Source: an uncultured Chlamydiae bacterium | Lineage (GTDB): Bacteria > Chlamydiota > Chlamydiia > Chlamydiales > JAJFMA01 | Direction: 5' to 3' | Assembly: GCA_963713615.1 (NCBI GenBank) | Contig: CAVQMM010000001.1 | Location: 2,720,001 to 2,784,000, forward strand | Length of the DNA: 64,000 bases | In this document: positions 1 through 64,000 of the stretch, in pieces | How the letters are laid out: each line of letters starts with the position of its first letter | How positions within the stretch are numbered: the first letter of the stretch is position 1 | Program-made: the position numbers and the translations under genes | The notes under the pieces: model-generated | The model's input: only the letters and a program-made list of their open reading frames with translations | What the model was told of the DNA's origin: nothing | Databases searched by the model: none

Positions 1-194
1 GAATCTATTTCTGTGACGAGATGTTAAGCCGCGTCAAGGGCTTCCGTAAGTATTTGGAAGAAGAAGGTACAGCCAAGTCGATCGTCTTTGCCGGCGCCAT
101 CGTGGCGATTCTCATTTGGTTACCCACACTCGTTCTAGGAGCTATTGCTGCTGTAGGCATTATGGCCTTGGTGCGTCGTTCCTCTGGGGCCTAG
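1..194 (+). CDS. 3' end of a small membrane protein (partial, runs in from the window edge)
   Basis: Open frame from nt 3 (IYFCDEMLSRVKGFRKYLEEEGTAKSIVFAGAIVAILIWLPTLVLGAIAAVGIMALVRRSSGA) ending at TAG 192-194; hydrophobic C-terminus. Confidence 0.55.
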   Translation, partial: IYFCDEMLSRVKGFRKYLEEEGTAKSIVFAGAIVAILIWLPTLVLGAIAAVGIMALVRRSSGA

Positions 195-221
195 TTCTAA
201 TATGGACCCACTTGCGATCGT

Positions 222-1103
222 TCAACCCCGGGGCTTTGGCGCAGTCGAAATGTGCAAAATCTGCCCGCGTGTAGTATAACCGAGCAATTGTGCTGCTGGC
301 AAAACAATCAGCGTTGCTACCATCGCTAGCGGATGTATCCCGGTATGATAGTGCAAACGGCTGAAATCGTTACTCGAGAGTCCTGGCCTTTCAGCTAAAG
401 ACATCAAACCATAAAGGATATGGTCGAGAAGCTGAACATAAGCAAAAAGCTCAAGAATTCGGCTTATCGTTGGATGTGATTCTCTCAAAGCATTCGAACC
501 CGCAAGCGCTGCCATAGCGACTAACATGGCGGCTACTATTCCACCTGCAATCACCAAAGATGTTGAAGCTTCTATCCCTATAAGTCTTCCAAAAAAGGTA
601 AGAGACCTCATCGGGGCCAATTGAGTGCTTCCCCCTCGGAAGGGATAGATGTGAATGCAAGGATTAGCTCCCTTATAGCAACTTAATGCTGCGAGAGCAT
701 GACCAGACTCATGCACCAACGCTGTAGCGCCCGCCTGCCCCGCGACATTTACCAGGGAAAGCTCCGAAAGAAATCTCGACTGAGAAACCGTTTGAGCGCT
801 CAGGCCTTTTTCGTTCGAACACGTGGGTATCCACCCCATTCTTTGCGCGGCATAGGCAGACAGTTGACAGACAAGTTCACCAACCAAACCCACCAAAGCA
901 GTCGAAATAATCACCATCCCAAGAGGTGCGGCCACGAACGACATAATGATGCAATTAACCGACAATGAAGCCACCAATGCTCCCAAAGCACGGGCAGCAA
1001 CCTGGATAACCTGGGCATCGTTGGCGGTGTCGCGGCTCTGACGCTTGAGTTCACCCATCCATGGAATTGTCGGAAACCATGGGACATTTCTGATCCCTTC
1101 CAT
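222..1103 (-). CDS. Membrane zinc metallopeptidase, M50/M50B-like
   Basis: HESGH (HExxH) motif, several TM segments, downstream ND motif. Start placed at MEGIRN (1103) because AGGAGG precedes it; the longer ORF-track start reads through a MITE. Confidence 0.65.
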   Translation of the reverse strand: MEGIRNVPWFPTIPWMGELKRQSRDTANDAQVIQVAARALGALVASLSVNCIIMSFVAAPLGMVIISTALVGLVGELVCQLSAYAAQRMGWIPTCSNEKGLSAQTVSQSRFLSELSLVNVAGQAGATALVHESGHALAALSCYKGANPCIHIYPFRGGSTQLAPMRSLTFFGRLIGIEASTSLVIAGGIVAAMLVAMAALAGSNALRESHPTISRILELFAYVQLLDHILYGLMSLAERPGLSSNDFSRLHYHTGIHPLAMVATLIVLPAAQLLGYTTRGQILHISTAPKPRG

Positions 1104-1240
1104 ACTCGACCTCCTGGCCAAATATGCTACCTGAGCCTCATTAAGTTTGGTTAAACGCTGTAAATATGAACGGCTTTGGCGCGGTCCAAATTCCAAATTT
1201 ATGACCGAGTATGGTATAGGTTTTCCTCTATACAAAATTA

Positions 1241-1401
1241 GGCCTTGTTCACCTTTGCGGTCAGAATTTCGGTCGGACGAAAAAAGTCGGATGTCGTGGT
1301 TTGTGACGAGGGCATAGCGCCAGCTATGTCCGAGGAGCAAAACGCGACAGACGATCCTTATTGCAGCCGACCGAAAACTGACCGAAAAGGCGAACAAGGC
1401 C
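1241..1401. mobile_element. MITE family A, copy 1 (161 bp; ends resemble IS1595/ISPna2 group)
   Basis: ~24-bp TIR GGCCTTGTTCACCTTTGCGGTCAG; flanks CAAAATTA/TAAAATTA (7/8 TSD); near-identical copies at 20813 and 33947. Confidence 0.9.
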
Positions 1402-1419
1402 TAAAATTAAAGGAGTACC

Positions 1420-2784
1420 ATGGTACACATCAAAATCACTAAAGGCCTGGATATTCCTATCAAAGGTCAGCCGAAGGGAGCCGTCCAAGATCTTGCTCGC
1501 CCCGATACCGTATCGCTCAGCCTACGTGCGTTTGAACAGGTGAAATTTAAGGTACTGGTCAAGACTGGTGATGTTGTTAAAATCGGTCAACCACTCGCCC
1601 TGGATAAGGACCACCCCGATCGTGTCTTTGTAGCGCCAGCTTCGGGAATGATCATCGATGTCCTGCGCGGACACAAGCGCCACCCCACAAACATCACGAT
1701 CCGCATGAATCGTGCTGATGAATATATCGAGGGAACTCCTCACCCGATTCAGAGCGCAAACCGCGATGAACTTATGAAAGCGCTACTAGCAGGAGGATTA
1801 TTCTGTCATATTCGCCAGCGCCCTTTTAACACTTTAGCGGATCCGACAAAAATGCCTCGTAGCATTTTTGTGAAGGCTTTGGAGTCGGCTCCCTTCGCCC
1901 CTCCCGCTGAATTGCAAGTTGCCGGTAACGAAAAGGAATTTGCCGCTGGGCTACAGGCCCTTTCCAAGCTTACGCCCGGAGCCGTTCATCTGGTCTATCG
2001 CCAAGATACACCCTGCAAGGCCTTCACGGAGGCCACCCATGTTCAACACCATACCACCGAGGGGCCTCACCCCATCGCTAACCATTCGCTCCATATTCAG
2101 ACCATTGACCCCATCACAGCTCCTGAAGATGTTATTTGGACTGTTTCAGCTCTAGACGTCGTCGCTATCGGCCATTACCTACTTACCGGTAAGCCTTATA
2201 TCTATCGCGTTGTCAGCGTCGCTGGGCCAGGAATCGTCGAAGAACGGGCTGGTTATTTCAAAGCTCGCGCTGGGCATCCCGTCTCAGGACTAATCGCCAA
2301 CAAAATCCCTAGAGGCTACTTTCGATTCATCTCCGGAGACCCTCTTACCGGTGAGAAAGTTGATGCCGAAGACTACTTAAATTTCTACGACACCACATTC
2401 TCAGTGATCCCTGAAGCTGTAACTAGGGAATTCCTGCACTTCTTCCGACCAGGACTCGAAAAATATACAGCTAGCAAATGCTACGTTTCGGGACATCTTC
2501 ACGGATCACACCGTCAATACGATTTCACTACCAGCTTGCATGGGGAACACCGAGCTTTTGTCACCAACACTCCCTATGACAAAGTCATGCCCCTACGGAT
2601 ATCCACAATGTTGCTGTGTAAGGCCGTCATGGCAGAAGATTACGAACTCGCCGACCAAATGGGCCTGTTGGAAGTCGCCCCAGAAGATTTTGCCTTGCCA
2701 ACGTTCGTTTGCCCATCAAAAATTGAGATCATGGACATCATCAAACACGGCTTGATCACCTACAAACAGGAAGTTCTACCTTAA
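1420..2784 (+). CDS. nqrA: Na(+)-translocating NADH:quinone reductase subunit A
   Basis: N-terminus IKITKGLDIPIKG, ISGDPLTG, C-terminal EDFALPTFVCPSK; AAGGAG RBS. Confidence 0.93.
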   Translation: MVHIKITKGLDIPIKGQPKGAVQDLARPDTVSLSLRAFEQVKFKVLVKTGDVVKIGQPLALDKDHPDRVFVAPASGMIIDVLRGHKRHPTNITIRMNRADEYIEGTPHPIQSANRDELMKALLAGGLFCHIRQRPFNTLADPTKMPRSIFVKALESAPFAPPAELQVAGNEKEFAAGLQALSKLTPGAVHLVYRQDTPCKAFTEATHVQHHTTEGPHPIANHSLHIQTIDPITAPEDVIWTVSALDVVAIGHYLLTGKPYIYRVVSVAGPGIVEERAGYFKARAGHPVSGLIANKIPRGYFRFISGDPLTGEKVDAEDYLNFYDTTFSVIPEAVTREFLHFFRPGLEKYTASKCYVSGHLHGSHRQYDFTTSLHGEHRAFVTNTPYDKVMPLRISTMLLCKAVMAEDYELADQMGLLEVAPEDFALPTFVCPSKIEIMDIIKHGLITYKQEVLP

Positions 2785-3431
2785 GGATAGTTTAGCCACA
2801 TCGTCGTATACAGGTTGTACAGGAGCCAAATCATGATCGTGCCGACAACTCCATCGAAGACTCGTGCACCAATAGGATTGAGGATAACCTTGCGGAGCGC
2901 ACGTGCGCAATATCCTAACGCGATAAACCAGACGATAGAGGCGATTATTGCTCCAATAGCAAAGGAAATACGGTCATCAGCCTCTTCATAGCGCAGCGCC
3001 ATTCCTCCAATAACGACTACAGTGTCCAAGATAGCATGCGGATTCAAGATGCTAAAGCCAATGGCAGTTAGAATAACCTTACCCCTAGACGCAATATCTG
3101 AACCTCCCGTCGCGAAGGCTTGAAAGTAACCGCCCATGATCGCGCGACGCCACGATTTGATGGCATATCCTCCGATGAATGCAATACCACCCCAGAGCAG
3201 CAAGCTGCGAAGCCACCAAACTCCGGCAATAAAATGCGATAACCCAATGGCGCCCATGGCAATAAGAAATGAATCACATAAGCTGCAAACGATAATGACT
3301 GTAGGAACGTGAAGGCCTAAGGCTCCCTGACGCAAAACGTAGGTGTTTTGCGGTCCGATTGCCAAAATCATGCTGATGGACAGGGCAAAACCTTGCCCAA
3401 ATGGCCCATATAAAAACTCATACATGATCAT
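2781..3431 (-). CDS. LysE/ArgO family amino-acid exporter
   Basis: ILAIGPQNTYVLRQG, CSLCD, LNPHAILDT motifs; about 6 TM segments. Confidence 0.9.
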   Translation of the reverse strand: MIMYEFLYGPFGQGFALSISMILAIGPQNTYVLRQGALGLHVPTVIIVCSLCDSFLIAMGAIGLSHFIAGVWWLRSLLLWGGIAFIGGYAIKSWRRAIMGGYFQAFATGGSDIASRGKVILTAIGFSILNPHAILDTVVVIGGMALRYEEADDRISFAIGAIIASIVWFIALGYCARALRKVILNPIGARVFDGVVGTIMIWLLYNLYTTMWLNYP

Positions 3432-3601
3432 ACCGATTGTGGATCCAGGGACCCTAAGGGAATCAGACTAGGTTTCAGAGTACGCCAAAAATGATTTTTT
3501 GACAAATGAGGACCCTCAGGGAAAACACAGTGCTAAACCTTCATTTTCAGTTAGATAACATAAAAAAAGAGGAAGAAAAACCCGCTAATTCCCTGAAGGA
3601 T

Positions 3602-4834
3602 TCATGCCCGAACAGCATAGTATAACATCGCTACCGCAGACATTCCAGCTGCTAGGACGAGAATAAGTTTAGATGACAGCAGCAGCAGAACACCCCCGAG
3701 CAGGCAAATAACGGCATCTCCCAAGACGCGTAGGGATATTTGGACACCCATAACTTCGCCTTGAACCACGTCCGAAACAGAATCCGAAATTCTTACGGTA
3801 ATAAATGTTACCCCAAGTCCGATTGCTAAACCACTAACGGCGAATAACACTATCATCAAATAGATGGAGTCAGTCAGTACCATGCCTATTAAAAAAAGGG
3901 CCAAACCACCAGTGGCACAAATGATCGTGAGTCGGCTGGAAATCCTTGAAAACAGAAATGTGGACATCCATCCATTTCCTACAGCAAGAGCGACACACAG
4001 CACACTATTGTAGAGAATGAGCTGCACCGGATCAAGAATCCACTTTGCCGTAAGATAAACTGGCCCAAACTCATAAAAAATATCGACTGCCAGAGTAAAA
4101 CAGGTAGAGGCTATCATGAGAAACTGGAGCTGCTTATTGAAAAACAAGACGCGCATCCTCTTGACAAGGTTAATGCGGTGCCAGAAATTCCGAATCTCAC
4201 CTGATGGACTATTGACAGGTCGTTTTTGCAGCACTACAGCGGACAGCCCAGCGAGGCAGAAAAAGAGAATACAAATGAAATAGAACGGTGTTGAAGTCGT
4301 CAAGCCTTCCACGAGTTTACCATCGGTCATCAAACCACCCAAAAGAGGTCCAAGAAGATAGGCTATGGAGGCAACAGCATTGATTTTGCCAAATGTCTCG
4401 TGTTTGGAGATGGTTTTGATATCGGCAGCCATGGCACGCGCAATGGCAATGTTCCCTTCCATCAGACCTGCGGCAAAGCGACTTGCAATCAGCAGCCAGA
4501 GCTGCTGCCATTCCAGCGATAACCCAGTTAATAGGTTGCAAACTGCTGTAATCACTAAACTTCCTGAAAGCAGCCGCTTGCGACCAAAATCATCTGATAA
4601 AGCTCCCAGAATCGGCGATCCTATAAACTGCCCTAGCGGATAAGCAGCCAGGGTGATTCCAAGAAATAGGGCATGACTGGATTCGCTCCAACTTGCAGGT
4701 AGAATCGAGTAGGCAGGGTTCAAGAATAGTGCAGGAAAAATCAGGTAAGGCATTGAAATGCCGATAAAACCTAAAAAGACGATGATCAGAATGACCCAAA
4801 GCTGGCGTCTGTGAGTTATTTCGAGATTCACCAT
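3602..4834 (-). CDS. MFS transporter (TetA/DHA1-like)
   Basis: Motif A GALSDDFGRKR, LGPLLGG, about 12 hydrophobic segments. Confidence 0.88.
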   Translation of the reverse strand: MVNLEITHRRQLWVILIIVFLGFIGISMPYLIFPALFLNPAYSILPASWSESSHALFLGITLAAYPLGQFIGSPILGALSDDFGRKRLLSGSLVITAVCNLLTGLSLEWQQLWLLIASRFAAGLMEGNIAIARAMAADIKTISKHETFGKINAVASIAYLLGPLLGGLMTDGKLVEGLTTSTPFYFICILFFCLAGLSAVVLQKRPVNSPSGEIRNFWHRINLVKRMRVLFFNKQLQFLMIASTCFTLAVDIFYEFGPVYLTAKWILDPVQLILYNSVLCVALAVGNGWMSTFLFSRISSRLTIICATGGLALFLIGMVLTDSIYLMIVLFAVSGLAIGLGVTFITVRISDSVSDVVQGEVMGVQISLRVLGDAVICLLGGVLLLLSSKLILVLAAGMSAVAMLYYAVRA

Positions 4835-4907
4835 TTTTCCTCAATGTAGTGCATCAAGTATGCACCACGTGGACTTAAAAGGTAAGCGCAATAGGAAAGG
4901 ACCTTGA

Positions 4908-5597
4908 GAGGTAATTGCAGAAGTCCGATTTCCGAAGTCAATTCCTGAAACTCGAATACAATCGAAGAGAGAGAGAAGCGATTCCCTTCCTAGGCCCGAA
5001 GGGTCGATATTGCAACAGGCCAGGGCATCGCCCCATAGGCCTCAACCTAAGCCTAACAATCGTATCTCGGCGCGCAGCGCTTTGGAGTGCGGTCGCTTGC
5101 GACCGCTTTGGGTTCCTTGCGACGGTCGTGTGCAACGGCATTACTATAATTCCCTAAGGGTAAAATAGTTAGTACATGCAGCCTTCGACGAATCCATACA
5201 ATGCCGTTTAGCATTGCCGTCCCAAGGAACGAAAAGCGGTCGCAAGCGACCGCACTCCAAAGCGCTGCGCGCCGAGATACGATTGTGAAGTCCTAAGTCA
5301 TTGAGATATAAGCTCAAAAGACCTGTTAGGTTGAGGCCTATGGGGCATCGCCCTGGTATACGCCAGGATAGGGTTTCGCAGTCTGAAAGACTGCCACAAG
5401 ATGCCGGTTTGCACACACCATTTATGCATGCTTTCTATGGCAGTCCTTCGAGGCTGACAGGAAATATCCCTTGGCCTGTTGCAATATCGACCCTTCGGGC
5501 CTAGGAGGGAGTAAGGGCCTGTGTCTCCAGGCCAGATAGTGCCATGCCATCTGAGTTCTCTAGAATTGCCTTCTCGCAAAAAAAGGTAACATTTTTT
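4908..5597. mobile_element. Composite MITE family C, copy 1 (right end missing), carrying a nested MITE
   Basis: Starts GAGGTAATTGCAGAAGTCCGATT like the 29372 copy and is similar to it up to AAAGGTAAC; internal inverted arms GGCCCGAAGGGTCGATATTGCAACAGGCCA. Confidence 0.8.
5034..5342. mobile_element. IS4/IS231-like MITE family B, copy 1 (309 bp)
   Basis: Perfect 17-bp TIR CATAGGCCTCAACCTAA; 11-bp TSD GGGCATCGCCC (5023-5033, 5343-5353); internal 54-bp inverted repeat 5056-5109/5233-5286. Confidence 0.9.
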
Positions 5598-6846
5598 ACT
5601 CAAGGTCCTTTCTTAATACGCTTGGGGGCTTCAGCGAGGCATAGATAGCGCTTAGCTTTTGCACGGTAGCTTCCCAGCTGTATTGTTTAACAGCCTTTTG
5701 ACCTGCAGCAACCAATCGCTTCCCAAGGGCTTTATCTGTAGCTAATTTAACCATTTGTGCAAGAAGCCCCTCTTGGTCATTGTCTTCGAAAAACAAAACG
5801 TCCTCATCCGAGTGTGTAAATCCCGGAATTCCGCCGACTCGGCTGGCAATCACAGGAACTCCGGCAGCCCAAGCCTCAAGAATGACGATGCCAAACGGCT
5901 CCATGCGCGAGGGCAATACAAACATATCGGTAGCTCGGTAAGCACTCGGTAACAAGGGATCATCGGGTTGTAATCCGGGAATCAACAGCACTCGGTCGGA
6001 AATGTTTAGCCGCGCGGCCGTAGAACGAATCTCCTCGGCATAGCTTTCCACATTAATAGGCCCAATAAGAACAAGTTTGTATCCGGGAAAACGCTGGGCA
6101 AATTCAGCAAAAGCCTTAACCAATAGAACTTGATTCTTTTGAAAATCGATTCGGGATACGCACAAAATCAGGCGTTCGTCATCCTCAATGCCATATTGCC
6201 GACGAAATTGACCTGGGTCCGCCGTGCAAAATTTGTCTTCATGTACGCCATTGGGAACATAGCAGACTTTTTTACTAGGAAAACGTTTTTTCATCTCCTC
6301 ATATTCATCCTGTCCCACACAGATGATTGCGTCAGCATCTTGCAATGTACGTCGGGCCCCTAGCAACCATCCAAAAACCTTTCCCCACTCCCAATTGTTT
6401 TTGAATGGTTCTTGCATCTTGGCAGCATGCTCTGCTGGCATCGTGAATACCCCGCCATGAACACTGACAACATATGGGATACGCCTGAGACGCGCTACAG
6501 TGCGAGCTATACCCCCTAAACGGTGCTGCACATGGGTGTGGATAAGGGACAGATTGGGTTCACGTAGAAGAGAAAGAAACAGTGAAAATGAAAGTGGACT
6601 TCCACCCTTGAGACGCATCTTAGCTTGCGCATCATCGCTAAGTCCAATCCAAGGAAAAGTATAGCTAAAGCGTCTTACTGGAACTCCTTCAATGACTTCT
6701 TGGCCTGATTGACTGAACATGTCTGTACAAAAGATAACGTTGGAAACGCCTTTTTTAGACAGCTCTTGGCATGTATTAAAAACCACAGTCTCTGTTCCAC
6801 CCCACTTAGCGGGGGTAAAGCGGCGCATGACATGTGCAATCTTCAT
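5596..6846 (-). CDS. Glycosyltransferase family 4 (GT-B)
   Basis: GGTE N-terminal motif, VPNGV, EPFGIVILEAWAAGVPVIASRVGG. Confidence 0.92.
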   Translation of the reverse strand: MKIAHVMRRFTPAKWGGTETVVFNTCQELSKKGVSNVIFCTDMFSQSGQEVIEGVPVRRFSYTFPWIGLSDDAQAKMRLKGGSPLSFSLFLSLLREPNLSLIHTHVQHRLGGIARTVARLRRIPYVVSVHGGVFTMPAEHAAKMQEPFKNNWEWGKVFGWLLGARRTLQDADAIICVGQDEYEEMKKRFPSKKVCYVPNGVHEDKFCTADPGQFRRQYGIEDDERLILCVSRIDFQKNQVLLVKAFAEFAQRFPGYKLVLIGPINVESYAEEIRSTAARLNISDRVLLIPGLQPDDPLLPSAYRATDMFVLPSRMEPFGIVILEAWAAGVPVIASRVGGIPGFTHSDEDVLFFEDNDQEGLLAQMVKLATDKALGKRLVAAGQKAVKQYSWEATVQKLSAIYASLKPPSVLRKDLE

Positions 6847-8420
6847 CTCTTGCCTGTCCCTACGCTAACCCCAGTCATGAAGTCTAACGCTTTGTTAAGA
6901 CCCCTTATATTGATCGATTTGAAGTGCCTAATGTCACTAGGCCGAATGACCTTGAAGAACCTGATCATGGCGATCCATAGCACAGCATAAATCCCTGCCA
7001 AGGCAAACAGTCCCAATAGATTGGGTGAAGGGATGAGCAGGAATAGCATCGCACCAAGAACCACCGAAGGAATCAAAACTCGTATAAAAAAAGACAGAGG
7101 GAAGAAGATGCCACCCAATAGACCGCGAATGACCCATAGCTTCAGCGGACTTACCAGAAGAAAAGTAATCACTATCGCCGCTAAAGCACCGGCCAACCCA
7201 AAATGTTTGATGAGAATGTAATCGAGGCTAAGGTTAATCCCCAGATGCACTACGTTTAACCACATCGTATTGGCTACCTTTTCTGTGGCTGTCAGGGCCA
7301 TGGAAAGAGGTATCCAAATCATTGGCAGAAGACGAAAAATACAAAAAAACGAAGCGATTAGTCCTGCAGGGGCCATTGCACTTCCATACACGACCTCCAC
7401 GCCTCTGTGGGCGAAAAAGGCACCGAAGCAGGCTAGGGGGACCGTTATAATGATAAGAGCCTGGAAAACACCTGCTGTCAAGTCTCCCAAGCTAGCTTTG
7501 TGTCTTGAATAAGCCTCTGACAATGCCGTCGTAAACAGCGTTTGTAAGGCCATAGGGACAAAGGTAAGCAGCTGGTTCGCCAGCATCAGTCCTAGCGAAT
7601 AGTAGCCTAAAATAGCATGTGATGCAAAGTAGCCTAGAAAAAATATCTCAGAGTATTGCGAAAGCAACTTGTTGGTAATGGCCATGAAGGTCATTGGCAA
7701 GGTCAATTTCAGCACCCGACGCCGTCCAATACCTGGGCGAACGACATGATCTTTCCAAGCTTTGAAGAAACGCTGTAGCTTCGACAGGCTCAGAAGAGCC
7801 ATGAGGGCTATGGAACCACTAAAAGCAATCAAGACAGCCTTCACAGAAAAGCTACCAGTGAAATAGAGCACCACAAGCCATATGATGAAGATAATAGCCT
7901 GCCCTACACTGGTGACGGCCAAGAAGCGCGCCATAAATAGAGAGGTAAATAGATTATTCAAAAACTCTTTGGTTACAAGCATAGCAGTGAACAGCACGAC
8001 AACAAGAACGTAGGGGCCAAATGCGATATGAAAAAGCTGCGATATCCAAGGTACCAAGGCATATAGAAGTGTTCCTGTCAAAAGAAGAGCTGCTCCTTGC
8101 ATCAAGACAGAATTAAGCAAAAAACGTCTCAGCCCGGCCCGATTGGCCGAGGTCGTTAACTCAGGAACAAAGCGCAGTAAACTCTGATTAAGCCCCATCG
8201 TACAAAATACCATGAGATAATCAGCCATACTCCCTAACAGCGAATAGACACCATAATCCGTGGGACCAAGGCTGCGTACGATAATGATGGATATGGCGAA
8301 GTAGAGGAAAAATGTAAGGATCTTGCCAATCAGTAACCAAGGTACTGATGACAAAGCCTCACGCGAGAAGAACGCTCCCGGCGGCGCATCGCCACCGGGT
8401 TGGCTGGAATTCACGTCCAA
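6843..8420 (-). CDS. Wzx-type oligosaccharide flippase
   Basis: RSLGPTDYGVYSL, LGYYSLG, more than 12 TM segments; lies in the polysaccharide operon. Confidence 0.85.
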   Translation of the reverse strand: MDVNSSQPGGDAPPGAFFSREALSSVPWLLIGKILTFFLYFAISIIIVRSLGPTDYGVYSLLGSMADYLMVFCTMGLNQSLLRFVPELTTSANRAGLRRFLLNSVLMQGAALLLTGTLLYALVPWISQLFHIAFGPYVLVVVLFTAMLVTKEFLNNLFTSLFMARFLAVTSVGQAIIFIIWLVVLYFTGSFSVKAVLIAFSGSIALMALLSLSKLQRFFKAWKDHVVRPGIGRRRVLKLTLPMTFMAITNKLLSQYSEIFFLGYFASHAILGYYSLGLMLANQLLTFVPMALQTLFTTALSEAYSRHKASLGDLTAGVFQALIIITVPLACFGAFFAHRGVEVVYGSAMAPAGLIASFFCIFRLLPMIWIPLSMALTATEKVANTMWLNVVHLGINLSLDYILIKHFGLAGALAAIVITFLLVSPLKLWVIRGLLGGIFFPLSFFIRVLIPSVVLGAMLFLLIPSPNLLGLFALAGIYAVLWIAMIRFFKVIRPSDIRHFKSINIRGLNKALDFMTGVSVGTGKR

Positions 8421-8424
8421 CTGC

Positions 8425-9669
8425 TTATGGACTCGTTATGGGTGCTGGCGGCTGAACTATCCCGTTTACATTGATGTTTGGTATCACGTTAACAGGTGTA
8501 TTAGTGACGGCTTCACCGGTGATATTGGACCAGGCTATTGAACCAAAATCTGATGCCGCCGTCGATACATATATCCTTATGGCATACTGCACCAACTCGC
8601 GGAATGATGTAAATGTCCTAGGTGGAACATAAACAATATCGCCTGGTCTCAGCAAAAAGTCCGGTTCGCAGCCTCTGAGAATGAGGTTGAGGTCAATATA
8701 GAAGGTATAGGGCTCATTGAGAGACCCGCGCACAACTAAGACCCTCGAGCTGGCATTAAAGGTCATGCCACCAGCTAATGCTATCGACTCAGCCAATGTG
8801 ACTTTATTGAGGTATCCTAGTGAGGAAGGCAGTGCTACCTCGCCCATCACATAGATCTCCTTCTCCAGAGCGCTAGGGACGTAGATGTAGTCGCCGGGTT
8901 CTATCACAACATCATGCTGAGTATCTCCCTCAACTACCAACTTCTTAAAGTCGACCGAAACATACTGCCCTTTACGCAATAGAAAAGCGCGGCTAAGGTC
9001 CGCTAAGTCAACCGTCATCGTGCGAAAACTACCCGATGGAAAACCACCAGCTCGACAAAGCGCTGATAGAATCGTCTCTCTACCTAAAAGTGACTTGCGA
9101 CCAGGCACATTGACCCATCCTAGGATAGTATAGGATTGGCCTCCAAATTCAACCGGGCTCAAACTCACAAAAGTATAGCGATAGACCTTGCGGATGCGCG
9201 CGTTCATTTCCTTGCGAACTTCATCGATATTCTTACCAACAACATCCAAAGTGCCAATAATAGGATACGTGACTGTACCTGCCGCATCGACAGTGACGTC
9301 ACGCTCCGTATTAGGTTCGCCATAAATGGCAACGGATAGGCGATCGCCAATTTGAAGTTTATATAAGGCACTGGTGGGATCGGTGTGTCGCGGATCTTTA
9401 GAGGGTTCCTTGATGGCAACTTTATCTGGCGAGATATGCTTCAAAGGCCTGATGACAGGACTATTGGTAGCAGGTGCTTCCACAAAGCGAAAATTATCGT
9501 CACCCCCATCAGACTGTGACTGCGCCATTAGGGCCCTATCGACCCAATAAGGCCTAGCATCCGCAGCCAACGATTGTTGACCTACTATAAGCAGCGCAAG
9601 GGACAAGAGAGCACGCCGAACCCAATTGATACCAACTATACCAACGCCTGTTTTTATCACGTCGAGCAT
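8425..9669 (-). CDS. Polysaccharide export protein (Wza/OPX-like, SLBB domains)
   Basis: YKLQIGDRLSV...VDAAGTVTYPIIG poly_export motif; two SLBB-like units (PGDYIYVP, PGDIVYVP). Confidence 0.88.
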   Translation of the reverse strand: MLDVIKTGVGIVGINWVRRALLSLALLIVGQQSLAADARPYWVDRALMAQSQSDGGDDNFRFVEAPATNSPVIRPLKHISPDKVAIKEPSKDPRHTDPTSALYKLQIGDRLSVAIYGEPNTERDVTVDAAGTVTYPIIGTLDVVGKNIDEVRKEMNARIRKVYRYTFVSLSPVEFGGQSYTILGWVNVPGRKSLLGRETILSALCRAGGFPSGSFRTMTVDLADLSRAFLLRKGQYVSVDFKKLVVEGDTQHDVVIEPGDYIYVPSALEKEIYVMGEVALPSSLGYLNKVTLAESIALAGGMTFNASSRVLVVRGSLNEPYTFYIDLNLILRGCEPDFLLRPGDIVYVPPRTFTSFRELVQYAIRIYVSTAASDFGSIAWSNITGEAVTNTPVNVIPNINVNGIVQPPAPITSP

Positions 9670-9688
9670 CGCCCAAGGTCTCCGTTAC

Positions 9689-10885
9689 TTAGTTTACAAT
9701 CTTGTTCACGTGGTATAGCGCCGCCGAACCCATGAAGGCCGAGACGAAGGACTCGATAGCAAGTTTTACCAGTGCCTTGCCAAATCGCAGTTCTTGAGCT
9801 GGTATATATACAATGTCTCCAGCCTGCAAATAGACGTCCTTGGCTTCACCAGTCAGAATAGCCATAAAGTTTGCCCTGATCACACAGGGACAATCCAAGG
9901 AGCCTCTAAGGATCAATATCTCGCGCCAGTTTCCGTTAATATAGGGATCCCAACTCCTAGGCCCATATACCGGTGACAAAGCGCTAATGAGCGTTAGGTC
10001 ATCCCGGAAGGGCACTACGCGCCCACCAACCACACCGATAAGATAAACTTCTTCATCCAATGCCGATGCGATATATACATAGTCACCGGGCTTGAGGTAA
10101 ATATTCTGCGAGTCATCGCCTCTTTGAATCAAGCCTTCGAAGTCGACGTTGAGGAGCACACCTTTACGAGCAACAAAAGACTTTGTCAGGTTGGCGATAT
10201 GCATGGTGGATCCGCGATAACCGCCGTCATTAAGGCCACCAGCCTCACCGATGGCACTACGGAGGTCAACAGCGGTGTTCAAGGGGTAGACACCAGGCCT
10301 CATGACCTTACCCAAAACCATGAAGTAATCAGCAGCCTTGACTTTTGGTACTACAGCGACATTTGGCGACGTCAGCATCACCCCCAAGCCCTTTTCGATA
10401 TCAGCTGCTAGCTCTTCGGGTGTGCGTCCCTCAGCTTTAATGCCGTCCAGGTACATGAAGTAGATATAGCCATCGGGAGCGACAACGACCTCACCCAGGC
10501 CATTTTCGTCGTTTGTGAAGATAGAGACTTCTAACACATCACCTTTGTTAATACGGTAGGGTTCCTTTCTGAGTTGTAACTTCTCCAAGTACTCAGGAGG
10601 CACCTTTCCCTTATTCGCATCAGGTGCGTGACCGCAGGGATCGAAATCTACAATCACCTCAGGGTAATGAACCATGACAGGAGGACGACGCCCACAGCAG
10701 GTAAGTGCGCATGTCTCGGGGACAACACGCACAGTACAACCCCGCTTATAGATTGTGCAGCTGGTAAAGGATGATAAACAGCTCGCGGTCATGATGACCA
10801 GCAACAAACAGGATCTCAGCCAACAGCTTCTTTGTGACATTTCTATGGTCATCCCTTGTCTCCCTACCAGCTCATCGCTACGCAT
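9689..10885 (-). CDS. Second polysaccharide export protein (Wza/OPX-like, possible lipoprotein)
   Basis: YRINKGDVLEV...VAPDGYI, GKVMRPGVY, LKPGDYVYI; Cys-containing signal-like N-terminus. Confidence 0.85.
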   Translation of the reverse strand: MRSDELVGRQGMTIEMSQRSCWLRSCLLLVIMTASCLSSFTSCTIYKRGCTVRVVPETCALTCCGRRPPVMVHYPEVIVDFDPCGHAPDANKGKVPPEYLEKLQLRKEPYRINKGDVLEVSIFTNDENGLGEVVVAPDGYIYFMYLDGIKAEGRTPEELAADIEKGLGVMLTSPNVAVVPKVKAADYFMVLGKVMRPGVYPLNTAVDLRSAIGEAGGLNDGGYRGSTMHIANLTKSFVARKGVLLNVDFEGLIQRGDDSQNIYLKPGDYVYIASALDEEVYLIGVVGGRVVPFRDDLTLISALSPVYGPRSWDPYINGNWREILILRGSLDCPCVIRANFMAILTGEAKDVYLQAGDIVYIPAQELRFGKALVKLAIESFVSAFMGSAALYHVNKIVN

Positions 10886-10893
10886 GTACTGTG

Positions 10894-13023
10894 TTACTTA
10901 TTGCTAAACCAGGATTTAAGCCCTGACGCGTGGTCACTATCTGACTGTCTTCCTTCTACCTGAACTCTAACATCATCGATAAAGATCTTGAGAGCACGGT
11001 TAAGCACTAGCCCAATAGGCCGGATGTCTACCAGTTCACATTCATGTAAGCTCGCATCCACATATTCTCGTTTTACCTTGTTCGAACCAATGATGAAGAC
11101 AAAGTCCTTTACATGGTCTAAGATATTTAAAGCGTAGTCTCGCTCAATGATACCAGGGCAGTCCATCAAAACAACATCGAACTGACGCTGAAGCTCCTCC
11201 ACGAGCTGAGCCATCTTACCCCTTCTGATGATATCCTTAAGGTCGCTTTCAGCCCCAACAGTCACACGGCAAGGTTCACCTCGGTAAATAATCTCATCAA
11301 GATTAGCCTGTCCGCGAAGATAGTCCACTGCCGTCTTGCTAGCAACCTGATGTGGCTCAAAGAGTGAAGCACTAGAAGGATCCCATTCCACAACGACAAC
11401 TTTTTTTCCTAAGCGCTGCCATAAACATGCTAAGCAATAGGTTAAAGTACTCTTACCCTCGCCCCCTATAGAACTCGTAATGGCAAGAGTGAACTTTTCA
11501 CGACCGTGCAATAGTCTATGAAGGCTTTCTTCAAGGTAGCTTACATAGGGCTTTAAGCGCTCTTCGGCATTTCTGGGCGTCGTGCGGGCCAATTCAGGAA
11601 TGGTCAGCAGGCAAGGCACTGTATAGAAACCGTCCAGTTCTTTAGAAGTACGAATCTTCGGATCGAGAACCTCAAGCATAGCCGCCAGGCACAATCCAAA
11701 ACCGATACCAACCAAGAAACCTATCAGGGGTAATAGGTCGACAAGAATGTTATCCTGTGCCTGAGCTTTACCAGCTGGAAGGTAGAGATCGATGTCACCC
11801 TTACCCAGCTTCAGCATCATGTCAGTAGCTTTCATGACGGCTTCGGTGTCTTTAAGATCTTGCTCATAGCGAGTCTTCTCATCGAGCATGCGGGAGAACT
11901 GCATTTCCTCGGCTGGAAGGTTATCCATGTTTTTCTTCTGGGCGTCGTAGGCTGCAGTCAGATCATCTTTAAGCATCTGAGCGGAACGCACTTTTCCTCG
12001 AAGACCAACCAGGTTAAGGTTGAGCTGTTCTTTAACGGGGTTTTTCTCCCATTGTTGAAACGGCCTGTTGGCAGGGTTCTGATCCTGCGGCTTGGCAAGC
12101 ATCGCATGCAATTCTGTAAGCTCAGCTTCCAAAACTTTTATTTTGGGGTTTTCAGGAGCATAACGCGTTTTGGCTTCTAATAATGCTAGCTCTGTCTGCA
12201 AAAGCCTACGTTGCATAGGATTGTCTTCAACGGTGCTCCTGACGACGGTATCAGGCATCCGCGCTGTTTCACGTCGTAGATTCTCATATTCGATGAGCAT
12301 GCCATTGTATGTCATAATAGCATCTTGCAAACGCTTTTCCGAATCGACCATCCCTTTCACTGCTATCAACCCTTCAGGGGTAACATCGATGAAAGAATGC
12401 GCTCTGCGGAAGTCGGCAATCTCTTGAATTTTCTCACTAATTTTCTGCTCAAACGTTGTAGCCTGACTCGCAAGGTAGTCATACGCCGACTTCAATTGGC
12501 GCTTGGCATACTCCTGACCATCCTTTACAACCACAGAAGCAAGGGTATTGGCAATGTCAGTTGCTAGGTTTGGATTGCTTGCCGATACAGTAATGTCGAT
12601 CAGGTTAGAGTCTCCTAAAGGTGGTTTGACGTCGATCAGTTTACCAAGCTCCTGTTCAGACATATCCAAACCAAGAATCGAACGAACCGCATTTAGGTGC
12701 GCTGGTAACGTGACCATTTCCGTAGCCGACGTCATCGTAAAGTGACCTAAGGGCAAATTCTCGGGAAGAAACTTAGAAGTTTGAACCTCAAACATCAAAT
12801 AAGCATCTGCCACATAGATATTTTGCAGATGTAGCGCCAAGGCGCCAAAAACGAGCGCGAAGGCAATCGAGCTGGCAACAACCAACCATAAACGCCTTAG
12901 AATACCTCGGAATATTTTGACGAGGTCAAAGCGGCGAGCGATGTCTTCAATTCCGCCCCTACGGACTATGGAACGCCCTGGGCGAGCTTCTTCAGGTCCT
13001 AACTCCACAGTCTGATCAGACAT
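10894..13023 (-). CDS. Wzc/GumC-like polysaccharide co-polymerase with fused P-loop domain
   Basis: Two TM segments around a coiled coil, YAPENPKI motif, Walker A TSSIGGEGKST, FDVVLMDCP. Confidence 0.88.
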   Translation of the reverse strand: MSDQTVELGPEEARPGRSIVRRGGIEDIARRFDLVKIFRGILRRLWLVVASSIAFALVFGALALHLQNIYVADAYLMFEVQTSKFLPENLPLGHFTMTSATEMVTLPAHLNAVRSILGLDMSEQELGKLIDVKPPLGDSNLIDITVSASNPNLATDIANTLASVVVKDGQEYAKRQLKSAYDYLASQATTFEQKISEKIQEIADFRRAHSFIDVTPEGLIAVKGMVDSEKRLQDAIMTYNGMLIEYENLRRETARMPDTVVRSTVEDNPMQRRLLQTELALLEAKTRYAPENPKIKVLEAELTELHAMLAKPQDQNPANRPFQQWEKNPVKEQLNLNLVGLRGKVRSAQMLKDDLTAAYDAQKKNMDNLPAEEMQFSRMLDEKTRYEQDLKDTEAVMKATDMMLKLGKGDIDLYLPAGKAQAQDNILVDLLPLIGFLVGIGFGLCLAAMLEVLDPKIRTSKELDGFYTVPCLLTIPELARTTPRNAEERLKPYVSYLEESLHRLLHGREKFTLAITSSIGGEGKSTLTYCLACLWQRLGKKVVVVEWDPSSASLFEPHQVASKTAVDYLRGQANLDEIIYRGEPCRVTVGAESDLKDIIRRGKMAQLVEELQRQFDVVLMDCPGIIERDYALNILDHVKDFVFIIGSNKVKREYVDASLHECELVDIRPIGLVLNRALKIFIDDVRVQVEGRQSDSDHASGLKSWFSNK

Positions 13024-13338
13024 GGTCTTTCTCCCATTCGTAGATACTCAGATGTTACGCCTTTACTGTGTACCCGACCACGGCAACTCATGCTACCGCG
13101 GCGAGTTTGAACGTAAGACAATCCAGATCTCATTTTTTCCCATTTGTATGCAAACAATAAACTTCAAATCATTTAAATTCTTGTTCCGCCAGGTCAATGG
13201 AACCGCGATGACATGAACTCCCAATTGCGTTCCAAAGAAATGTGTTTGTGGTACACATTCCTATAGGATTCACTGTGCACTTGTCAATGTCAAACTCAAA
13301 ATTTAGAAATTTAATGCAAGATCTCTCGTAAAGGACCC

Positions 13339-15477
13339 CTAGCCCCTCTTGGGAACAATGGCAGGCTTTAGAGAAGGATCAATTGTCGGACCAAAAACCT
13401 GATTTGGTGATGCTGTCAGGTGATAAATCTGTATGCGGCGCTGATGGTCATCTTTGGTTTGAAAGACCAATTTCATCCCTGGCAACCCCACCTCCAAGGC
13501 AGGTAGAAGCTCTGGGTTGACCTTGAGGAGGAAGGGTTCATATAGAATGAGCCAGTGGCTGTTATGTTCTCTCACGAAGTTTACGATACGTCTTGGATCG
13601 TAATGGATCAAGCGATTGATTGTGGGGTGCTGGGCGAGGAATCCTGTTGTAGATATAAAACCATAACCACAACCAACCAACGTGTCACCAGGTGGTACAT
13701 GGTTGTCGATCCAATCGGCCAATACTCTGTTATATGCATAACCCTGCTCAATCTGCTGACCCCGCCAAAAAATTAGAACCAGACACAAGGCCAGAACAAA
13801 ACTAGCCACCCAAAAATAAGCGTTTTCCATGTATTGATTTCGAGCCAAGAAGCAGCTGAGCGCAAGCAAACCAGCGGCTCCGAAAAGGTGCACTGGAAGA
13901 AGGCTAGCAAATAATAGACGCGGCTCCACGTATAGAAGGGGATAGGCGATGATGGGAAAGAATAACATCACCAACCAAGGCCATTCTGGCATCAACGTAC
14001 GATTAATGCCTCGGGTAAACAAAGGCAAGCAAAAAGCAAAGAACCAAAGCGGTGTGAGCAATACTCCTGGAGTACTTTTTAAAGTATGCAGGAGGTTGGC
14101 AGGAAACCTATATAGCCAGATTAATATATGTTGCTCTATCCCTGTTTCGGGCCACTTACCCGTCGTCATTCTGCCCGCGAAACCATAAACCTCTCGGGCA
14201 GAACTCTGCGGATCAAGCTGTTCAGAGTATTGTTGTGAAAACACCGATACCTTTTTGAATAGTCCAATATCTCCTAAAAGGACCTTTGACGTGGTCGAGT
14301 ACATAATCACGACTGCAAAAAAGCCTGCCAGAACTAGGCCCAAACAACGCCAAGGATCGGTATACCATGGGGATCTGCTAGGAATTTCCTTACTACGGGC
14401 ACGCTGGGCCAGTATGAGCAAGCCGATGAGAGAGCCAAGAAAGAGGATGAAGCCTTCATTCCGAACGCAGAAATGAACACCAAAACCGACACCGGCGATC
14501 AAAAGGGTAATTTTGGAACATTCCTTCCAACTACTTCGCGCTAACAATGCTGTGCCAACAGCCAGAGCAAGTAGATAAAAGGTTTCAGAGTACCCGTTGC
14601 ACGAGTAGATGACCAAACGTGGATGCAGCACTGTCAACCACCCCGCCAACCATGCTACTCTCTCACCATAGTAACATCGAGCTATCCAGGCTACGGGCAG
14701 GGCCAACAAAACACCAGGAATAAAGGATGCGCTGATGGCGCTTTGAATCGGACTCATTCCAATATAAAAGAAAATAGCTTCCCAGAAGCAGAAAGGATTT
14801 GTCCATCCCGATTGCGCCTTATCCCATTGCCCTTTAGCAATAGCTTCCGCTGTCCAACCATAGTTGACGGCATCGCCATAGACAGCGGTTGTGACTCCCA
14901 GGTAGAGCAAACGCACCACCATCGCCCCGACCGCTAAAGTGGTCAACTGTGCTGCCAGCGAAAAACCCAAACTTTGTGCCTCGAAACGGAAGTTCCTTCG
15001 AAAGGCCTCAACAACAATGGGACGAAAAACACTAATCCTATAGCCAAGGAATGCGAAAATGCTGGCAGTGGCTACACCTACGAGCTTAGCCATGTTTATA
15101 CCGGCCAATCGCGAGACATCAAATTCATCTTGCAGAAATTGATAGACAAACAAGAAGACCGAGGTGTTGACCATCATAGCCAAAAAGGCAACGCCAAAGT
15201 ACTTCATCATGGTGGAATGAGGCAAAGGCTTATCGCTAAATCCAAACGTCCAGGTTTTATTGATGCGATAGCTATTCAGTGTTGCTACGAAGCAAGCACT
15301 CAAAGAGATGACGAATAGAGCAGCGGAACTACTGGCTCCGGTGATAATCACCAACGTATTCGTAAGAGTAAAGTCGATGAGGGTATTAAGCAAACCGACG
15401 AGCCCATACCGAGCGAGCTGTCGCAAGCCATGCTGCACGCTTTCAACGTTTTTGTTTTCCTGCAATGGCTCGTACAC
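13339..15477 (-). CDS. GtrA-like domain fused to a GT-C (ArnT/PMT-like) membrane glycosyltransferase
   Basis: N-terminus RYGLVGLLNTLIDF...NSYRINKTWTF (GtrA-like), then GDAVNY and YSETFY acidic loops in a polytopic membrane protein. Confidence 0.75.
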   Translation of the reverse strand: MYEPLQENKNVESVQHGLRQLARYGLVGLLNTLIDFTLTNTLVIITGASSSAALFVISLSACFVATLNSYRINKTWTFGFSDKPLPHSTMMKYFGVAFLAMMVNTSVFLFVYQFLQDEFDVSRLAGINMAKLVGVATASIFAFLGYRISVFRPIVVEAFRRNFRFEAQSLGFSLAAQLTTLAVGAMVVRLLYLGVTTAVYGDAVNYGWTAEAIAKGQWDKAQSGWTNPFCFWEAIFFYIGMSPIQSAISASFIPGVLLALPVAWIARCYYGERVAWLAGWLTVLHPRLVIYSCNGYSETFYLLALAVGTALLARSSWKECSKITLLIAGVGFGVHFCVRNEGFILFLGSLIGLLILAQRARSKEIPSRSPWYTDPWRCLGLVLAGFFAVVIMYSTTSKVLLGDIGLFKKVSVFSQQYSEQLDPQSSAREVYGFAGRMTTGKWPETGIEQHILIWLYRFPANLLHTLKSTPGVLLTPLWFFAFCLPLFTRGINRTLMPEWPWLVMLFFPIIAYPLLYVEPRLLFASLLPVHLFGAAGLLALSCFLARNQYMENAYFWVASFVLALCLVLIFWRGQQIEQGYAYNRVLADWIDNHVPPGDTLVGCGYGFISTTGFLAQHPTINRLIHYDPRRIVNFVREHNSHWLILYEPFLLKVNPELLPALEVGLPGMKLVFQTKDDHQRRIQIYHLTASPNQVFGPTIDPSLKPAIVPKRG

Positions 15478-15575
15478 TCTGCCTCCTGCATGTCAGCACT
15501 ATCACAGTTATTGCAGAATCGCCAACCATTTTATAGGATTTTCTTCGTTGAATCCGAGCCCGAGCCCGTATGCAT

Positions 15576-15934
15576 GCCCATATACGTTAAGCTAAGAGAA
15601 TTAGGAATTTTCACCGCCGAGGCGCCGAGACACCGAGATAGGAGAGAGAGGATTAGGAGAGAATGTGCCGTTTGTGTGTCCTTGGACAGCATTTTGCCCA
15701 AGGACACACAAACGGCACAGGTGCTCAATCTAACTTTTTTTGTTAAATTGAGAACCTGTTCAGTTACTGCTCTGGACAAAACCCAGTCTAAGGGCTCTAC
15801 AGAATCTTATTCTTGCGGGAACCCTTAGACTGGGTTTTGTCCAGAGCAGTAACTGAAAATTCTCTCCTCTCTTTCCTAATCTCGGTGTCTCGGCGGTGAA
15901 AATTCCTAATTCTCTTGGCTTAACGCATATGGGC
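15576..15934. repeat. Large palindromic MITE/REPIN-like element (family D arms with internal hairpins)
   Basis: Terminal IR GCCCATATRCGTTAAGCYAAGAGAATTAGGAATTTTCACCGCCGAG; internal hairpins at ~15664-15719 and ~15758-15857; related to 48421-48636. Confidence 0.85.
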
Positions 15935-16043
15935 TCGAGCTCCTACCCAGAACGGTTACCAAAAAGCATCTGAATATTAGCTCTTGATGCAAATCATTTT
16001 TTTCGCTAAGCCAATATGCTAGGCGACAAGGTAGGTTGGTTTT

Positions 16044-17483
16044 ATGGTCTATAAAATAATAGTCTTCTGGTTAGGCTCGATTTTCTTCATCCCGTTCGGC
16101 TATTTTGCATGCCGTGTTTTTAAGCCAGCCGTCTATGCCATTTTTGCCCTGATGCTGCTCTCACTGGGCGATGTCGATGACCTTAGTATTACCTTCTTTG
16201 GTCACCAAGAATACAAGATGGCTACCCGGGGTCTGGAGATCGCTCTAGCTGACCTGTGCGCAATCGTCCTATTGCTCTATATCCTTTTTACCACTCCGCG
16301 ACAGGAGTTGATTAAGTTTCCACCTCTAACCCTTCCGCAGTTCTTTTTTATCTTTGTCGCCGTCCTGTCGTGGCTAGCCACTAAGAGTGTAGCTCCTAAC
16401 CCCTTAGCCGCTGAAATTGCATCGTTTAACCCAAATAGCCAAGAATATTCTCACGCATTGGAACCCACATTCCGCCTAGGACTATACCCCCTCTTTGAGA
16501 TTGCCAAACTATTTAGAGGTTTTCTTTTCTTTTGGATTGCGGTAAACCTTTCTAAGGACCCGAACATTATTCGGGTGATGTACGTCGTTTTCTCAGTACT
16601 GATTGTATACTTCACCGCCAAATCATTAATCTTGCGCTACGTGTATGGCGTTAACCGCGTGACAGCAGGCATTGGTCACTACAATAACTTCAATACTTTC
16701 GTAGGGCTAATGGGAGCATTTATGCTACCCCTGGCATTTTCGTCGAAACGTTTTTTAATCAGTGCATTCATATGGATTTTGATGCTTTCCACTGTGGTGT
16801 GTATTATTCTGACCATCAGCCGTTCAGCGCTGGCAGCCTTTGGAATAGCTCTTTTTTTCGGCGTTCCCGTGCTATTGTTAAAGTTCTTCAATGCCAAGAA
16901 TCTCCTTTTTATGATGCTGGGTATTCTCACTATGATCGGACTTCTCGCTAAGGCTGAGAAGACTCTGACGGAGCGTTTTGTCTACAAAAACCCAACCGAA
17001 AAGGCCTGGGCGGAACGCACCGCACTCAACAACGAAGCCAAAATGATGGCTCATGACTTCCCTCTTGGCGTAGGACTTGGCAATTTCTCCGCATGGTCTA
17101 TCTTACGTTATTCGCAGCTAACGGGCGCTGAAATTGGAAACTTTGCTCACAATTCTTTCTACCTGACAATGGGTGAGATGGGTTATCTGGGCCTATTCGC
17201 CTTTATGGTCTTCTGGGGCCGATTTGCGCAACTTGGCTTTATCGCTTTTATATACCGACTTTTAGGTAACGATCGCTTTGCGTTTGGGGCCATTATGGGC
17301 GCTGACTTGGCAATACTATTTCTTTTGCCGCAATTATGGTTCCAATTTACTTATCGAGTATCAGCCGTGTATCTCTTAGTGCACATCATCCTCGGTGTTG
17401 GTATACGACAATATCTGATGGTGATGCAGGAGAAAAAAGTGTCACTCCTTGAATCATTAACTGGAAAACGTGCTGCGGTATAA
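16044..17483 (+). CDS. O-antigen ligase/Wzy polymerase family protein
   Basis: TISRSA, PLGVGLGNF, FAHNSFYLTMGEMG (Wzy_C motifs). Confidence 0.85.
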   Translation: MVYKIIVFWLGSIFFIPFGYFACRVFKPAVYAIFALMLLSLGDVDDLSITFFGHQEYKMATRGLEIALADLCAIVLLLYILFTTPRQELIKFPPLTLPQFFFIFVAVLSWLATKSVAPNPLAAEIASFNPNSQEYSHALEPTFRLGLYPLFEIAKLFRGFLFFWIAVNLSKDPNIIRVMYVVFSVLIVYFTAKSLILRYVYGVNRVTAGIGHYNNFNTFVGLMGAFMLPLAFSSKRFLISAFIWILMLSTVVCIILTISRSALAAFGIALFFGVPVLLLKFFNAKNLLFMMLGILTMIGLLAKAEKTLTERFVYKNPTEKAWAERTALNNEAKMMAHDFPLGVGLGNFSAWSILRYSQLTGAEIGNFAHNSFYLTMGEMGYLGLFAFMVFWGRFAQLGFIAFIYRLLGNDRFAFGAIMGADLAILFLLPQLWFQFTYRVSAVYLLVHIILGVGIRQYLMVMQEKKVSLLESLTGKRAAV

Positions 17484-17485
17484 GC

Positions 17486-18691
17486 ATGAGCAAAATGCGC
17501 ATGCTCTACCTTCACGAAAAGCTTGGCCGCATGGCCGGTGCAGAGCAGCATATCGTCGTTACAGCCCCTTTTCTCAAAGAAGCTTTTGATCTCTATATGG
17601 CCTACTGGACCCGCAGTGGCAAGGATGAGGAACTGGTAGAGCAATGGTTTAGTGGCACCTACCAACTCAATTTCGATGCTCCGGAGGAGACCATTCGCAG
17701 CTCGCTAAATGCCATTCTGGATCAGGTTAAACCCGACATCGTCTATATGCACAAATGTTTGTCAGCGCCCATGATTGAAACATTATTAGCAACAAAGATT
17801 CCTATCGTACGCATGGTCCACGACCATGAAGTCTATTGCATGCGGACATACAAGTACTTTCCTTGGTCACGTAAGATATGTCACAAAAAAGCTGGCCCCT
17901 GTTGCCTCTTCCCTTGCCTAGCTTTCATTCAGCGCGATCGCACCAAGGGGGAATATGGCATTAAGTATGTAAGCTATGACAAACAACAACGGCTGATCCG
18001 TGCCGATCAACAGATCGCCGCCTCATTTGTAGTAACCGAATACATGCGTCAGGAACTGTTACTTCAAGGATACCCTCCGGAACGCGTATTTATCTTTCCT
18101 CCTACCCCACATAACCTCACAGGCAACATCCCCCAACCAACTTTTAGCGATAAGAACATCTTAGTGTTTGCCGGCCAGATCATTCGTGGAAAGGGTCTTG
18201 ATTGCCTGATTAAAGCCCTAGCACTAGTAAAAACGCCATTTAAGCTCATTGTGCTGGGCGATGGTTCTCATAAGGTCTACTGCCAGAGACTTACTGAATC
18301 ATTAGGATTGCAGAACAAGATAGAGTTTCGTGGATTTGTCCCACATGAAGAATTGCAAGAGTTCTATCGCCAGGCAACAGCAGCCATTGTGCCCTCCGTA
18401 TGGCCTGAGCCCATAGCCACGTGGGGTCTAGAGGTCATGCGCTATGGACTTCCTGTAATTGGTTTTAACTCCGGGGGAATCCCAGATTGGCTTAAGGATA
18501 ACCTCACAGGCTACCTGATTCCTTGGATGGACCTCCCCAATATGGCAGAAAAAATCGATTATCTCCTCACACATAAAGAAGAAGCCAGACGATTGGGTCA
18601 AAATGCCCGTCAGTTTATCCTGGAGCATTATAATTTCAATGATTACATCGTGAATCTACGTTCTAAGTTAGTAGAAATAGCGGAACGTTAA
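17486..18691 (+). CDS. Glycosyltransferase family 4
   Basis: GAEQ, GQIIRGKG, PSVWPEP...LEVMRYGLPVIGFNSGG. Confidence 0.9.
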   Translation: MSKMRMLYLHEKLGRMAGAEQHIVVTAPFLKEAFDLYMAYWTRSGKDEELVEQWFSGTYQLNFDAPEETIRSSLNAILDQVKPDIVYMHKCLSAPMIETLLATKIPIVRMVHDHEVYCMRTYKYFPWSRKICHKKAGPCCLFPCLAFIQRDRTKGEYGIKYVSYDKQQRLIRADQQIAASFVVTEYMRQELLLQGYPPERVFIFPPTPHNLTGNIPQPTFSDKNILVFAGQIIRGKGLDCLIKALALVKTPFKLIVLGDGSHKVYCQRLTESLGLQNKIEFRGFVPHEELQEFYRQATAAIVPSVWPEPIATWGLEVMRYGLPVIGFNSGGIPDWLKDNLTGYLIPWMDLPNMAEKIDYLLTHKEEARRLGQNARQFILEHYNFNDYIVNLRSKLVEIAER

Positions 18692-18843
18692 TTATGTTTT
18701 TACCCCCAGGGAACACAAAAACCTCTGCAGTTATCTCTATGAATAAGCTGGGACTGCCACTTTGACACTTATTATAAATCAATTGTTAAAATATCTATAA
18801 AATGCCATTATCAACTTTAAATGCTATAAATTAAATAAGGATA

Positions 18844-19182
18844 ATGGACATGCATTTGGATAATCTACTTAATTTTGCTATGGTAAATTTCGCCAAAGTG
18901 CATGAGGTGAACGCCCCCATTGAGCCGACAACAGAAACGCGCAATTTCATTTGGTCCTTGGCTACTATCATTCATTCGCTATGTACGATAGTCATATTAA
19001 AGTCCGGCTCCAACAACGACTCCATACCGAAAGCCGTTCTAGGCGCCTCTATTCTTCTTACAGGCTGCATACTAAATGGGTTCGTTAACCCAGGTGATCT
19101 GTGCGCTCCGATGCCCTTCCTCTTTGAATCAGTTGCAGTGCATGTCCTTCTTGCTTACGTCACTCAAACCTTTGATGGTTAG
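18844..19182 (+). CDS. Small hypothetical membrane protein
   Basis: 112-aa ORF with TAAGGA RBS, AT-rich upstream region and about 3 hydrophobic stretches. Confidence 0.4.
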   Translation: MDMHLDNLLNFAMVNFAKVHEVNAPIEPTTETRNFIWSLATIIHSLCTIVILKSGSNNDSIPKAVLGASILLTGCILNGFVNPGDLCAPMPFLFESVAVHVLLAYVTQTFDG

Positions 19183-19295
19183 ATGCTCAAGTAATGGTAT
19201 ATCGCATGGCTTTGGGCTATGAACGAACTTGACGAGCTGGACAAAAATGGACTTCACTTTTGTTGTCCAATTGCGAAAGTCTCGCGCTACATATG

Positions 19296-20795
19296 CTATT
19301 TCTTAATACGCTGATAAACTTCGACATCGCCGCTCTCGGGGTCAATAGCTGAGTGCGGCACACCAAATAGGAAGCGATAGTTTTTCTTAAACTCCTCCGA
19401 GTCCAATACTCCAGGAGCAAATAGCTTTTTCTGGAAAATGATGTAATCGGGAAATGTCTTCTCTATTAGCTGCGCGGTTGCACGGCCGTAGGGCAATCCT
19501 GGAGTCGATTTAGAAACGACTCCAAGATGCGCTAGTGACGGGTTGATGAGCCCTACAGCATCAACAATATGCGACTTGGAAAAATAGCCAATCGCCCCGA
19601 TCTCATGGGTCAGAATAGACTGCTGAGGCGTTAAGGAAGTCTCGGTCTTCAATTTAGCGATAATATCATGGTATTTGCTTACACGATGTGTGTAGGTATC
19701 CAGCAGCGTGCCTTTGGTGAAATAGACCCAACGCACCTCCAAACCTACTAGAACAAGCAAAGCTACAATCACCACCACAGTTCTACCCGCAACAAGTTGA
19801 TAGAGACCATAGTAGAAAATCACGCCAAGCAGAGTCACCATCGGTGCTGGATACCAGAACCACATCGGAGGATTGGCTATGGAATAGAGAAGAAAGTTTA
19901 GTAAGCATACCCCCAAAATAAAAATCTGGGCAAAGTCCCTTCTTGGCCATCGGAGAAGACCATAGACCACTCCAGCACATACCACCAATGAGCGTACGGG
20001 CCAGGGAATACTGCCTAAGGGAATAAGCAGTGCAGGTGCTTTCAAGAAGTATAGGAATGCATGCAAGGGATCTTCTGGGCGAATTAAATGCTTGATCTCG
20101 ACAGAGGAAGGATAGAGAGTGCCATAACCCACTACATAGAAAGACAAATAGGTTAATACAAAGCCAAAGAGAAGCGTGTAGATGGGCAGGTTGCGGGAAA
20201 GATCAATGGAAAAGCGTCCTTCACGAAATAGGGTCAACAAGCCTACCATTCCCATGATGATAGAACCCTCAGGTCTTGTGAGGAGAGCCATACCAGCGAA
20301 TGCTGCCGCAAGCATCATAGACTTGTCGACAAAAGCCATTGTCAGCAGTATCCAGAGTACAAACAGAGGCGTTTCCATTCCACCCTGTGAGCTGGACAGC
20401 AATAAGGGATGCCATACAACAACCAATGCCAATCCGCTGGAGATGAGTAATGAAATGTCAAGCCTGCGAAAAAACCAAACTAAAACAACCACACAAGCAT
20501 ATTCCAAAAAAATGTTGAGACCCATATCGATAACGACGAGGTCAACCGGAGCCCCAACGTGAGGTAGGAACATTTTCAGCAGGGCAAGTACACAAGGATA
20601 AAGCATTGTTGAGATGCCGAAGATGCGATCATTGGCATGATAGCTGAACGAACCGGTATCGGTGAAATTGTCGACATAACGCAAGGTGATGTAGGCATCA
20701 TCAATCAGATAACCCGGACCAAAATAGGCAAGAAGCGTCCGCACGGCGGCAAAGATGACAAAACCGAGCAAAACCCACAGAAAGTTGCGATTCAT
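19296..20795 (-). CDS. GT-C fold membrane glycosyltransferase (DDAYI family)
   Basis: IDDAYITLRY, GMETPLF, LTRPEG, EIGAIGYFS, DAVGL motifs. Confidence 0.75.
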   Translation of the reverse strand: MNRNFLWVLLGFVIFAAVRTLLAYFGPGYLIDDAYITLRYVDNFTDTGSFSYHANDRIFGISTMLYPCVLALLKMFLPHVGAPVDLVVIDMGLNIFLEYACVVVLVWFFRRLDISLLISSGLALVVVWHPLLLSSSQGGMETPLFVLWILLTMAFVDKSMMLAAAFAGMALLTRPEGSIIMGMVGLLTLFREGRFSIDLSRNLPIYTLLFGFVLTYLSFYVVGYGTLYPSSVEIKHLIRPEDPLHAFLYFLKAPALLIPLGSIPWPVRSLVVCAGVVYGLLRWPRRDFAQIFILGVCLLNFLLYSIANPPMWFWYPAPMVTLLGVIFYYGLYQLVAGRTVVVIVALLVLVGLEVRWVYFTKGTLLDTYTHRVSKYHDIIAKLKTETSLTPQQSILTHEIGAIGYFSKSHIVDAVGLINPSLAHLGVVSKSTPGLPYGRATAQLIEKTFPDYIIFQKKLFAPGVLDSEEFKKNYRFLFGVPHSAIDPESGDVEVYQRIKK

Positions 20796-20812
20796 AGCAG
20801 GCCCCTTTTTGG

Positions 20813-20972
20813 GGCCTTATTCACCTTTGCGGTCAGTTTTCGGTCGACTGCAAAAGGATCGTCTGTCGCGTTTTGCTCCTCGGACATAGCTGGCGCTATG
20901 CCCTCGCCACAAACCACGACATCCGACCTTTTTCGTCCGACCGAAATTCTGACCGCAAAGGTGAACAAGGCC
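20813..20972. mobile_element. MITE family A, copy 2 (reverse orientation)
   Basis: Reverse complement of the 1241 copy; perfect 8-bp TSD CTTTTTGG. Confidence 0.92.
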
Positions 20973-21060
20973 CTTTTTGGACCTGTCTATCACATCACCG
21001 CAATTAATTACCTCTTGAGATGCACACACCACCTATGCAGTGTCCCGTAGATCAGCTAAT

Positions 21061-21150
21061 AGCTCCTTGAAATCTAAAAGATGTTGTAGACATTACCAAA
21101 TGGACCTTAACAGGTTAATATTTCACCTCATACGGGTCGATTTTAGGGCG
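21061..21150. repeat. Truncated relative of the 23148-23477 element
   Basis: AGCTCCTTGAAATCTAAAAGATGTTGTAGA...AAATGGAC and GTCGATTTTAG shared with that element. Confidence 0.55.
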
Positions 21151-21183
21151 GGCTATTTTAAATTCATTAATTGTTCGATTCGT

Positions 21184-22503
21184 CTAAACAAACCTTATTA
21201 AAGGCTCCCCCCTGGGAAGATTACCGATCTCTACAAAGCCTAGCTGTGTGAGAGCCGAGAGTGCACTCTCATGTGTTAGAATTGATGCGAGTAGAGTGTC
21301 TCTGGTGGCACAATTGTAAGCAATTTCGCTGAGACGTTTATATAGCGAAACACAAGTCTTGTTCCGCTTGAGAACATTGCATAGGATTACGAAATTATTA
21401 GGATCGAAGGATTCAACTTTTTGAAAATATCTAGTTTCGACCGCTTGACACAGAGCCTCTTGCCAGCTATCAATGTGATGCTTTCTTCCCTTATCTTGGT
21501 GACTCACCGCGGCGATACTTTCACAAAGCTCGATCCAATCAAGCAGATCCTTCATCGTGGCATTGCTTAAGTCTATTTCTGTCTTAAAAGAATCTGGATG
21601 AGTTCGCACATACCAACGGCATAACCCAAGCAGTATTTCGTCATTCGCATCAAAAGCTTCTTGTGAAATGGCCAATAGACTCTCTGTGTTCAAAGCGATG
21701 TTCAAGTGATAACGACACACTTCGAGTAACGCTGGCGTCTGGGTGAACGAAGCCAGACAATAGAGGGATAACCATCCCCCTAGATCGCTAGGTTCCTGAG
21801 ATAGCTGTCCTGTATAGATAAATTGCAAAAGATTCCTAAATTCATAAACGTTATCGGTAAATTTAAATTCACCCTCGTTTTTATTGGGCAGAGCGACTTC
21901 GCCTAGAAACAGTTTTTCGAAAAATCCAGAATCATAAACCAGACGCTCCTTGTGGACGTGAACCTTAATGTTCTCCCCATTTGCTTCCTTCGGCGGGAAG
22001 ATAAAGGTGTAATTTGTGAGTCTGCCCGCTTGAGCAAGCTCCCATGAAGATGACCCATTTAGCTTGAGCGCCGGTACGAAAGCAGTGATGGGACGAGGTT
22101 GCAAATTCAAATCGTCAGCACTCCAAGACAAATTCGCTGATTTGAGAGCTACCCTCACCATACCGCCGAAATTAACTTGTGGACCATATAGAACATCGTA
22201 CTTGTGGCCGGTTAATTTCCAATGTAAAGTCCCAGGAACAGATTGAAAAGCCCTATTTATGGGGATTACCATGCCCGCAGGGATTTGACAGGCGAGCGTG
22301 GTGCTTAAATCGACATTATTTTTATTGTGAGGACTATGCGCAGCTTGCTGTGCTTCTTGAAATATTTTATTGAACAACTCGAATAAATAAATTCGAGCTT
22401 CATTTGTACCGGACTCTTGAATGGGCGGAAGATCTGCAGCTTGGGAAACTTGAATCGAAAGAATAGTAGAATCGACTCGCTTACAATTTATTAATGAATC
22501 CAT
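21184..22503 (-). CDS. BTB/POZ-domain protein (eukaryote-like, candidate effector)
   Basis: VHVHKERLVYDSGFFEKLF...FRNLLQFIYTGQL...LYCLASFTQTPALLEVC fits the BTB pattern, followed by BACK-like helices. Confidence 0.75.
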   Translation of the reverse strand: MDSLINCKRVDSTILSIQVSQAADLPPIQESGTNEARIYLFELFNKIFQEAQQAAHSPHNKNNVDLSTTLACQIPAGMVIPINRAFQSVPGTLHWKLTGHKYDVLYGPQVNFGGMVRVALKSANLSWSADDLNLQPRPITAFVPALKLNGSSSWELAQAGRLTNYTFIFPPKEANGENIKVHVHKERLVYDSGFFEKLFLGEVALPNKNEGEFKFTDNVYEFRNLLQFIYTGQLSQEPSDLGGWLSLYCLASFTQTPALLEVCRYHLNIALNTESLLAISQEAFDANDEILLGLCRWYVRTHPDSFKTEIDLSNATMKDLLDWIELCESIAAVSHQDKGRKHHIDSWQEALCQAVETRYFQKVESFDPNNFVILCNVLKRNKTCVSLYKRLSEIAYNCATRDTLLASILTHESALSALTQLGFVEIGNLPRGEPLIRFV

Positions 22504-22672
22504 AATTATGCCATCTACTTTATAGTTATAGTTTTTATAAACACAAATAATATTTCAGATCTTACATTTTTCTCAAACTAAAAAACACTTAAATTTATTT
22601 ATGATCGCAAAATGCAACCCATCCCGATAATTTGAGTCTCAAATTGCAAGTAAGACCAGCATTCAGCCAGAA

Positions 22673-22804
22673 GAAATAGGAGGCGCAGCACTTGAGAGCC
22701 TTGTCGCACAGCATATTAGAGCATGGATCGACTTTCAAACTGCACAATTCAATTTGAGCTTTTGGCGTACGCGATCGGGTCTAGAAGTGGATTTTATCGT
22801 CTAT
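22673..22804 (+). pseudogene. Remnant of an AAA_14/DUF4143 ATPase paralogue
   Basis: EIGGAALESLVAQHIRAWIDFQ...LSFWRTRSGLEVDFIVY aligns by eye with EIEGVALEGLVAQHLRAW...LSFWRTQTKLEVDFVIY of the 55562-56722 gene. Confidence 0.8.
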
Positions 22805-22862
22805 GCCGCACTCCTAGCAGGGGAAGTCAAGTTTCGTATAATGCCTAGTTCGCCCAAATCCA

Positions 22863-22946
22863 AAAGCGGTCGCAAGCGACCGCACTCCAAAGCGCGCCGA
22901 GTGACGATTGTGATTCCAAAGCGCCCCCAATTCTTCACAAGAACCC
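22863..22946 (-). repeat. REP-like hairpin plus an ISL3-like MITE end
   Basis: AAAGCGGTCGCAAGCGACCGCACTCCAAAGCG followed by CCCCCAATTCTTCACAAGAACC (end shared with 39248 and ~56728). Confidence 0.75.
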
Positions 22947-23147
22947 AAATTGAGTCCTCAGAATCCCTTTCCTGAGGCGCCAGAGTGAGCCGAGAAAACA
23001 ATTTTATGCATGGTGCAAATCAGGGGAATAAATAGCCACATTATTGGATCAGAATCACTTTTTTTGACAGATTTTTTTTTCACAGGTTGATTAGAGACTC
23101 GGTGTTAGAGGAGAGAAAAAAAATAGGTCCATTGGAAATAATTGCAG

Positions 23148-23477
23148 AGGCTCTTTAAAATCTAGAAGATGTTGTAGATAAGGTAAAAATGGACTTTATG
23201 CAGGATCGCTTCGCGGCATGATATGCAGGATCACTCCCACCTTCTAAATGCAAATAGAGTCTGACAATGAGCTTATACCCCACTCGGTCATAAATTTGGA
23301 TTTGGGCCCACGCGAATCTATTCCAACTCCATACCATAAATTTTTTAAAATAGCGTTAACCCTATGAATCTGAAGAAGATGGGAGTGATCCTGCATATCA
23401 TGCCGCGAAGCGATCCTGCATATCCGTTACAGTCGATTTTAGACGTATCTAAAACATCTTTTAGATTTCAACAAGCT
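23148..23477. mobile_element. MITE-like element with ~30-bp imperfect TIRs and a 48-bp internal inverted repeat
   Basis: Ends AGGCTCTTTAAAATCTAGAAGATGTTGTAGATA / TATCTAAAACATCTTTTAGATTTCAACAAGCT; inner IR 23197-23244 vs 23375-23422 (1 mismatch); no clear TSD. Confidence 0.7.
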
Positions 23478-23489
23478 ACTGTTTTCTTG

Positions 23490-25697
23490 TTAGCCAAGTG
23501 GTGACAGGGATGCTAATCGCGCAACCAAACTTCGGGTTTGTCCATCTTTGCTGAAATGTACTTTGTAGGTTAGCCCTGCGCTTCCCTCATACACCTCCAT
23601 AATCGTCCCGATGCCAAATTCGCGGTGAAAAACGACATCGCCAGCTGCAAAGGTGCGCTCGGCAGGCTTGGGATTCTTCGAGAAGACGCTAGGAACGTCA
23701 TACACCACGCGTGGTTCATGCTCGACCTCATTCTCCTCATCATCCTTGACCCTATCGCCTGGAGAGGGAGCGGCTCTCATCAGCTGAATATGCTGACGCG
23801 GAATATCCTTCAAAAAGCGGCTGCCACGCATCGCACGACGCACACCCCAGAGGTTTCTCGAGCCCACATGCGAGATATATAGGTACCTTTCGGCGCGTGT
23901 CATGCCCACGTAGCATAGCCGACGCTCCTCCTCAAGAGCCCTGTTATCGTCCTTACTGTTGATATGCGGAAAGAGGTCTTCTTCCATCCCTACCAAAAAG
24001 GTGACGGGAAATTCAAGCCCTTTGCCGCTATGAATTGTCATCAGGCTAACGCGGGGGGTAAACTCATCAACCTCATCGATGCTAGCTTTTAGAGAGAGTT
24101 CTTCTAAAAAGTCCCTCAATGTGCCATCGGGTCTTTGCTCACTCCATTCACTGGCTTTGCTAACCAATTCCTGCAAGTTTGAACTTCGGTCTTCGAAGGT
24201 TTCTTGATCGGCTTGTAGATACTCTAGATAACCGGTGAGGTTGATGGCCGCTTTAACCATATCCATGAGCGGCACTTGCCCCTCAAGGCGTCTTAAACCC
24301 TCTATCAATTCCACATACTTGACAAGGGCCGCTTTCTGCTTTGCAGGTAGGTTTGGAGAGGTATGTTCTCCGCGTATAAGGCCTTGGCAAAACTCAAAGA
24401 TGGGCAACTCATGCGCTTCGGCGGTATTACGAATTTTATCGATTGTAGAATCGCCAATTCCTCTCTTGGGAACGGTCAAAGTGCGTTCCCATGCAACCAT
24501 ATCGGTGCTGGATTGCACCATGCGTAGGTAGGCCATGATGTCTTTGATTTCTCGTCTTTGATAGAAAGAAACACCGCCCACAATAACATAGGGGATTCCC
24601 ATCGACATAAAGCGGTCTTCAAATGCTCGCGACTGAAAGTTGGTGCGATAAAAAATGGCTATTCGATTCAGTGGAACATCGTTGTGTGTGCGATGGTATC
24701 GAATGCAATCAACGACAAAGCGTGTTTCATCGTTTTCATTAGGACCATAGAAAACGCCGATCTTCTCACCAGGCCCAAGATTGCTCCAAAGGTTCTTTTC
24801 ATATCTCGATTCATTTTTCTTGATGACAGCGTTAGCGGCATCCAAGATGTGCGTGGTGCTGCGGTAGTTCTGCTCCAGACGTATTACCTTGGCGCCGGGA
24901 TAGTCCTTCTCGAAATCCAGGATATTGCGCACATCTGCGCCACGCCATGAATAGATTGACTGATCTGGATCGCCCACAACACACAAGTTGCCTCTTTTTT
25001 CCACGAGGGTTCTGATGAGCTCATATTGTGCAACATTAGTATCTTGGTATTCATCGATCAGCAAATAGTGCCAACGACTCTGGTAATAGTCCAAAACTTC
25101 AGGAAACTCGCGAAGCAAACGCACAGGCAGATAAAGAAGGTCATCGAAATCCACCGCGTTGTACTGGAACAATAATTCCGTATAACGCCTATAGATTTTT
25201 TGAAAGAGATCGACATTTTGTGCGTTGCGAAGATTTTCAGTACAGTTGTCGGGACTTCTAAGGGCATTTTTTGCGTGTGAAATGCTATGACGCACATTTT
25301 TGAGGATATCGCGATCACGACCTACGCCGACTTCGTCAAGACATGTTTTGAGAACCTTAGTGACGTCATCTTCATCATAAATGGTGAAATGGCTGCGATA
25401 TCCCAAATGCTGAATCGACTCCCTTAAGATGCGAGCGCCCAGGCTATGAAAGGTCGAGATCAGCACATCGGCATTAGTAGCGGCATTGACACGATTGCGC
25501 ATTTCACCTGCAGCTTTATTCGTAAAGGTAACCCCAAGAATGCGATGGGGATCCACGCCTCGCTCTAATAGGCGAATAATGCGCATGGTCACCACGCGTG
25601 TTTTGCCCGAGCCAGCGCCCGCCAGAACTAAAAGCTGGCCTTCGCCAAAGCCTATGGCTTCTTGTTGCTCTGAATTAAGAATATCTGGGGAATCCAT
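23490..25697 (-). CDS. pcrA: ATP-dependent DNA helicase PcrA/UvrD
   Basis: AGAGSGKT, TFTNKAA, DEYQD, VGDPDQSIYSWRGA, EERRLCYVGMTRA; start moved to MDSPDIL, just after the putA stop. Confidence 0.93.
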   Translation of the reverse strand: MDSPDILNSEQQEAIGFGEGQLLVLAGAGSGKTRVVTMRIIRLLERGVDPHRILGVTFTNKAAGEMRNRVNAATNADVLISTFHSLGARILRESIQHLGYRSHFTIYDEDDVTKVLKTCLDEVGVGRDRDILKNVRHSISHAKNALRSPDNCTENLRNAQNVDLFQKIYRRYTELLFQYNAVDFDDLLYLPVRLLREFPEVLDYYQSRWHYLLIDEYQDTNVAQYELIRTLVEKRGNLCVVGDPDQSIYSWRGADVRNILDFEKDYPGAKVIRLEQNYRSTTHILDAANAVIKKNESRYEKNLWSNLGPGEKIGVFYGPNENDETRFVVDCIRYHRTHNDVPLNRIAIFYRTNFQSRAFEDRFMSMGIPYVIVGGVSFYQRREIKDIMAYLRMVQSSTDMVAWERTLTVPKRGIGDSTIDKIRNTAEAHELPIFEFCQGLIRGEHTSPNLPAKQKAALVKYVELIEGLRRLEGQVPLMDMVKAAINLTGYLEYLQADQETFEDRSSNLQELVSKASEWSEQRPDGTLRDFLEELSLKASIDEVDEFTPRVSLMTIHSGKGLEFPVTFLVGMEEDLFPHINSKDDNRALEEERRLCYVGMTRAERYLYISHVGSRNLWGVRRAMRGSRFLKDIPRQHIQLMRAAPSPGDRVKDDEENEVEHEPRVVYDVPSVFSKNPKPAERTFAAGDVVFHREFGIGTIMEVYEGSAGLTYKVHFSKDGQTRSLVARLASLSPLG

Positions 25698-25737
25698 AAC
25701 GCCTGTTTGGGTAAACGTTTGCACAAAACACTCGGGG

Positions 25738-28700
25738 TTAGGGTGAGACGGTTCGCAACGGACTGCGTTTTTCATTTTCTCGGTCACCAAGATTACCATA
25801 ACGGTGGTAGTCAATACTAATCGAAAGTTCGCGCAAGTGATGTAATAACTCCAAACGCCCTGAAGAAAAGACGGGGGCGATCGCTATACGGGCTCCCATT
25901 TCAGCAAGTCCAACTCGAAGTTTCTCGGATGGAGGCTGAAGTAACCTAACCCGCACGTGGGGAATGGCAGCCATGCGCTGAAGAAAGGCTTCGTCAGTTT
26001 CAAGAGTAGCCTCGATCGAGAGCGTAACATCGGAACTGATTTCCAATTTCGCTCCACAAATCCTTGCTGCGGCACAAACACGCAAGTAACCGATCGCTTG
26101 ATCATTGGCTTGTACGCGTAAGATGACGTGGCGTGGTCTATAGGTAAATAAGTTATCTTCACCTTGGATGCGGCTGAAGTCGCAAGCTTTAGAAAATAGC
26201 TGCTTCCAGAAGTGTGCATAGCTGCTTAAGCTGGCACTCCAAACGGCTATATCGTCAGGCGATAGATGCTTTTGTAGGTCGGGCAGAGAAAAAAAATCTT
26301 TCTCTTCGGGTAGGCCAGACTGCTCTGCTTTCATAAAGTTGATGAGATAATTGGGTCCACCGGCTTTGGCTCCTGGACCAAAACTACTGTCTTTACAGCC
26401 ACCAAAAGGCTGGCGCTGAACGATAGCACCCGTGATGCCACGGTTGACATAGAGATTTCCTGCATCAGCACGCTCGATCCAATACTGCTGTTCGCGTTCA
26501 TCTAGGCTGTGTAAACCAGAGGTTAGGCCATAGGGGGTTCCGTTAGCCAATCTGATCGCTTCATCGAGTGAATCTGCCCTCATTAAGGCTAGAACGGGAC
26601 CAAAAAACTCGGTTTGATGAGTAAAGCTGCCAGGTTTCACACCCATTTTAATGCCTGGTGACCACAACTGTGGATTCTGTGAGTCTTGACGGGGTTGAAG
26701 AAGCCACTCTTCGCCTTCTTCAAGTGTTGTGAGCGCGCGTAACAGCGCACCACTTGCAGGGCGAATCAAGGGGCTCAGTCGCGTCTGAAAATTCCATGAA
26801 GAGCCAGCAGCCCAGCTAGCAGCAGCATCGCGCAGTTGTCGTCGGAATTGTGGGTCGTCGTATACCTCGGCTTCGCAAATCAATAAGCTACATGCACTGC
26901 ATTTCTGACCTGCATGTCCAAAGGCTGATTGAATGACATCCCGAATGGCTAGATCACGATCGGCCATGCAACTGACAATCATGGCATTCTTACCGCCGGT
27001 TTCAGCAAGCAGGTCAAGGCCAGGCCGTAAGCGTAGCAGATGACGCGCAGTCTCCGTAGCGCCTGTGAGCACCACGACAGCAACTCGCGAGTCTTGAATA
27101 AGGCGGCTACCAACAGGATCATCCTCACAAGGAATAAAATGCAGCACATCACGACTAATGCCACCTTCCCAAAAGGCATCAGCAACAATATTGCCTACGA
27201 CAATAGCTTCTGGAGCTGGCTTAAATAAGACTGCATTACCCGTTGCTAAAGCCGCTGCTATGCCCCCAACAGGAATAGAACAGGGGAAATTCCAAGGTGG
27301 AGCTATGACAACGATCCCCTTTGCGGACCACTGAACGTTGCTTATTTCGTCTAATGAGATCATCTCGCGACGATAGTATTCCACAAAATCTATCGCTTCT
27401 TGAATTTCGATGTCAGCTTCAGCAGCGACTTTGTTGCACGTGAAAATCATGGCTTCCATGAGTTGTGCACGATGACAACGTAGGGCTTGAGCAACATTCC
27501 AGAGGACTTCCGACCTCTCATGAGTCGCGAGCGCTGACCAATTGAGTTGAGATCGTGATGCTGTATTCAGGGCAGCATCGACATCCTGCCAGGTAGCCAT
27601 TTCTACAGGGGTCGTTGGTTTGGGCTTATGTTCAGCAACAATAGTCTCTAGCCACTTTCGATTTGCGGGAAGAGCCCAATCGGTATCTGGTTCATTTGCA
27701 AAAGGCGATTGGAGCGAAGGTTTCAGAGGGCTCCTCTGCCGATTCTGCTGCCGACGGACATCACTCGAGACGCTATCTGCCTCAGTGCATGAGTTACGAA
27801 ATAGCGTTGCCTGATCTTGCCATGCATGAGATCCAGGATTAAGCCCAAAGGCATGCCTGAGGAAGTTTTGTGGGGCGGTATTTTCGTCTAATCGCCTGAT
27901 GAGATAGGCGATGGCATTTTGAAATTCAGCCTCACTGGCAGCCGGGCAGTACAGCAACATATCGCCGGAAACGTTTTGCACAGCGCGTCGGATATGATCG
28001 GCCATACCTTCAAGCATTTCAAAACAAACTTCTTTTTCGAGACCATTCTCTTGTCTAAGCAATAAGGCGAATGCAATATCAAAGAGATTGTGACTTCCAA
28101 TGCCCAGATGCACCGCACGAGCATGCTCAGGCTTCATACCGTAAAGAATCATGCGTTTGAAATTGGCATCCACCTCACCTTTGTCACTGTAGGGAGCTTG
28201 CTGCCAGCCATGCATAGCCGCTGTAACCTGCTCCATAGCGAGATTAGCTCCCTTAACAATGCGTATTTTAATAGGCGCGCTCTTAGCTGCCATTCGTTGA
28301 ATTGCCCATTGCGTGAGTTTTTGCTGCACTGCAAACGAATCAGGAATATAAGCCTGCAGCACTATGCCTGCTGATAGATCAAGAAATTCTTCTTCACCGA
28401 GTACTCTACAAAATAATTCTACGGTCAATAGCAGGTCGGAGTATTCCTCCATGTCGAGATTGACGAACTTCGGCACTTCGGTGCCATCGGGACGACGATA
28501 TAGATGCTTACGAGAGGCTCGATAGAGCTTTCGCAAAGGCTTTGAAAGTCTGTCTAGGGTATGCTCCCACCCGATAAGATTAATCTGACTGTAGATCGTT
28601 GAGACCTTTACGGAGATATACTCCACTTCAGGCTTAGCAAGATCGTCGAGGTACAGTTGAAGACGGTGCTGCGCTTCTTCTTCACCCAGCACGGCTTCAC

Positions 28701-29205
28701 CAAGATGGTTAAGATTTACGCGTACGCCCTGCTGACGTCGCTGACGCATGTGTTGGGCCAATAACGCTGGTTCAGCGGGAAGGATGACTCGAGACATTTC
28801 CTGACGCAGCAGCCTTTTGACGAGCGGCACAAAGAGACCAGGCAAAAATCGGCCAAACCGGCGAAAGAGGTGAATGCCGGTTCGTTCTAGTAGAGGCAAA
28901 AAATGCGGCACACCAAATTTATCAATAAGATAGGTCAATTGATCTGCAATGCGATGTGGGTCATCACTTCGGAAGCATTGATCCGTCATGCTAGTAGTGA
29001 AGGCCTTGCCCAACGGGTCCTCCATCATGCGCGCCAATTGCCCCTGAACTCGCCGCTCATCGGCTGTCTGGATCTTATTGGCCTCCTGCAAAAGAGAAGC
29101 GGCTAAAGTTATCGCCTCGTCGCATCGCTGAGTCATGGTTCGCGAGGATCTCTGAGCATGAGAGAACAAACGCATGGCAGCGCTCTGATTTTCTTGCTGA
29201 TTCAT
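25738..29205 (-). CDS. putA: Bifunctional proline dehydrogenase / P5C dehydrogenase
   Basis: NLDMEEY, RIVKGAN, YLIRRLDEN (PRODH); PWNFP, ETGGKNA, GQKCSA, EFFGP (ALDH). Confidence 0.93.
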   Translation of the reverse strand: MNQQENQSAAMRLFSHAQRSSRTMTQRCDEAITLAASLLQEANKIQTADERRVQGQLARMMEDPLGKAFTTSMTDQCFRSDDPHRIADQLTYLIDKFGVPHFLPLLERTGIHLFRRFGRFLPGLFVPLVKRLLRQEMSRVILPAEPALLAQHMRQRRQQGVRVNLNHLGEAVLGEEEAQHRLQLYLDDLAKPEVEYISVKVSTIYSQINLIGWEHTLDRLSKPLRKLYRASRKHLYRRPDGTEVPKFVNLDMEEYSDLLLTVELFCRVLGEEEFLDLSAGIVLQAYIPDSFAVQQKLTQWAIQRMAAKSAPIKIRIVKGANLAMEQVTAAMHGWQQAPYSDKGEVDANFKRMILYGMKPEHARAVHLGIGSHNLFDIAFALLLRQENGLEKEVCFEMLEGMADHIRRAVQNVSGDMLLYCPAASEAEFQNAIAYLIRRLDENTAPQNFLRHAFGLNPGSHAWQDQATLFRNSCTEADSVSSDVRRQQNRQRSPLKPSLQSPFANEPDTDWALPANRKWLETIVAEHKPKPTTPVEMATWQDVDAALNTASRSQLNWSALATHERSEVLWNVAQALRCHRAQLMEAMIFTCNKVAAEADIEIQEAIDFVEYYRREMISLDEISNVQWSAKGIVVIAPPWNFPCSIPVGGIAAALATGNAVLFKPAPEAIVVGNIVADAFWEGGISRDVLHFIPCEDDPVGSRLIQDSRVAVVVLTGATETARHLLRLRPGLDLLAETGGKNAMIVSCMADRDLAIRDVIQSAFGHAGQKCSACSLLICEAEVYDDPQFRRQLRDAAASWAAGSSWNFQTRLSPLIRPASGALLRALTTLEEGEEWLLQPRQDSQNPQLWSPGIKMGVKPGSFTHQTEFFGPVLALMRADSLDEAIRLANGTPYGLTSGLHSLDEREQQYWIERADAGNLYVNRGITGAIVQRQPFGGCKDSSFGPGAKAGGPNYLINFMKAEQSGLPEEKDFFSLPDLQKHLSPDDIAVWSASLSSYAHFWKQLFSKACDFSRIQGEDNLFTYRPRHVILRVQANDQAIGYLRVCAAARICGAKLEISSDVTLSIEATLETDEAFLQRMAAIPHVRVRLLQPPSEKLRVGLAEMGARIAIAPVFSSGRLELLHHLRELSISIDYHRYGNLGDRENEKRSPLRTVSP

Positions 29206-29371
29206 AACCTCTTCTGGGGTTTGTTTCCTTAATACGGCAGTGTAACAGGAGGATTAGGATTTTTACCACAGAGGACACAGAGTGCTCTGAGATAGGAGAG
29301 AGAGGAGGGATTTATTTTTTTTTATTTAATAGATGCCCATGGGGTCCATTAGTGTCCATGCTGTCCATTAA

Positions 29372-30123
29372 GAGGTAATTGCAGAAGTCCGATTCTCCGA
29401 ATTCAATTTCCTGAAAATCGGATGCCGGTGAAGAGAGAGTCATTCCCTTCCCAGGCCCGAAGGGTCGATATTGCAACAGGCCATGGCATCGCCACATAGG
29501 CCTCAACCTAACAGGTCTTTTGAGCTTATATCTCAATGACTTAGGACTTCACAATCGTATCTCGGCGCGCAGCGCTTTGGAGTGCGGTCGCTTGCGACCG
29601 CTTTTCGTTCCTTGGGACGGCAATGCTAAACGGCATTGTATGGATTCGTCGAAGGCTGCATGTACTAACTATTTTACCCTTAGGGAATTATAGTGATGCC
29701 GTTGCACACGACCGTCGCAAGGAACCCAAAGCGGTCGCAAGCGACCGCACTCCAAAGCGCTGCGCGCCGAGATACGATTGTTAGGCTTAGGTTGAGGCCT
29801 ATGTGGCATCGCCATGGTATATGCCAAAACGGTTTTAGCAGCCTGTAGGGCTGCCATAAAGCGCATGCATAAATGGTGTTTGTAAACTGGCGTCTTGTAG
29901 CAGTCCTTCAGACTGCGAAATCCCTTCCTGGCATATACCATGGCGATGCCATGGCCTGTTGCAATATCGACCCTTCGGGCCTGGGAAGGGAGAAAAGCCT
30001 GTCTTTCCAGACTGGATAGTGCCATACCACTTAAGCTCTCTAGAATCGCCTTCTCACAAAAAAAGGTAACCTTTTTTCCCGAGAATCGATTCTCAAGGGC
30101 TCAAATAATTTTGCAATTACCTC
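29372..30123. mobile_element. Composite MITE family C, copy 2 (complete, 752 bp)
   Basis: 12-bp TIR GAGGTAATTGCA/TGCAATTACCTC; 5-bp TSD ATTAA; interrupts a 9-nt-period GTCCAT tandem repeat. Confidence 0.88.
29495..29803. mobile_element. IS4/IS231-like MITE family B, copy 2 (309 bp, inverted relative to copy 1)
   Basis: TIR CATAGGCCTCAACCTAA; 11-bp TSD TGGCATCGCCA (29484-29494, 29804-29814). Confidence 0.9.
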
Positions 30124-30344
30124 ATTAATGTCCATTTTTTCTGAAGCAAAAATGGACTTTATAGACAGTAATTGACCTTATAAACATTTATTAAACAAAA
30201 AAAATAAAAAACCTATCCAATGTTTCCTTCTTTTCTCCTATCTCTGTGCACTCTGTGTCCTCTGCGGTAAAAATCTTATTTCTCTCTCCTTTACAAAAAG
30301 CGACGCCTCTAGGTACCGTAGACGCATCTAAGAACGAGGACCTG

Positions 30345-31604
30345 ATGTTATTACGTATTTTACCGTTTCGTTTGCTATGTATTCTTCTGATGGCCTTTGG
30401 CAGTGCATGTGCTACTCCAGTACAAGTGGGTATTGACGTCCTCCTGAACGGCGAATACGACACCTTACTAAAGGGCAAGCGTCTGGGTCTCATCACCAAC
30501 CAAACAGCTCTCAACAGTCAGCGAATCCATACGATCGATTTATTGAAGTCAAACGCAAAAAAAAAGGGTTACCAACTCGTTGCATTGTTTGCGCCGGAAC
30601 ATGGGATTACAGGCGCAGCGTATGCATCTGCTAAGATTGCCGATGAAACAGATCCTGATGGTATTCCCATCTTTAGTCTTCATGGATCTTCCCACAGGCC
30701 TACTCCTGAAATGCTTCAAAAGATCGATCTGCTACTGTACGACATCCAGGATATAGGCTCTCGTTCCTATACCTTTGTATCGACGTTATTTTACGCGATG
30801 GAGGAAGCCGCGAAGCATTCCGTTCCTGTCATGGTTCTGGACCGTCCTAACCCTCTGAACGGCATCCTCGTAGACGGTCCAATTCTGGAGGAGCAATGGC
30901 GTTCCATTGTCGGCTATATCAATGTACCCTATTGTCATGGAATGACGGTTGGAGAATTGGCTTCCTATTTCAACAAAGAATACAACGTAGGGTGCCAGCT
31001 TACTGTTGTCCCAATGCGTGGATGGCGACGCGCCATGACCTTTCGTGACACAGGCCTTACATGGATCCCAACAAGTCCTAACATCCCTGAAGCGACTACT
31101 CCTTGGTTCTATCCTGCTACGGGAATTTTAGGAGAACTGCAGATCGTCAGCATTGGCATCGGCTACACACTGCCTTTTAAAGTCGTGGGAGCTCCTTGGA
31201 TCGACGCAGAGAGCTTTGCCGCCAAACTGAATGCCCAGAAGTTCCCTGGGGTTGCTTTTATTCCATTTCACTTTCGACCGTTTAGTGGTCGCTTTGCTCA
31301 AGAAGATTGTCACGGTGTGCTTTTGACCATCACAGACCCCCTACGATACAAGCCGGTGGAAACGCAGTACTTGCTAATTGGTATCCTTAAAAGTCTTTAT
31401 CCCGGGCCATTCGCGCATGCCCTAGAAGCCTCTAAGGGACGACGCGACATGTTCGCCAAAGTCAATGGCACCGACGAAGTGTATCGTATTATTAGCGAAG
31501 GTCAATATGTCGTTTGGCAACTCAAGGGTTTACATCAAAAAGAGCGCCAGGCCTTCTTGCAGAAGAGAAAACGATTCTTAATTCCCACCTACTCAGCTAC
31601 CTAA
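30345..31604 (+). CDS. Exo-beta-N-acetylmuramidase NamZ / DUF1343 family
   Basis: GLITNQT, LFAPEHG, YDIQDIGSRSYT, LDRPNP, HGMTVGELA, WIPTSPNIP; signal peptide; start at MLLRIL after GAGG. Confidence 0.88.
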   Translation: MLLRILPFRLLCILLMAFGSACATPVQVGIDVLLNGEYDTLLKGKRLGLITNQTALNSQRIHTIDLLKSNAKKKGYQLVALFAPEHGITGAAYASAKIADETDPDGIPIFSLHGSSHRPTPEMLQKIDLLLYDIQDIGSRSYTFVSTLFYAMEEAAKHSVPVMVLDRPNPLNGILVDGPILEEQWRSIVGYINVPYCHGMTVGELASYFNKEYNVGCQLTVVPMRGWRRAMTFRDTGLTWIPTSPNIPEATTPWFYPATGILGELQIVSIGIGYTLPFKVVGAPWIDAESFAAKLNAQKFPGVAFIPFHFRPFSGRFAQEDCHGVLLTITDPLRYKPVETQYLLIGILKSLYPGPFAHALEASKGRRDMFAKVNGTDEVYRIISEGQYVVWQLKGLHQKERQAFLQKRKRFLIPTYSAT

Positions 31605-31622
31605 GAATAAAAGGAATTGCCA

Positions 31623-32411
31623 ATGGCTACGAGGTTTGTGGATCTTTCGATACCTATCGATAACAACCCTGCTAGCGATCCTACGTGGATGCCTGTACAA
31701 GTCCGCTATTCTAGCCACAAAGAAACTGTGAATCAGCTTCAGCGAGCCTTTCCTGGCCTTACAGCAGACCAGCTCCCCGACAAAGAGGGTTGGGCCATTG
31801 AGCACATAAACCTTTGCACCCACAATGGCACCCACTTAGATGCTCCATATCACTATGCCTCCACTATGGATAAAGGCCAGCGCGCGATTACTATCGATGA
31901 GGTCCCGCTTGATTGGTGCTTTCGGCCAGGGATCAAACTAGATTTTCGTCATTTTCCAGATGGTTATGTCGCCGCAGCCAACGATGTTGCGGAAGAACTT
32001 GACCGCATTCAATATCAGATTCAGCCCTTCGACATTGTCCTGGTCAACACGCGTGCCGGATCGGTCTTCGGAACACAGGAATATCTGTCCGCAGGTTGTG
32101 GCATGGGGCGTGAGGCCACTCTTTTTTTAACTGAGCAAGGGGTGAAAGTCGCTGGAACCGATGCATGGAGCTGGGATGCGCCGTTTTCTCATACAGCCAA
32201 GCGCTTTGCTGCTACTGGAGATGCCAGTATGATATGGGAAGGTCATAAGGCTGGCAGGGAAATCGGTTACTGTCACCTCGAGAAATTGCACAATCTCGAA
32301 GTGTTGCCTTCGAAAGACTTTACCGTGGCATGCTTCCCTGTAAAGATAAGGGGCGCCTCAGCGGGGTGGACTCGGGCCGTTGCTATGCTGCCTGAATATA
32401 CCGGCATTTAG
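31623..32411 (+). CDS. Cyclase family (kynurenine formamidase-like) metal hydrolase
   Basis: THNGTHLDAPYH motif, GTDAWSWD, HLEKLHNL. Confidence 0.88.
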   Translation: MATRFVDLSIPIDNNPASDPTWMPVQVRYSSHKETVNQLQRAFPGLTADQLPDKEGWAIEHINLCTHNGTHLDAPYHYASTMDKGQRAITIDEVPLDWCFRPGIKLDFRHFPDGYVAAANDVAEELDRIQYQIQPFDIVLVNTRAGSVFGTQEYLSAGCGMGREATLFLTEQGVKVAGTDAWSWDAPFSHTAKRFAATGDASMIWEGHKAGREIGYCHLEKLHNLEVLPSKDFTVACFPVKIRGASAGWTRAVAMLPEYTGI

Positions 32412-32597
32412 TTGAATTTCGAATTCGAAAACACAACTCTTAGATTTTCAATGCTTCACAAAAAACGCTTTCACTCAATCACAAGACACTACTCCCCAAT
32501 CACTAAACAAACAGCTAATTAACATTTACAATTAAACATACTTAATATATAGTGATGTTTTAAATTAACATTCCTAAATAAATATAGAAGGAAGATC

Positions 32598-33914
32598 ATG
32601 CAAAATACTCCCTCACTTAATCCATCCATGTCAAAGTCATACACAAGTGACTATTTCTCTATCCTTCAAGTAAAAGACATTTATACTACTCAAACAAGTA
32701 ATGCTCTACGTTTAGGACTGCAAGAAACTAAGGATTATAGCAATCTCTATCTAATCCACTCAACGTGCTACTTTCCTGAGAATGGTACGATCAAAACTAG
32801 GCTAGGCTACGAACTTCCGGACGAAATTGCAGGATTGAAAGATGTTATAGAACCGATATTTAGCATCTTAAGACCCACAGTACACTTTACGGTCAACCAT
32901 GTGGTAGAAGCTCATTCAGATTATCGAAAGAAGCATGATAATAGCTATATCATCATTGAACCGTTTAACCAAGTTGCTGACCAAGTAGTAGGTGGATATC
33001 TTGAAGATGTCTTCAGCATTGGCACCTATGAACTTACAGATCAGGCTACCATTTTAGTGCCCGAGGCGTTGCAACATGAGCCTAGAACAAAAGAAAACCT
33101 TGCGAATCTCTCCAATAATATTAAAGTTATTTTCTATTCCGGAAATGCAGCAAAAGCAACAAACCTGTGGCTTCAAGAAAACCATGCAAGCAAAATCACA
33201 TCTTTTATTGATGATCCTAATATGCCTCAATTCATTCAAAAGATCGATAGTGACAAATACATTTCAAGTAAATCGCTTATGGATTCCTTAGGGAAAAATT
33301 TTGTATCGCACGATTTGACACCTACCGCTCAAATCGAAAATTCTATTGCGGGTAGGATTTGCACTAATAAACCTCCATTTATTGAATTGATTAAACAATC
33401 TGGATACCGATCCGCATGCAATTTAATCAAAGAATACACTCAAGCTACTAGATCTGTTTATAAACTTACAAGCAGTCAGGTTGAGTTTATTAATTTATAT
33501 GAAGAATCAATTTTACGAGCTCTGACGATCTTTAATAATTCAGTGTCCTTTGATGACCTGAGCTTGAATTTTTCCTTTGATAGTGAATTGATTATGCAAT
33601 TTGATTCGAAAATCGCATTAGACAGACAAATTGATAATCATCAAACAGCTCACGAACTCTCTGAAATATCAAAGCTACCCTTCGTAGCCTATTATAGAGC
33701 TAATTGCAACACCGTCGTTGACGCGGCGTTTCGCCTTGAACCGCACCACGCAAACCATAGCCAGATCGCTCAGATACTAAGTTTGATGCTCAACCTTAAC
33801 TTCACAATAAGTAAACAAACAAAACACACGTATGTCGTTTTGAGGGAAGTAAATAACCCTGTAATAGCAAGATCGATTTATAATGTGGCTCATCAGCCCA
33901 TAAAACCAAATTGA
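32598..33914 (+). CDS. Hypothetical protein, AT-rich
   Basis: 438-aa ORF, AAGGAAG RBS, AT-rich upstream region; no recognised motif. Confidence 0.7.
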   Translation: MQNTPSLNPSMSKSYTSDYFSILQVKDIYTTQTSNALRLGLQETKDYSNLYLIHSTCYFPENGTIKTRLGYELPDEIAGLKDVIEPIFSILRPTVHFTVNHVVEAHSDYRKKHDNSYIIIEPFNQVADQVVGGYLEDVFSIGTYELTDQATILVPEALQHEPRTKENLANLSNNIKVIFYSGNAAKATNLWLQENHASKITSFIDDPNMPQFIQKIDSDKYISSKSLMDSLGKNFVSHDLTPTAQIENSIAGRICTNKPPFIELIKQSGYRSACNLIKEYTQATRSVYKLTSSQVEFINLYEESILRALTIFNNSVSFDDLSLNFSFDSELIMQFDSKIALDRQIDNHQTAHELSEISKLPFVAYYRANCNTVVDAAFRLEPHHANHSQIAQILSLMLNLNFTISKQTKHTYVVLREVNNPVIARSIYNVAHQPIKPN

Positions 33915-33946
33915 TGAAGCTCTTGTAACGGCGTGCGATTCAATAG

Positions 33947-34106
33947 GGCCTTGTTCACCTTTACGGTCAGAATTTCGGTCGGACGAAAAAGGTCGGATGT
34001 CGTGGTTTGTGACGAGGGCATAGCGCCAGCTATGTCCGAGGAGCAAAACGCGACAGACGATCCTTTTGCAGTCGACCGAAAACTGACCGCAAAGGTGAAT
34101 AAGGCC
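33947..34106. mobile_element. MITE family A, copy 3
   Basis: Near-identical to the 1241 copy; perfect 8-bp TSD TTCAATAG. Confidence 0.92.
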
Positions 34107-34311
34107 TTCAATAGGCTCGCCCAAATCCAAAGCGGTCGCGAGCACGCACTTCCAAGTAGCAAGGCGTTAGTGGGGTTACAAATTCGTAACAAAGGAAGGA
34201 AGAGAGCAGAATAGGGAGGATTACATCGGGCAGGGGCAAGGGCACGCACACGGGCACGAAGAAGCCTCTTTAGCGTTACTTTTGGATATTGGCGACGCAG
34301 TCGGTTGGGGC

Positions 34312-35754
34312 CTATGCTGCTAATGGAAGAACGGCTTTTTCGTTTGGCACAACCGTCAGTTCTGACATGCTACGACCAAGAACCTTGGCAGCACCAAGCC
34401 AACTAGCAATGGCCAGGATAATGATTACAGCGAGAAGTGGTACTCCGCCACCAATGGTTGCGAAGATCATCACTAGACCTTGGTGTACCACTGAGGCCAT
34501 CGATCTGCCCAAACGAGACCCCAGACCATCCACAGCGGCTTTACCCTGAGCCTTGATGTGAGATTCAAGAGGAATAAAGGCCAAGTCTTTACTGACGTCT
34601 AACAGAGAGTGCTTGCTGGCCCTGCCAGCACTGAATTGTACCGCTCCAACCATCACCGCAACAGTCATCAGAGTCGTGGTTTCAAATGGCAAGTATTCTC
34701 GCATTAATAAAAGCCCAAAGAAAACAACGCTACATCCCAGTAGGAAGATGGGGCTTATCATGGCTGTCTTGGTCCATCCAAAACGATCTAATAACGTGGG
34801 GGCAACCATTGCTAACAGGACTGTTAGTATTCCACATACCGTCGAAGTATGGCCTAAAAAGGTATTGTATTGATTGAAATCCGCATAGACCTCTTTGACT
34901 TCCGCCTTCCACACGAGTTCAAATAAGTTCATTACCAAATTGTAAGCAATAACCATCACAGCGAGACATAGAAGATGGCGATTCTGAAGGAGTTGATGCA
35001 GCTGTTGTAGGGCTCCCACGTTCATCTGATGCTTCGACGGTGATTTTCCAGCTTTGCCTAGTCCTACAACATAGGAACTCAATAGCCAGCGAAAGAGAAA
35101 AATTGTAGTCAAACATCCCGCGATGATAATTGTAGAAAGCCCATACACAGAGAAGTTGGGCATGACATTACCAACGAGGACAGAGACTTGCCCACCCACA
35201 GCAGCCCCTAAAGCACCTCCAATACGTACCCATGAATAGGATTTCTGCGCTTCGTCTAGAGGTGTAATTTCGTTTGCCAAGCTCCAAAAGATGACTGAAG
35301 TGACCATGCATGCCCATAGCTCACCGACGACAAAAAACAGAGAAAGTGTCCAATTGCGCATCATTGCTACAAAGCCCTTTAAACCCGTTGGAAGCAAGGA
35401 ACTGGCTGCCTCAGCGTAGCTCCGCGGTTCAATGATGTCGCGATAAGGGTAAAGAACGCAGGCGAAGAGAATAAAGAAGGCTAAGAAGCCTATGAGCAGC
35501 TTATAAATAACAGTGACTAGTCCTTGACGCTTTAGGGATGTACTAAACCACAGCGTTACTACACAGGTCAAAGGAAGCAACAACCACAGTTGAATAAATG
35601 GGATGACTTCAGCACCAGATCCTTCTGCTGTTATCACCAAAGCGTCTTTCATGGCGTGCAGTATGTTGTGAACGACACAAATGATGAAGAATATGATACT
35701 CATTAGTACCACTCTCTGACCGGATTTTTCTGCTGCTCCTTCAAAATTGGGCAC
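34312..35754 (-). CDS. Npt/TLC nucleotide transporter, divergent paralogue 5
   Basis: MKDALVIT, AEVIPFI, GELW, FWSLANEI, KAAVDGLGSRLG. Confidence 0.88.
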   Translation of the reverse strand: MPNFEGAAEKSGQRVVLMSIIFFIICVVHNILHAMKDALVITAEGSGAEVIPFIQLWLLLPLTCVVTLWFSTSLKRQGLVTVIYKLLIGFLAFFILFACVLYPYRDIIEPRSYAEAASSLLPTGLKGFVAMMRNWTLSLFFVVGELWACMVTSVIFWSLANEITPLDEAQKSYSWVRIGGALGAAVGGQVSVLVGNVMPNFSVYGLSTIIIAGCLTTIFLFRWLLSSYVVGLGKAGKSPSKHQMNVGALQQLHQLLQNRHLLCLAVMVIAYNLVMNLFELVWKAEVKEVYADFNQYNTFLGHTSTVCGILTVLLAMVAPTLLDRFGWTKTAMISPIFLLGCSVVFFGLLLMREYLPFETTTLMTVAVMVGAVQFSAGRASKHSLLDVSKDLAFIPLESHIKAQGKAAVDGLGSRLGRSMASVVHQGLVMIFATIGGGVPLLAVIIILAIASWLGAAKVLGRSMSELTVVPNEKAVLPLAA

Positions 35755-35782
35755 TTATTTGTCTTCCTCCCTCTACACTATA

Positions 35783-37255
35783 TTATGCGGCTGCTCTGAC
35801 AGCGTCAGAAATGTTCTTCTCATTATCTCCATCTGCCTGATCACTAAACTTTCCAAATTGAATCCCTAGGTACTTAACAGCACCAATCCACACCACCAGG
35901 GATGTCAGCAGAACTAGCCCAACCATCGGAATGCTATTTGAGATCGTGGTAAACATAATAATGAAGACCTGATGGAATCCTGCGGAAGCACACCGTCCAA
36001 GGCGAGAAAGACCACCATCTATCGCTGCTTTGCTTTTGAGCTTGATAGCTGGATCAACAGGAATAAAGGCCATGTCCTTAGTACCATCAAGGACCGAATG
36101 CTTGGTTACGCGTGCTACAATTTCCATTAGGCCCCCTAGGAGCACACCAATTGTCAGTAGAATACTGGCGTGCGTCGGGAAGAAGTCAGTAAGGTATAGA
36201 GCGGTAAGAAATGCAAATCCGGTAACAAGCAACGAAATTGGGCAGATCATGGCTGTCTTTGTCCATCCCAAACGTGCCAATATGCGGGGAAACATCGACG
36301 CTACAACAATGGAGCCAATGCCAATCACAATGGTGATGTATCCCAAGTAGCGATTATAACTGCTGAAATCGGAGAAAACGTGTTTTAGTTGATCCTTCCA
36401 CACCAATTCTCCTACATTCAAAACAAGATTATATCCCAGAACAATGATACCAATGCTCAGGAGATAAGGAGATCTAAAAATGGATGCCAAAGCTTCGATG
36501 AGCCCGTCTTTCTTCGATCTATCGCGCGCATTAGCTTCATGACGAATAACATCGTACTCGGAGCCTACAAGGATCTGGGTTGTCATCCGGTGAAAAAGCA
36601 CCAACATGCCCAGTCCCATTGCTAAAACGACTGCCATCAATCCATAAACGGACATTTCCACCGAAAGATCACCCGCAGCCAAGGGCACAAGACCTGCTAG
36701 AGTAGCTCCTAGGTTACCCCCCATCATGTACACCCCATAGGAACGTCTGGCCGATGAGAGGCTGGAAATCGTGTTAGCAAAGCCCCAAAATAAAACCGCT
36801 GTAACCGTTGAGGCCCACAGTTCACCAACCGTATAAAAAGCACTAAAGGTCCAATTGCGAATCATACCCACCATGCCGTGCAAACCAGAGGGCATCCAGA
36901 TCAAGGTATCGTTCGCAAATGCCTGTGGATGTAAAACATCGCGTAGTGGGTAAAGAACCAAGGCAAAAAGAGCGAAAAAACCGAGAAAACTGCCAACGAC
37001 CACATAGAAAAGTGTAATTTGATTGTAACGACTCGCTAGACGAGTAAAGGCCCATGTAACAAACAATGTTGCTGGAAGCATCATCCAAATTTGAATGAAG
37101 GGTATCACCTCGGTAGCCGATCCCTCAGCCGTGATCACTAAGGCATCTTTCATGTTGCGGATGATGGAATGGATAAAGCAGATGAGGAAAAATATGAGAG
37201 TCATGAACAAAGTAATCCTACAACCAAGGCCTAACCTGTTGCGGATCCGAATCAT
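35783..37255 (-). CDS. Npt/TLC nucleotide transporter, divergent paralogue 4
   Basis: RNMKDALVIT, GELW, FWGFAN, KDMAFIP, KAAIDG. Confidence 0.88.
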   Translation of the reverse strand: MIRIRNRLGLGCRITLFMTLIFFLICFIHSIIRNMKDALVITAEGSATEVIPFIQIWMMLPATLFVTWAFTRLASRYNQITLFYVVVGSFLGFFALFALVLYPLRDVLHPQAFANDTLIWMPSGLHGMVGMIRNWTFSAFYTVGELWASTVTAVLFWGFANTISSLSSARRSYGVYMMGGNLGATLAGLVPLAAGDLSVEMSVYGLMAVVLAMGLGMLVLFHRMTTQILVGSEYDVIRHEANARDRSKKDGLIEALASIFRSPYLLSIGIIVLGYNLVLNVGELVWKDQLKHVFSDFSSYNRYLGYITIVIGIGSIVVASMFPRILARLGWTKTAMICPISLLVTGFAFLTALYLTDFFPTHASILLTIGVLLGGLMEIVARVTKHSVLDGTKDMAFIPVDPAIKLKSKAAIDGGLSRLGRCASAGFHQVFIIMFTTISNSIPMVGLVLLTSLVVWIGAVKYLGIQFGKFSDQADGDNEKNISDAVRAAA

Positions 37256-37404
37256 ACACCCTCGTACGTTCTATTTAATTAACAAGCCTAACAATTCTCC
37301 ACCAATTTTAATACAATATACAATTAAAGTAAAGACAAACGAATTAAATCAAGAAGCGCATTGTAAATAACCAAACAACGTATAGACTACTAGTGACTAT
37401 TGCA

Positions 37405-38916
37405 TTAAGCTGCTTGTGCAAGGTTTTTGCAGGCTGAACTATTCTTAACAGACTGTTGGGTAAGATCCGCAAACTGATATCCCAGAGAACACGCAGAGAC
37501 AACCCACACAAAAATACAACCCGTTATAATGACGAAGATCATAGGCATACTTTGACCAAGGCTGCTAAAGACTATAATACATAGTTGTTGAACGATGGCA
37601 GAGCCCGAAATAGCTATACGAGATAACGCCCCATCAATGACAGCCTTGCTTTTGAGTTTCAACTCGGTCTCCAGGGGAATAAAAGCCAAATCCTTGGTTC
37701 CATCAAATACCGAATACTTCGTCATGCGCCCCAGAACTTCCATTAAACCACCGGTAAGAACAACAATACCTAGTATGGTGACCGACTCAAAAGGCAAGTA
37801 GCTGCCAAAGCAGAGTATACCGAAGAAACAGACACTTGCCACACCTGTCGACGCTGGACATAACATAGCGGTTGCAGTCCATCCCAAAGTATTTAGGATG
37901 CGGGGTAGAAAACCAGCCAAAATCATGGCTCCTACCCCAATGGCTGTGGTGGTATAGCCCAAATAGTTGTTGTAAGCATTAAAGTCCCCACATACTCGTT
38001 TGAGCTGATCTTTCCAAACTACCCCGCCAATACTATTCACAAAGTTAAAGGCAAAAACAATGACCGCTAGGCACAGAAGGTAACGATTGCAGATGAGCAT
38101 ACGAAGAGATACTAAAAGAGAAATTTTCTCAGGTTTTTCACTTGGATCTATCACCTGGTGAATACAATCATACTCCGATCCTATGAGAACATAACGGGTC
38201 AGCCATTGAAACACCGCTAACGAGACTAATCCGGAGACTATAATCACGACTAACAGGATATAGATCGATAGTTCGGGGGAAATTCCACCTACAAGAGGAG
38301 GGATCAGGCCCGCCATCGTAGCCCCCAGATTGCCACCCATCGCATAAAGACCATAGGATCGTTTAGCTTGTTGCAAGTTACTAATTGCATTGGCAAAGCT
38401 CCAAAAGAGAACGGATGTTACCATACTTCCCCACAACTCACTCATTGTAAAAAAAGCACTGAATGACCAATTACGTAACATGCCTACCAGGCCGCGCAAC
38501 CCATTCGGCAATTGAGCTGATGCACCCAAAGCAAACTCATGCAGATGTATGAAATCGCGTAGAGGATATAAAACGCACGTGAATACGACAAAGAAAGCTA
38601 AGAATCCACCCAACACCAACTGAAACAACGTCCTTTGACTATAGCGAGATGCCAAGTAGGTAAAGACCCAAGTAGCCAATAATGTTGCCGGTAGCAGCAT
38701 CCAAAGTTGAATAAAAGGAATGACCTCAACATCAGCCCCCTCAGCTGTTATAACTAGGGAGTCCTTCATAATTCGCAAAAGTGAACGAACAATGCAAAGC
38801 AAGAAGCAGATTAGAGTCATCGCAAGGGTGATTTGACATTCGAGACCTAACCTCTGACGAATCCAGTTCAATAGGTTCCCGAAATTGGTTCCAATAAATC
38901 TAGCCACAACCACCAA
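37405..38916 (-). CDS. Npt/TLC nucleotide transporter, divergent paralogue 3
   Basis: MKDSLVIT, SELWGS, KYSVFDGTKDLAFIPL; start uncertain. Confidence 0.88.
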   Translation of the reverse strand: MVVVARFIGTNFGNLLNWIRQRLGLECQITLAMTLICFLLCIVRSLLRIMKDSLVITAEGADVEVIPFIQLWMLLPATLLATWVFTYLASRYSQRTLFQLVLGGFLAFFVVFTCVLYPLRDFIHLHEFALGASAQLPNGLRGLVGMLRNWSFSAFFTMSELWGSMVTSVLFWSFANAISNLQQAKRSYGLYAMGGNLGATMAGLIPPLVGGISPELSIYILLVVIIVSGLVSLAVFQWLTRYVLIGSEYDCIHQVIDPSEKPEKISLLVSLRMLICNRYLLCLAVIVFAFNFVNSIGGVVWKDQLKRVCGDFNAYNNYLGYTTTAIGVGAMILAGFLPRILNTLGWTATAMLCPASTGVASVCFFGILCFGSYLPFESVTILGIVVLTGGLMEVLGRMTKYSVFDGTKDLAFIPLETELKLKSKAVIDGALSRIAISGSAIVQQLCIIVFSSLGQSMPMIFVIITGCIFVWVVSACSLGYQFADLTQQSVKNSSACKNLAQAA

Positions 38917-39018
38917 AGGCTAATTAATTTAGTTTTATAAGTTACAATTTTATATAATTAAAATCAATGCATTTTAACACTCATAAGTTAAATTAAATAA
39001 TAAATACTTTCAAAACTA

Positions 39019-39248
39019 GGCTCTTGGAAGGAATTGGGGTGCTTTGGAATCACAATCGTCAATCGTGGCGAAGCGCTTTGGAGCCCCAACCGACTGCGTC
39101 GCCAATATCCGAAAGTAACGCTAAAAAAGCCCCACGAGCTTCTATGCGCTCGCGCTGCGCGCCGAGTGACGATTGTGACTCCAAAGCGTAGCACATCTAT
39201 TCGATGGTTTGTGGCAGCAAAAAGCTCCCCCAATTCTTCCCAAGAACC
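39019..39248. mobile_element. MITE with ISL3-like ends carrying REP fragments
   Basis: Ends GGCTCTTGGAAGGAATTGGGG / CCCCCAATTCTTCCCAAGAACC; inner IR GCTTTGGAATCACAATCGTC / GACGATTGTGACTCCAAAGC; no clear TSD. Confidence 0.7.
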
Positions 39249-39275
39249 TTATAAAATCCTGTTTTTCATCCGCTG

Positions 39276-40862
39276 CTAGGTAACAGCGGGAGCTTGAGTT
39301 TGCGACTCGGGTTGCACTGGATGTTCTAGGGCAAGAGCAGCAGCCACAGCCTCTGCTTCATGTTCCTCTCCGATCTGTTCACCCTTCTTCGCTACGAGAG
39401 CATGAAGCTGACGTCCCAAGGACTTGGTAGCAATGATCCAGGCCACAATAACAATTAATAGAATCGCGGCAACATAGGGGGCGCTGGCGCTGAGCGTGGT
39501 GAAGATCAATAATAGCCCTTGATGCAGGAGAGACCCTCCAGACTTGCCAAAACGTGAACCAACACCATCAATAGCCGCTTTACCTTTCAACTTATATTCG
39601 TGAGGCAAGGGAATAAAGGCCATCTCTTTGGTACCATCAAAAACGGAATACTTACAGCCTTTGCTTAAGGAATTCTGAGCTCCCCCAATAAAAACGATAA
39701 GGGCCAAGGGAGTAGCACCAAAAATCCAGGCGCCTTCGATCGAGATAAGATCTTTAAAAAACAGGAGGGTAAAAAAGCCGATACCTGTAATCAAAATAGT
39801 CATCGGAGTGATCAGAGCAGTAAAGGTCCAACCCATCTTTTTGATCAAGAAAGGCAGGAAAAAGCAAAGAAACAAAGAAATCAAGCCTACACCCGTGGTA
39901 ACATTACCCAGGTAATTATTATAATCAGCGAAGTTTGGATAGAGTTGCTTAAGCTGATCCTTCCAAACAACCTCAACGAGATTAATCACCAGGTTATATC
40001 CCACCACCAAAGCGGCAATACAGAGTAGGTATTTGCTTTGGCTGAGCTGTGACATGCTCTCACGCATCGATAGTTTCTGCCGCTGCTCACCTTCGAGAAG
40101 ACGACGACGACCATGAAGCGCATCATAGTTGCGATTATTGAGAACATAGATGTTCATCCAACGAAAAATAACCATCGTAGCAAAGCCACTGACCAGAATA
40201 AGAGTCATCAGAATGACTACAGAATCTCCAATTCCAGCATCTGCAACCATTGAAGGAACCTGACCAGCCAGAACAGCTGCAAGATTACCGCCAGCACTAA
40301 GAACTGCGTAAAAGCGTCTTGCATCACCGATGCGGGTCACCTCATTAGCAAACCCCCAGAATAGCACCGTTAGGACGATACATCCCCAAAGTTCCGATAC
40401 CACATATAAGCTGGTAAAAGTCCAATTTCGCAGCATGGAAACGACCCATCGAAAGCCACTCGGAAGGATGTTCTCTAAAGCTTCGGCCGTTTCATGGGGA
40501 TGAAGGGCATCCTGATTGGGATATAGCACGAAGACAAAGAGAGCAAAGAAGACCAAAAAGCCACTGATAATCATGTAAAAAACGTTTTCTTGACTATAAC
40601 GGCTGGCAAGCTTGGTATAGAGCAAGGTGAGTAGTACGGCCATAGGAAGCATTGCCCAGACCTTAATGAAGGGAATAACCTCTGCGCCTGAAGACTTTGC
40701 AGTGACTACCAGAGCATCCTTCATGTTGCGTAGGACGCTATAGTTAAAACAAATGCAGAGCAGCATCAGGAACATCGGCAATACCATGCGATTTTCCTCC
40801 CTGCGAATGGGCCAGAAAATTCCTCTTAAAGTTCCGAACTGAGGCTGCTGAGTTTGTTCCAT
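39276..40862 (-). CDS. Npt/TLC nucleotide transporter (canonical chlamydial type)
   Basis: FGTLRGIFWPI, AEVIPFIKVW, SELWG, NLVEVVWK, GKAAIDGVGSRFGKSGG. Confidence 0.93.
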   Translation of the reverse strand: MEQTQQPQFGTLRGIFWPIRREENRMVLPMFLMLLCICFNYSVLRNMKDALVVTAKSSGAEVIPFIKVWAMLPMAVLLTLLYTKLASRYSQENVFYMIISGFLVFFALFVFVLYPNQDALHPHETAEALENILPSGFRWVVSMLRNWTFTSLYVVSELWGCIVLTVLFWGFANEVTRIGDARRFYAVLSAGGNLAAVLAGQVPSMVADAGIGDSVVILMTLILVSGFATMVIFRWMNIYVLNNRNYDALHGRRRLLEGEQRQKLSMRESMSQLSQSKYLLCIAALVVGYNLVINLVEVVWKDQLKQLYPNFADYNNYLGNVTTGVGLISLFLCFFLPFLIKKMGWTFTALITPMTILITGIGFFTLLFFKDLISIEGAWIFGATPLALIVFIGGAQNSLSKGCKYSVFDGTKEMAFIPLPHEYKLKGKAAIDGVGSRFGKSGGSLLHQGLLLIFTTLSASAPYVAAILLIVIVAWIIATKSLGRQLHALVAKKGEQIGEEHEAEAVAAALALEHPVQPESQTQAPAVT

Positions 40863-41006
40863 AAATCCTCGAGAAAAACATTCTACACCAAGTATACCGC
40901 GTCAAACACATTTGACGAAGAAACAAGAAAAAAGCCCTTGTCGAATCGCCAGCCTATATAACCGCGCGTGGTATAGCTGGGGCCAACAACAGTAAATATT
41001 GTGTCA

Positions 41007-42593
41007 TCACACTACAGCCTCTTGCCCCTCTATTGCATCTTTACTGCTAGGGGCCAGAGCCGGTCTAGCTGGCGCTGCAGCAGCAACGCCTTTTTCAGTA
41101 AGTTCATTAAAACGTTTGCCCAGGGCATACACAGCAATAATCCACAAAACAATAACACCCAAAAGCCAAGCAGCAACATAAGGGGCACTGGCAACAATCG
41201 TAGAGCAGCAAAGCAGAAGCCCTTGATGAATCACCGAACCACCCGATTTACCCAAGCGAGAACATACACCATCAATAGCTGCCTTTCCCTTGAGCTTGCA
41301 TTCACTGCTGAGAGGAATAAAAGCGAGCTCCTTGGTTGCATCGAATACCGTGTATTTTGCACCTCGGCTAACACAATTCTGCATCGACCCTAAAAACACC
41401 ACCAATGCCGGTGTGCTAATTCCAGTCAACATGGGTAGCACAGCACACATTCCCTCTTTACAAAAGAAGAAATAGAAGAAAAGGATGCTTGTGAATAGCA
41501 ATGCTACAGGAGTGATCAAGGCCGTGAAGGTCCAGCCAAAACGTCGAATAAAATTCCCGGTCCCTACCAACGCAGTTAAAGTTGCTAGGACACCGATGAT
41601 CGCCATGACCCCGTTCATGTAGAAAGTGTAATCGTGGGCACTGGGATAGAGATCGCGCACCTGATGCTTCCAGACGACCTCGACAAGATTGATCACGATA
41701 TTGTAGCCCACGACAATGATAGCAAGGCACAAGAGATAAGGCGAACGCACCAAATAGGCAAAACTGTCACGCATGGACAGCTTACCGCGAATCCCTTGAT
41801 CCTCAATAGCCTTGTCAGCGTCGTAATACAAAGGATCGGTCAAGACACTGCAATGCATCCAACGAAATAGGCCCGCCACAACGATACCACTCATCAAGAT
41901 AAGACCAATCTGCAAAAACAACCAGCGATCCCCTTCAGGGATGAACGGCAATGGAATCTGCGAACCGTAACTAATGAGTGCCATAGAAGTCAGACCGGCC
42001 ACGGTACCAGATAGGTTAGCTCCGAGGCCAAAGAGACCATAAAAGCGTTTAGCTTCCTCAATACGTGTAATCTGGTTAGCAAAGCCCCAAAAGAGCGTAA
42101 ATACAATGATAGCGCTCCACAACTCCGCCATGACATAGAAGCTGGTAAAGGTCCAATAGCGACACATGGAGATGAACCCACCCAATCCCAAAGGCAGCCG
42201 CTCCTGCAACCAGTCGGCGAGAACATGAGCATGAAAGTGCTCACGGAAGGGATATAGAATGGTGACAAACAACAAGAAAAAGCCTAGGAAGAGTGCCATC
42301 ATGATGTAAAAGACGATCTCGCGTGACCAACGATTGGCTAAGCGAGTGTAGACGAAGGTCAAGACGACAGCCATGGGAAACATGACCCATACCTTGATGA
42401 AGGGAATCACTTCCGCTCCCGACGACTTCGCCGTAACGATGAGGGAATCCTTCATGGTACGTAGAACATTATAATTGAAAGATATGAAGAAAAAGATAAG
42501 AAGCATTGGTACTAGCTTCTTAAGCTCAAAGCGATGGATTGGCCATAAGAACCCTCTCCATCTTCCAAATTCTGGGTGAACAGGCTGTGACAT
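41007..42593 (-). CDS. Npt/TLC nucleotide transporter (canonical chlamydial type)
   Basis: FGRWRGFLWPIHRFELKK, PFIKVW, FYVMAELW, NLVEVVWK, SRLGKSGG. Confidence 0.93.
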   Translation of the reverse strand: MSQPVHPEFGRWRGFLWPIHRFELKKLVPMLLIFFFISFNYNVLRTMKDSLIVTAKSSGAEVIPFIKVWVMFPMAVVLTFVYTRLANRWSREIVFYIMMALFLGFFLLFVTILYPFREHFHAHVLADWLQERLPLGLGGFISMCRYWTFTSFYVMAELWSAIIVFTLFWGFANQITRIEEAKRFYGLFGLGANLSGTVAGLTSMALISYGSQIPLPFIPEGDRWLFLQIGLILMSGIVVAGLFRWMHCSVLTDPLYYDADKAIEDQGIRGKLSMRDSFAYLVRSPYLLCLAIIVVGYNIVINLVEVVWKHQVRDLYPSAHDYTFYMNGVMAIIGVLATLTALVGTGNFIRRFGWTFTALITPVALLFTSILFFYFFFCKEGMCAVLPMLTGISTPALVVFLGSMQNCVSRGAKYTVFDATKELAFIPLSSECKLKGKAAIDGVCSRLGKSGGSVIHQGLLLCCSTIVASAPYVAAWLLGVIVLWIIAVYALGKRFNELTEKGVAAAAPARPALAPSSKDAIEGQEAVV

Positions 42594-42832
42594 CTATCTC
42601 CTAGCCTTTCAGCATAGCCATCCTGGCCTGCCATGTGGCTTGTTTAGAGACAATTACCCATGCTCGTTAACTAACTCGCGTGTTGCCCGCGAGTTGTACC
42701 CATGAAATTCAACTAAGTGCAACACAAAGCGCGTTGAGGCACGTATTGTACCACGAAGTTTAGATGAAGTCAAGCAACGGAAGATCAATGCCTCCTTGTG
42801 TTATGACGATTTTTTGACGCTAGGCTTGGAGC

Positions 42833-44062
42833 CTATCTACCGAGAGAAACCTTCTTAGGGGCATCTGAAAGGGCATCAATACCTGGTAATGTTCCATACT
42901 CTATGTATTCCAGTGTAGCTCCCCCACCGGTCGACAGATGTGAGAACTTGCTGCCTAATCCTAACCCTTGCACTGCAGCTATCGAATCCCCACCACCCAC
43001 TATTGTAGTGGCCTTTAACTCAGCTAACACTTGCGCTATGGCCTCGGTGCCACGCGCAAACTGAGGCAGTTCAAAGACTCCCATAGGCCCATTCCACAAT
43101 ACACTGTGCGCAGCCTTAAGCTCGCGCGCATAGAGGTCGATGGTCTGTGGTCCAATATCTACCCCCATCAAGCCTTCTGGAATCCCCTCTTGCAGGCTTA
43201 CCACACGATTAGCAGAGGCTCCTTCATCCAGTGTGGCTACCACTACAACATCTAAAGGCAGCCAGATCTTAACCCCGGCTTTTTGAGCTTCGGCTAAAAC
43301 TACCTTAGCTTTGGGTATGAGATCTTCTTCGAAGAGCGAGCTTCCGATAGATTTGCCTTGCGCCTTAAAAAACGTAAAAGCCATGGCTCCGCCCAAGAAA
43401 ATGGCGTCAGCCTTTTTAATAAGACTTTTTAGAACCCCAAGCTTCGTGGAAATCTTCTTGCCCCCCACGATAGCAAAGAAAGGGCGCTGGGGAGTTTCCA
43501 TATGCTCGCCGAGGTATTGCATCTCTTTCTGCAACAAAAAGCCCGCAGCGGCGCGACCAGGAAAATACCGCGTCACCCCGACGATGGAGCTATGAGCTCG
43601 ATGAGCTGTTCCAAAGGCATCGTCGACGTAAAAATCACCTAACCGCGCCAGCTTTTCAGCAAAGGAAGGATCCTTTTCCGGTTCCTCCTCGGCAGCGTGA
43701 AAGCGTAGATTTTCTAATAAAAGCACCTCACCAGGCTTCAGGCCTTTGGCCAGATTCTCCACCTCTGGACCTATACAGTCTGATGCTAGTAAAACAGGTT
43801 TTTTAAGAAGGTCAGAGAGTCTTTTTCCACAAGGAACCAGCGAAAACTCCTTCTGACGCTTCCCTTTAGGACGTCCCAGATGACTCATAAGAATGACCGA
43901 GCCTCCTTGATCCAATACATAACGTATTGATGGCAAGGAAGCCTCAATGCGAGTGTCATCGGTGATATTTGCGTTATTATCCAGTGGAACGTTAAAGTCG
44001 ACTCGCATGAGAACCTTCTTCCCCGTGAGAGGAAGATCTTGCAGGGAGAGCTTGTTCACCAT
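42833..44062 (-). CDS. pgk: Phosphoglycerate kinase
   Basis: RVDFNVP, SHLGRP, LLENLRF, DAFGTAHRAH, STGGGA; start at MVNKLS after GAGG. Confidence 0.96.
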   Translation of the reverse strand: MVNKLSLQDLPLTGKKVLMRVDFNVPLDNNANITDDTRIEASLPSIRYVLDQGGSVILMSHLGRPKGKRQKEFSLVPCGKRLSDLLKKPVLLASDCIGPEVENLAKGLKPGEVLLLENLRFHAAEEEPEKDPSFAEKLARLGDFYVDDAFGTAHRAHSSIVGVTRYFPGRAAAGFLLQKEMQYLGEHMETPQRPFFAIVGGKKISTKLGVLKSLIKKADAIFLGGAMAFTFFKAQGKSIGSSLFEEDLIPKAKVVLAEAQKAGVKIWLPLDVVVVATLDEGASANRVVSLQEGIPEGLMGVDIGPQTIDLYARELKAAHSVLWNGPMGVFELPQFARGTEAIAQVLAELKATTIVGGGDSIAAVQGLGLGSKFSHLSTGGGATLEYIEYGTLPGIDALSDAPKKVSLGR

Positions 44063-44151
44063 AAAAACCTCATCAAAAAGGCCTTGGAGACGATGCCTCG
44101 AAGAATATCGAATCATAGGATTGACTGTTTGCAAAGTCAAGGAAAAGCGCA

Positions 44152-44763
44152 ATGAATAAATCAGCTTCGACCTTACGCAGAGACGAACTATCCTCAAATC
44201 CGTTCGACCAGCTGTCTATTTGGCTGCAGGAGGCCCTGGATGCATATAGTGCCGAGCCCACGGCGATGGTGTTAGCGACCGCCACGAAAACCGGTATGCC
44301 TTCAACGCGTACGGTGTTGCTGAAGCGATTGGATACGGGCTTGGTTTTTTTCACCCATTACACCAGTCGCAAAAGCCGTGAATTGGAGGCAAATCCGCAC
44401 GCCTCCGTCGTATTTTTATGGAAGGAACTAGACCGGCAGGTCATCGTCGAAGGCGTAGCCACAAAAGTATCGGAAGAAGAGTCCGATACCTATTTTGCTT
44501 TACGAGCGCGTGGCAGTCAGATTGGATGCTGGACATCAAAACAAGGCAGCGTAGTGGAGTCACGACAGGCTCTCGATGACGCCTATGATAAGACAGAAAA
44601 GCGCTTTGAAGGACAAGACATACCCCGACCTCCTCACTGGGGAGGATGGCGTCTGACGCCTACGCGTTTTGAGTTTTGGCAGGGACGTCAGTACCGCTTA
44701 CATGATCGCTTTCAATATTTGCCTGAAGGTGAAGGCTGGTTGATCGAGCGACTATCGCCATAA
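44152..44763 (+). CDS. pdxH: Pyridoxamine 5'-phosphate oxidase
   Basis: RTVLLK, YTSRK, RQV, PRPPHWGG, EFWQG...RLHDR, ERLSP. Confidence 0.95.
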   Translation: MNKSASTLRRDELSSNPFDQLSIWLQEALDAYSAEPTAMVLATATKTGMPSTRTVLLKRLDTGLVFFTHYTSRKSRELEANPHASVVFLWKELDRQVIVEGVATKVSEEESDTYFALRARGSQIGCWTSKQGSVVESRQALDDAYDKTEKRFEGQDIPRPPHWGGWRLTPTRFEFWQGRQYRLHDRFQYLPEGEGWLIERLSP

Positions 44764-44773
44764 AAAAAATCAC

Positions 44774-45217
44774 TTGAGGTTAGATAATATCTCACCTGCC
44801 CGAGCAAAATTTACGAGTTATTTGAAAGAGATTCTCTCCAGCACACCTCATCGCAAAAAATTGGCCCAGGATCGCACTCTGGAAAATATTGTAGAAGGTG
44901 TAAATCCTGCGGCGTTTTTACTACCTGACGTAGACACTAGCGTAGAAGAGGTGATCGACAGCTGCGGAAAGATCTATTACCTTGGAGTTTCTAAGATAAA
45001 CTCTTATCTCACCGATAGGCTAGCGGCCTATGTTAAGACTCCCACAGAATGGCTACAGCTAAAATCACAAATTTTAGATCAGCCTGAAGGGATATTATTT
45101 CAAGGACAAAACGTTCTTACATTTGACCTGCTGACTATTTTTGATTTCATTCGTCGTAAAATTCAGTTCAAAAAGGAATTTTATCCTAAAACTGATGCTC
45201 AACAAGCATATCTGTAG
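44774..45217 (+). CDS. Hypothetical protein (possibly the N-terminal half of a split LRR gene)
   Basis: 147-aa ORF directly upstream of the LRR ORF, in a different frame. Confidence 0.5.
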   Translation: MRLDNISPARAKFTSYLKEILSSTPHRKKLAQDRTLENIVEGVNPAAFLLPDVDTSVEEVIDSCGKIYYLGVSKINSYLTDRLAAYVKTPTEWLQLKSQILDQPEGILFQGQNVLTFDLLTIFDFIRRKIQFKKEFYPKTDAQQAYL

Positions 45218-45222
45218 AAGGA

Positions 45223-45609
45223 TTGGCGTGGCTGCTTAGACGAATCAACCCTCAAAGTACGATTCTCAATTTATCAGGTAGTGCCCTCTCCGATATCAAT
45301 CTTTTAGGGCCTTTTCAGGATTTAGAGGTTCTTATCTTGAATCGATGCGACCGCCTCTCTCACTTAAACAACCTTCTAGACATGTTCCCAAGGCTACGCG
45401 TAATAGACCTGTCTGACAGTCGAAGTGTTTCATGGAATTGTTGGGAAGTCGGGATTAGCAAACATCTAACGCATCTTAACCTCAAAAATACAGCCTGGCA
45501 GTCTCAAATGAATCTATTGCAACAATTTACTCGCCTCGTATGGCTTAATGTTGAGGGCTGCCCTCTTTGTCAAACTTTGAAGCTGGAAGGGGTAACAATC
45601 GTTAAATAG
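45223..45609 (+). CDS. Leucine-rich repeat protein (possibly a fragment)
   Basis: LEVLILNRC, LRVIDLSDS, LTHLNLKNT, LVWLNVEGC fit LxxLxLxxN/C repeats. Confidence 0.65.
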   Translation: MAWLLRRINPQSTILNLSGSALSDINLLGPFQDLEVLILNRCDRLSHLNNLLDMFPRLRVIDLSDSRSVSWNCWEVGISKHLTHLNLKNTAWQSQMNLLQQFTRLVWLNVEGCPLCQTLKLEGVTIVK

Positions 45610-45637
45610 ACGCTCCTACACCATTCCAAACAACTCT

Positions 45638-46387
45638 TCATAGATCAGCAAAAGGGTTCGCTGCTTGCGTGAAGGTATTGCCTTTTCTGCGACGTTTGAT
45701 CTCTGAACGTATTGAGAAGAGCAAATCTTGATCAAAATTCTTATTGGCCATCCACAGGAGATACTCCAACGGAATTTCCTTCATGAAGCGTCCCTTATGC
45801 TTGCCAAGAGGCATGGTCTTCATAAGAATTGGCTTCGAGAGCACTTCCAAGAGGTGCTTGGTGCTATGATAGTTACGGGCCAGGTATTGAAAAACTTCGA
45901 TGTTGACTAAAGCATCACTCATAGCCCGATGTGTCCCCTGCTCGGGAATATGAAAGTGCTGCCTAAGCTGATCTAGGGAATTAATCGGGCTTTCTCCATA
46001 GAGACGAGCCATCCTCAATGTATCAATGGCTATATTATTCTCTAACGTACAGGGAATGCCTGCCCGCTTAGCGTCTCGAACTACTAAAGCAATGTCAAAA
46101 GGCACGCCATGACCGATGATGATATGTTTTCCGATGCGCTTAAGAAGCTCTGGAAGCACAGCTGCAATTTTGGGTTTCCCTTGAACCATATCCTGAGTGA
46201 TCTTATGAAAAGCTATACTCGATTCCGGGATCTCACACTCTGGGTCGATTAATGTTTCAAAAGTCTCTAGGATTTCTTTGCCCCTAAAACGAACGAAGGA
46301 AATCTCTATAATCTGATCTTTCTCAAACTCTAGACCAGTCATCTCACAGTCGATGCACACAAACTCGTCTTGATCAATTCGTCCCAT
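45638..46387 (-). CDS. dnaQ: DEDDh 3'-5' exonuclease / DNA pol III epsilon-like, with C-terminal MPLGKHKG domain
   Basis: IDCEMTGL, GHGVPFD, HRAMSD; start at MGRIDQ. Confidence 0.85.
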   Translation of the reverse strand: MGRIDQDEFVCIDCEMTGLEFEKDQIIEISFVRFRGKEILETFETLIDPECEIPESSIAFHKITQDMVQGKPKIAAVLPELLKRIGKHIIIGHGVPFDIALVVRDAKRAGIPCTLENNIAIDTLRMARLYGESPINSLDQLRQHFHIPEQGTHRAMSDALVNIEVFQYLARNYHSTKHLLEVLSKPILMKTMPLGKHKGRFMKEIPLEYLLWMANKNFDQDLLFSIRSEIKRRRKGNTFTQAANPFADL

Positions 46388-46392
46388 TGTGA

Positions 46393-47037
46393 TCACTGCT
46401 CCTGTGAGAGTTCTAGGTTTAATGAACGCGCGTGCTGAATGGCTCCGATGAGCTCGCGGCGTCCTACATTTTTTGTGACCGAATAGGCCACGGTACCATG
46501 GATGGCATCCGGTGGAAACTGCGTGATGATTTTGCGAATACTCGCTTGACATTCGTTATTGGTTACTTTGTCGACTTTAGTGAGTACCAGAACAAGCCTT
46601 TTCTGTGCGGCATACACCCAGTCTACAAACTGCTTATCCTCGTCATTAGGCTCTCGCCGAATATCGATAAGAAATAAAATAAGCTCTAGTGAGGGTCGCG
46701 ATTCAAGATACCCCTGAACCATTGGCCCCCATTCTGCACGTGTTTTTGGGGGTACCTTAGCATAGCCATAGCCTGGAAGGTCGGCAAAAACAAGTTGTTC
46801 ATCAACGGAAAAGAAATTCAAAAGCTGAGTTTTGCCAGGTGTGGAGGAGGTTTTTGCTAGTCCCTTAGTACCGAACAAATGATTGATTAAGCTCGATTTA
46901 CCAACATTAGAACGTCCCGCCACAGCAATTTCTGGCAGCAGCTTCCCTCGAGGATCTTTTAGGATAGGATATTGTTCGGGTCGCACGGCGCTTTTGATGA
47001 AGCGGCAATGGGCAAATACAAGTTTTGACTTAGACAT
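46393..47037 (-). CDS. engB: Ribosome biogenesis GTPase EngB/YihA
   Basis: GRSNVGKSS, TSSTPGKT, DLPGYGYA, TKVDK. Confidence 0.95.
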   Translation of the reverse strand: MSKSKLVFAHCRFIKSAVRPEQYPILKDPRGKLLPEIAVAGRSNVGKSSLINHLFGTKGLAKTSSTPGKTQLLNFFSVDEQLVFADLPGYGYAKVPPKTRAEWGPMVQGYLESRPSLELILFLIDIRREPNDEDKQFVDWVYAAQKRLVLVLTKVDKVTNNECQASIRKIITQFPPDAIHGTVAYSVTKNVGRRELIGAIQHARSLNLELSQEQ

Positions 47038-47479
47038 CTGTTACTCCCGGCAAGACAAGCCCTCGGCTATCGATAGTGATTAGGCGCTGGGTTTCACCAC
47101 AGGCCTCCAGCGAGATACGAATTGCCTCTTCTGGGATCAGGGCACCTATACGTTCAGGCCATTCCATACAGCAGATGCCTCCAGCGGTAAAATATTCGTC
47201 AAAACCCATACTTAGAAATTCGTCGATATCGCGCAGACGATAGAGATCGAAATGATAAATGACTTTGGGGCCCTGGTAAATATTTAGATAAACAAATGTT
47301 GGGCTGCTTACCTCATGGTGTGCAAGGCCTGTGGCCCCTGCGACAATACCTTTTACAAGCTGTGTTTTTCCCGCGCCCAAGTGCCCGGCAAGGCTTACAA
47401 TGCTGTTGGTCGGGAGGGCAATGCCCAAACGCTTGCCAAGGGCTAGCGTTTGATCCAGGCTGTATGCTGTATATCTCAT
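47030..47479 (-). CDS. tsaE: tRNA t6A biosynthesis ATPase TsaE
   Basis: LGAGKT, VSSPTF, HFDLYRL, EWP. Confidence 0.95.
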   Translation of the reverse strand: MRYTAYSLDQTLALGKRLGIALPTNSIVSLAGHLGAGKTQLVKGIVAGATGLAHHEVSSPTFVYLNIYQGPKVIYHFDLYRLRDIDEFLSMGFDEYFTAGGICCMEWPERIGALIPEEAIRISLEACGETQRLITIDSRGLVLPGVTDV

Positions 47480-47497
47480 GGTGAAGGGAGGCCGGCG

Positions 47498-48226
47498 TTA
47501 ATCGGCCTCTACCCACTGCTCGACGTAGGGCAAGAATTCTTCATATTCAGCCATAGCTTCCACAAAAGCAGTGATCTTATCTTCGTTCAACTGCTGCTTG
47601 AGGAAAGCCAAGAAGTGCTCTTCAATGCCATAACGGTTTTGGTTCTGCACCTCGTCAAGTGTCATCTTTTTGAGGTAATTCTTTTTAAAATCCTGAACAA
47701 CGCTCTCTTTGCTGTTGAAAAGCTTGCCACTCATAACCGATGAATAAACAACCTTACTGACAGGTGTCTTAGGAGGCTTTTTCATCATGTAGTTTCTAAT
47801 GACCTCGGGATCTTCCGACACAAAAAAGCGCTTCACGCGAAGACCTCCGACCCGCTCGGTATTCTCAGGGCAGGTCGATACCCAGTCGTAGATGGCATCT
47901 TGTGGATTGGGATGGGTATTATCGCCAAAGACTTTCCCAGTCCAAGGACAAATGTAGATCTTTTTGGTCTGCTCGTTGACGCTACGGGTATCGGTACCAA
48001 TCTTGATTTCGGTCTCGTGCCATAGCTTGCCTTCTTTTTCTAATAGACGAGCTGCATCTTCAACGCTTTGATAGATGGTTTTCCCCTTAGAATAGAGCAC
48101 AGGCTCCATGCCAAAGCGGTGTTGGACAAAGAAAAGGTAAGTACTGGCCAGTTCCGCCGGACGATTGTCGTCCAGAAACTCTAAGATGGCCTTTCTTTCA
48201 TCCTCAGAAAAGACAAACTTTGACAT
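47498..48226 (-). CDS. Chlamydiae-conserved DUF2709-like protein
   Basis: IYICPWTGKVFGDNTHPNPQDAIYDWVSTCPEN, recalled as a chlamydial conserved protein; start at MSKFVF. Confidence 0.75.
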   Translation of the reverse strand: MSKFVFSEDERKAILEFLDDNRPAELASTYLFFVQHRFGMEPVLYSKGKTIYQSVEDAARLLEKEGKLWHETEIKIGTDTRSVNEQTKKIYICPWTGKVFGDNTHPNPQDAIYDWVSTCPENTERVGGLRVKRFFVSEDPEVIRNYMMKKPPKTPVSKVVYSSVMSGKLFNSKESVVQDFKKNYLKKMTLDEVQNQNRYGIEEHFLAFLKQQLNEDKITAFVEAMAEYEEFLPYVEQWVEAD

Positions 48227-48420
48227 TGTTACCTCACTGGTAGGCCAAGAAGCGGTTAACATTGCTTTTTCAACCTTACCGACCATCGTTCAACAGATTA
48301 TAATTTAAACAGATACGCGATTTTACCTTAAAATCAACTTTGGAATCAAGTCTTTTTTCAGGCAGATGAGAGAGGGAGGGGAGGGGGCGATTGAGAGAAA
48401 GAGGATTAGGATTAGGATTG

Positions 48421-48636
48421 GGATTTTACCACAGAGGACACAGAGACGCCGAGATAGGAGAGAGAGGATTAGGAAAGAATGTTCAGTTACTGTTGGCTCT
48501 GGACAAAATCTGTCTAAGGACTTTACCAAAACGACAACCTCTCAAGAAGCCCTTAGGCAGATTTTGTCTAAGGCCCCACAGACGACACATTCTCTCCTAA
48601 ATCCTCTCTCTCCTATCTCGGCGTCTCTGTGTCCTC
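48421..48636. repeat. Family D inverted doublet interrupted by IS110 (right arm resumes at 50567-50588)
   Basis: Left arm GGATTTTACCACAGAGGACACAGAGACGCCGAGATAGGAGAGAGAGGATT; right arm stops at ...CTCTGTGTCCTC and continues as CTCTGTGGTAAAATCC at 50567. Confidence 0.9.
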
Positions 48637-48839
48637 CTAAATAACATTTTTGAGGGGCCAGCGTCAGAAAGGAGACATGAGGGAACATCACGCAAAGTTG
48701 GCAAAGTTTTTTCTGCTGTTTGCGTCTATAGAGCAGTCAGAAGTTTTTTTTAATTCATGATCGGGATCCCTAAATTTATATGAGCATCTTCTAACCGTAA
48801 TCAAATATGCAAGTGTCATATTTTGCCCTTCCAACTTAA

Positions 48840-48960
48840 AGGAATGGGACCACTCTCCTAAACGGGATAGCTAAAGCTTCACCAATGATAATGTCGACGA
48901 CTTGCTGGACCAAACTCTGTGACGGGCAATAATGCACCAACGTTTTAACGGCCTCTAGGA
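48840..48960 (-). ncRNA. Candidate IS110 bridge RNA core (target- and donor-binding loops)
   Basis: Two GGACCA-NN-CTC...ACGGG...CACCAA motifs 60 nt apart; one holds CTCTGTG (core plus target flank), the other CTCCTAAA (core plus element end). RNA ends are unknown. Confidence 0.7.
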
Positions 48961-49023
48961 TTGATTCGGTTGATTGCTCGCTTCTTGTATTCATCACTAT
49001 GCTAGATATCTAAAAGTTCAACA

Positions 49024-50402
49024 TTATCCATTGGCGACAAGCTTATAACCCATCTCCCTTGCTTGTTTTTGTATACGGTTGAGGTTTTTTTGCCGCTGCT
49101 CTTTTTCGAACTGCTCTGCTCCAAGTTCGTGATACTCTTTTTGATATTTCAGCATATGATAAATGATTCTGGCTAGTTTGTGAGCCGTTGCTGTAATGGC
49201 TTTTGGTGCTCCAAGTTTAGCCCTCATACGACGGTAATAGGCTCCTAGATAACTATCCGAAAAGGTAAGCGAATAAGCTGCCATACGTAATGCTTCCTTA
49301 ACCCGATTTTTACTTGCCTTTGTCCTTCCACTGAGTACCTTTCCGCCAGATACCTTATTACCAGGACAAATCGCCATCCACGAGCTAAAGTGTTTTTTGG
49401 TTTGCCATTTACTCATGTCAGTACCTATCTCTGACAATACCTTGGCAACAGTGTTTTCATTGAGACCTGGGACTTGACAAAGATCAACTCCCGCCCAAGA
49501 ATGCAGCTGTTTTTGCATATCAAAGGAAAAAGGGCTTCGATTGTATGATCTTTTTATGCTCTTTTTTAATTTTGGCTTTTTTTCATCAGGCTTTATTCTA
49601 TCCACCTTTTCAAAACTATTAATTACTTGCTTAATCTTTTCCTCACATCTGATTGCTTGCTCATGAAAGAACTTATAAGCTTCCCAGGCCTGTCCTAAAG
49701 CAAATAAATGTTCCTCGCGCCAGTTTCCTTCCAGAGCTTTAGCAATCTTTTCTTCACTTGATTTGCACCTTTCATCCCTTAGACGTGCCAACTGTGCAGG
49801 GTTGCGTTCTCCACCAAGAATTGCTTCGATTATAAGAGACCCTGTAAGACCAGAAATATCGCTCACAACCTGAGCGAGTTTAATATTGAGTTGTTGCAGC
49901 GCCTTGTGGGCATAGTTGAGTTGGTCCGCCGCTCGTTCAAAAAGAGCCTTTCGGTGACGCATATATGCCCTCAGCCTGACAACGTGATCCGCTGGCCTGA
50001 AAGATCCATTCAAAAGTCCGAAGGCATGCAAACGTTGAATCCACTTGGAGTCACAGACATCTGTTTTTCGGCCTGTTACATTTTTCATGTGATGCGCATT
50101 GACAAGATGAACACTAAAGCCTTCTTGTTCGAGCACCTCGAAGACGGGAATCCAATAGACGCCTGTAGACTCCATGGCAACAGTGTCTACACCGCATTTT
50201 TTTAACCAATGCGCCATCTGATGTAAGTCAGCGGTGAAGGCGACAAATTCGCGAACCTGCTCTGGGTCTCGACCGGCAGGAACACAGACAAACACACCTT
50301 CTGCTCCTACATCAATACCGCAAGCATTTGGATTGATGATTCTTAATCCTTCAGTATCGTTTTCTTTTGCTTTGGGGGCTTTTTTTGTGTAGACTTAGGC
50401 AT
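49024..50402 (-). CDS. IS110 transposase/recombinase, full length only with a -1 shift near 50380
   Basis: GIDVG, MESTGVYW, RKTDVCD (DEDD) and PGNKVSGGK (Ser motif); the ATG at 50402 is out of frame and joined through CAA AAA AAG. Confidence 0.88.
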
Positions 50403-50616
50403 GACGAAACCTTAATTTAAGACGTTTGGGTATTCCCCTGGCAGCTCTCAAAGGTCTGCCAGGGGACGTCATTTTGCCAAATCAGTCCCTTCGATGTAAG
50501 TTATTTGTAGATATAGCTCGCCATCCTACACCACTCCGATCCCCAACGGGCGCAGCGAGTGGGGTACTCTGTGGTAAAATCCTAATCCTTACTCCTCTCC
50601 TACCCCTCTTCCTCTC

Positions 50617-51573
50617 CTAACTCTCCGCTCTGAATTCGGTGATCCACTCTTTGGATCGAGCGTGCGTACCAGCGACAATCTGGGCAAACTTCTCACGCAG
50701 CAGACAACAGACAGGACCTGGACCTAGCAGCTTATCGCCGCATACATCTTGAATCTTGCCGATGCGTCGTCCATCAACAGAGGCCACAAAAGAAACTTGC
50801 ACTGCGGTACCGACCATCATGAGTTCCTGGCAGGTATAGAGGGTTGAGCGATCGATGGGTTCATGGGCGATCTCGTAACCGTCATCCTTAAGCAATTGTA
50901 AGACTGAGCGCAGGGTTATCCCTTCGAGCAACGCCTCTCCTAGGGGTGGTGTAACAATTCTATCACGGTAGACCATGACGATATTGGAGACACTACCTTC
51001 CACAATATGGCCATTATGGTCTTGCATTAGGGCATCGTCATATCCGGCTCTTAAGGCATCCGTGGTAGCCATGGAAGAGTTGACATAACAACCGCCCGCT
51101 TTTGCTTTCGTGGACATGGCATTATCGGAAAATTTATGCCAGCTGGAAATGCCGAGATTAAGACCTTTAGCGGGGTCAAAATAGCTACCCATTTCAACCA
51201 TATAGATCGCCAATTCGAAGGAAAGTCCGGGCATCCGTGGAGCCAATCGTTCTGTAGACGAAAAAATAAAAGGACGAAAATAAACATCACCCTGACATTT
51301 ATTCATCGCAATCATTTTTGCAATAATTCCATGAAACTCTTCATAGGGAAGGTAGAAGCCCATGCCTAAAATCCGCGAGGCATTCATCAGGCGTTCATAG
51401 TGATCCGCTAGGCGAAACACGCGCATGACGCCATCGCGAAAATAGCCTCTGATACCGCCAAAACAGGTCATTCCATACTGGAGACTGTGTGAAGCGATAC
51501 TAATTTTAGCTTGGTCTGCAGGAACAACATTGCCCTGAAAATAGACGAATGGAAGTGTACCTTTCATAAACAT
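50617..51573 (-). CDS. ilvE: Branched-chain amino acid aminotransferase (class IV)
   Basis: HSLQYG, FRLADH, KAKAGGCYVNS, EGSVSN, LEGIT, GTA. Confidence 0.85.
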   Translation of the reverse strand: MFMKGTLPFVYFQGNVVPADQAKISIASHSLQYGMTCFGGIRGYFRDGVMRVFRLADHYERLMNASRILGMGFYLPYEEFHGIIAKMIAMNKCQGDVYFRPFIFSSTERLAPRMPGLSFELAIYMVEMGSYFDPAKGLNLGISSWHKFSDNAMSTKAKAGGCYVNSSMATTDALRAGYDDALMQDHNGHIVEGSVSNIVMVYRDRIVTPPLGEALLEGITLRSVLQLLKDDGYEIAHEPIDRSTLYTCQELMMVGTAVQVSFVASVDGRRIGKIQDVCGDKLLGPGPVCCLLREKFAQIVAGTHARSKEWITEFRAES

Positions 51574-51737
51574 AATCCTTGTAACGTGGAGAGGTTATTT
51601 TAGACAAATGATGATTAATTTTGAAGTTTTTACACACCTATATCAGTCAATTTGGTCCATACCCATGTGATTAAGGTATCTTTTATTGCAGAGATATGTT
51701 ATAAATGTGTTTTTAAATCGCAAAAAAGCACGGTAAG

Positions 51738-53363
51738 ATGTCTTTCAAACATTTAAATTTACATCCTGGCATTCTAAAAGCTCTCGAAGAAACCGGATAT
51801 GAGAAACCGACCCTTATTCAGGAACAGGCAATTCCCCAGATTCTGAGTGGGGTAGACCTGCGCGCATCGGCTCAAACTGGGACCGGAAAGACAGCAGCCT
51901 TTATCCTGCCAGCCTTGCACAAGTTGACAACACCATCGGAGCTTAAAGGACGGGGGCCACGAGTCCTGGTACTAGTCCCCACACGCGAATTAGCCCAGCA
52001 GGTCAGTGAAAAGGCCATAGCCTATAGTAAGCACCTTCCACGCATGAGGACAGTATGCATCTACGGCGGTGCACCCTATCCAGTACAAAATCGAGAACTT
52101 TCCCAGCATTACGAGATCCTCGTAGCGACGCCTGGTCGATTAATTGACCACATGGAGCGCGGTAGGATTGACTTTTCGCGACTTGAGCTGCTCATTTTGG
52201 ATGAGGCGGATCGCATGCTAGACATGGGTTTTATTGGTCCTGTAGAACAAATTGCTGAAGCGACTCCTTCAACACGACAGACCCTGCTATTCTCTGCTAC
52301 TCTTAAGGGTAGTGTGATGAGTTTATCACAGCGTCTGATGAATCATCCTATTGAGATTTGTGTGCATGCCGAACGGACCAAGCACGAAGATATCGAACAA
52401 CGTCTGCTGCATGTTGATAATCTCAACCACAAGATCCGACTGCTTGATCACTTGCTTAAGGACACTGAAATCGACCAAGCCATCGTATTCACTGCTACAA
52501 AACGACATGCTGATGAGCTGGTTAATATTCTACTCGAAAAAGGCCATCAAGCTGCTGCCCTGCATGGCGACATGAATCAACGCCAAAGAACCCGCACGAT
52601 GAGCCGCATGCGTGAAGGTAAGTTTTCTGTTTTGGTAGCTACTGACGTAGCTGCTCGAGGGATCGACGTCCAAACGATCAGCCATGTCATTAATTTTGAC
52701 TTACCAGGCAACGCCGAAGATTATGTTCACCGTATTGGCCGGACTGGACGCGCTGGCACAAAAGGAATCGCATGGTCATTTGCTTCAGGAAAAGACTTTG
52801 GTTTACTGCGCGATATTGAACAATTCACGGGGCAAAAGCTGATCGCCCAGGTCATTGAAGGGTTTGAACCCACGACTCGACGTCCTGATAGAGCCCCTCC
52901 TGGCGGAGGCGGAGGCTCGCGTTTTCGTCCTCGGTTCCAGGGTAACGACAGCGGAAGACCACCACAATCCGGACGATCAAATGGCTTTCAGGGAAGACCT
53001 AGATCGAGCCCTCAAGATGAGCCTAGACGGCCCAGTGGTGGCTACCAAGCAAGACCCATCCGATCAGCGGATTCCTATGAGGAACCTCGCCGCTCCACAG
53101 GTTTTCAGGCTAAACCAAGCCGGGCTGCGGCCTACGATGAGCCAAGACGTCCTTCTGGAGGCTACCAAGGAAGGCCTAGCCGTTCCACAGATTCGCAAGA
53201 TGAGCCAAAACGAGCTAGTGGCAACTTTACTAAGGCAAGGCCAAGCCGTACAGTAAGTTCTGGTGAGGAACCAAGGCGCACACCTGGTTTTCAAATAAAG
53301 CCAAAACGCAGAGCTCCTAGCGGCGGCGCTCCAGTAAGAGCCAAGCCCAGATCGCGGGTGTAA
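51738..53363 (+). CDS. DEAD-box RNA helicase (RhlE-like) with a repetitive basic tail
   Basis: AQTGTGKT, PTRELA, DEAD, SAT, HRIGRTGR. Confidence 0.95.
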   Translation: MSFKHLNLHPGILKALEETGYEKPTLIQEQAIPQILSGVDLRASAQTGTGKTAAFILPALHKLTTPSELKGRGPRVLVLVPTRELAQQVSEKAIAYSKHLPRMRTVCIYGGAPYPVQNRELSQHYEILVATPGRLIDHMERGRIDFSRLELLILDEADRMLDMGFIGPVEQIAEATPSTRQTLLFSATLKGSVMSLSQRLMNHPIEICVHAERTKHEDIEQRLLHVDNLNHKIRLLDHLLKDTEIDQAIVFTATKRHADELVNILLEKGHQAAALHGDMNQRQRTRTMSRMREGKFSVLVATDVAARGIDVQTISHVINFDLPGNAEDYVHRIGRTGRAGTKGIAWSFASGKDFGLLRDIEQFTGQKLIAQVIEGFEPTTRRPDRAPPGGGGGSRFRPRFQGNDSGRPPQSGRSNGFQGRPRSSPQDEPRRPSGGYQARPIRSADSYEEPRRSTGFQAKPSRAAAYDEPRRPSGGYQGRPSRSTDSQDEPKRASGNFTKARPSRTVSSGEEPRRTPGFQIKPKRRAPSGGAPVRAKPRSRV

Positions 53364-53451
53364 GTCCGGCGGAGTCGCTCGCGACCGCACCGAATTTCCT
53401 ATGTGGCGCAGTCATTCCATGCATAGTGTTGCACACATCTTTTTCTTGACT

Positions 53452-53525
53452 CACAATGGTATCTCGGCGCGCTGCGCTTTGGGTTCCTTGCGACGGTAAT
53501 GCTAAACGGCGTTGTACGGATTCGG
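53452..53525 (+). repeat. Internally deleted REP-like arm (the same repeat carried inside MITE B)
   Basis: ACAATGGTATCTCGGCGCGCTGCGCTTTGGGTTCCTTGCGACGGTAATGCTAAACGGCGTTGTACGGATTCG matches the MITE B interior without the central hairpin. Confidence 0.7.
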
Positions 53526-53605
53526 CACCAAACACACTGTAACGCCAAGAAGAGTCAATGCCTCATTAGTTAATTCCTAGCTTTAAATAGCTCTACAATA
53601 CTCAT

Positions 53606-53641
53606 TAGCCACGTGCTCACGGCGTCGTGGCTATTTTTTTT
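53606..53641 (+). terminator. Intrinsic terminator-like hairpin
   Basis: TAGCCACG-12 nt-CGTGGCTA followed by T8. Confidence 0.6.
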
Positions 53642-53705
53642 CTCTGATGTTAAGCTGTGTCTATCATAATCGGTCATAAATTGACAAAGATCTCTTTAGG
53701 AACTC

Positions 53706-55451
53706 ATGAAAAGCCTTATTAGCCTATTATTTGACAAATTTTCGCAAGCCATTCAGGCGGCGTATCCCGAACTTGAGCAAATTTGTGTTGAAGTAACGCC
53801 AAGTACGCAGGAAGATTTTGGGCATTATCAATGCAATACAGCCATGAAGCTTGCTAAATCGCTACGTCAGAACCCGCGGCAAGTAGCCGAAAGGATCGTT
53901 GCAAATCTTAATGCCACTAACTTACCCGTTCTGTCTAAAGTTGATGTGGCAGGACCTGGCTTCATTAACGTCACTATTGACACAGCCTACCTAAACCAGG
54001 GGGTTAATATACTAAGCAATGATCCACGCCTAGGGATTGAAAAGCCCAGCCATCCTCAGAAAATTATCGTTGAATTTTCATCTCCCAATACAGCTAAAGA
54101 ACTTCATGTGGGGCATCTGCGCTCCACAATCATTGGAGACTGCCTTGCAAGGCTATTCGAATTCCTGGGTCATGATGTTCTTCGTCTCAATCATATTGGA
54201 GACTGGGGAACAGCCTTCGGGATGCTCATTGCTTACATGAAAGAGGAAGTCCCTGCAGTCTTGACAGGGCAACAGCGCACAGACCTCACACATCTTGTGG
54301 AATGGTACAAGGCATCCAAGCACCGTTTTGACAGCGATGAAGCCTTTAAACAACGTGCACGCCAGGAAGTTGTCAAATTGCAAGGGGGTGACTCAGGCAG
54401 CCTTCACGCTTGGCAGATTATCTGTGGCATCTCCCGTCAGGCCTATCAGGAAATTTATGACCTTCTAGATGTTGCTCTGCAGGAAAGGGGAGAATCTTTC
54501 TATAATCCCATGTTAGCAAGTGTTGTGACAGACTTAGAAGCTAAGGGACTTATCGAAGTCTCTGACGGAGCCAAATGCATCTTTTTAGAAGGCTTTCAAA
54601 ATCGCGAAGGGGAACGTCTGCCCCTCATGGTCCAGAAGAGCGATGGTGGTTACAATTATGACACCACTGATATGGCAGCTATACGCCAGCGCTGCGAGGT
54701 CGAGAAGGCTGACAGAATCATTTATGTCACCGATGCGGGTCAGGCACAACACTTCGCTATGATTTTCAAGGCTGCAGAAAAGGCGGGATATTATAATCCA
54801 GCCAAGCAACATATCGATCATGTAACCTTTGGCCTAGTCTTAGGATCTGATGGCAAAAAGTTCAAAACGCGTTCGGGTGACACCGAAAGACTCATTGATC
54901 TTCTCACCGCTGCGGTCGATAAAGCCGAGGAAATTCTCAAAGAGCGCAACCCTGAGATGGATCCTTCGGAACGCCATGCTCTCGCCAAGGCGCTGGGGAT
55001 TGGTGCTGTTAAATATGCGGATCTATCAACACATCGTCAAGGTGACTACACCTTTAGCTACGACCGCATGCTCCGTTTTGAAGGCAACACCGCGGCATTC
55101 TTGATGTATGCTTATGTACGTGTCAATGGCATCAAACGCAAAGTTGGCATCGATATTGATGATCTCTACGGCAAAGCTCAAATCGAATTAAAACATCCTT
55201 CTGAAATCAGCCTCGGCCTGCACCTCATGCGCTTCCAAGAAATCCTCGATTGGATGGGTAAAGAGCTTCTGCCTAACCGTTTGACGGAGTACCTGTTTGT
55301 GCTTGCTGAAAAGTTTAATGCATTTTTCCGAGACTGCCGTGTCGAAGGTAGCCCGGAAGTGCATTCGCGCCTTCTTCTCTGCGAACTAGTCGCCCACACC
55401 ATCAAGCAAGGCCTTAGCATTCTCGGCATTCAAACAGTCGAACGCATGTAA
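53706..55451 (+). CDS. argS: Arginine--tRNA ligase
   Basis: FGHYQCN, VEFSSPNTAKELHVGHLRS, NHIGDWG, KFKTRSG, GNTAAFLMYAYVR, C-terminal ERM. Confidence 0.97.
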   Translation: MKSLISLLFDKFSQAIQAAYPELEQICVEVTPSTQEDFGHYQCNTAMKLAKSLRQNPRQVAERIVANLNATNLPVLSKVDVAGPGFINVTIDTAYLNQGVNILSNDPRLGIEKPSHPQKIIVEFSSPNTAKELHVGHLRSTIIGDCLARLFEFLGHDVLRLNHIGDWGTAFGMLIAYMKEEVPAVLTGQQRTDLTHLVEWYKASKHRFDSDEAFKQRARQEVVKLQGGDSGSLHAWQIICGISRQAYQEIYDLLDVALQERGESFYNPMLASVVTDLEAKGLIEVSDGAKCIFLEGFQNREGERLPLMVQKSDGGYNYDTTDMAAIRQRCEVEKADRIIYVTDAGQAQHFAMIFKAAEKAGYYNPAKQHIDHVTFGLVLGSDGKKFKTRSGDTERLIDLLTAAVDKAEEILKERNPEMDPSERHALAKALGIGAVKYADLSTHRQGDYTFSYDRMLRFEGNTAAFLMYAYVRVNGIKRKVGIDIDDLYGKAQIELKHPSEISLGLHLMRFQEILDWMGKELLPNRLTEYLFVLAEKFNAFFRDCRVEGSPEVHSRLLLCELVAHTIKQGLSILGIQTVERM

Positions 55452-55561
55452 AGGATGCCTTTCGTCGTTCAAAGGAATTTGGGAACATTTCTCCAGAAAT
55501 TGTGAAAAATGCTATCGCAAATTGCATTTTACATTGTAAAATGCAATCGAGGTTGGCAAAT

Positions 55562-56722
55562 ATGCATTATGTTACCCGAAAAATTTCAGCTCCAAGAAGC
55601 AGCTATTTCCTGCTTGGCCCACGTGGGACGGGGAAGTCTACTTGGCTGATTCATAATTACCCTGAAGCAACGCGCATCGATCTTCTATTAGGCGATGAAG
55701 AGCGACGATTAAGTGCCTTTCCTGAGCGCATTCGGGATATTGTGCACAATATGCCCGAGGGATCGACTCTGATTTTGGATAAAATCCAGCGCGTCCCGCA
55801 TCTATTACCGGAAATTCACGCCTTGATTGAAGACCAACGTGACATCCAGTATATTATGACTGGCAGCAGCACCCGAAAACTGCGTCGGTCGGTCAGTGAT
55901 CTTCTGGGTGGTAGAGCGCTAATGCGTCAAATGGGTCCTTTTCTGGCTTCTGAGCTGGGAAATGAGTTTTCTCTTGATAAAGCGCTAAAGATTGGACTGA
56001 TCCCTTTGATTTGGCAATCGACAAATCCTGAGGAACGCCTGAATCATTATCTCAGTCTCTATTTGAAAGAGGAAATTCGGGCAGAGGGACTCGTTCGCCA
56101 GATAGGCGATTTTGCACGGTTCTTGGAGGTCGCGAGCTTTTCCTATGCATCGGTATGGACGACTACAGATATCAGTCGAGAAGCTAGTGTGAAGCGGGCA
56201 ACAGTCGATAACTACTTTCAAATCCTTGAGGACCTCTTCTTAGCCTTTTCCATCCCAGTGTTTACACGCAGAGCCAAGCGACGTCTCGTTGCGCATCCCA
56301 AATTCTACTTCTTCGATGTGGGAGTATTCCGAGCGTTGCGCCCCAGAGGAATTCTGGATAGCGATCGCGAAATAGAGGGAGTTGCTTTAGAGGGTTTAGT
56401 CGCACAACATTTACGCGCTTGGGTATTGGGGCAGCCTGAGCCCCATTCACTCTCTTTTTGGCGCACCCAGACTAAATTGGAAGTCGACTTTGTTATTTAC
56501 GGCCCCCGTGGTTTTTGGGCTATCGAAGTCAAACGTTCGCCTAATTTGGGCCCTGATGATGTAAGAGGTCTTTCGGCCTTTAAAGAAGAATACCCGGAAG
56601 CTCAATGCTTCTTTGTCACAAGAGGAAAAAGAGCAGAAAGTTATCGCGGATTCCCTATCGTTCCTATTGAAGATTTTCTGTTGAGTATCACTCCTGAGGC
56701 GCCACTTCAGCTGCCAGAATAA
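55562..56722 (+). CDS. AAA_14 ATPase with DUF4143 and a PD-(D/E)xK-like C-terminus
   Basis: GPRGTGKST, TGSS, LLGGRA, PKFYFFDVG, EVDFV...AIEVK; start at MHYVTR. Confidence 0.85.
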   Translation: MHYVTRKISAPRSSYFLLGPRGTGKSTWLIHNYPEATRIDLLLGDEERRLSAFPERIRDIVHNMPEGSTLILDKIQRVPHLLPEIHALIEDQRDIQYIMTGSSTRKLRRSVSDLLGGRALMRQMGPFLASELGNEFSLDKALKIGLIPLIWQSTNPEERLNHYLSLYLKEEIRAEGLVRQIGDFARFLEVASFSYASVWTTTDISREASVKRATVDNYFQILEDLFLAFSIPVFTRRAKRRLVAHPKFYFFDVGVFRALRPRGILDSDREIEGVALEGLVAQHLRAWVLGQPEPHSLSFWRTQTKLEVDFVIYGPRGFWAIEVKRSPNLGPDDVRGLSAFKEEYPEAQCFFVTRGKRAESYRGFPIVPIEDFLLSITPEAPLQLPE

Positions 56723-56851
56723 ATATGGTTCTTGGGAAGAATTGGGGGCGGAACGCATCACTTTAGAAGTTAATGGATTAAAAAGTTTAACGCAGAGGCG
56801 CTGAGACGCGGTGACGCATAGACAGTAGCTTCGGTTAAACGCAACGATCTA

Positions 56852-57361
56852 TTATGGAGCATAGAATTTGCGAACTAGAGTTGGCAGATCGGTTTTTGAA
56901 GATTCACCTGCCTCTATTTTCGTAATCAACTCTATAGGTGCAAGCCACAAACCTTCAGTAAAATCATCACGATTAAATTGAGGAGTTGTATTGGCGGATA
57001 TCTCATAAACCTTCATAAAGGCTGACACACCATCTTGCGGTGTCAAATACCCAAGCAATTTCCAGAGAATCTCATCAGCCTTAAGATTCAACTCTTCCGC
57101 TAGTTCTCTTTTGAATGCTTGTTCATAGGTTTCACCGCTCTCAACATGGCCGCCCATGCTCATGTCCAAGCATCCTGGAAATAGCCGTTTATTGAATGAC
57201 CGTCTGGGAATCCAGAGTTGCGCCTGCGAATTTACTAGGAAGGCATTAACGACACGAAAATTAGTAAGTCTTTCGGCATACACCATCGAACGCAGTTTTT
57301 TGCCGATGATTTCATCCCGATTATTGACCAAGTCGAGATACTCATCCATGATCATAGACAA
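56852..57361 (-). CDS. NUDIX hydrolase (IDI/YfcD-like)
   Basis: GGHVESGETYEQAFKRELAEEL Nudix box. Confidence 0.9.
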   Translation of the reverse strand: MSMIMDEYLDLVNNRDEIIGKKLRSMVYAERLTNFRVVNAFLVNSQAQLWIPRRSFNKRLFPGCLDMSMGGHVESGETYEQAFKRELAEELNLKADEILWKLLGYLTPQDGVSAFMKVYEISANTTPQFNRDDFTEGLWLAPIELITKIEAGESSKTDLPTLVRKFYAP

Positions 57362-57786
57362 GACTCTCTCAATTCTTTAGCAAAAGAAACCAATTCTCCA
57401 TGTGGCGAATCAGCCCTACTTCCTGGCCGATAGAGAAAAACACGTGGTTCATATTCGACTATGCCGGCATCACCTGTTTTTCTTGGAACGATGTGTAAAT
57501 GAAAATGTGCGACCGTTTGCCCTGCAGCACTACCTTCATTCCAGGCAAAATTAAACCCTTCAACTTTCAGCGATTGTTGTAGACCTTTGCACACCGTTAT
57601 TTTCAATGAGAAAATGTCTCTCCACTCTTCATCTAAAAGTTCATGACTAAAAGGAATTGAACGTTTTGGGCAGACGAGGGTATGTCCTGGAACAATTGGC
57701 ATCTTATTAAGAAACGCAAACGCATATTTATTTTCAGCAATCATCCTATCGCCAATATCGAAACTATTAAAATCAAAACCAATCAT
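57352..57786 (-). CDS. HIT family hydrolase
   Basis: PGHTLV, AGQTVAHFHLHIVPR. Confidence 0.92.
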   Translation of the reverse strand: MIGFDFNSFDIGDRMIAENKYAFAFLNKMPIVPGHTLVCPKRSIPFSHELLDEEWRDIFSLKITVCKGLQQSLKVEGFNFAWNEGSAAGQTVAHFHLHIVPRKTGDAGIVEYEPRVFLYRPGSRADSPHGELVSFAKELRESCL

Positions 57787-58175
57787 GGATTATCCTTTAC
57801 TCATACTCAGCAAATACTTAGTGGTATCATACAGTTTTCATGAATTCCTATTCACGACTTTTCAGCCCTTCACATGGTAGCCACCACCAACTTCCCTCAC
57901 CCTATTCTGACGTGATTTTTGAGTTGCTCTTGGCAGCGGAATAGAGTACGCTCTAACTTGACAATAAAAAATTTTATGCTCTGTCGCATTAGATGACATC
58001 TTCATGGAACTCCCCCTAAAACCTATGAGCTTAACGAAAGGGTGGTATTTGTCTTCCTCGATGTTAATGAGGATGATGCTCTTGATAGGATTTGGATTGG
58101 GTTAGCCCTTCCATCCACTTTCATTTCTGTAACAAGAACTTTTCCACCAACCTTAAAACAAGGATATCAAGTAAA

Positions 58176-59807
58176 ATGTCCAGATTAACGTTATTGTTCG
58201 CTTTCATGTTTACCGCGATGGCGAATGTTGCATTTGGGTTTATGGGTTATGTATCGAATATCAATGATGTAACAGTTAGCGTTATTGATTCAACCAACGA
58301 AACAGTTGTTTCAACAATAACAGTGGGTGGAGCTGGAGGCGCTTATGGAGGCCCAGGAATCGTAGCAATCACTCCAGATGGAACGACCGCTTATGTTCCG
58401 ACCAGTACAAATTTAGTTGTAGTTGTCGATACATTTACCAATAGTGTCACCACAACATTAACAGTTGACAGCACTCCCACCCAAGTCGCAGTAACACCCG
58501 ATGGGACAAAAGTCTACACCTGTAACTTCAGCACTAATGATGTCAGTGTCATAGACACTGCATCTAACTCCGTCATTGCAACAATTCCAGTAGACGCAAG
58601 CCCGAATCTTCTTGCTATTACTCCAGATAGTACGCAAGTCTATATCGCAAACTTCGGCAGCGGGACTGTAAGTGCCATTGATACAGCAACAGATACAGTC
58701 ATTGCGACCATTACTGTTTTCGTTGGGAATTCTGGACCTAATTTTATCGTAATTACCCCTGATGGTTCAAAGGCTTATGTCACAGATTTTGCTGTTCCCC
58801 AAGTGAGTGTTATTGATACAGCGTCTAATACAATCATTTCTACAGTCTCAACAGGGTCGACTCCAGCTTGGGCCGCGGTCACCCCGGACGGTACAACAGT
58901 TTATGTTGTCAATCAAGGGGATAACACTGTCAGTGTGATTGATACGTCATCTAACACTGTTATCGCAACCATTCCTGTCGGGGCTTCTCCAAACTTTGTT
59001 GAAGTAACTCCAGATGGTACAAAAGCCTATGTGGCAAACAATGGAGAAACAAGTGTCAGCGTCATTGATACAGCAAGCAATACGGTGATTGCGACGGTCC
59101 CTGTAGGGAGCCAACCTTCCTGGATTGAGATCACTCCTGATAGCGCACAAGCTTTTGTAGCAAACTATGGCACCAATAATGTGACAGTCATTGATATTGC
59201 TTCAAATACTGTCATCACAACAATTCCTGTTGGTGCTGGGCCTTTTTCTATAGTTTTTGATTCCATACCTCAAGTAACAAATGCGAACCCAACTTCCGGC
59301 TCAGTAACAGGAGGAAATTCGGTCGCGATCACTGGTATTAATTTTACTGGGACCACATCTGTGTTATTCGGCTCTACACCTGCAACAAGTTTTGTTATTA
59401 ACTCAGACAGTTCTATTACAGCTATTGCTCCACCTGGGACCGGAACAGTCGATATCACAATAATAACAACCTATGGAACATCGACTATAACAGTTGCAGA
59501 CAGTTATACTTATACTACACCAGCAGATCCACTTCCGCCTTCAAATTTTATAGGAGTTCTAAAAAAGAACATCTATTTAAATGTGACCGAGTGTTTGCTT
59601 GGGGCAAAATGGGATGCGAGTCTTTCAGCCAATGTAGTCCTGTATCGAATTTATAAAAACGGAGTAGTGGTTGAGGAAATTTCAGCAACATCCCCATTGG
59701 TTTTTGTCACATGTCTTTGGCATTGCTCAGCTACAGGATACGAAATTACCGCTGTCAATTCAAATAACTTTGAGAGTAACCCGGTCGACCTAAGAATAGT
59801 GCATTAA
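58176..59807 (+). CDS. Secreted YVTN/YncE beta-propeller protein with an IPT/TIG domain and an FN3-like tail
   Basis: Signal peptide; about 7 ~42-aa repeats (ITPDG.KAYV.N....VSVIDT.SNTVIATIPVG); PTSGSVTGGNSVAITG...VLFG (IPT). Confidence 0.88.
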   Translation: MSRLTLLFAFMFTAMANVAFGFMGYVSNINDVTVSVIDSTNETVVSTITVGGAGGAYGGPGIVAITPDGTTAYVPTSTNLVVVVDTFTNSVTTTLTVDSTPTQVAVTPDGTKVYTCNFSTNDVSVIDTASNSVIATIPVDASPNLLAITPDSTQVYIANFGSGTVSAIDTATDTVIATITVFVGNSGPNFIVITPDGSKAYVTDFAVPQVSVIDTASNTIISTVSTGSTPAWAAVTPDGTTVYVVNQGDNTVSVIDTSSNTVIATIPVGASPNFVEVTPDGTKAYVANNGETSVSVIDTASNTVIATVPVGSQPSWIEITPDSAQAFVANYGTNNVTVIDIASNTVITTIPVGAGPFSIVFDSIPQVTNANPTSGSVTGGNSVAITGINFTGTTSVLFGSTPATSFVINSDSSITAIAPPGTGTVDITIITTYGTSTITVADSYTYTTPADPLPPSNFIGVLKKNIYLNVTECLLGAKWDASLSANVVLYRIYKNGVVVEEISATSPLVFVTCLWHCSATGYEITAVNSNNFESNPVDLRIVH

Positions 59808-59830
59808 TAAAGCTCTATTTAGGATATGTC

Positions 59831-59873
59831 GTAACCGTTTACGGGGTAGGAATCCGAGCCCGTGAACGGTTAC
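59831..59873. repeat. 43-bp palindromic mini-element between convergent genes (possible bidirectional terminator)
   Basis: GTAACCGTTTACGGG / CCCGTGAACGGTTAC (14/15); related sequence flanks the 15576 element. Confidence 0.6.
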
Positions 59874-59902
59874 AAAATAGAAGGTTTAAAGTCGTTTTTG
59901 AG

Positions 59903-60871
59903 TTAAAGAAGGATTTTGTTGGCTTCACCGGCGACTTCACGCACATACTTGGGAACAGCAAAACCAGGCAAACGAGCTGCTAGAGCCTTGATGAGCTGCT
60001 TACCCTTCTCCTCACTCACCTTAAAGTGGGTGGTCCCTCGAGCTTGATCCAACTGATGCAAGTAATAGGGAACTACACCATTGTTCACCAAGCGTTCACA
60101 AAGAGCCGCAAGGACTTCCACATCATCGTTTACGCCGCGCAACAAAACCGATTGATTGAGCAGTCCAATACCTTGTTTATGCAAACGTCTTAGCGCTTCG
60201 ACAACATCATCGTCCAGTTCGGCAGGGTGGTTCGCGTGGATGACAATCCAGATCATCAGCCGGGAGTGGTCAAACACCTTCAAAAAATGATCGTCGATGC
60301 GCTCTGGAATGCCAATCGGAAAACGCGTATGAAAGCGCACGCGTTGAACATGCGGAATGGCGGCAATCTCACGCATCAAAGAGGTGAGATGTGTATCTGA
60401 CAGTGACAGAGGGTCACCCCCACTCAAAATGACCTCATGAATGGTCGGATCGGATTGAATAACCTCCAGTTCTTCATGAAAGAGCTTATCCTTTACCGCA
60501 TAATCGAAGTGTTGCCTAAAGCAATAGCGGCAATGCATCGCACAGGCGCTCGTGCATAGCAGTAAGGCTCGACCTCGATACTTATGTAGTAGCTTGGGAG
60601 CTTTGCGGCTGGCTACATCTCCAACTGGATCACAGCCAAAGCCCGGCTGCGTGACCGCTTCAGCGGCCGTGGGAACAAATTGGAGCAGGATCGGATCGTC
60701 GAGAGTTCCCTTAGCGATCTTTTCCGCCAACCGACGTGGCAGGTTTAGCGGAAAATGCTTCGAGGGAATAATCTCAAGCCGTTGCTTTGAGTCGAGTTCC
60801 AAAAAATCGGCAAGCTTAATCCAATCGGTAAAATTGAGGCGGAGGATATCCCTCCATGGAGCACGGTACAT
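59903..60871 (-). CDS. KamA/EpmB-family radical SAM lysine 2,3-aminomutase
   Basis: LLHKYRGR, CAMHCRYCFR, ILSGGDPL, HANHP, PYYLHQLD; start at MYRAPW. Confidence 0.9.
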   Translation of the reverse strand: MYRAPWRDILRLNFTDWIKLADFLELDSKQRLEIIPSKHFPLNLPRRLAEKIAKGTLDDPILLQFVPTAAEAVTQPGFGCDPVGDVASRKAPKLLHKYRGRALLLCTSACAMHCRYCFRQHFDYAVKDKLFHEELEVIQSDPTIHEVILSGGDPLSLSDTHLTSLMREIAAIPHVQRVRFHTRFPIGIPERIDDHFLKVFDHSRLMIWIVIHANHPAELDDDVVEALRRLHKQGIGLLNQSVLLRGVNDDVEVLAALCERLVNNGVVPYYLHQLDQARGTTHFKVSEEKGKQLIKALAARLPGFAVPKYVREVAGEANKILL

Positions 60872-60875
60872 GTGT

Positions 60876-62342
60876 CTAGCCGTTATTCCCACGAGAGGAA
60901 TTGCAGAAACCAGATAGACCAAAAGGCCCTTCCGATTCTTCTTCGCCTAGACCCAAAGGGGCTTGAACCCGCTCAATATCAGCGCCGAGAGCCTGCAGTT
61001 TAGGAACCAGCTTTTCGTAACCACGATCGAGGTATTGAACCCCAGAGATCATGCTCTCACCAGTCGCTAGCATGGCAGCCATCACATAGGCAAAGCCTGC
61101 GCGCAAGTCTGGTATCGTAATATTGCGGCTGGCCAGGGGCGTAGGACCCTTGACGACGATGCTATGTAAGTGCCCTTGCGACGCAAAACGACAGGCTTTA
61201 CCGCCCAGGCACTGCCGAAACAGCGAAATATCTGCCCCCATCTCCACCAATGTCTGGCAATAACCAAAACGATTTTCGTACACTGTCTCATGAACGACAG
61301 AGGCTCCAGAAGCTTGAGTCAATAAGACAACAAAGGGTTGCTGCCAATCGGTCATAAACCCTGGATGCACGTCTGTCTCTATGTGCGATCCACCCTGCGT
61401 AGGACCATCGTAGAAAAATTCGATGCCATTGCCCTTTACATTGTAGCCACCGCCAACTTCTCTGACCCTATTCAAAAAGGTGATCATGTTGGGATGCTGA
61501 GCACCTTCGACAAAAACGCGTCCTTTAGAAGCTATAGCCGCCATACCGAAAGAAGCTGCAACTAGCCTGTCAGGGACTACAGTATGCTCGACCTCATAAA
61601 AACGCCTTGTGCCCTGAATGTGGATGGTCCGATCAACATCCAAAGTAATGACAGCACCTAGCTTTTGTAGGAAGAGGATCAAATCCACAATCTCAGGCTC
61701 GATAGCAGCATTCTTGATGACCGTTGTTCCACGCGCTGTGATGCTGGCTAAGATCGTGTTTTCAGTAGCGCCTACAGAAGGATACGGCAGTTCAATGACA
61801 GCGCCTCTCAGACCATGGTGCGCGCTAGCAAAATAGGCACCTTCCCGACGCATATCGCGATATTCTATCTTGGCCCCTAATAGCTCCAATGCATGAATAT
61901 GGAAATCTACAGCACGCCGCCCGATGCGGCATCCTCCGACGGTGGGAACGATAATATCGTCTCCAGTGCGTCCTAAGAGAGCTCCGATCATTAGGATCGG
62001 GATGCGATTAGAACCTGAAAAGCTCTGTGGGATATAGGAGGTCTTGATTTCGCGAGTAATGATCTCTATGACACCAGCTTCACGGTCCCACTGCACTTCT
62101 GCGCCGATCTCTTTGCAAAGCGCGACAGTGATCTCTACATCACGAATATCAGGAACGTTATCGAACACACAACGCTTGTCAGATAGCAAGGATGCTACGA
62201 GGAGTTTGGTGACCGCGTTCTTGGCACCTGGCGTGCAGACAGACCCCTTCAGCTGTGCCCCACCGCATACTTTAAGAACCTCACGAGTCGTCTTGCGTGG
62301 TGTAGATAGATTGTCGATACGATTTTTGTCTTGTGTGAGCAC
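60876..62342 (-). CDS. murA: UDP-N-acetylglucosamine 1-carboxyvinyltransferase
   Basis: GAKNA, GGCRIGRR, PSVGATEN, HPGFMTDWQQP, PDLRAG, LDRGY; GGAGG RBS. Confidence 0.95.
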   Translation of the reverse strand: MLTQDKNRIDNLSTPRKTTREVLKVCGGAQLKGSVCTPGAKNAVTKLLVASLLSDKRCVFDNVPDIRDVEITVALCKEIGAEVQWDREAGVIEIITREIKTSYIPQSFSGSNRIPILMIGALLGRTGDDIIVPTVGGCRIGRRAVDFHIHALELLGAKIEYRDMRREGAYFASAHHGLRGAVIELPYPSVGATENTILASITARGTTVIKNAAIEPEIVDLILFLQKLGAVITLDVDRTIHIQGTRRFYEVEHTVVPDRLVAASFGMAAIASKGRVFVEGAQHPNMITFLNRVREVGGGYNVKGNGIEFFYDGPTQGGSHIETDVHPGFMTDWQQPFVVLLTQASGASVVHETVYENRFGYCQTLVEMGADISLFRQCLGGKACRFASQGHLHSIVVKGPTPLASRNITIPDLRAGFAYVMAAMLATGESMISGVQYLDRGYEKLVPKLQALGADIERVQAPLGLGEEESEGPFGLSGFCNSSRGNNG

Positions 62343-62720
62343 TTAATTTCCTCCACTCGGCTAAGCACGCATACTAGCATAGGGTCTGTGAAAAAAACAG
62401 AAAAATTCTAAGGAAGAGCGAGCTGAGAAAGAAGAGAAGGAGCTGGAGGGGAAAGGAGAGGAGAGGACTAAGAATTTTACCAACGAGATCCCGAGACACA
62501 GAGGTAGGAAAGAGAAAGCAACGTTTGGCTTTTATCTCACATGTACAACCTGCGAAGTCGGGCAATCGTCGTTCCTAGACCGTGACACTCCCTGAACTAT
62601 TCAGTAGGTTGAAATAATTGTACCCGTAGGGATAACGATAATATTTTATGACCTCATTTATATTGTTATAATTTAAACTAATATTTATACTTAAAATATA
62701 TAACAAACGGAGTCACTATT

Positions 62721-64000
62721 TTGAGTAAAATAATAAGTTTTATAGCTCTATCGCTTCTCCTCGTTTTTAGCAATAATCTCTGTGCATTTTCCTTCCCTTC
62801 ATTTATCCCTCATGAATGGAGACATCAGGAAAGAATGAAAAAAATTGACCAGTGCAACGGATCTCATCAATGTCTCGTCGACATGTATAAGGTTGTTGCT
62901 CTAAGCGGAGATGTCGTAGCCTTGCGTGAATTAGTCGCTAAGGGTTTGGATCTCAACCAACGTTTTTTTGCAGGCTACAGTGAATGGAGCGAGACCCCAA
63001 GCGTAGCATATCCGCCTCTTTATTACTATCTCGATGGATATGGGTACTTTGGTAAAGATCACGCTCAAGAAGCAGCTAAGGCATTTTCTCCAAAGTTTCT
63101 TGAAGAGCTAATTATTCTTGGAGCTGATGTTCAGGAACGTCCGACATTGTCTCATATATCTTATATGACCAAGGACATTCCAAATGATTCGCCTCTTATG
63201 ATAGCAATTAAATCTGGCAATATTGAGGCAATTAATATACTTCTCGCGCATGGTGGTCTTTTTGAAAAAAACGGTTCTGAAGCAGATAATGACGGTCGTA
63301 CTGCCCTTATGAAGACTCTTGAGGATTTACGCATCAACGAAAACAAATTCTGGAATAAAGGCAAATTTAATGAAAAACTTGTTGAACAAATAGTTGAACT
63401 TCTTGTTAATGCAGGGGCCAATGTGAATCATGTGAGTATATCTGGAGAGACTCCCCTGATGATGGCAGCAAGACAGCACTTAATTGGGGTGATAAACTTC
63501 TTATTTGAAAATGGTGCCATACAAAGCATCAACCAAAACTCCTTGCAGGGAACAGCTCTTATTCAGGCAATTCAAACCGTGAACCGACCGATCAGCGCTA
63601 TTAGAACTTTACCTGTAGTCCAATTGTTAATTGAGAAAGGAGCTGATATTAATATTCCCAATCCATATTCAAATCAAACACCCCTAGATTATGCGAGGCA
63701 TTTCCATGATTACCCAGAGGATCAGCGCTTGATCAACTTTTTAACGGAACTTGGAGCAAAGAGTTCAAAAGACAAAGACTTTCACTACGAACACGAAAAA
63801 GGTTACTGGGAATATTTCAAAGACGACAACAAAGACAATTATTCTGACGACAACAGCTATTCTGACAATAATAGACAGTCAAGCAACAATAACCCATCAA
63901 ACAATGAAAAACCAGACATGACACAGTGTCCAGTTTTCGAAACGGCAGGATTGACTTCGGCACAAAAACTGTGGTTTATTGACTGCATCATAAATCACAA
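62721..64000 (+). CDS. Ankyrin-repeat protein with a signal peptide (partial, runs off the window; absent from the ORF track)
   Basis: TTG start after GGAG; hydrophobic N-terminus; SPLMIAIKSGNIEAINILL, GRTALM, LLVNAGANVN..GETPLMMAA, LLIEKGADIN..QTPLDYA. Confidence 0.85.
   Translation, partial: MSKIISFIALSLLLVFSNNLCAFSFPSFIPHEWRHQERMKKIDQCNGSHQCLVDMYKVVALSGDVVALRELVAKGLDLNQRFFAGYSEWSETPSVAYPPLYYYLDGYGYFGKDHAQEAAKAFSPKFLEELIILGADVQERPTLSHISYMTKDIPNDSPLMIAIKSGNIEAINILLAHGGLFEKNGSEADNDGRTALMKTLEDLRINENKFWNKGKFNEKLVEQIVELLVNAGANVNHVSISGETPLMMAARQHLIGVINFLFENGAIQSINQNSLQGTALIQAIQTVNRPISAIRTLPVVQLLIEKGADINIPNPYSNQTPLDYARHFHDYPEDQRLINFLTELGAKSSKDKDFHYEHEKGYWEYFKDDNKDNYSDDNSYSDNNRQSSNNNPSNNEKPDMTQCPVFETAGLTSAQKLWFIDCIINH

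Follow-up and report, generated by a model that had tools for sequence, protein, structure and literature searches.

Successive site-specific insertions as the probable origin of a six-layer stack of MITEs and hairpin repeats between putA and namZ in a chlamydial genome

How do several families of repeats come to lie one inside another within a single intergenic region? The question is raised by a locus in the genome of an uncultured Chlamydiae bacterium (G000; 3.97 Mb, 47% GC, three contigs, assembly 99.1% complete), in which we analysed a window of 64,000 nucleotides, C1:2720001-2784000. A putA-like and a namZ-like gene, divergent from each other, flank a stack of six layers (Table 1), which are, from the outside inward, doublet D, the short GGAC/GTCC repeats F, MITE C, hairpin doublet E, MITE B and REP doublet A. 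A preliminary description of this DNA had recognized a stack of four families. The nesting is real, and the inverted arms of D, the TIR and TSD of C, the GTCCAT tandem, B and the REP pair all lie where that description placed them, but families E and F had been missed. The namZ-like ORF likely starts at an in-frame ATG at 30345. A 118-aa ORF at 29669-30025, which spans three layers and matches nothing in Pfam or NCBIfam, was treated as spurious. Rfam gave no match over 28900-30600 at E values up to 1, and a promoter scan was at chance level (2 found, 1.8 expected).

Table 1. Layers of the stack and the neighbouring genes, with positions in the window.
Feature	Position	Strand	Remarks
putA-like gene (Pro_dh + Aldedh)	25738..29205	-	left neighbour, reads away from the stack
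D left arm, CACAGAG-type repeat	29249..29335	+	
F left half, GTCCAT units, 9-10 nt period	29336..29371	+	includes left TSD of C, 29367-29371
MITE C, 752 bp here, 432 bp empty	29372..30123		TIR GAGGTAATTGCA; IS1182/IS5-like ends
E left arm, outer part	29444..29494	+	terminates in the B target and left TSD, 29484-29494
MITE B, 309 bp	29495..29803		17-bp TIR with IS231-type end signature, 11-bp TSD
A doublet, REPIN-like	29551..29781		two GGAG-footed hairpins, 29579-29601 and 29731-29753; 123-nt spacer
B right TSD (29804-29814) and inner part of E left arm	29804..29826	+	
E spacer, 102 nt	29827..29928		either orientation in other C copies
E right arm with empty B target	29929..29991	-	
C right TSD (30124-30128), last GTCCAT unit, inverted decayed right half of F	30124..30184		
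D right arm	30185..30284	-	
namZ-like ORF, right neighbour	30246..31604	+	mechanical GTG start inside D arm

The D arms pair over 29249-29299/30234-30284 (88% complementary) and 29306-29369/30151-30214 (73%). The GTCCAT tandem, described as having a 9-nt period and being split by C, is present with a period of 9-10 nt, and it is the left half of an inverted doublet belonging to family F itself. MITE C has TIRs at 29372-29383 and 30112-30123 and ATTAA on both sides. Both its span and the ATTAA duplication stand as described, although the 752 bp are made up of C (432 bp), B (309 bp) and the 11-bp TSD of B, and a 5-bp TSD is a rarer form than the usual 4 bp. The "hairpin of C" that was said to host B belongs to the separate family E. 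The size of B and its 11-bp TSD were both confirmed at the locus, where the 17-bp TIR is perfect, and the inverted pair of REP-like hairpins inside B is likewise present, within an 86-nt inverted repeat (29551-29636/29696-29781). The TSDs, which had been taken to give the insertion order, do place F before C, and E and C before B, but the order of D and F has no such support, nor is there a TSD for the capture of A by B, of E by C or of F by D. Elsewhere in the window are a truncated second C[E[B[A]]] copy (4908-5500), five TLC ATP/ADP transporter genes in tandem (34312-42593), and copies at 1241-1401, 20813-20972 and 33947-34106 of "G", an element roughly 160 bp long that has inverted ends and 249 motif matches genome-wide and is found inside genes and C-type shells. 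The tandem transporter genes suggest that the host is an environmental chlamydia.

Searched against the genome with BLAST, the region returned 1475 hits, and coverage, which is 1 in the flanks, rises stepwise at the layer boundaries; each layer has tens to hundreds of copies. B and C were classed as MITEs on TIRs with target duplication, many copies (80 pairs of B, 105 of C) and no transposase. Empty versions, which the preliminary description had expected if the layers are independent, occur elsewhere: C lacks B in 32 of the 63 full-length backbones, many in tandem arrays, D lacks C in 35 of 40 doublets, and 43 A doublets are free, five of them with a diverged B-like spacer. B outside the E site is rare, though. 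Among three genomes of the same genus, two (G001 and G003) have a putA-namZ gap of about 200 bp without the stack, that of G003 containing one CACAGAG unit; the third, G002, has another gene between putA and namZ and a D-like hairpin upstream of putA. The whole composite found weak matches in 11 of 40 relatives.

A stack of repeats could in principle be an assembly artefact of collapsed repeats, and no public contig spans the whole locus: the contigs from four low-coverage public DNA runs do not, and none of the public runs listed holds half of the region. Nevertheless, both TSDs close exactly. Cutting C out in silico leaves D and F folding as one 279-nt hairpin (-71.7 kcal/mol, a value without shuffle comparison), like the six D doublets that, by reading, hold F without C. 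The C/E/B/A junction types recur in the four runs, which come from four studies, as does a junction of IS66 in A, and one public contig that extends from putA into the D arm matches the assembly exactly. In public contigs the repeat layers stand at far higher depth than the flanks. We give an assembly artefact next to no credence.

We found 283 C ends, forming 105 pairs, with a TSD of 4 bp in 40, 5 bp in four and none in 31. GGAC or GTCC stood at a fixed distance from 200 of the 283 ends, compared with 1.0% of random and 1.2% of non-ORF background positions; 83 were out of F phase. The 63 full-length backbones, which are those of 93 pairs that passed a length filter, had a mean identity of 92.6%, a figure lowered by inverted spacers. 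For B, 229 TIR matches yielded 92 pairs, 60 of them of 309 bp, and the TSD was 11 bp in 69 of the 80 main-family pairs, with none matching in 11. B ends abutted the E motif in 180 of 197 cases, whereas 0.14% of random positions and 0.16% of non-ORF positions did so; part of the 17 B ends outside E look like chance TIR matches. The idea that the elements use each other as targets therefore emerges stronger than it was first put, because insertion is base-exact and genome-wide.

Other elements land in the same sites, with IS families assigned by NCBIfam. For IS66, 34 of 36 ends lay in the A loop with an 8-bp duplication, and all six full-length IS1634 copies had their downstream end in an A arm. 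B', a sister family of B that itself carries A, had 24 of 27 ends in A and a 10-bp TSD in two pairs. All nine left junctions of IS110 lay in E. The preliminary account had included neither these targeting IS families nor the cognate genes considered below. Two further fragments, at C1 1137410-1138825 (inside C) and 1197432-1198333 (inside a D doublet), we take to be like a group II intron reverse transcriptase.

From these positions we consider it quite probable that the stack grew by successive site-specific insertions, each transposon-derived element entering a pre-existing hairpin repeat. Each jumping element lies almost only in a hairpin repeat carried by another, and therefore the elements likely build each other's landing sites. 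Random insertion, with selection sparing only the hits in dispensable repeats and gene conversion homogenizing the copies, would also account for left ends of C that avoid ORFs of at least 200 aa (140 of 141 lie outside them), as well as for chimeric C copies and mismatched TSDs, which point to recombination. It would not be expected to produce base-exact positions far above the non-coding background, nor five element families at five different positions in A and E, and C-type ends in named non-chlamydial loci were in F phase in 0 of 103 cases among the matches listed. We regard random insertion as very unlikely. For pairs of C and B that lack a TSD, putative recombination between copies is a suggested explanation.

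In the stack itself, C is found in F flanked by its target duplication, and B in E inside C with an 11-bp duplication. Within C, B occupies four arm and orientation states (L+ 11, L- 11, R+ 5, R- 5). The preliminary description had cast the elements as carriers of each other as well, and C does carry E, and B carries A, but the carriage of B by C found no support because the four states of B are spread across different C subfamilies. Might a filled C[B] nevertheless move mainly as one composite, with B riding in C? B does lie within the TIRs of C, many filled C copies have intact TSDs, and L+ and L-, both common, could include some composite copies. Yet a single C haplotype is represented by an empty form and by forms with B in the L+, L- and R+ states, and none of the C subfamilies lacks B, although the copies of B are 99.7% identical on average (32 copies). 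Two B copies share one C, and B sits in different arms at three loci that share flanks. We consider predominant composite movement improbable. With two variable columns, B is too uniform for a haplotype linkage test of composite movement. We infer instead that B entered existing C copies independently, many times and recently, which would make C the target of B rather than its carrier.

The three loci with common flanks (C copies at C1 309695, 656695 and 3645703) share about 130 bp on the left and 40 bp on the right, and therefore a further enclosing repeat exists. Mostly empty C copies also form four head-to-tail arrays (C1 476526-478848, 1173286-1175460, 2273505-2277245 and 2600817-2603064) of 5, 5, 8 and 6 starts, with a period of 473 or about 455 bp and a constant short F-type linker; these likely arose by tandem amplification.

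Are the hairpins inside B and C captured REP-like doublets? A arms number 365, of which 194 lie in B-type shells, 20 in C-type shells and 151 free. The A repeat flanks a 176-aa RAYT gene (C1:3256585-3257115) on both sides, with an arm identity of 51/54, and the protein scores 83.9 bits against NF047646 (cut-off 80). The foot of A is GGAG, not the canonical GT[AG]G (Quentin 2018, PMC6006769, in the part available). E has 287 arms, 88 filled by B, 185 empty and 14 other. A C end is near 230 of them, 14 are at or near a Y1 gene, and the remaining 43 look, for the most part, like broken C copies. An array of 11 E arms lies downstream of a 150-aa IS200-like gene (C1:3243391-3243843), with three more nearby, and the whole E doublet of C matches the doublet beside this gene at 185 of 225 positions. 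The IS200-like protein scores 57.6 against NF033573 (cut-off 55) and 22.4 against NF047646 (cut-off 80), and so is not a RAYT; its motif, Y---Q--HH, is that of subclass 1.2. Further Y1/HUH genes with palindromic repeats of their own lie at C1 3872945-3873400, 1465781-1466737, 1580931-1581920 and 1042747-1043175 (16, 17, 27 and 9 matches).

If the A and E hairpins were native subterminal structures of the parent IS, the genome would be expected to look as it does in one respect, since every B shell that we found in it contains some cargo and every C shell some hairpin. However, the same shells hold different hairpins: B-type shells also contain another hairpin or F, C-type shells also contain A or a further hairpin, and in other chlamydiae B- and C-type shells hold D-, A- or E-like hairpins. 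Both A and E flank Y1 genes, A also occurs free, and the ends of two full-length relatives show, by reading, neither hairpin. A native origin of the hairpins is therefore most unlikely in our estimation. Under the preferred reading, each MITE would have captured one REP-like doublet once and then amplified it; the spread of C would have made most E sites, roughly one in three of these would then have been occupied in a recent burst of B, and IS66, IS1634 and B' would have come to use the A arms within B as sites. A further hairpin family, "I" (121 motif matches, e.g. C1 1755746-1756135, 285329 and 1725255), occurs as cargo of B-type shells and surrounds free A doublets.

The outer layers have partners of another kind. 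D comprises 135 arms and 40 doublets of varied content, five with paired C. It brackets, in inverted orientation, a 130-aa GxxExxY gene (TIGR04256; C1:1855144-1855536; arm 47/53 identical). F forms 163 arrays of three or more units, compared with 1-3 in shuffles, and brackets two four-helix-bundle genes (TIGR04258 plus TIGR02436). Neither the D nor the F partners are HUH/Y1 transposases. We scored the same pairing in other chlamydiae, where there was no ORF to score at 9 of 29 GxxExxY loci and 1 of 13 four-helix loci, and three four-helix loci were left out (two own, one duplicate). A D-type motif lay in the flanks of 12 of the 20 scored GxxExxY genes, and inverted flanks were found at 11 of 17 compared with 0 of 29 control ORFs; at least two F-type pairs accompanied 9 of 12 four-helix genes. 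In all three counts kin are not independent. Cross counts between the D-type and F-type motifs were 0/20 and 0/12. A control on neighbouring ORFs was positive for the D motif at 12 of 29 and is contaminated, because such ORFs share the flank of the gene; the inverted-repeat and cross-family controls were used in its place. Judging from these sequence associations, D and F probably arose, as REPIN-like doublets, from the arms that flank the GxxExxY nuclease gene and the four-helix-bundle genes, respectively, and the two kinds of protein may act on their repeats. Four-helix-bundle proteins are not known to have a catalytic role. A second GxxExxY gene (C1 1921739-1922134) is flanked by inverted tandem arrays of a different repeat, of the CACACGGA type, which has 155 motif matches in the genome.

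Which enzymes moved B and C? The preliminary description had suggested a search for autonomous genes with matching ends. Full-length IS with B- or C-type ends were found only in other genomes. Several searches of the genome itself found no transposase with B or C ends: at the 12 loci inspected, PF01609 matches had other ends, PF05598 had no matches, relaxed TIR pairing returned no full-length element, and tblastn of both partner proteins had no match. The movers of B and C are therefore deduced from other genomes, where the TIRs of full-length elements are 2-4 bases off those of B and C. We propose that an IS1182/IS5-like transposase moved C in trans and an IS4-family transposase moved B, and that the assembly no longer contains either gene.

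For B, the TIR fits the IS231 signature CAT-7-AA-2-TAA with a 10-12 bp direct repeat (Table 1 of PMC2266710), and the end pattern occurs in 32 of 351 genomes of the phylum. One element of 1746 bp (G149:C22:2693-4438) has B-type ends enclosing a 488-aa IS4 transposase, which scores 184.4 bits against NF033592 (cut-off 115) and in whose sequence we read a YREK motif, Y-2-R-3-E-6-K. Its TSD is absent and it does not lie in E. A search of 220 genomes turned up homologs of the transposase in five; all five loci have at least one signature end, and two have both. Two long B copies considered as autonomous candidates (2612 bp and 2.2 kb) were rejected, their extra DNA being an inserted IS66 or IS1634.

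For C, a scan of the collection located C-type ends in at least 122 stretches across many phyla. In a Syntrophobacterales MAG, an element of 1510 bp with C-type ends and a 4-bp TSD encodes a 365-aa protein with DUF772 and DDE_Tnp_1, both over the Pfam cut-offs; it scores below the NCBIfam cut-offs for IS1182 and IS5 (NF033551, 68.8 of 270; NF033581, 63.3 of 140). Within the phylum, 12 of 301 genomes encode homologs, and 17 of 25 loci have an end pair like the TIR of C, 12 of them with a 4-5 bp TSD. C-type ends in F phase are also present in G002, G003 and G251 and at three of four chlamydial MAG loci, but seven further chlamydial genomes that we sampled lack them, and none of the full-length C-type elements found lies in F repeats. 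A count of local stems in C-type MITEs of other phyla gave a weak result, 14 of 53, so we do not claim that such MITEs generally carry REPs. A separate case is G281, which has six full-length copies of a C-related IS (L232, L236, L241, L243, L245 and L247), all at one conserved repeat site with a 5-bp TSD; it is an autonomous, repeat-targeting member of the C-related group.

The insertion of IS into REPs is already established, and the chain described here is lineage-specific and made of parts of known kinds. In the parts of the sources available, REP-targeting IS include ISRm22 (IS4 family), ISPsy8, ISPa11, ISPpu9/10 and ISRm19 (Tobes and Pareja 2006, PMC1525189), and IS1397 and IS621 (PMC3184786). 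Our elements share with these the base-exact insertion into palindromic repeats, an IS4-family example and hybrid copies with mismatched direct repeats (PMC1525189), but they are mostly non-autonomous, their targets lie inside other MITEs, and seven element families and three repeat families are linked in a chain. In the accessible main text of PMC1525189, "IS66" and "MITE" each occur 0 times. B resembles the IS231/ISH8 subgroups in its CAT-7-AA-2-TAA ends, 10-12 bp direct repeats, the YREK of its partner and extra DNA inside the ends (PMC2266710, available in part). It differs in being a 309-bp derivative with a REP-doublet cargo and a REP-like hairpin target, in a host outside the described range, IS231 being almost confined to the Bacillus cereus group (De Palmenaer 2008, PMC2266710). 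C is like IS1182/IS5-like elements in its short TIRs, 4-5 bp TSD and a partner of 1.45-1.6 kb with DUF772 plus DDE, and unlike them in that this partner falls short of both family cut-offs and that the preference for GGAC repeats is seen only in some chlamydial genomes.

A likewise has the properties of a REPIN/RAYT system, namely dispersed non-coding inverted doublets and the same repeat around a single-copy Y1 gene (class 2 RAYT). Unlike in such systems, MITEs account for the abundance of more than half of the A arms and of most E arms, the foot of A is distinct, the E partner belongs to an IS200-like subclass and the D and F partners are non-HUH. REPINs have been described as slow and MITEs as fast (bioRxiv 10.1101/2021.07.10.451892, in the part available). 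The pairing of D with GxxExxY recalls that of NTS repeats with SsnA GIY-YIG single-strand nucleases (Chenal 2025, PMC11893778, in the part available), where a dispersed repeat also goes with a small non-HUH nuclease gene; here the profile is PD-(D/E)XK and the pairing is known from sequence. In the open-access literature we found no report of MITEs carrying each other's targets, nor of repeats around GxxExxY or four-helix genes.

A further, more speculative model is that these gene-less elements form a self-feeding loop, in which C, on inserting into F, would bring in E; B, on inserting into E, would bring in A; B', on inserting into A, would add further A; and an older, F-carrying B variant would have brought in the target of C itself, with F and D as non-RAYT REPIN-like systems run by four-helix-bundle and GxxExxY proteins. 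We offer it tentatively and think it somewhat less likely to be right than wrong. Closure of the loop is suggested by one-ended remnants: among 10 rows read, B-type ends followed by F units occurred six times, three with C within 170 nt, and the other end was missing in all. These remnants, which show the reverse nesting with C inserted in three, lie at C1 110509, 1305042, 1369090, 1739247, 2270929 and 3729739.

Nothing that we found indicates a benefit of the stack to the host. B- and C-related sequence amounts to 107,647 bases, or 2.7% of the genome, and likely promotes rearrangement. The locus offers exact natural targets for five transposase families (IS4, IS1182/IS5-like, IS66, IS1634 and IS110), so that hairpin recognition can be tested with short substrates, and candidate DNA partners for two uncharacterised families, GxxExxY and the four-helix bundle with TIGR04258 suffix. 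MITEs with a captured doublet can drive REP-like copy number, and REP counts therefore need not reflect RAYT activity. If the loop is true, each element would make the next one's safe landing sites, and this could explain how MITEs reach about 2.7% of the genome of an intracellular bacterium without hitting genes.

Follow-up and report, generated by a model that had tools for sequence, protein, structure and literature searches.

Our analysis makes it very probable that an ISPpu9-like IS110 element lies at the AG core of a CACAGAG hairpin repeat in a chlamydial genome, likely guided there by a predicted 3' bridge RNA. The window, to which positions refer unless otherwise indicated, is the whole analysed stretch of 64,000 nt from an uncultured Chlamydiae bacterium. 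The presence of IS110 elements in dispersed palindromic repeats is already known for IS621, ISPpu9, ISPpu10 and ISPa11. What goes beyond an earlier note on this DNA is the predicted 3' guide RNA, the guides of which match the target (CACAGAG) and the right end of the element (TTTAGGAG).

The IS110-family element, present as a single copy in the genome, occupies positions 48637-50569 on the minus strand (1,933 bp with one copy of the shared GAG counted) and splits the right arm of a hairpin repeat of about 250 nt. The left arm of this repeat, which starts at 48421, the spacer and the inner right arm (48421-48636) retain an intact perfect stem of 37 bp (z -15.4), and the outer remainder of the split arm is found at 50570-50582 on the plus strand. 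Excision of 48637-50569 in silico, which the earlier note had proposed to rebuild the repeat arm, yielded 50 nt that match the left arm perfectly in reverse complement, and the restored empty site folds as one long hairpin. The proposed lack of terminal inverted repeats was also confirmed, none of at least 7 nt with at most one mismatch being detected within 30 nt of both ends. CTC had been described as the only duplicated sequence. It is indeed found at 48634-48636 and 50567-50569, but the shared core is most likely of 2 nt, AG on the transposase strand and CT on the other, because the target and the donor of loci L011, L065, L087 and L110 have just AG in common; CTC/GAG at both ends is one target copy and one donor copy, and not a true duplication. 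The right end is TGTTATTTAGGAG (48634-48646, minus strand), with the core AG at 48634-48635, and resembles the B box of ISPpu9 in the available text of PMC12288879. The left core AG is at 50567-50568 (minus strand). A lopsided sub-terminal inverted repeat consists of GTTATTT at 48639-48645 and its complement, AAATAAC on the minus strand, which lies 60 nt inward of the left end (50500-50506). The right end measures 391 nt, and on the left 205 nt separate the end from the matched frame. At 48594-48601, in the repeat and 40 nt outside the right end, the donor word TTTAGGAG was noticed once more; this copy could possibly represent an alternative excision point.

The gene neighbouring the element encodes DUF2709, a domain of chlamydial range, which points to an environmental chlamydia as the likely host. 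In the congener G002, the flanking genes are 424 nt apart versus 2,444 nt here, the right arm is worn and no IS was found at the orthologous site. The interval between the flanking genes is a variable site, since loci L186 and L187 of the congeners G001 and G003 hold unrelated large ORFs between the same genes. The left junction is crossed by two public sequence records, possibly from the element's own source sample. Further copies were found neither in its own genome nor in the six genomes of the same family that were searched, and four DNA runs of depth about 2, a depth uninformative about circles, contained no circle or empty-site joint.

The putative bridge RNA was located at 48825-48968 (minus strand), in the non-coding region 3' of the gene, with an RNA model built from 25 two-loop sequences, its own included. 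This match is the only one in the genome, and the model recognised nothing in the left end of the element; across 74 other loci, 55 matches were obtained. The predicted RNA has two loops and is homologous to the 5' RNA of most relatives, which carry the same two-loop motif upstream of the gene. A left-end RNA was also considered, as the hairpin loop TTTGAGAG resembles the donor words of other elements, yet it falls outside any model match. Two-sided changes were observed in 7 of 17 stem pairs over 14 sequences (0/500 shuffles), and the strand of the RNA is fixed by G-U pairs. A single bridge RNA sequence folds no better than its shuffles (z 0.31), and a promoter scan returned 5 sites versus 3.0 +/- 1.7, none of them usable. 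The predicted target guide TCACAGAG (48915-48922, minus strand) agrees at 7 of 8 positions with the left flank and core and is followed by the putative handshake bases TT, and the predicted donor guide TTTAGGAG (48855-48862, minus strand) agrees at 8 of 8 with the right end and core. The 5' arm of the target loop (48941-48948, minus strand) is unpaired with the right target half. The loop layout fits the IS621 template with the matched guide in the RTG position, which places CT on the strand opposite the gene. When the guide pattern was searched in viral contigs, 9 matches, none of them with the second loop, were read as chance, and no relative of L062 (see below) was found there.

The relation between guides and flanks was then examined across the clade, the guides of other elements serving as a non-circular control. 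The own target 7-mer was found upstream in 27 of 35 distinct RNAs versus 2.7% for other elements' guides, and the own donor 7-mer downstream in 33 of 38 versus 2.1%; 57 loci, many of them partial or divergent, were not parsed by the pattern. Permutation tests, in which kin count as independent, were applied to the bases that follow the target guide: the first of them was identical to the left end's first base in 26 of 30 cases (shuffled 13.5; 0/20,000) and the second agreed in 15 of 30 (6.5; 3/20,000), as expected of a handshake guide; 16 loci were unparsed in this test, and three were misparsed and without ends. No handshake signal was obtained for the donor loop (6/36). Between the right half of the target and the 5' arm of the target loop, weak pairing was detected in the clade (45 matches versus about 28, in 22 elements; 2/5,000, as one of 16 comparisons), and it was seen neither in the present element nor in L062, and the 5' arm of the donor loop gave no pairing signal in the clade. 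The IS621-like pairing of both arms of each loop was thus not found.

Several other loci of the clade deserve mention in their own right. L165 and L171 are two copies of one element whose guides differ by one base (TTATGAG versus TTATAAG), each identical to its own flank; both contain, at the very end of the transposase gene, a hairpin-like insert of about 100 nt that is absent from the third copy, L147. For other members, the target is a different palindromic repeat of known look or the end of another IS110. L001, L070, L071, L075, L077 and L067 lie in other palindromic repeats, of the types CCCTGAG-CTTGTCGAAGGG, GTCATTGCGAG and GTCATTCTGAG, and one GTTAG site recalls attC. The target guides of L005 and L064 correspond to the right ends of other IS110s, and both are located directly behind such elements. 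L067 and L008 are each followed by a further unit, giving tandem arrays.

An independent insertion at the same position of the same repeat was found in L062 (62% amino acid identity), the sister of the present element in a careful tree of 37 rows (100/97). It has the same guides and a 3' RNA and is inserted at the same base of a CACAGAG doublet, and the 9 nt to the right of the core are identical in both. Of the 10 insertion sites tabulated for CACAGAG-guided elements (7 genomes or contigs), 9 end in ACCACAGAG, which extends two bases beyond the guide-matched 7-mer and is found at 163 of the 588 CACAGAG words of this genome. A further exact word lies within 150 nt at 6 of the 9 sites with both ends, versus 175 of the 588 words. 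One CACAGAG-guided element, L173, has no repeat context. The earlier suggestion that the repeat is the element's target is supported by a target guide matching left flank and core, by the insertion of L062 at the same base and by the ACCACAGAG sites. The mapping of copies and flanks that it called for is limited to one copy in the genome itself, and the CACAGAG-guided relatives supplied the remaining flanks. The repeat had also been described as a multi-copy landing site of low cost. The copies are there, as 57 empty sites, but only one site is occupied in this genome. The low cost would follow from their intergenic position, an ORF of at least 120 aa holding 1 of the 57 copies versus 294 of the 588 bare words.

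Two other explanations of the location were weighed. Chance or host recombination, with coincidental 8-mers in the 3' end, might be considered since the element is single-copy in this genome and the 8-mers are short. This reading is contradicted by the guide-flank control (27/35 and 33/38, above); the 8-mers are found at constant places in the loops of a conserved RNA and vary with the flanks from one clade member to another, and the site is repeated by L062, so that we regard it as scarcely credible. The second explanation concerns what the element reads. As 588 bare CACAGAG words are present, 223 of them in a repeat-like context, the guide alone cannot explain the choice of site. The element might nevertheless read just the word of 7-8 nt without preference for the repeat, if the word is enriched in repeats and insertions in genes have been purged. 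With 223 repeat-like words and 294 in ORFs, about three quarters of the non-ORF words could be repeat copies; moreover, pairing is lacking for the second target arm, L173 has no repeat around it, and half-match activity of IS621 has been reported in a preprint of which part was available (10.64898/2026.08.31.748434). Against this stand the two bases of ACCACAGAG beyond the 7-mer at 9 of 10 sites, the 9 nt common to the element and L062, and the behaviour of ISPpu9, 11 of 12 fresh insertions of which were in REP clusters (PMC12288879, available text). This account is possible, although we hold it doubtful, and it differs solely in what adds specificity from the preferred reading, namely an element likely guided to the hairpin repeat by its predicted 3' RNA.

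The target 18-mer is present in the genome in 23 exact copies, in 57 when at most one mismatch is allowed and in 92 at two mismatches. Of the three nearby empty copies reported earlier, one is the left arm of the doublet that holds the element (48428-48445, plus strand), another is at 29265-29282 (plus strand) and the last, with one change inside the guide-read word, at 30251-30268 (minus strand). These three matches, versus 0.02 expected in shuffles, uphold the observation, but the starts had been given off by one. When the 92 copies were paired within 1.2 kb, 22 convergent and 0 divergent pairs were obtained. The repeat was detected in 22 of the 61 genomes searched, its own included, with 0 control matches. 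Rfam returned only sub-threshold miRNA-hairpin matches for the DNA repeat. One pair of convergent CACAGAG arms brackets a GxxExxY gene (L188, G000:C1:1854800-1855900); the other of the two GxxExxY genes is 55 kb from any repeat copy. Five of the six Y1 genes found were checked: they lie 4-61 kb from the nearest copy and none is flanked by the repeat. REP/REPIN-RAYT systems consist of inverted intergenic doublets in many copies, with a cognate Y1 (RAYT) gene flanked by the repeat. The host repeat resembles them as multi-copy intergenic inverted doublets and differs in its word and in flanking GxxExxY instead of Y1. It is also reminiscent of the Ssn/NTS nuclease-repeat systems, as described in part of PMC11893778, since one repeat pair brackets a small nuclease gene, GxxExxY, but its word and enzyme family are different. 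A literature search for GxxExxY with the repeat found no relevant paper. By eye, L167 is directly upstream of a GxxExxY-like gene.

Other repeats were observed in the same genome. A second IS110 is represented by nine copies (L053-L061, G000:C1) of about 1.77 kb with a frame of 408 codons and an apparent TC core; 9 of 9 left flanks lie in a different dispersed repeat, which is continued at 7 of the 8 right ends examined and of which 264 empty sites (at most 2 mismatches) were counted. In the window, that repeat is found at 4981-5050, 29442-29511 and 29941-29991. Intergenic inverted repeats noted in the window at 4981-5616, 29442-30096, 15576-15934, 20804-20977, 22831-23422, 33942-34311, 39027-39188 and 53450-53524 belong to at least four more families, one of which is nested in the stretch from the empty target copy at 29265 to that at 30251. 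Positions 58274-59230 contain a coding repeat with a period of 126 nt and a beta-propeller look, and at 34571-42167 five paralogous genes form an array with a spacing of about 1.5-1.9 kb.

The recombinase is encoded by an open frame of 456 codons (49024-50394, minus strand), in which the GID, MEST, RKTDVCD and SGG motifs are intact. The ORF contains both IS110 domains, PF01548 (DEDD RuvC-like) and PF02371 with the conserved serine. The sole match in a PDB search was 8WT6 (IS621; E 7.7e-09). No ATG is present in frame before GID. The homologous start, the conserved TTCGTCATG at 50402 (ATG at 50402-50400), is one frame off and meets a stop after 19 codons (50379-50402, minus strand). Among 28 loci checked, an in-frame ATG was found in 26 and a GTG in 1, and neither in the present copy; 21 of the 21 closest proteins (59-68% identity) have a Met start and a similar lysine-rich leader. 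We read the out-of-frame start as damage, perhaps of a leaky kind. The present copy would then be poorly active, which would explain one occupied versus 57 empty sites.

Two further readings concern the element as it now stands. The out-of-frame start could reflect programmed -1 frameshifting, by which an active element is tuned down. The heptamer A_AAA_AAG (seven A at 50380-50386) is in the right register for such a shift; it is a known shift-prone sequence, as in the IS3 family and dnaX. The A run is covered without gap by one public contig record, making an assembly slip unlikely, and the catalytic motifs, the guides and the ends are all intact. The arrangement, though, was found in no relative, with a protein database that favours in-frame genes, a literature search combining IS110, frameshift and A6G found nothing, and the element is single-copy; we therefore think a programmed shift unlikely, damage to the start being the preferred reading. 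Alternatively, the 3' RNA could belong to an RNA-only mini-element, similar to MITEPpu9/ssr9, docked behind an ordinary 5'-RNA element, the whole being a composite. ISPpu9 possesses such a module in the available text of PMC12288879. Within the clade, L065 carries an RNA-only unit at its right end (L065:1661-2030) with a guide matching that end, and L195 is a transposase-free, RNA-only unit alone in a CACAGAG repeat. The model, however, recognises a single RNA in the genome and nothing in the left end, no inner end motif was seen by eye between the stop codon and the RNA, and the layout with 3' RNA only recurs in 13 tree rows over several families. Such a composite is improbable for the present copy, and docking of a mini-element is likely the origin of the 3' layout and not its present state. 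A plausible route is that such a unit docked and the 5' RNA was later lost; no leftover junction was seen.

The distribution of RNA positions was followed in two trees. In a quick tree of 66 rows, from which six broken copies were left out, 13 rows have 3' RNA only, 42 have 5' RNA and 11 form an unlabelled outgroup; the deepest labelled branches have 5' RNA, and L065 has a 5' RNA plus its 3' module. In the careful tree of 37 rows the 3' label needs 3-4 changes, a single change being obtained in 0 of 200 bootstrap trees, but the backbone is unsupported and a single origin of the 3' layout is compatible with the data (AU p 0.32). The comparison of RNA and protein identities gave no clear sign of module swapping. 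At L008, two full copies are in tandem.

A motif of 9 nt lies just inside the right end of these elements; on the left, beyond a hairpin-prone stretch, its complement is found 25-60 nt inward of the end. In 30 of 33 elements at least 7 of the 9 positions agree, six ends having been placed by hand, and swapping of the right ends lowered the mean from 7.7 to 6.2 (0/2,000). The long spacing of 56-60 nt is found in the CACAGAG-targeting elements. A folded single-strand junction that would pair the lopsided repeat was considered, but is absent from the minimum-energy fold. Since the single-strand fold does not pair the repeat halves, the lopsided repeat is more likely a protein-bound double-strand signal.

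The clade of the present element is ISPpu9-like, as judged by eye from motifs and ends. ISPpu9 of Pseudomonas putida is described with an AG core, REP-doublet targets and an RNA-only module, MITEPpu9 (ssr9) (PMC12288879, available text); the likeness extends to the IS110 group, the AG core, the insertion in repeat doublets and the RNA-only modules. The protein row ISPpu9;ISPsy35;ISWpi13 in the available part of the Durrant supplement has FTADL, STGVYW and GLLN.SF.P in common with the element, and the A box of ISPpu9 ends in the complement of part of its own B box (both by eye; PMC12288879 for the boxes). In ISPpu9 the long 5' region is retained and a 3' module may be present in addition, whereas the RNA of the present element is 3' only, and its target repeat and host phylum are different (PMC12288879). 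IS621 shares the two-loop RNA layout, the CT/AG core, the handshake bases, a REP target and the DEDD and serine domains. In IS621, the RNA lies in the left end, the long guide is the 5' arm and CT is on the sense strand of the gene (PMC11208160, PMC13626964, available parts of both). In contrast, the matched guide of the present element is the 3' arm, CT is antisense, the protein exceeds that of IS621 by about 130 aa and no pairing of the 5' arm is seen. ISPpu10 combines guide pairing with a target stem-loop, with a strict RTG and a tolerant LTG, as the pattern here suggests, but its CT core is on the sense strand, both arms pair and the stem-loop has a tested role there, a putative one here (10.64898/2026.03.19.712850, in part).

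In the available text of Durrant et al., the RNA is in the left end in IS110 and in the right end in IS1111, a translocation being inferred (PMC11208160), and Siddiquee et al. describe members of the IS110 group with a 3' NCR and a switch between the close relatives ISMtsp17 and ISPye21 (PMC11187229). The present element has the general features of the family, a non-coding end with a predicted two-loop RNA whose guides match target and donor, but not the left-end RNA of the IS110 group, the sole model match being in the right end. It resembles the IS1111 group (ISPa11, which targets REPs, and ISEc11) in its long 3' NCR with RNA and in having a sub-terminal inverted repeat; in IS1111 elements such repeats, of 7-17 bp, are close to both ends, while the 7-nt repeat here is lopsided (PMC11187229). 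The transposase, of about 456-458 aa, resembles the ISPpu9 type by eye, and its length fits the 395-455 aa class of the IS110 group, as opposed to the 330-350 aa of IS1111 transposases (PMC11187229, available text). Also unlike the IS1111 type, the relatives mostly carry a 5' RNA. Tandem growth of IS110 loci is treated in a preprint, available in part. A literature search did not find the present element, its target or the lopsided repeat described, and Durrant Supplementary Table 5 may list 3'-RNA members of this clade.

These results are compatible with the following mechanism, drawn largely from IS621. Of the two loops of the bridge RNA, one would pair with the word in the repeat, the other with the right end of the element. 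The DEDD/serine recombinase would bind this RNA and excise a circle joined at AG, which would recombine into the AG of the target without true duplication, and the base after the target guide would pair with the donor after strand exchange as a handshake. As about 7-8 nt of target would be read by pairing, the hairpin context or protein contacts likely add specificity. The 3' position of the RNA would have been derived from the 5' position within the clade. A broader reading, which we put forward tentatively and only as a whole, is that the bridge RNA may be a movable cassette in the ISPpu9-like clade. Tandem arrays would be built by RNA-only mini-elements and by guides directed at the ends of other IS110s, and through loss of the 5' copy the RNA would have come to lie 3' of the gene on more than one occasion, a repetition within one clade of the switch from IS110 to IS1111. 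DNA would be found not by four guide arms but by a single guide arm of 7 nt, together with one handshake base and an inverted repeat that is lopsided and covaries. Several chlamydial lineages would have tuned this arm to the CACAGAG word of GxxExxY-nuclease repeats, the IS thereby parasitising a second, undescribed selfish repeat system.

The clade provides natural guide-target pairs for the unmapped ISPpu9-type RNA, and may constitute a large set of candidate editing tools whose core is AG. The occurrence of homologous RNAs 5' or 3' of recombinases of about 50% identity, together with RNA-only modules as plausible intermediates, makes the proposed move of the RNA from one end to the other testable. 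The apparently one-armed recognition and the lopsided inverted repeat bear on off-target behaviour. In the chlamydial host, the predicted guide of an IS would be tied to the CACAGAG/GxxExxY repeats.

Follow-up and report, generated by a model that had tools for sequence, protein, structure and literature searches.

A chlamydial IS110-family element with a predicted bridge RNA whose donor loop suggests a folded single-stranded donor

What does a bridge RNA read when one strand of each of its loops finds no partner next to the core? This question is raised by an IS110-family element in a window of 64 kb (the whole stretch of DNA that was analysed) from a chlamydial genome of 3.97 Mb that is 99% complete. 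The preliminary description of the window had proposed that the non-coding region downstream of the recombinase gene encodes a bridge RNA, but could not match the 5'-side loop strands to the opposite flanks, so that either recognition was one-sided or the loops had been mis-drawn. A gene for an NTP/NDP exchange transporter, together with the composition of the group that was searched, suggests that the host is an environmental chlamydia. The element and its surroundings comprise the following features.

48634 to 50568, minus strand: IS110-family element from one core to the other, the core reading CT on the plus strand and AG on the transposase strand; sole copy in the genome
49024 to 50402, minus strand: recombinase gene of about 459 codons with a DEDD RuvC domain (D27, E74, D111, D114 of P0001) and a Tnp domain (S348)
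50379 to 50387, minus strand: A7G run and frame-change point, A_AAA_AAG in the start-codon frame, with the A7 at 50380-50386
48434 to 48636, no strand assigned: target repeat unit with perfect 37-nt inverted arms (48434-48470 and 48600-48636), the right arm being split by the element and resuming at 50569-50589

The junctions of the element are crossed without indels by contigs of 151-162 nt from public soil and peat DNA runs (right junction, X8 record 8; left junction, X2 record 16, X4 record 28, X5 record 3 and X7 record 6). As expected of an IS110 element, both junctions carry a short core, with neither a target duplication nor terminal inverted repeats. Three letters are common to the two junctions, CTC on the plus strand or GAG on the transposase strand; AG (CT on the plus strand) is the best reading of the core, given that the letters shared by the junctions of relatives are AG or AA. 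Right ends were independently set by multi-copy alignment in G195 (four copies) and G245 (three copies). A circle joint of the element was absent from eight contig sets of sparse cover.

The element splits the right arm of a perfect 37-nt inverted repeat, and the intact opposite arm allows reconstruction of the empty site, which in its exact 16-nt form occurs 26 times in the genome. This repeat is a unit of about 230 nt within 48366-48636 with a conserved inner hairpin (48495-48575), and belongs to a REP/MITE-like family with 213 matches in 145 clusters genome-wide, 61 of which hold both orientations. A separate comparison with congeners counted 122 matches in this genome and weaker ones in all three congeners. 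No gene that could mobilise the repeat was found, and a pattern search of the whole genome for GxxExxY-like genes returned none.

The gene upstream of the motif region is an IS110 recombinase, as had been claimed: PF01548 and PF02371 are both found, and NF033542 scores 242.6 bits (cutoff 140). Its DEDD and Tnp-serine residues are intact, align with those of IS621 and do not vary among 25 sequences. The start codon at 50402, however, lies in a different frame from the body of the gene, and the frameshift in the A7 run explains why the listed 423-aa open reading frame lacks its N-terminus. It is not an assembly error, because one contig (X4 record 27, 50282-50432) bridges the run with zero differences and zero gaps. 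All eight relatives checked have an in-frame start, unlike this copy, in which the frame change may be a programmed -1 slip or the one-base loss of a dead copy. A mid-gene change of frame, at the same A8-A9 run each time, is seen in four related IS110 elements of chlamydiae, of which two are multi-copy (transposase-strand positions 2217 in L025, 2229 in L026, 2239 in L027 and 2221 in L028), suggesting a programmed frameshift or transcriptional slippage. Two G111 copies (L033 and L039, not L014) carry a 98-nt palindromic insert with a short duplicated flank just before the transposase stop codon, a MITE-like passenger.

Downstream of the gene, the predicted RNA and its guides are arranged as follows.

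48809 to 48955, minus strand: predicted bridge RNA of about 150 nt, with the target loop followed by the donor loop in a multi-branch junction; ends set from helices
48941 to 48948, minus strand: 5'-side target guide, matching the right flank in this copy at 2/7 positions, one of which is the invariant core position
48913 to 48922, minus strand: 3'-side target guide with handshake bases; the guide proper (48915-48922) is 7/8 identical to left flank plus core
48913 to 48914, minus strand: handshake dinucleotide, 1/2 identical to the first left-end bases in this copy
48887 to 48893, minus strand: 5'-side donor guide, 5/7 identical to an internal left-end site and 1/7 to the canonical position
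48855 to 48862, minus strand: 3'-side donor guide, 8/8 identical to right end plus core

The two motifs on which the bridge-RNA proposal was built are indeed present, exactly 60 nt apart, and their words match the element's own end and its target: CTCCTAAA at 48855-48862 equals 48634-48641, and CTCTGTG at 48915-48921 equals 50567-50573. Both words occurred jointly in one of 5,000 dinucleotide shuffles of the non-coding region. In a helix alignment of 22 relatives, 97.3% of cells were paired over 15 pairs, eight of which showed two-sided changes, a result reached by none of 500 shuffles, the structure having been drawn by hand from the same alignment that was used to score it. Three helices covary among relatives, and the high fraction of paired cells backs the drawing of the loops, which the preliminary description had doubted. 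Folded under constraint, all 11 downstream RNAs formed a closing stem around the donor loop, and most added an extra 3' hairpin. The two-loop motif was detected in 28 of 30 loci of the same order, 75 of 80 metagenome loci and none of 12 distant loci, with a model built from 22 of the loci later counted; it also occurs in plasmid or phage relatives. A scan of genome contigs with a single protein query yielded just relatives in the 24-36% identity range, in which the motif is absent.

Other searches for signs of an RNA gave little. Folding the 387-nt non-coding region by itself, as the preliminary description had suggested, performed no better than shuffles (z +1.1 and +1.4). Rfam contained no family covering the RNA, with only sub-threshold miRNA-like matches, located on the target hairpin. 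A promoter scan found two weak sites against 1.3 expected, no terminator was found, and the rebuilt circle junction contained no consensus promoter by a pattern of our own.

Whereas the RNA lies upstream of the transposase gene in most relatives, it is downstream here, and this element clusters with six chlamydial elements with downstream RNA (SH-like 99; FastTree). On this tree, the position of the RNA switches at least three times. Some elements are adjoined by a second bridge-like RNA with different guides (L123 1941-2050, L124 1960-2067, L047 1716-1836, L078 2402-2522 and L065 700-819), which sometimes has a pair of ends to itself, as the ssr9 module does in ISPpu9; these are possibly RNA-only mini-elements or nested insertions.

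If the motif is a bridge RNA, its guides should vary together with insertion sites among homologues, and for the 3'-side guides this covariation was found. An exact 7-mer of the 3'-side target guide occurs in the left flank window of 44 of 70 elements (permuted mean 3.7, max 10), where the left ends of single-copy elements were placed via the target guide and hence are not independent of it. For the 3'-side donor guide, an exact 7-mer occurs at the right end in 74 of 83 elements (permuted mean 8.9, max 18). These counts omit six second-module or duplicate RNA hits as well as incomplete hits, and eight identical guide sets were removed (100 to 92). The handshake bases of the target loop equal the first two left-end bases in 59/65 and 43/65 elements (permuted 34.2 and 18.5). 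Within one genome, a G111 copy differs from two others by one guide base and by the same flank base. The family-wide motif, the covarying helices and the covariation of 3'-side guides and handshake dinucleotide with the junctions all support the proposed reading, and on this comparative evidence the two-loop motif is almost certainly the bridge RNA of the element, a class already known.

The 3'-side guides and the handshake bases all pair with the antisense strand, which by analogy would be the strand exchanged first. Several elements (L019, L025-L028, L031 and L108), mostly chlamydial and with upstream RNA, have a 7-nt target guide identical to that of this element or one base off, and they too are inserted in similar purine-rich repeats; it follows that the repeat word is a target common to different subclades. 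A natural change of core marks a well-supported subclade, whose 25 elements with an AA core (L045, L051, L061 and L125 among them) have A-tract target guides and TT at the matching 5'-side positions. Two further elements are aimed at element ends: L123 (302-408) has a target guide that agrees with the right end of a different element from its clade, and L127 (288-411) stands in tandem behind a copy of itself.

The 5'-side strands behave differently. Across the family, the match of the 5'-side target guide with the right flank is weak (2.38/6 against 1.55 permuted, 69 elements), and 20 of 40 elements have no match beside the core. No alternative partner emerged in 232 target slots or in the element ends; a 5/7 complement of this guide to the left flank, seen in this copy, was rejected for want of support in the family. 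For the 5'-side donor guide, agreement with the canonical position at the adjacent left end was 1.16/6 against 1.34 permuted, with none of 49 elements reaching 4/6. The donor loop therefore does not follow the IS621 pattern, in which a duplex circle junction is read on opposite strands around the core. Instead, it matches a site inside the left end, for which the relevant features are these.

50510 to 50516, minus strand: internal left-end site copied by the 5'-side donor guide, on the same strand as the guide
48639 to 48645, no strand assigned: right-end subterminal 7-nt repeat, 3 nt inside the core
50500 to 50506, no strand assigned: subterminal repeat in inverted copy (7/7), located 60 nt in from the left end
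50517 to 50566, no strand assigned: spacer that would loop out on fold-back; arms 50517-50521 and 50555-50559 fit the family layout, while the energy prefers another hairpin register

The internal site lies on the same strand as the guide, 10 nt before the inverted 7-nt copy of the right-end subterminal repeat, and was positioned from this repeat alone. The guide agrees with it at 3.43 of 6 positions (permuted 1.83, max 2.41), and 29 of 49 elements reach 4/6. When all offsets and strands were scanned in 40 AG-core elements, the top signal among 58 slots fell on the internal-site slot (z 11.4; next 3.4). In a held-out set, all 11 AG-core elements scored 4-6/6 with a one-base offset allowed, while two AA-core elements failed; 13 of 21 held-out loci could be scored, L151 (a duplicate) and L129 (doubtful left end, 3/6) having been removed by hand and the others lacking an end, a full RNA or the repeat. 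As a group, the 12 AA-core elements do not exceed permutation (2.92 against 2.80). Among 30 nearest-neighbour pairs in the tree, the own guide beats the swapped one in 13, loses in 3 and ties in 7, the guide being the same in the remaining 7; in the close pairs L014/L015, L130/L123 and L043/L128, guide and internal site change together. The match holds with the RNA upstream or 1.4 kb downstream. A fourth G111 copy has an altered internal site, but is truncated before the RNA and hence fell outside the scoring. It is thus correct that neither 5'-side strand matches the flank adjacent to the core, but the donor strand does have a partner, at 50510-50516 and on an unexpected strand. Recognition, which had been considered as perhaps one-sided, looks so by sequence on the target side in this copy, but not on the donor side.

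The surroundings of the internal site have a conserved layout. An inverted copy of the subterminal repeat with at least six of seven matches is found 28-62 nt inside the left end (at 29-40 or 59-60) in 49 of 55 two-ended elements. The spacer between site and end is 20-51 nt long and tends to form a hairpin (mean z -1.13, against -0.08 in the adjacent control), which is present in 45 of 49 spacers, with a linker of 5-9 nt in 36 and a gap to the site of at most 2 nt in 37; the GC-rich hairpin absorbs the differences in length. The bases just inside the repeats are non-complementary (11-32%), as a bubble requires. When the antisense circle junction is folded, the repeats pair and the hairpin closes the far side, resulting in a stem-bubble-stem. 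In this copy, the repeat stem has a pairing probability of about 0.7, but the inner hairpin of the model one of 0.01, and the model fold lies 3-5.5 kcal/mol above the minimum. Fold energies show no preference for the antisense strand (of 62 junctions, antisense was better in 24 and sense in 36); G-T wobbles in the repeat stem favour antisense 6 to 1, four of those six belonging to one subclade.

From these patterns, we consider it likely that the donor is read as one folded-back DNA strand and transferred, competent for insertion, as a single strand. The RNA would be made as part of the recombinase transcript or cut from it. By analogy with IS621, the antisense strand, with which 3'-side guides and handshake bases pair, would be cut first and copied out as a single-stranded circle. 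On this strand, pairing of the subterminal repeats on one side and the spacer hairpin on the other would enclose about 11-12 unpaired nt as a bubble. The two donor guides could then read one arm each, facing them just as they would face a melted duplex donor. Only the arm with the true junction would be joined to the target, and replication or repair would make the other strand. Transfer of one strand is the workable outcome, since swapping both arms would cap the ends of the chromosome with hairpins; it would also yield the junctions observed. Choice of the target would fall mostly to the 7 nt of the 3'-side guide, which in this element spell a word from an intergenic repeat that is abundant. 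For the clade as a whole, we lean towards a scenario in which a large AG-core group, with which ISPpu9 was placed by eye comparison of protein domain sequences, exchanged the duplex donor for an RNA-read stem-bubble-stem, with folding of the excised strand and one-strand pasting, and in which, among chlamydiae, the RNA was relocated at least twice from the left end to the right.

In earlier reports, the evidence on a folded donor points both ways. Single-strand excision and top-strand integration are described for IS621 and CazIS110-1, which for insertion, however, prefer or are modelled with double-stranded donors. Deletion of the ISPpu9 A box abolishes circles, in line with a folded donor, but a mutant of the A-box hairpin still gave circles by PCR, and movement of ISPpu9 from a suicide plasmid does not reveal the strand form used (PMC12288879, PMC8450116). 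Against the model also speaks that guide and site match at just 5/7 in the present copy. It is conceivable, if rather unlikely, that an ordinary double-stranded circle inserts while only half of the donor loop reads, through the 3'-side guide and protein contacts at the repeats, the internal site giving a second hold on the copied-out strand solely during excision or within a transient cruciform. Such a role in excision is what the A-box deletion points to, and the reported half-match recombination of IS621, the preference of CazIS110-1 for duplex donors and fold energies free of strand bias would all agree with it. However, the internal site is 20-30 nt from the core in most elements, which given the general stiffness of DNA is too close for a duplex loop, so that some fold-back would be needed anyway, and constant linkers around a variable hairpin fit a complete donor mimic.

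That the 5' donor strand is no DNA guide at all appears improbable. Its match would then be a by-product of common descent or of a duplicated short stretch of the end, or of RNA-RNA contact with a left-end antisense RNA, for which Asr9 in ISPpu9 is an example; both ISPpu9 and ISPpu10 do carry antisense RNAs, located upstream of the transposase gene. Kin share guide and site, leaving 14 of 30 neighbour pairs uninformative and 3 going the wrong way, and the AA-core clade is without signal, yet guide and site change together in close pairs, and the position of the site is locked to the inverted repeat whether the RNA is upstream or 1.4 kb downstream. Most improbable of all is an invertible segment, in which the first 20-50 nt of the left end would flip to create a canonical duplex donor and flip back after insertion. 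AG and CT do border the segment in this copy, and inversion would bring the partner of the guide beside the core; but none of 49 integrated elements shows the flipped form, and at the presumed inner core the second base is highly variable. In wild-type ISPpu9 circles, A box and B box join at the AG (PMC12288879, PMC8450116).

There is open debate on the strand form, single or double, in which IS110 elements move. If a clade exists whose donor guide can be satisfied only by a folded single strand, this debate becomes testable with a few point mutants of ISPpu9, which is already active in the laboratory. A folded-back donor would also account for the conserved 43-nt A box of ISPpu9, canonical rules of guide prediction would give the wrong donor for this clade, and its enzymes would be RNA-programmable recombinases for folded single-stranded DNA cargo.

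Folded single strands are known as recombination substrates from integron attC sites and IS200/IS605 ends, where one strand is exchanged and replication resolves the product. There, recognition is by tyrosine or HUH enzymes that use no guide RNA, and no homology to the present element is implied. In the passages of the IS110 literature that were covered, which include text from 10.1101/2025.10.25.684509, 10.64898/2026.08.31.748434 and 10.64898/2026.08.14.744561, we found no description of a fold-back donor or an internal donor-guide site.

The element shares with IS621 and ISCro4 (IS622) a DEDD RuvC and Tnp-serine enzyme, a dinucleotide core, a target loop followed by a donor loop, a hairpin that splits each loop and handshake bases after the 3'-side guide (PMC11208160, PMC11208158, PMC13626964, 10.1101/2025.05.14.653916). 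Unlike these systems (328 aa), it has a recombinase of about 459 aa, a downstream RNA and guides on opposite strands relative to the transposase gene; its 5' donor guide reads an internal same-strand site rather than the core-adjacent flank, and its 5' target guide is unmatched. With the IS1111-group seekRNA elements ISEc11, ISPa11 and ISKpn4, it has in common a long downstream non-coding region, a subterminal inverted repeat, a top-strand match 5' of the bottom-strand match and donor guides in a multi-branch loop (PMC11187229). It departs from that group, whose transposases have 330-350 aa (same source), in size, in the absence of subterminal repeats near both ends, the left copy lying 60 nt inside, and in the upstream RNA of most relatives, among which it nests in a tree built without an IS1111 protein. 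Since this RNA family has repeatedly moved between ends, its position is of little use for telling IS110 from IS1111 elements. In ISPpu10, as here, DNA secondary structure aids recognition, through a target stem-loop gate, and one target guide is permissive, but the ISPpu10 structure belongs to the target, and its donor was mapped canonically (10.64898/2026.03.19.712850).

ISPpu9 of Pseudomonas putida shares the AG core and a REP target, and its 43-nt A box has the end layout found here, combining a linker and a hairpin with the B-box repeat in inverted form (6/7); its Ssr9 primers contain the same RNA motif words (PMC12288879, PMC8450116). Unlike here, its long non-coding region is upstream of the transposase, and the text covered contains no guide map or folded donor. 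Taken together, these comparisons suggest that the bridge RNA belongs to a known class, and that the new part is a variant donor loop, which departs from the canonical pattern and agrees with a donor made of one folded strand.
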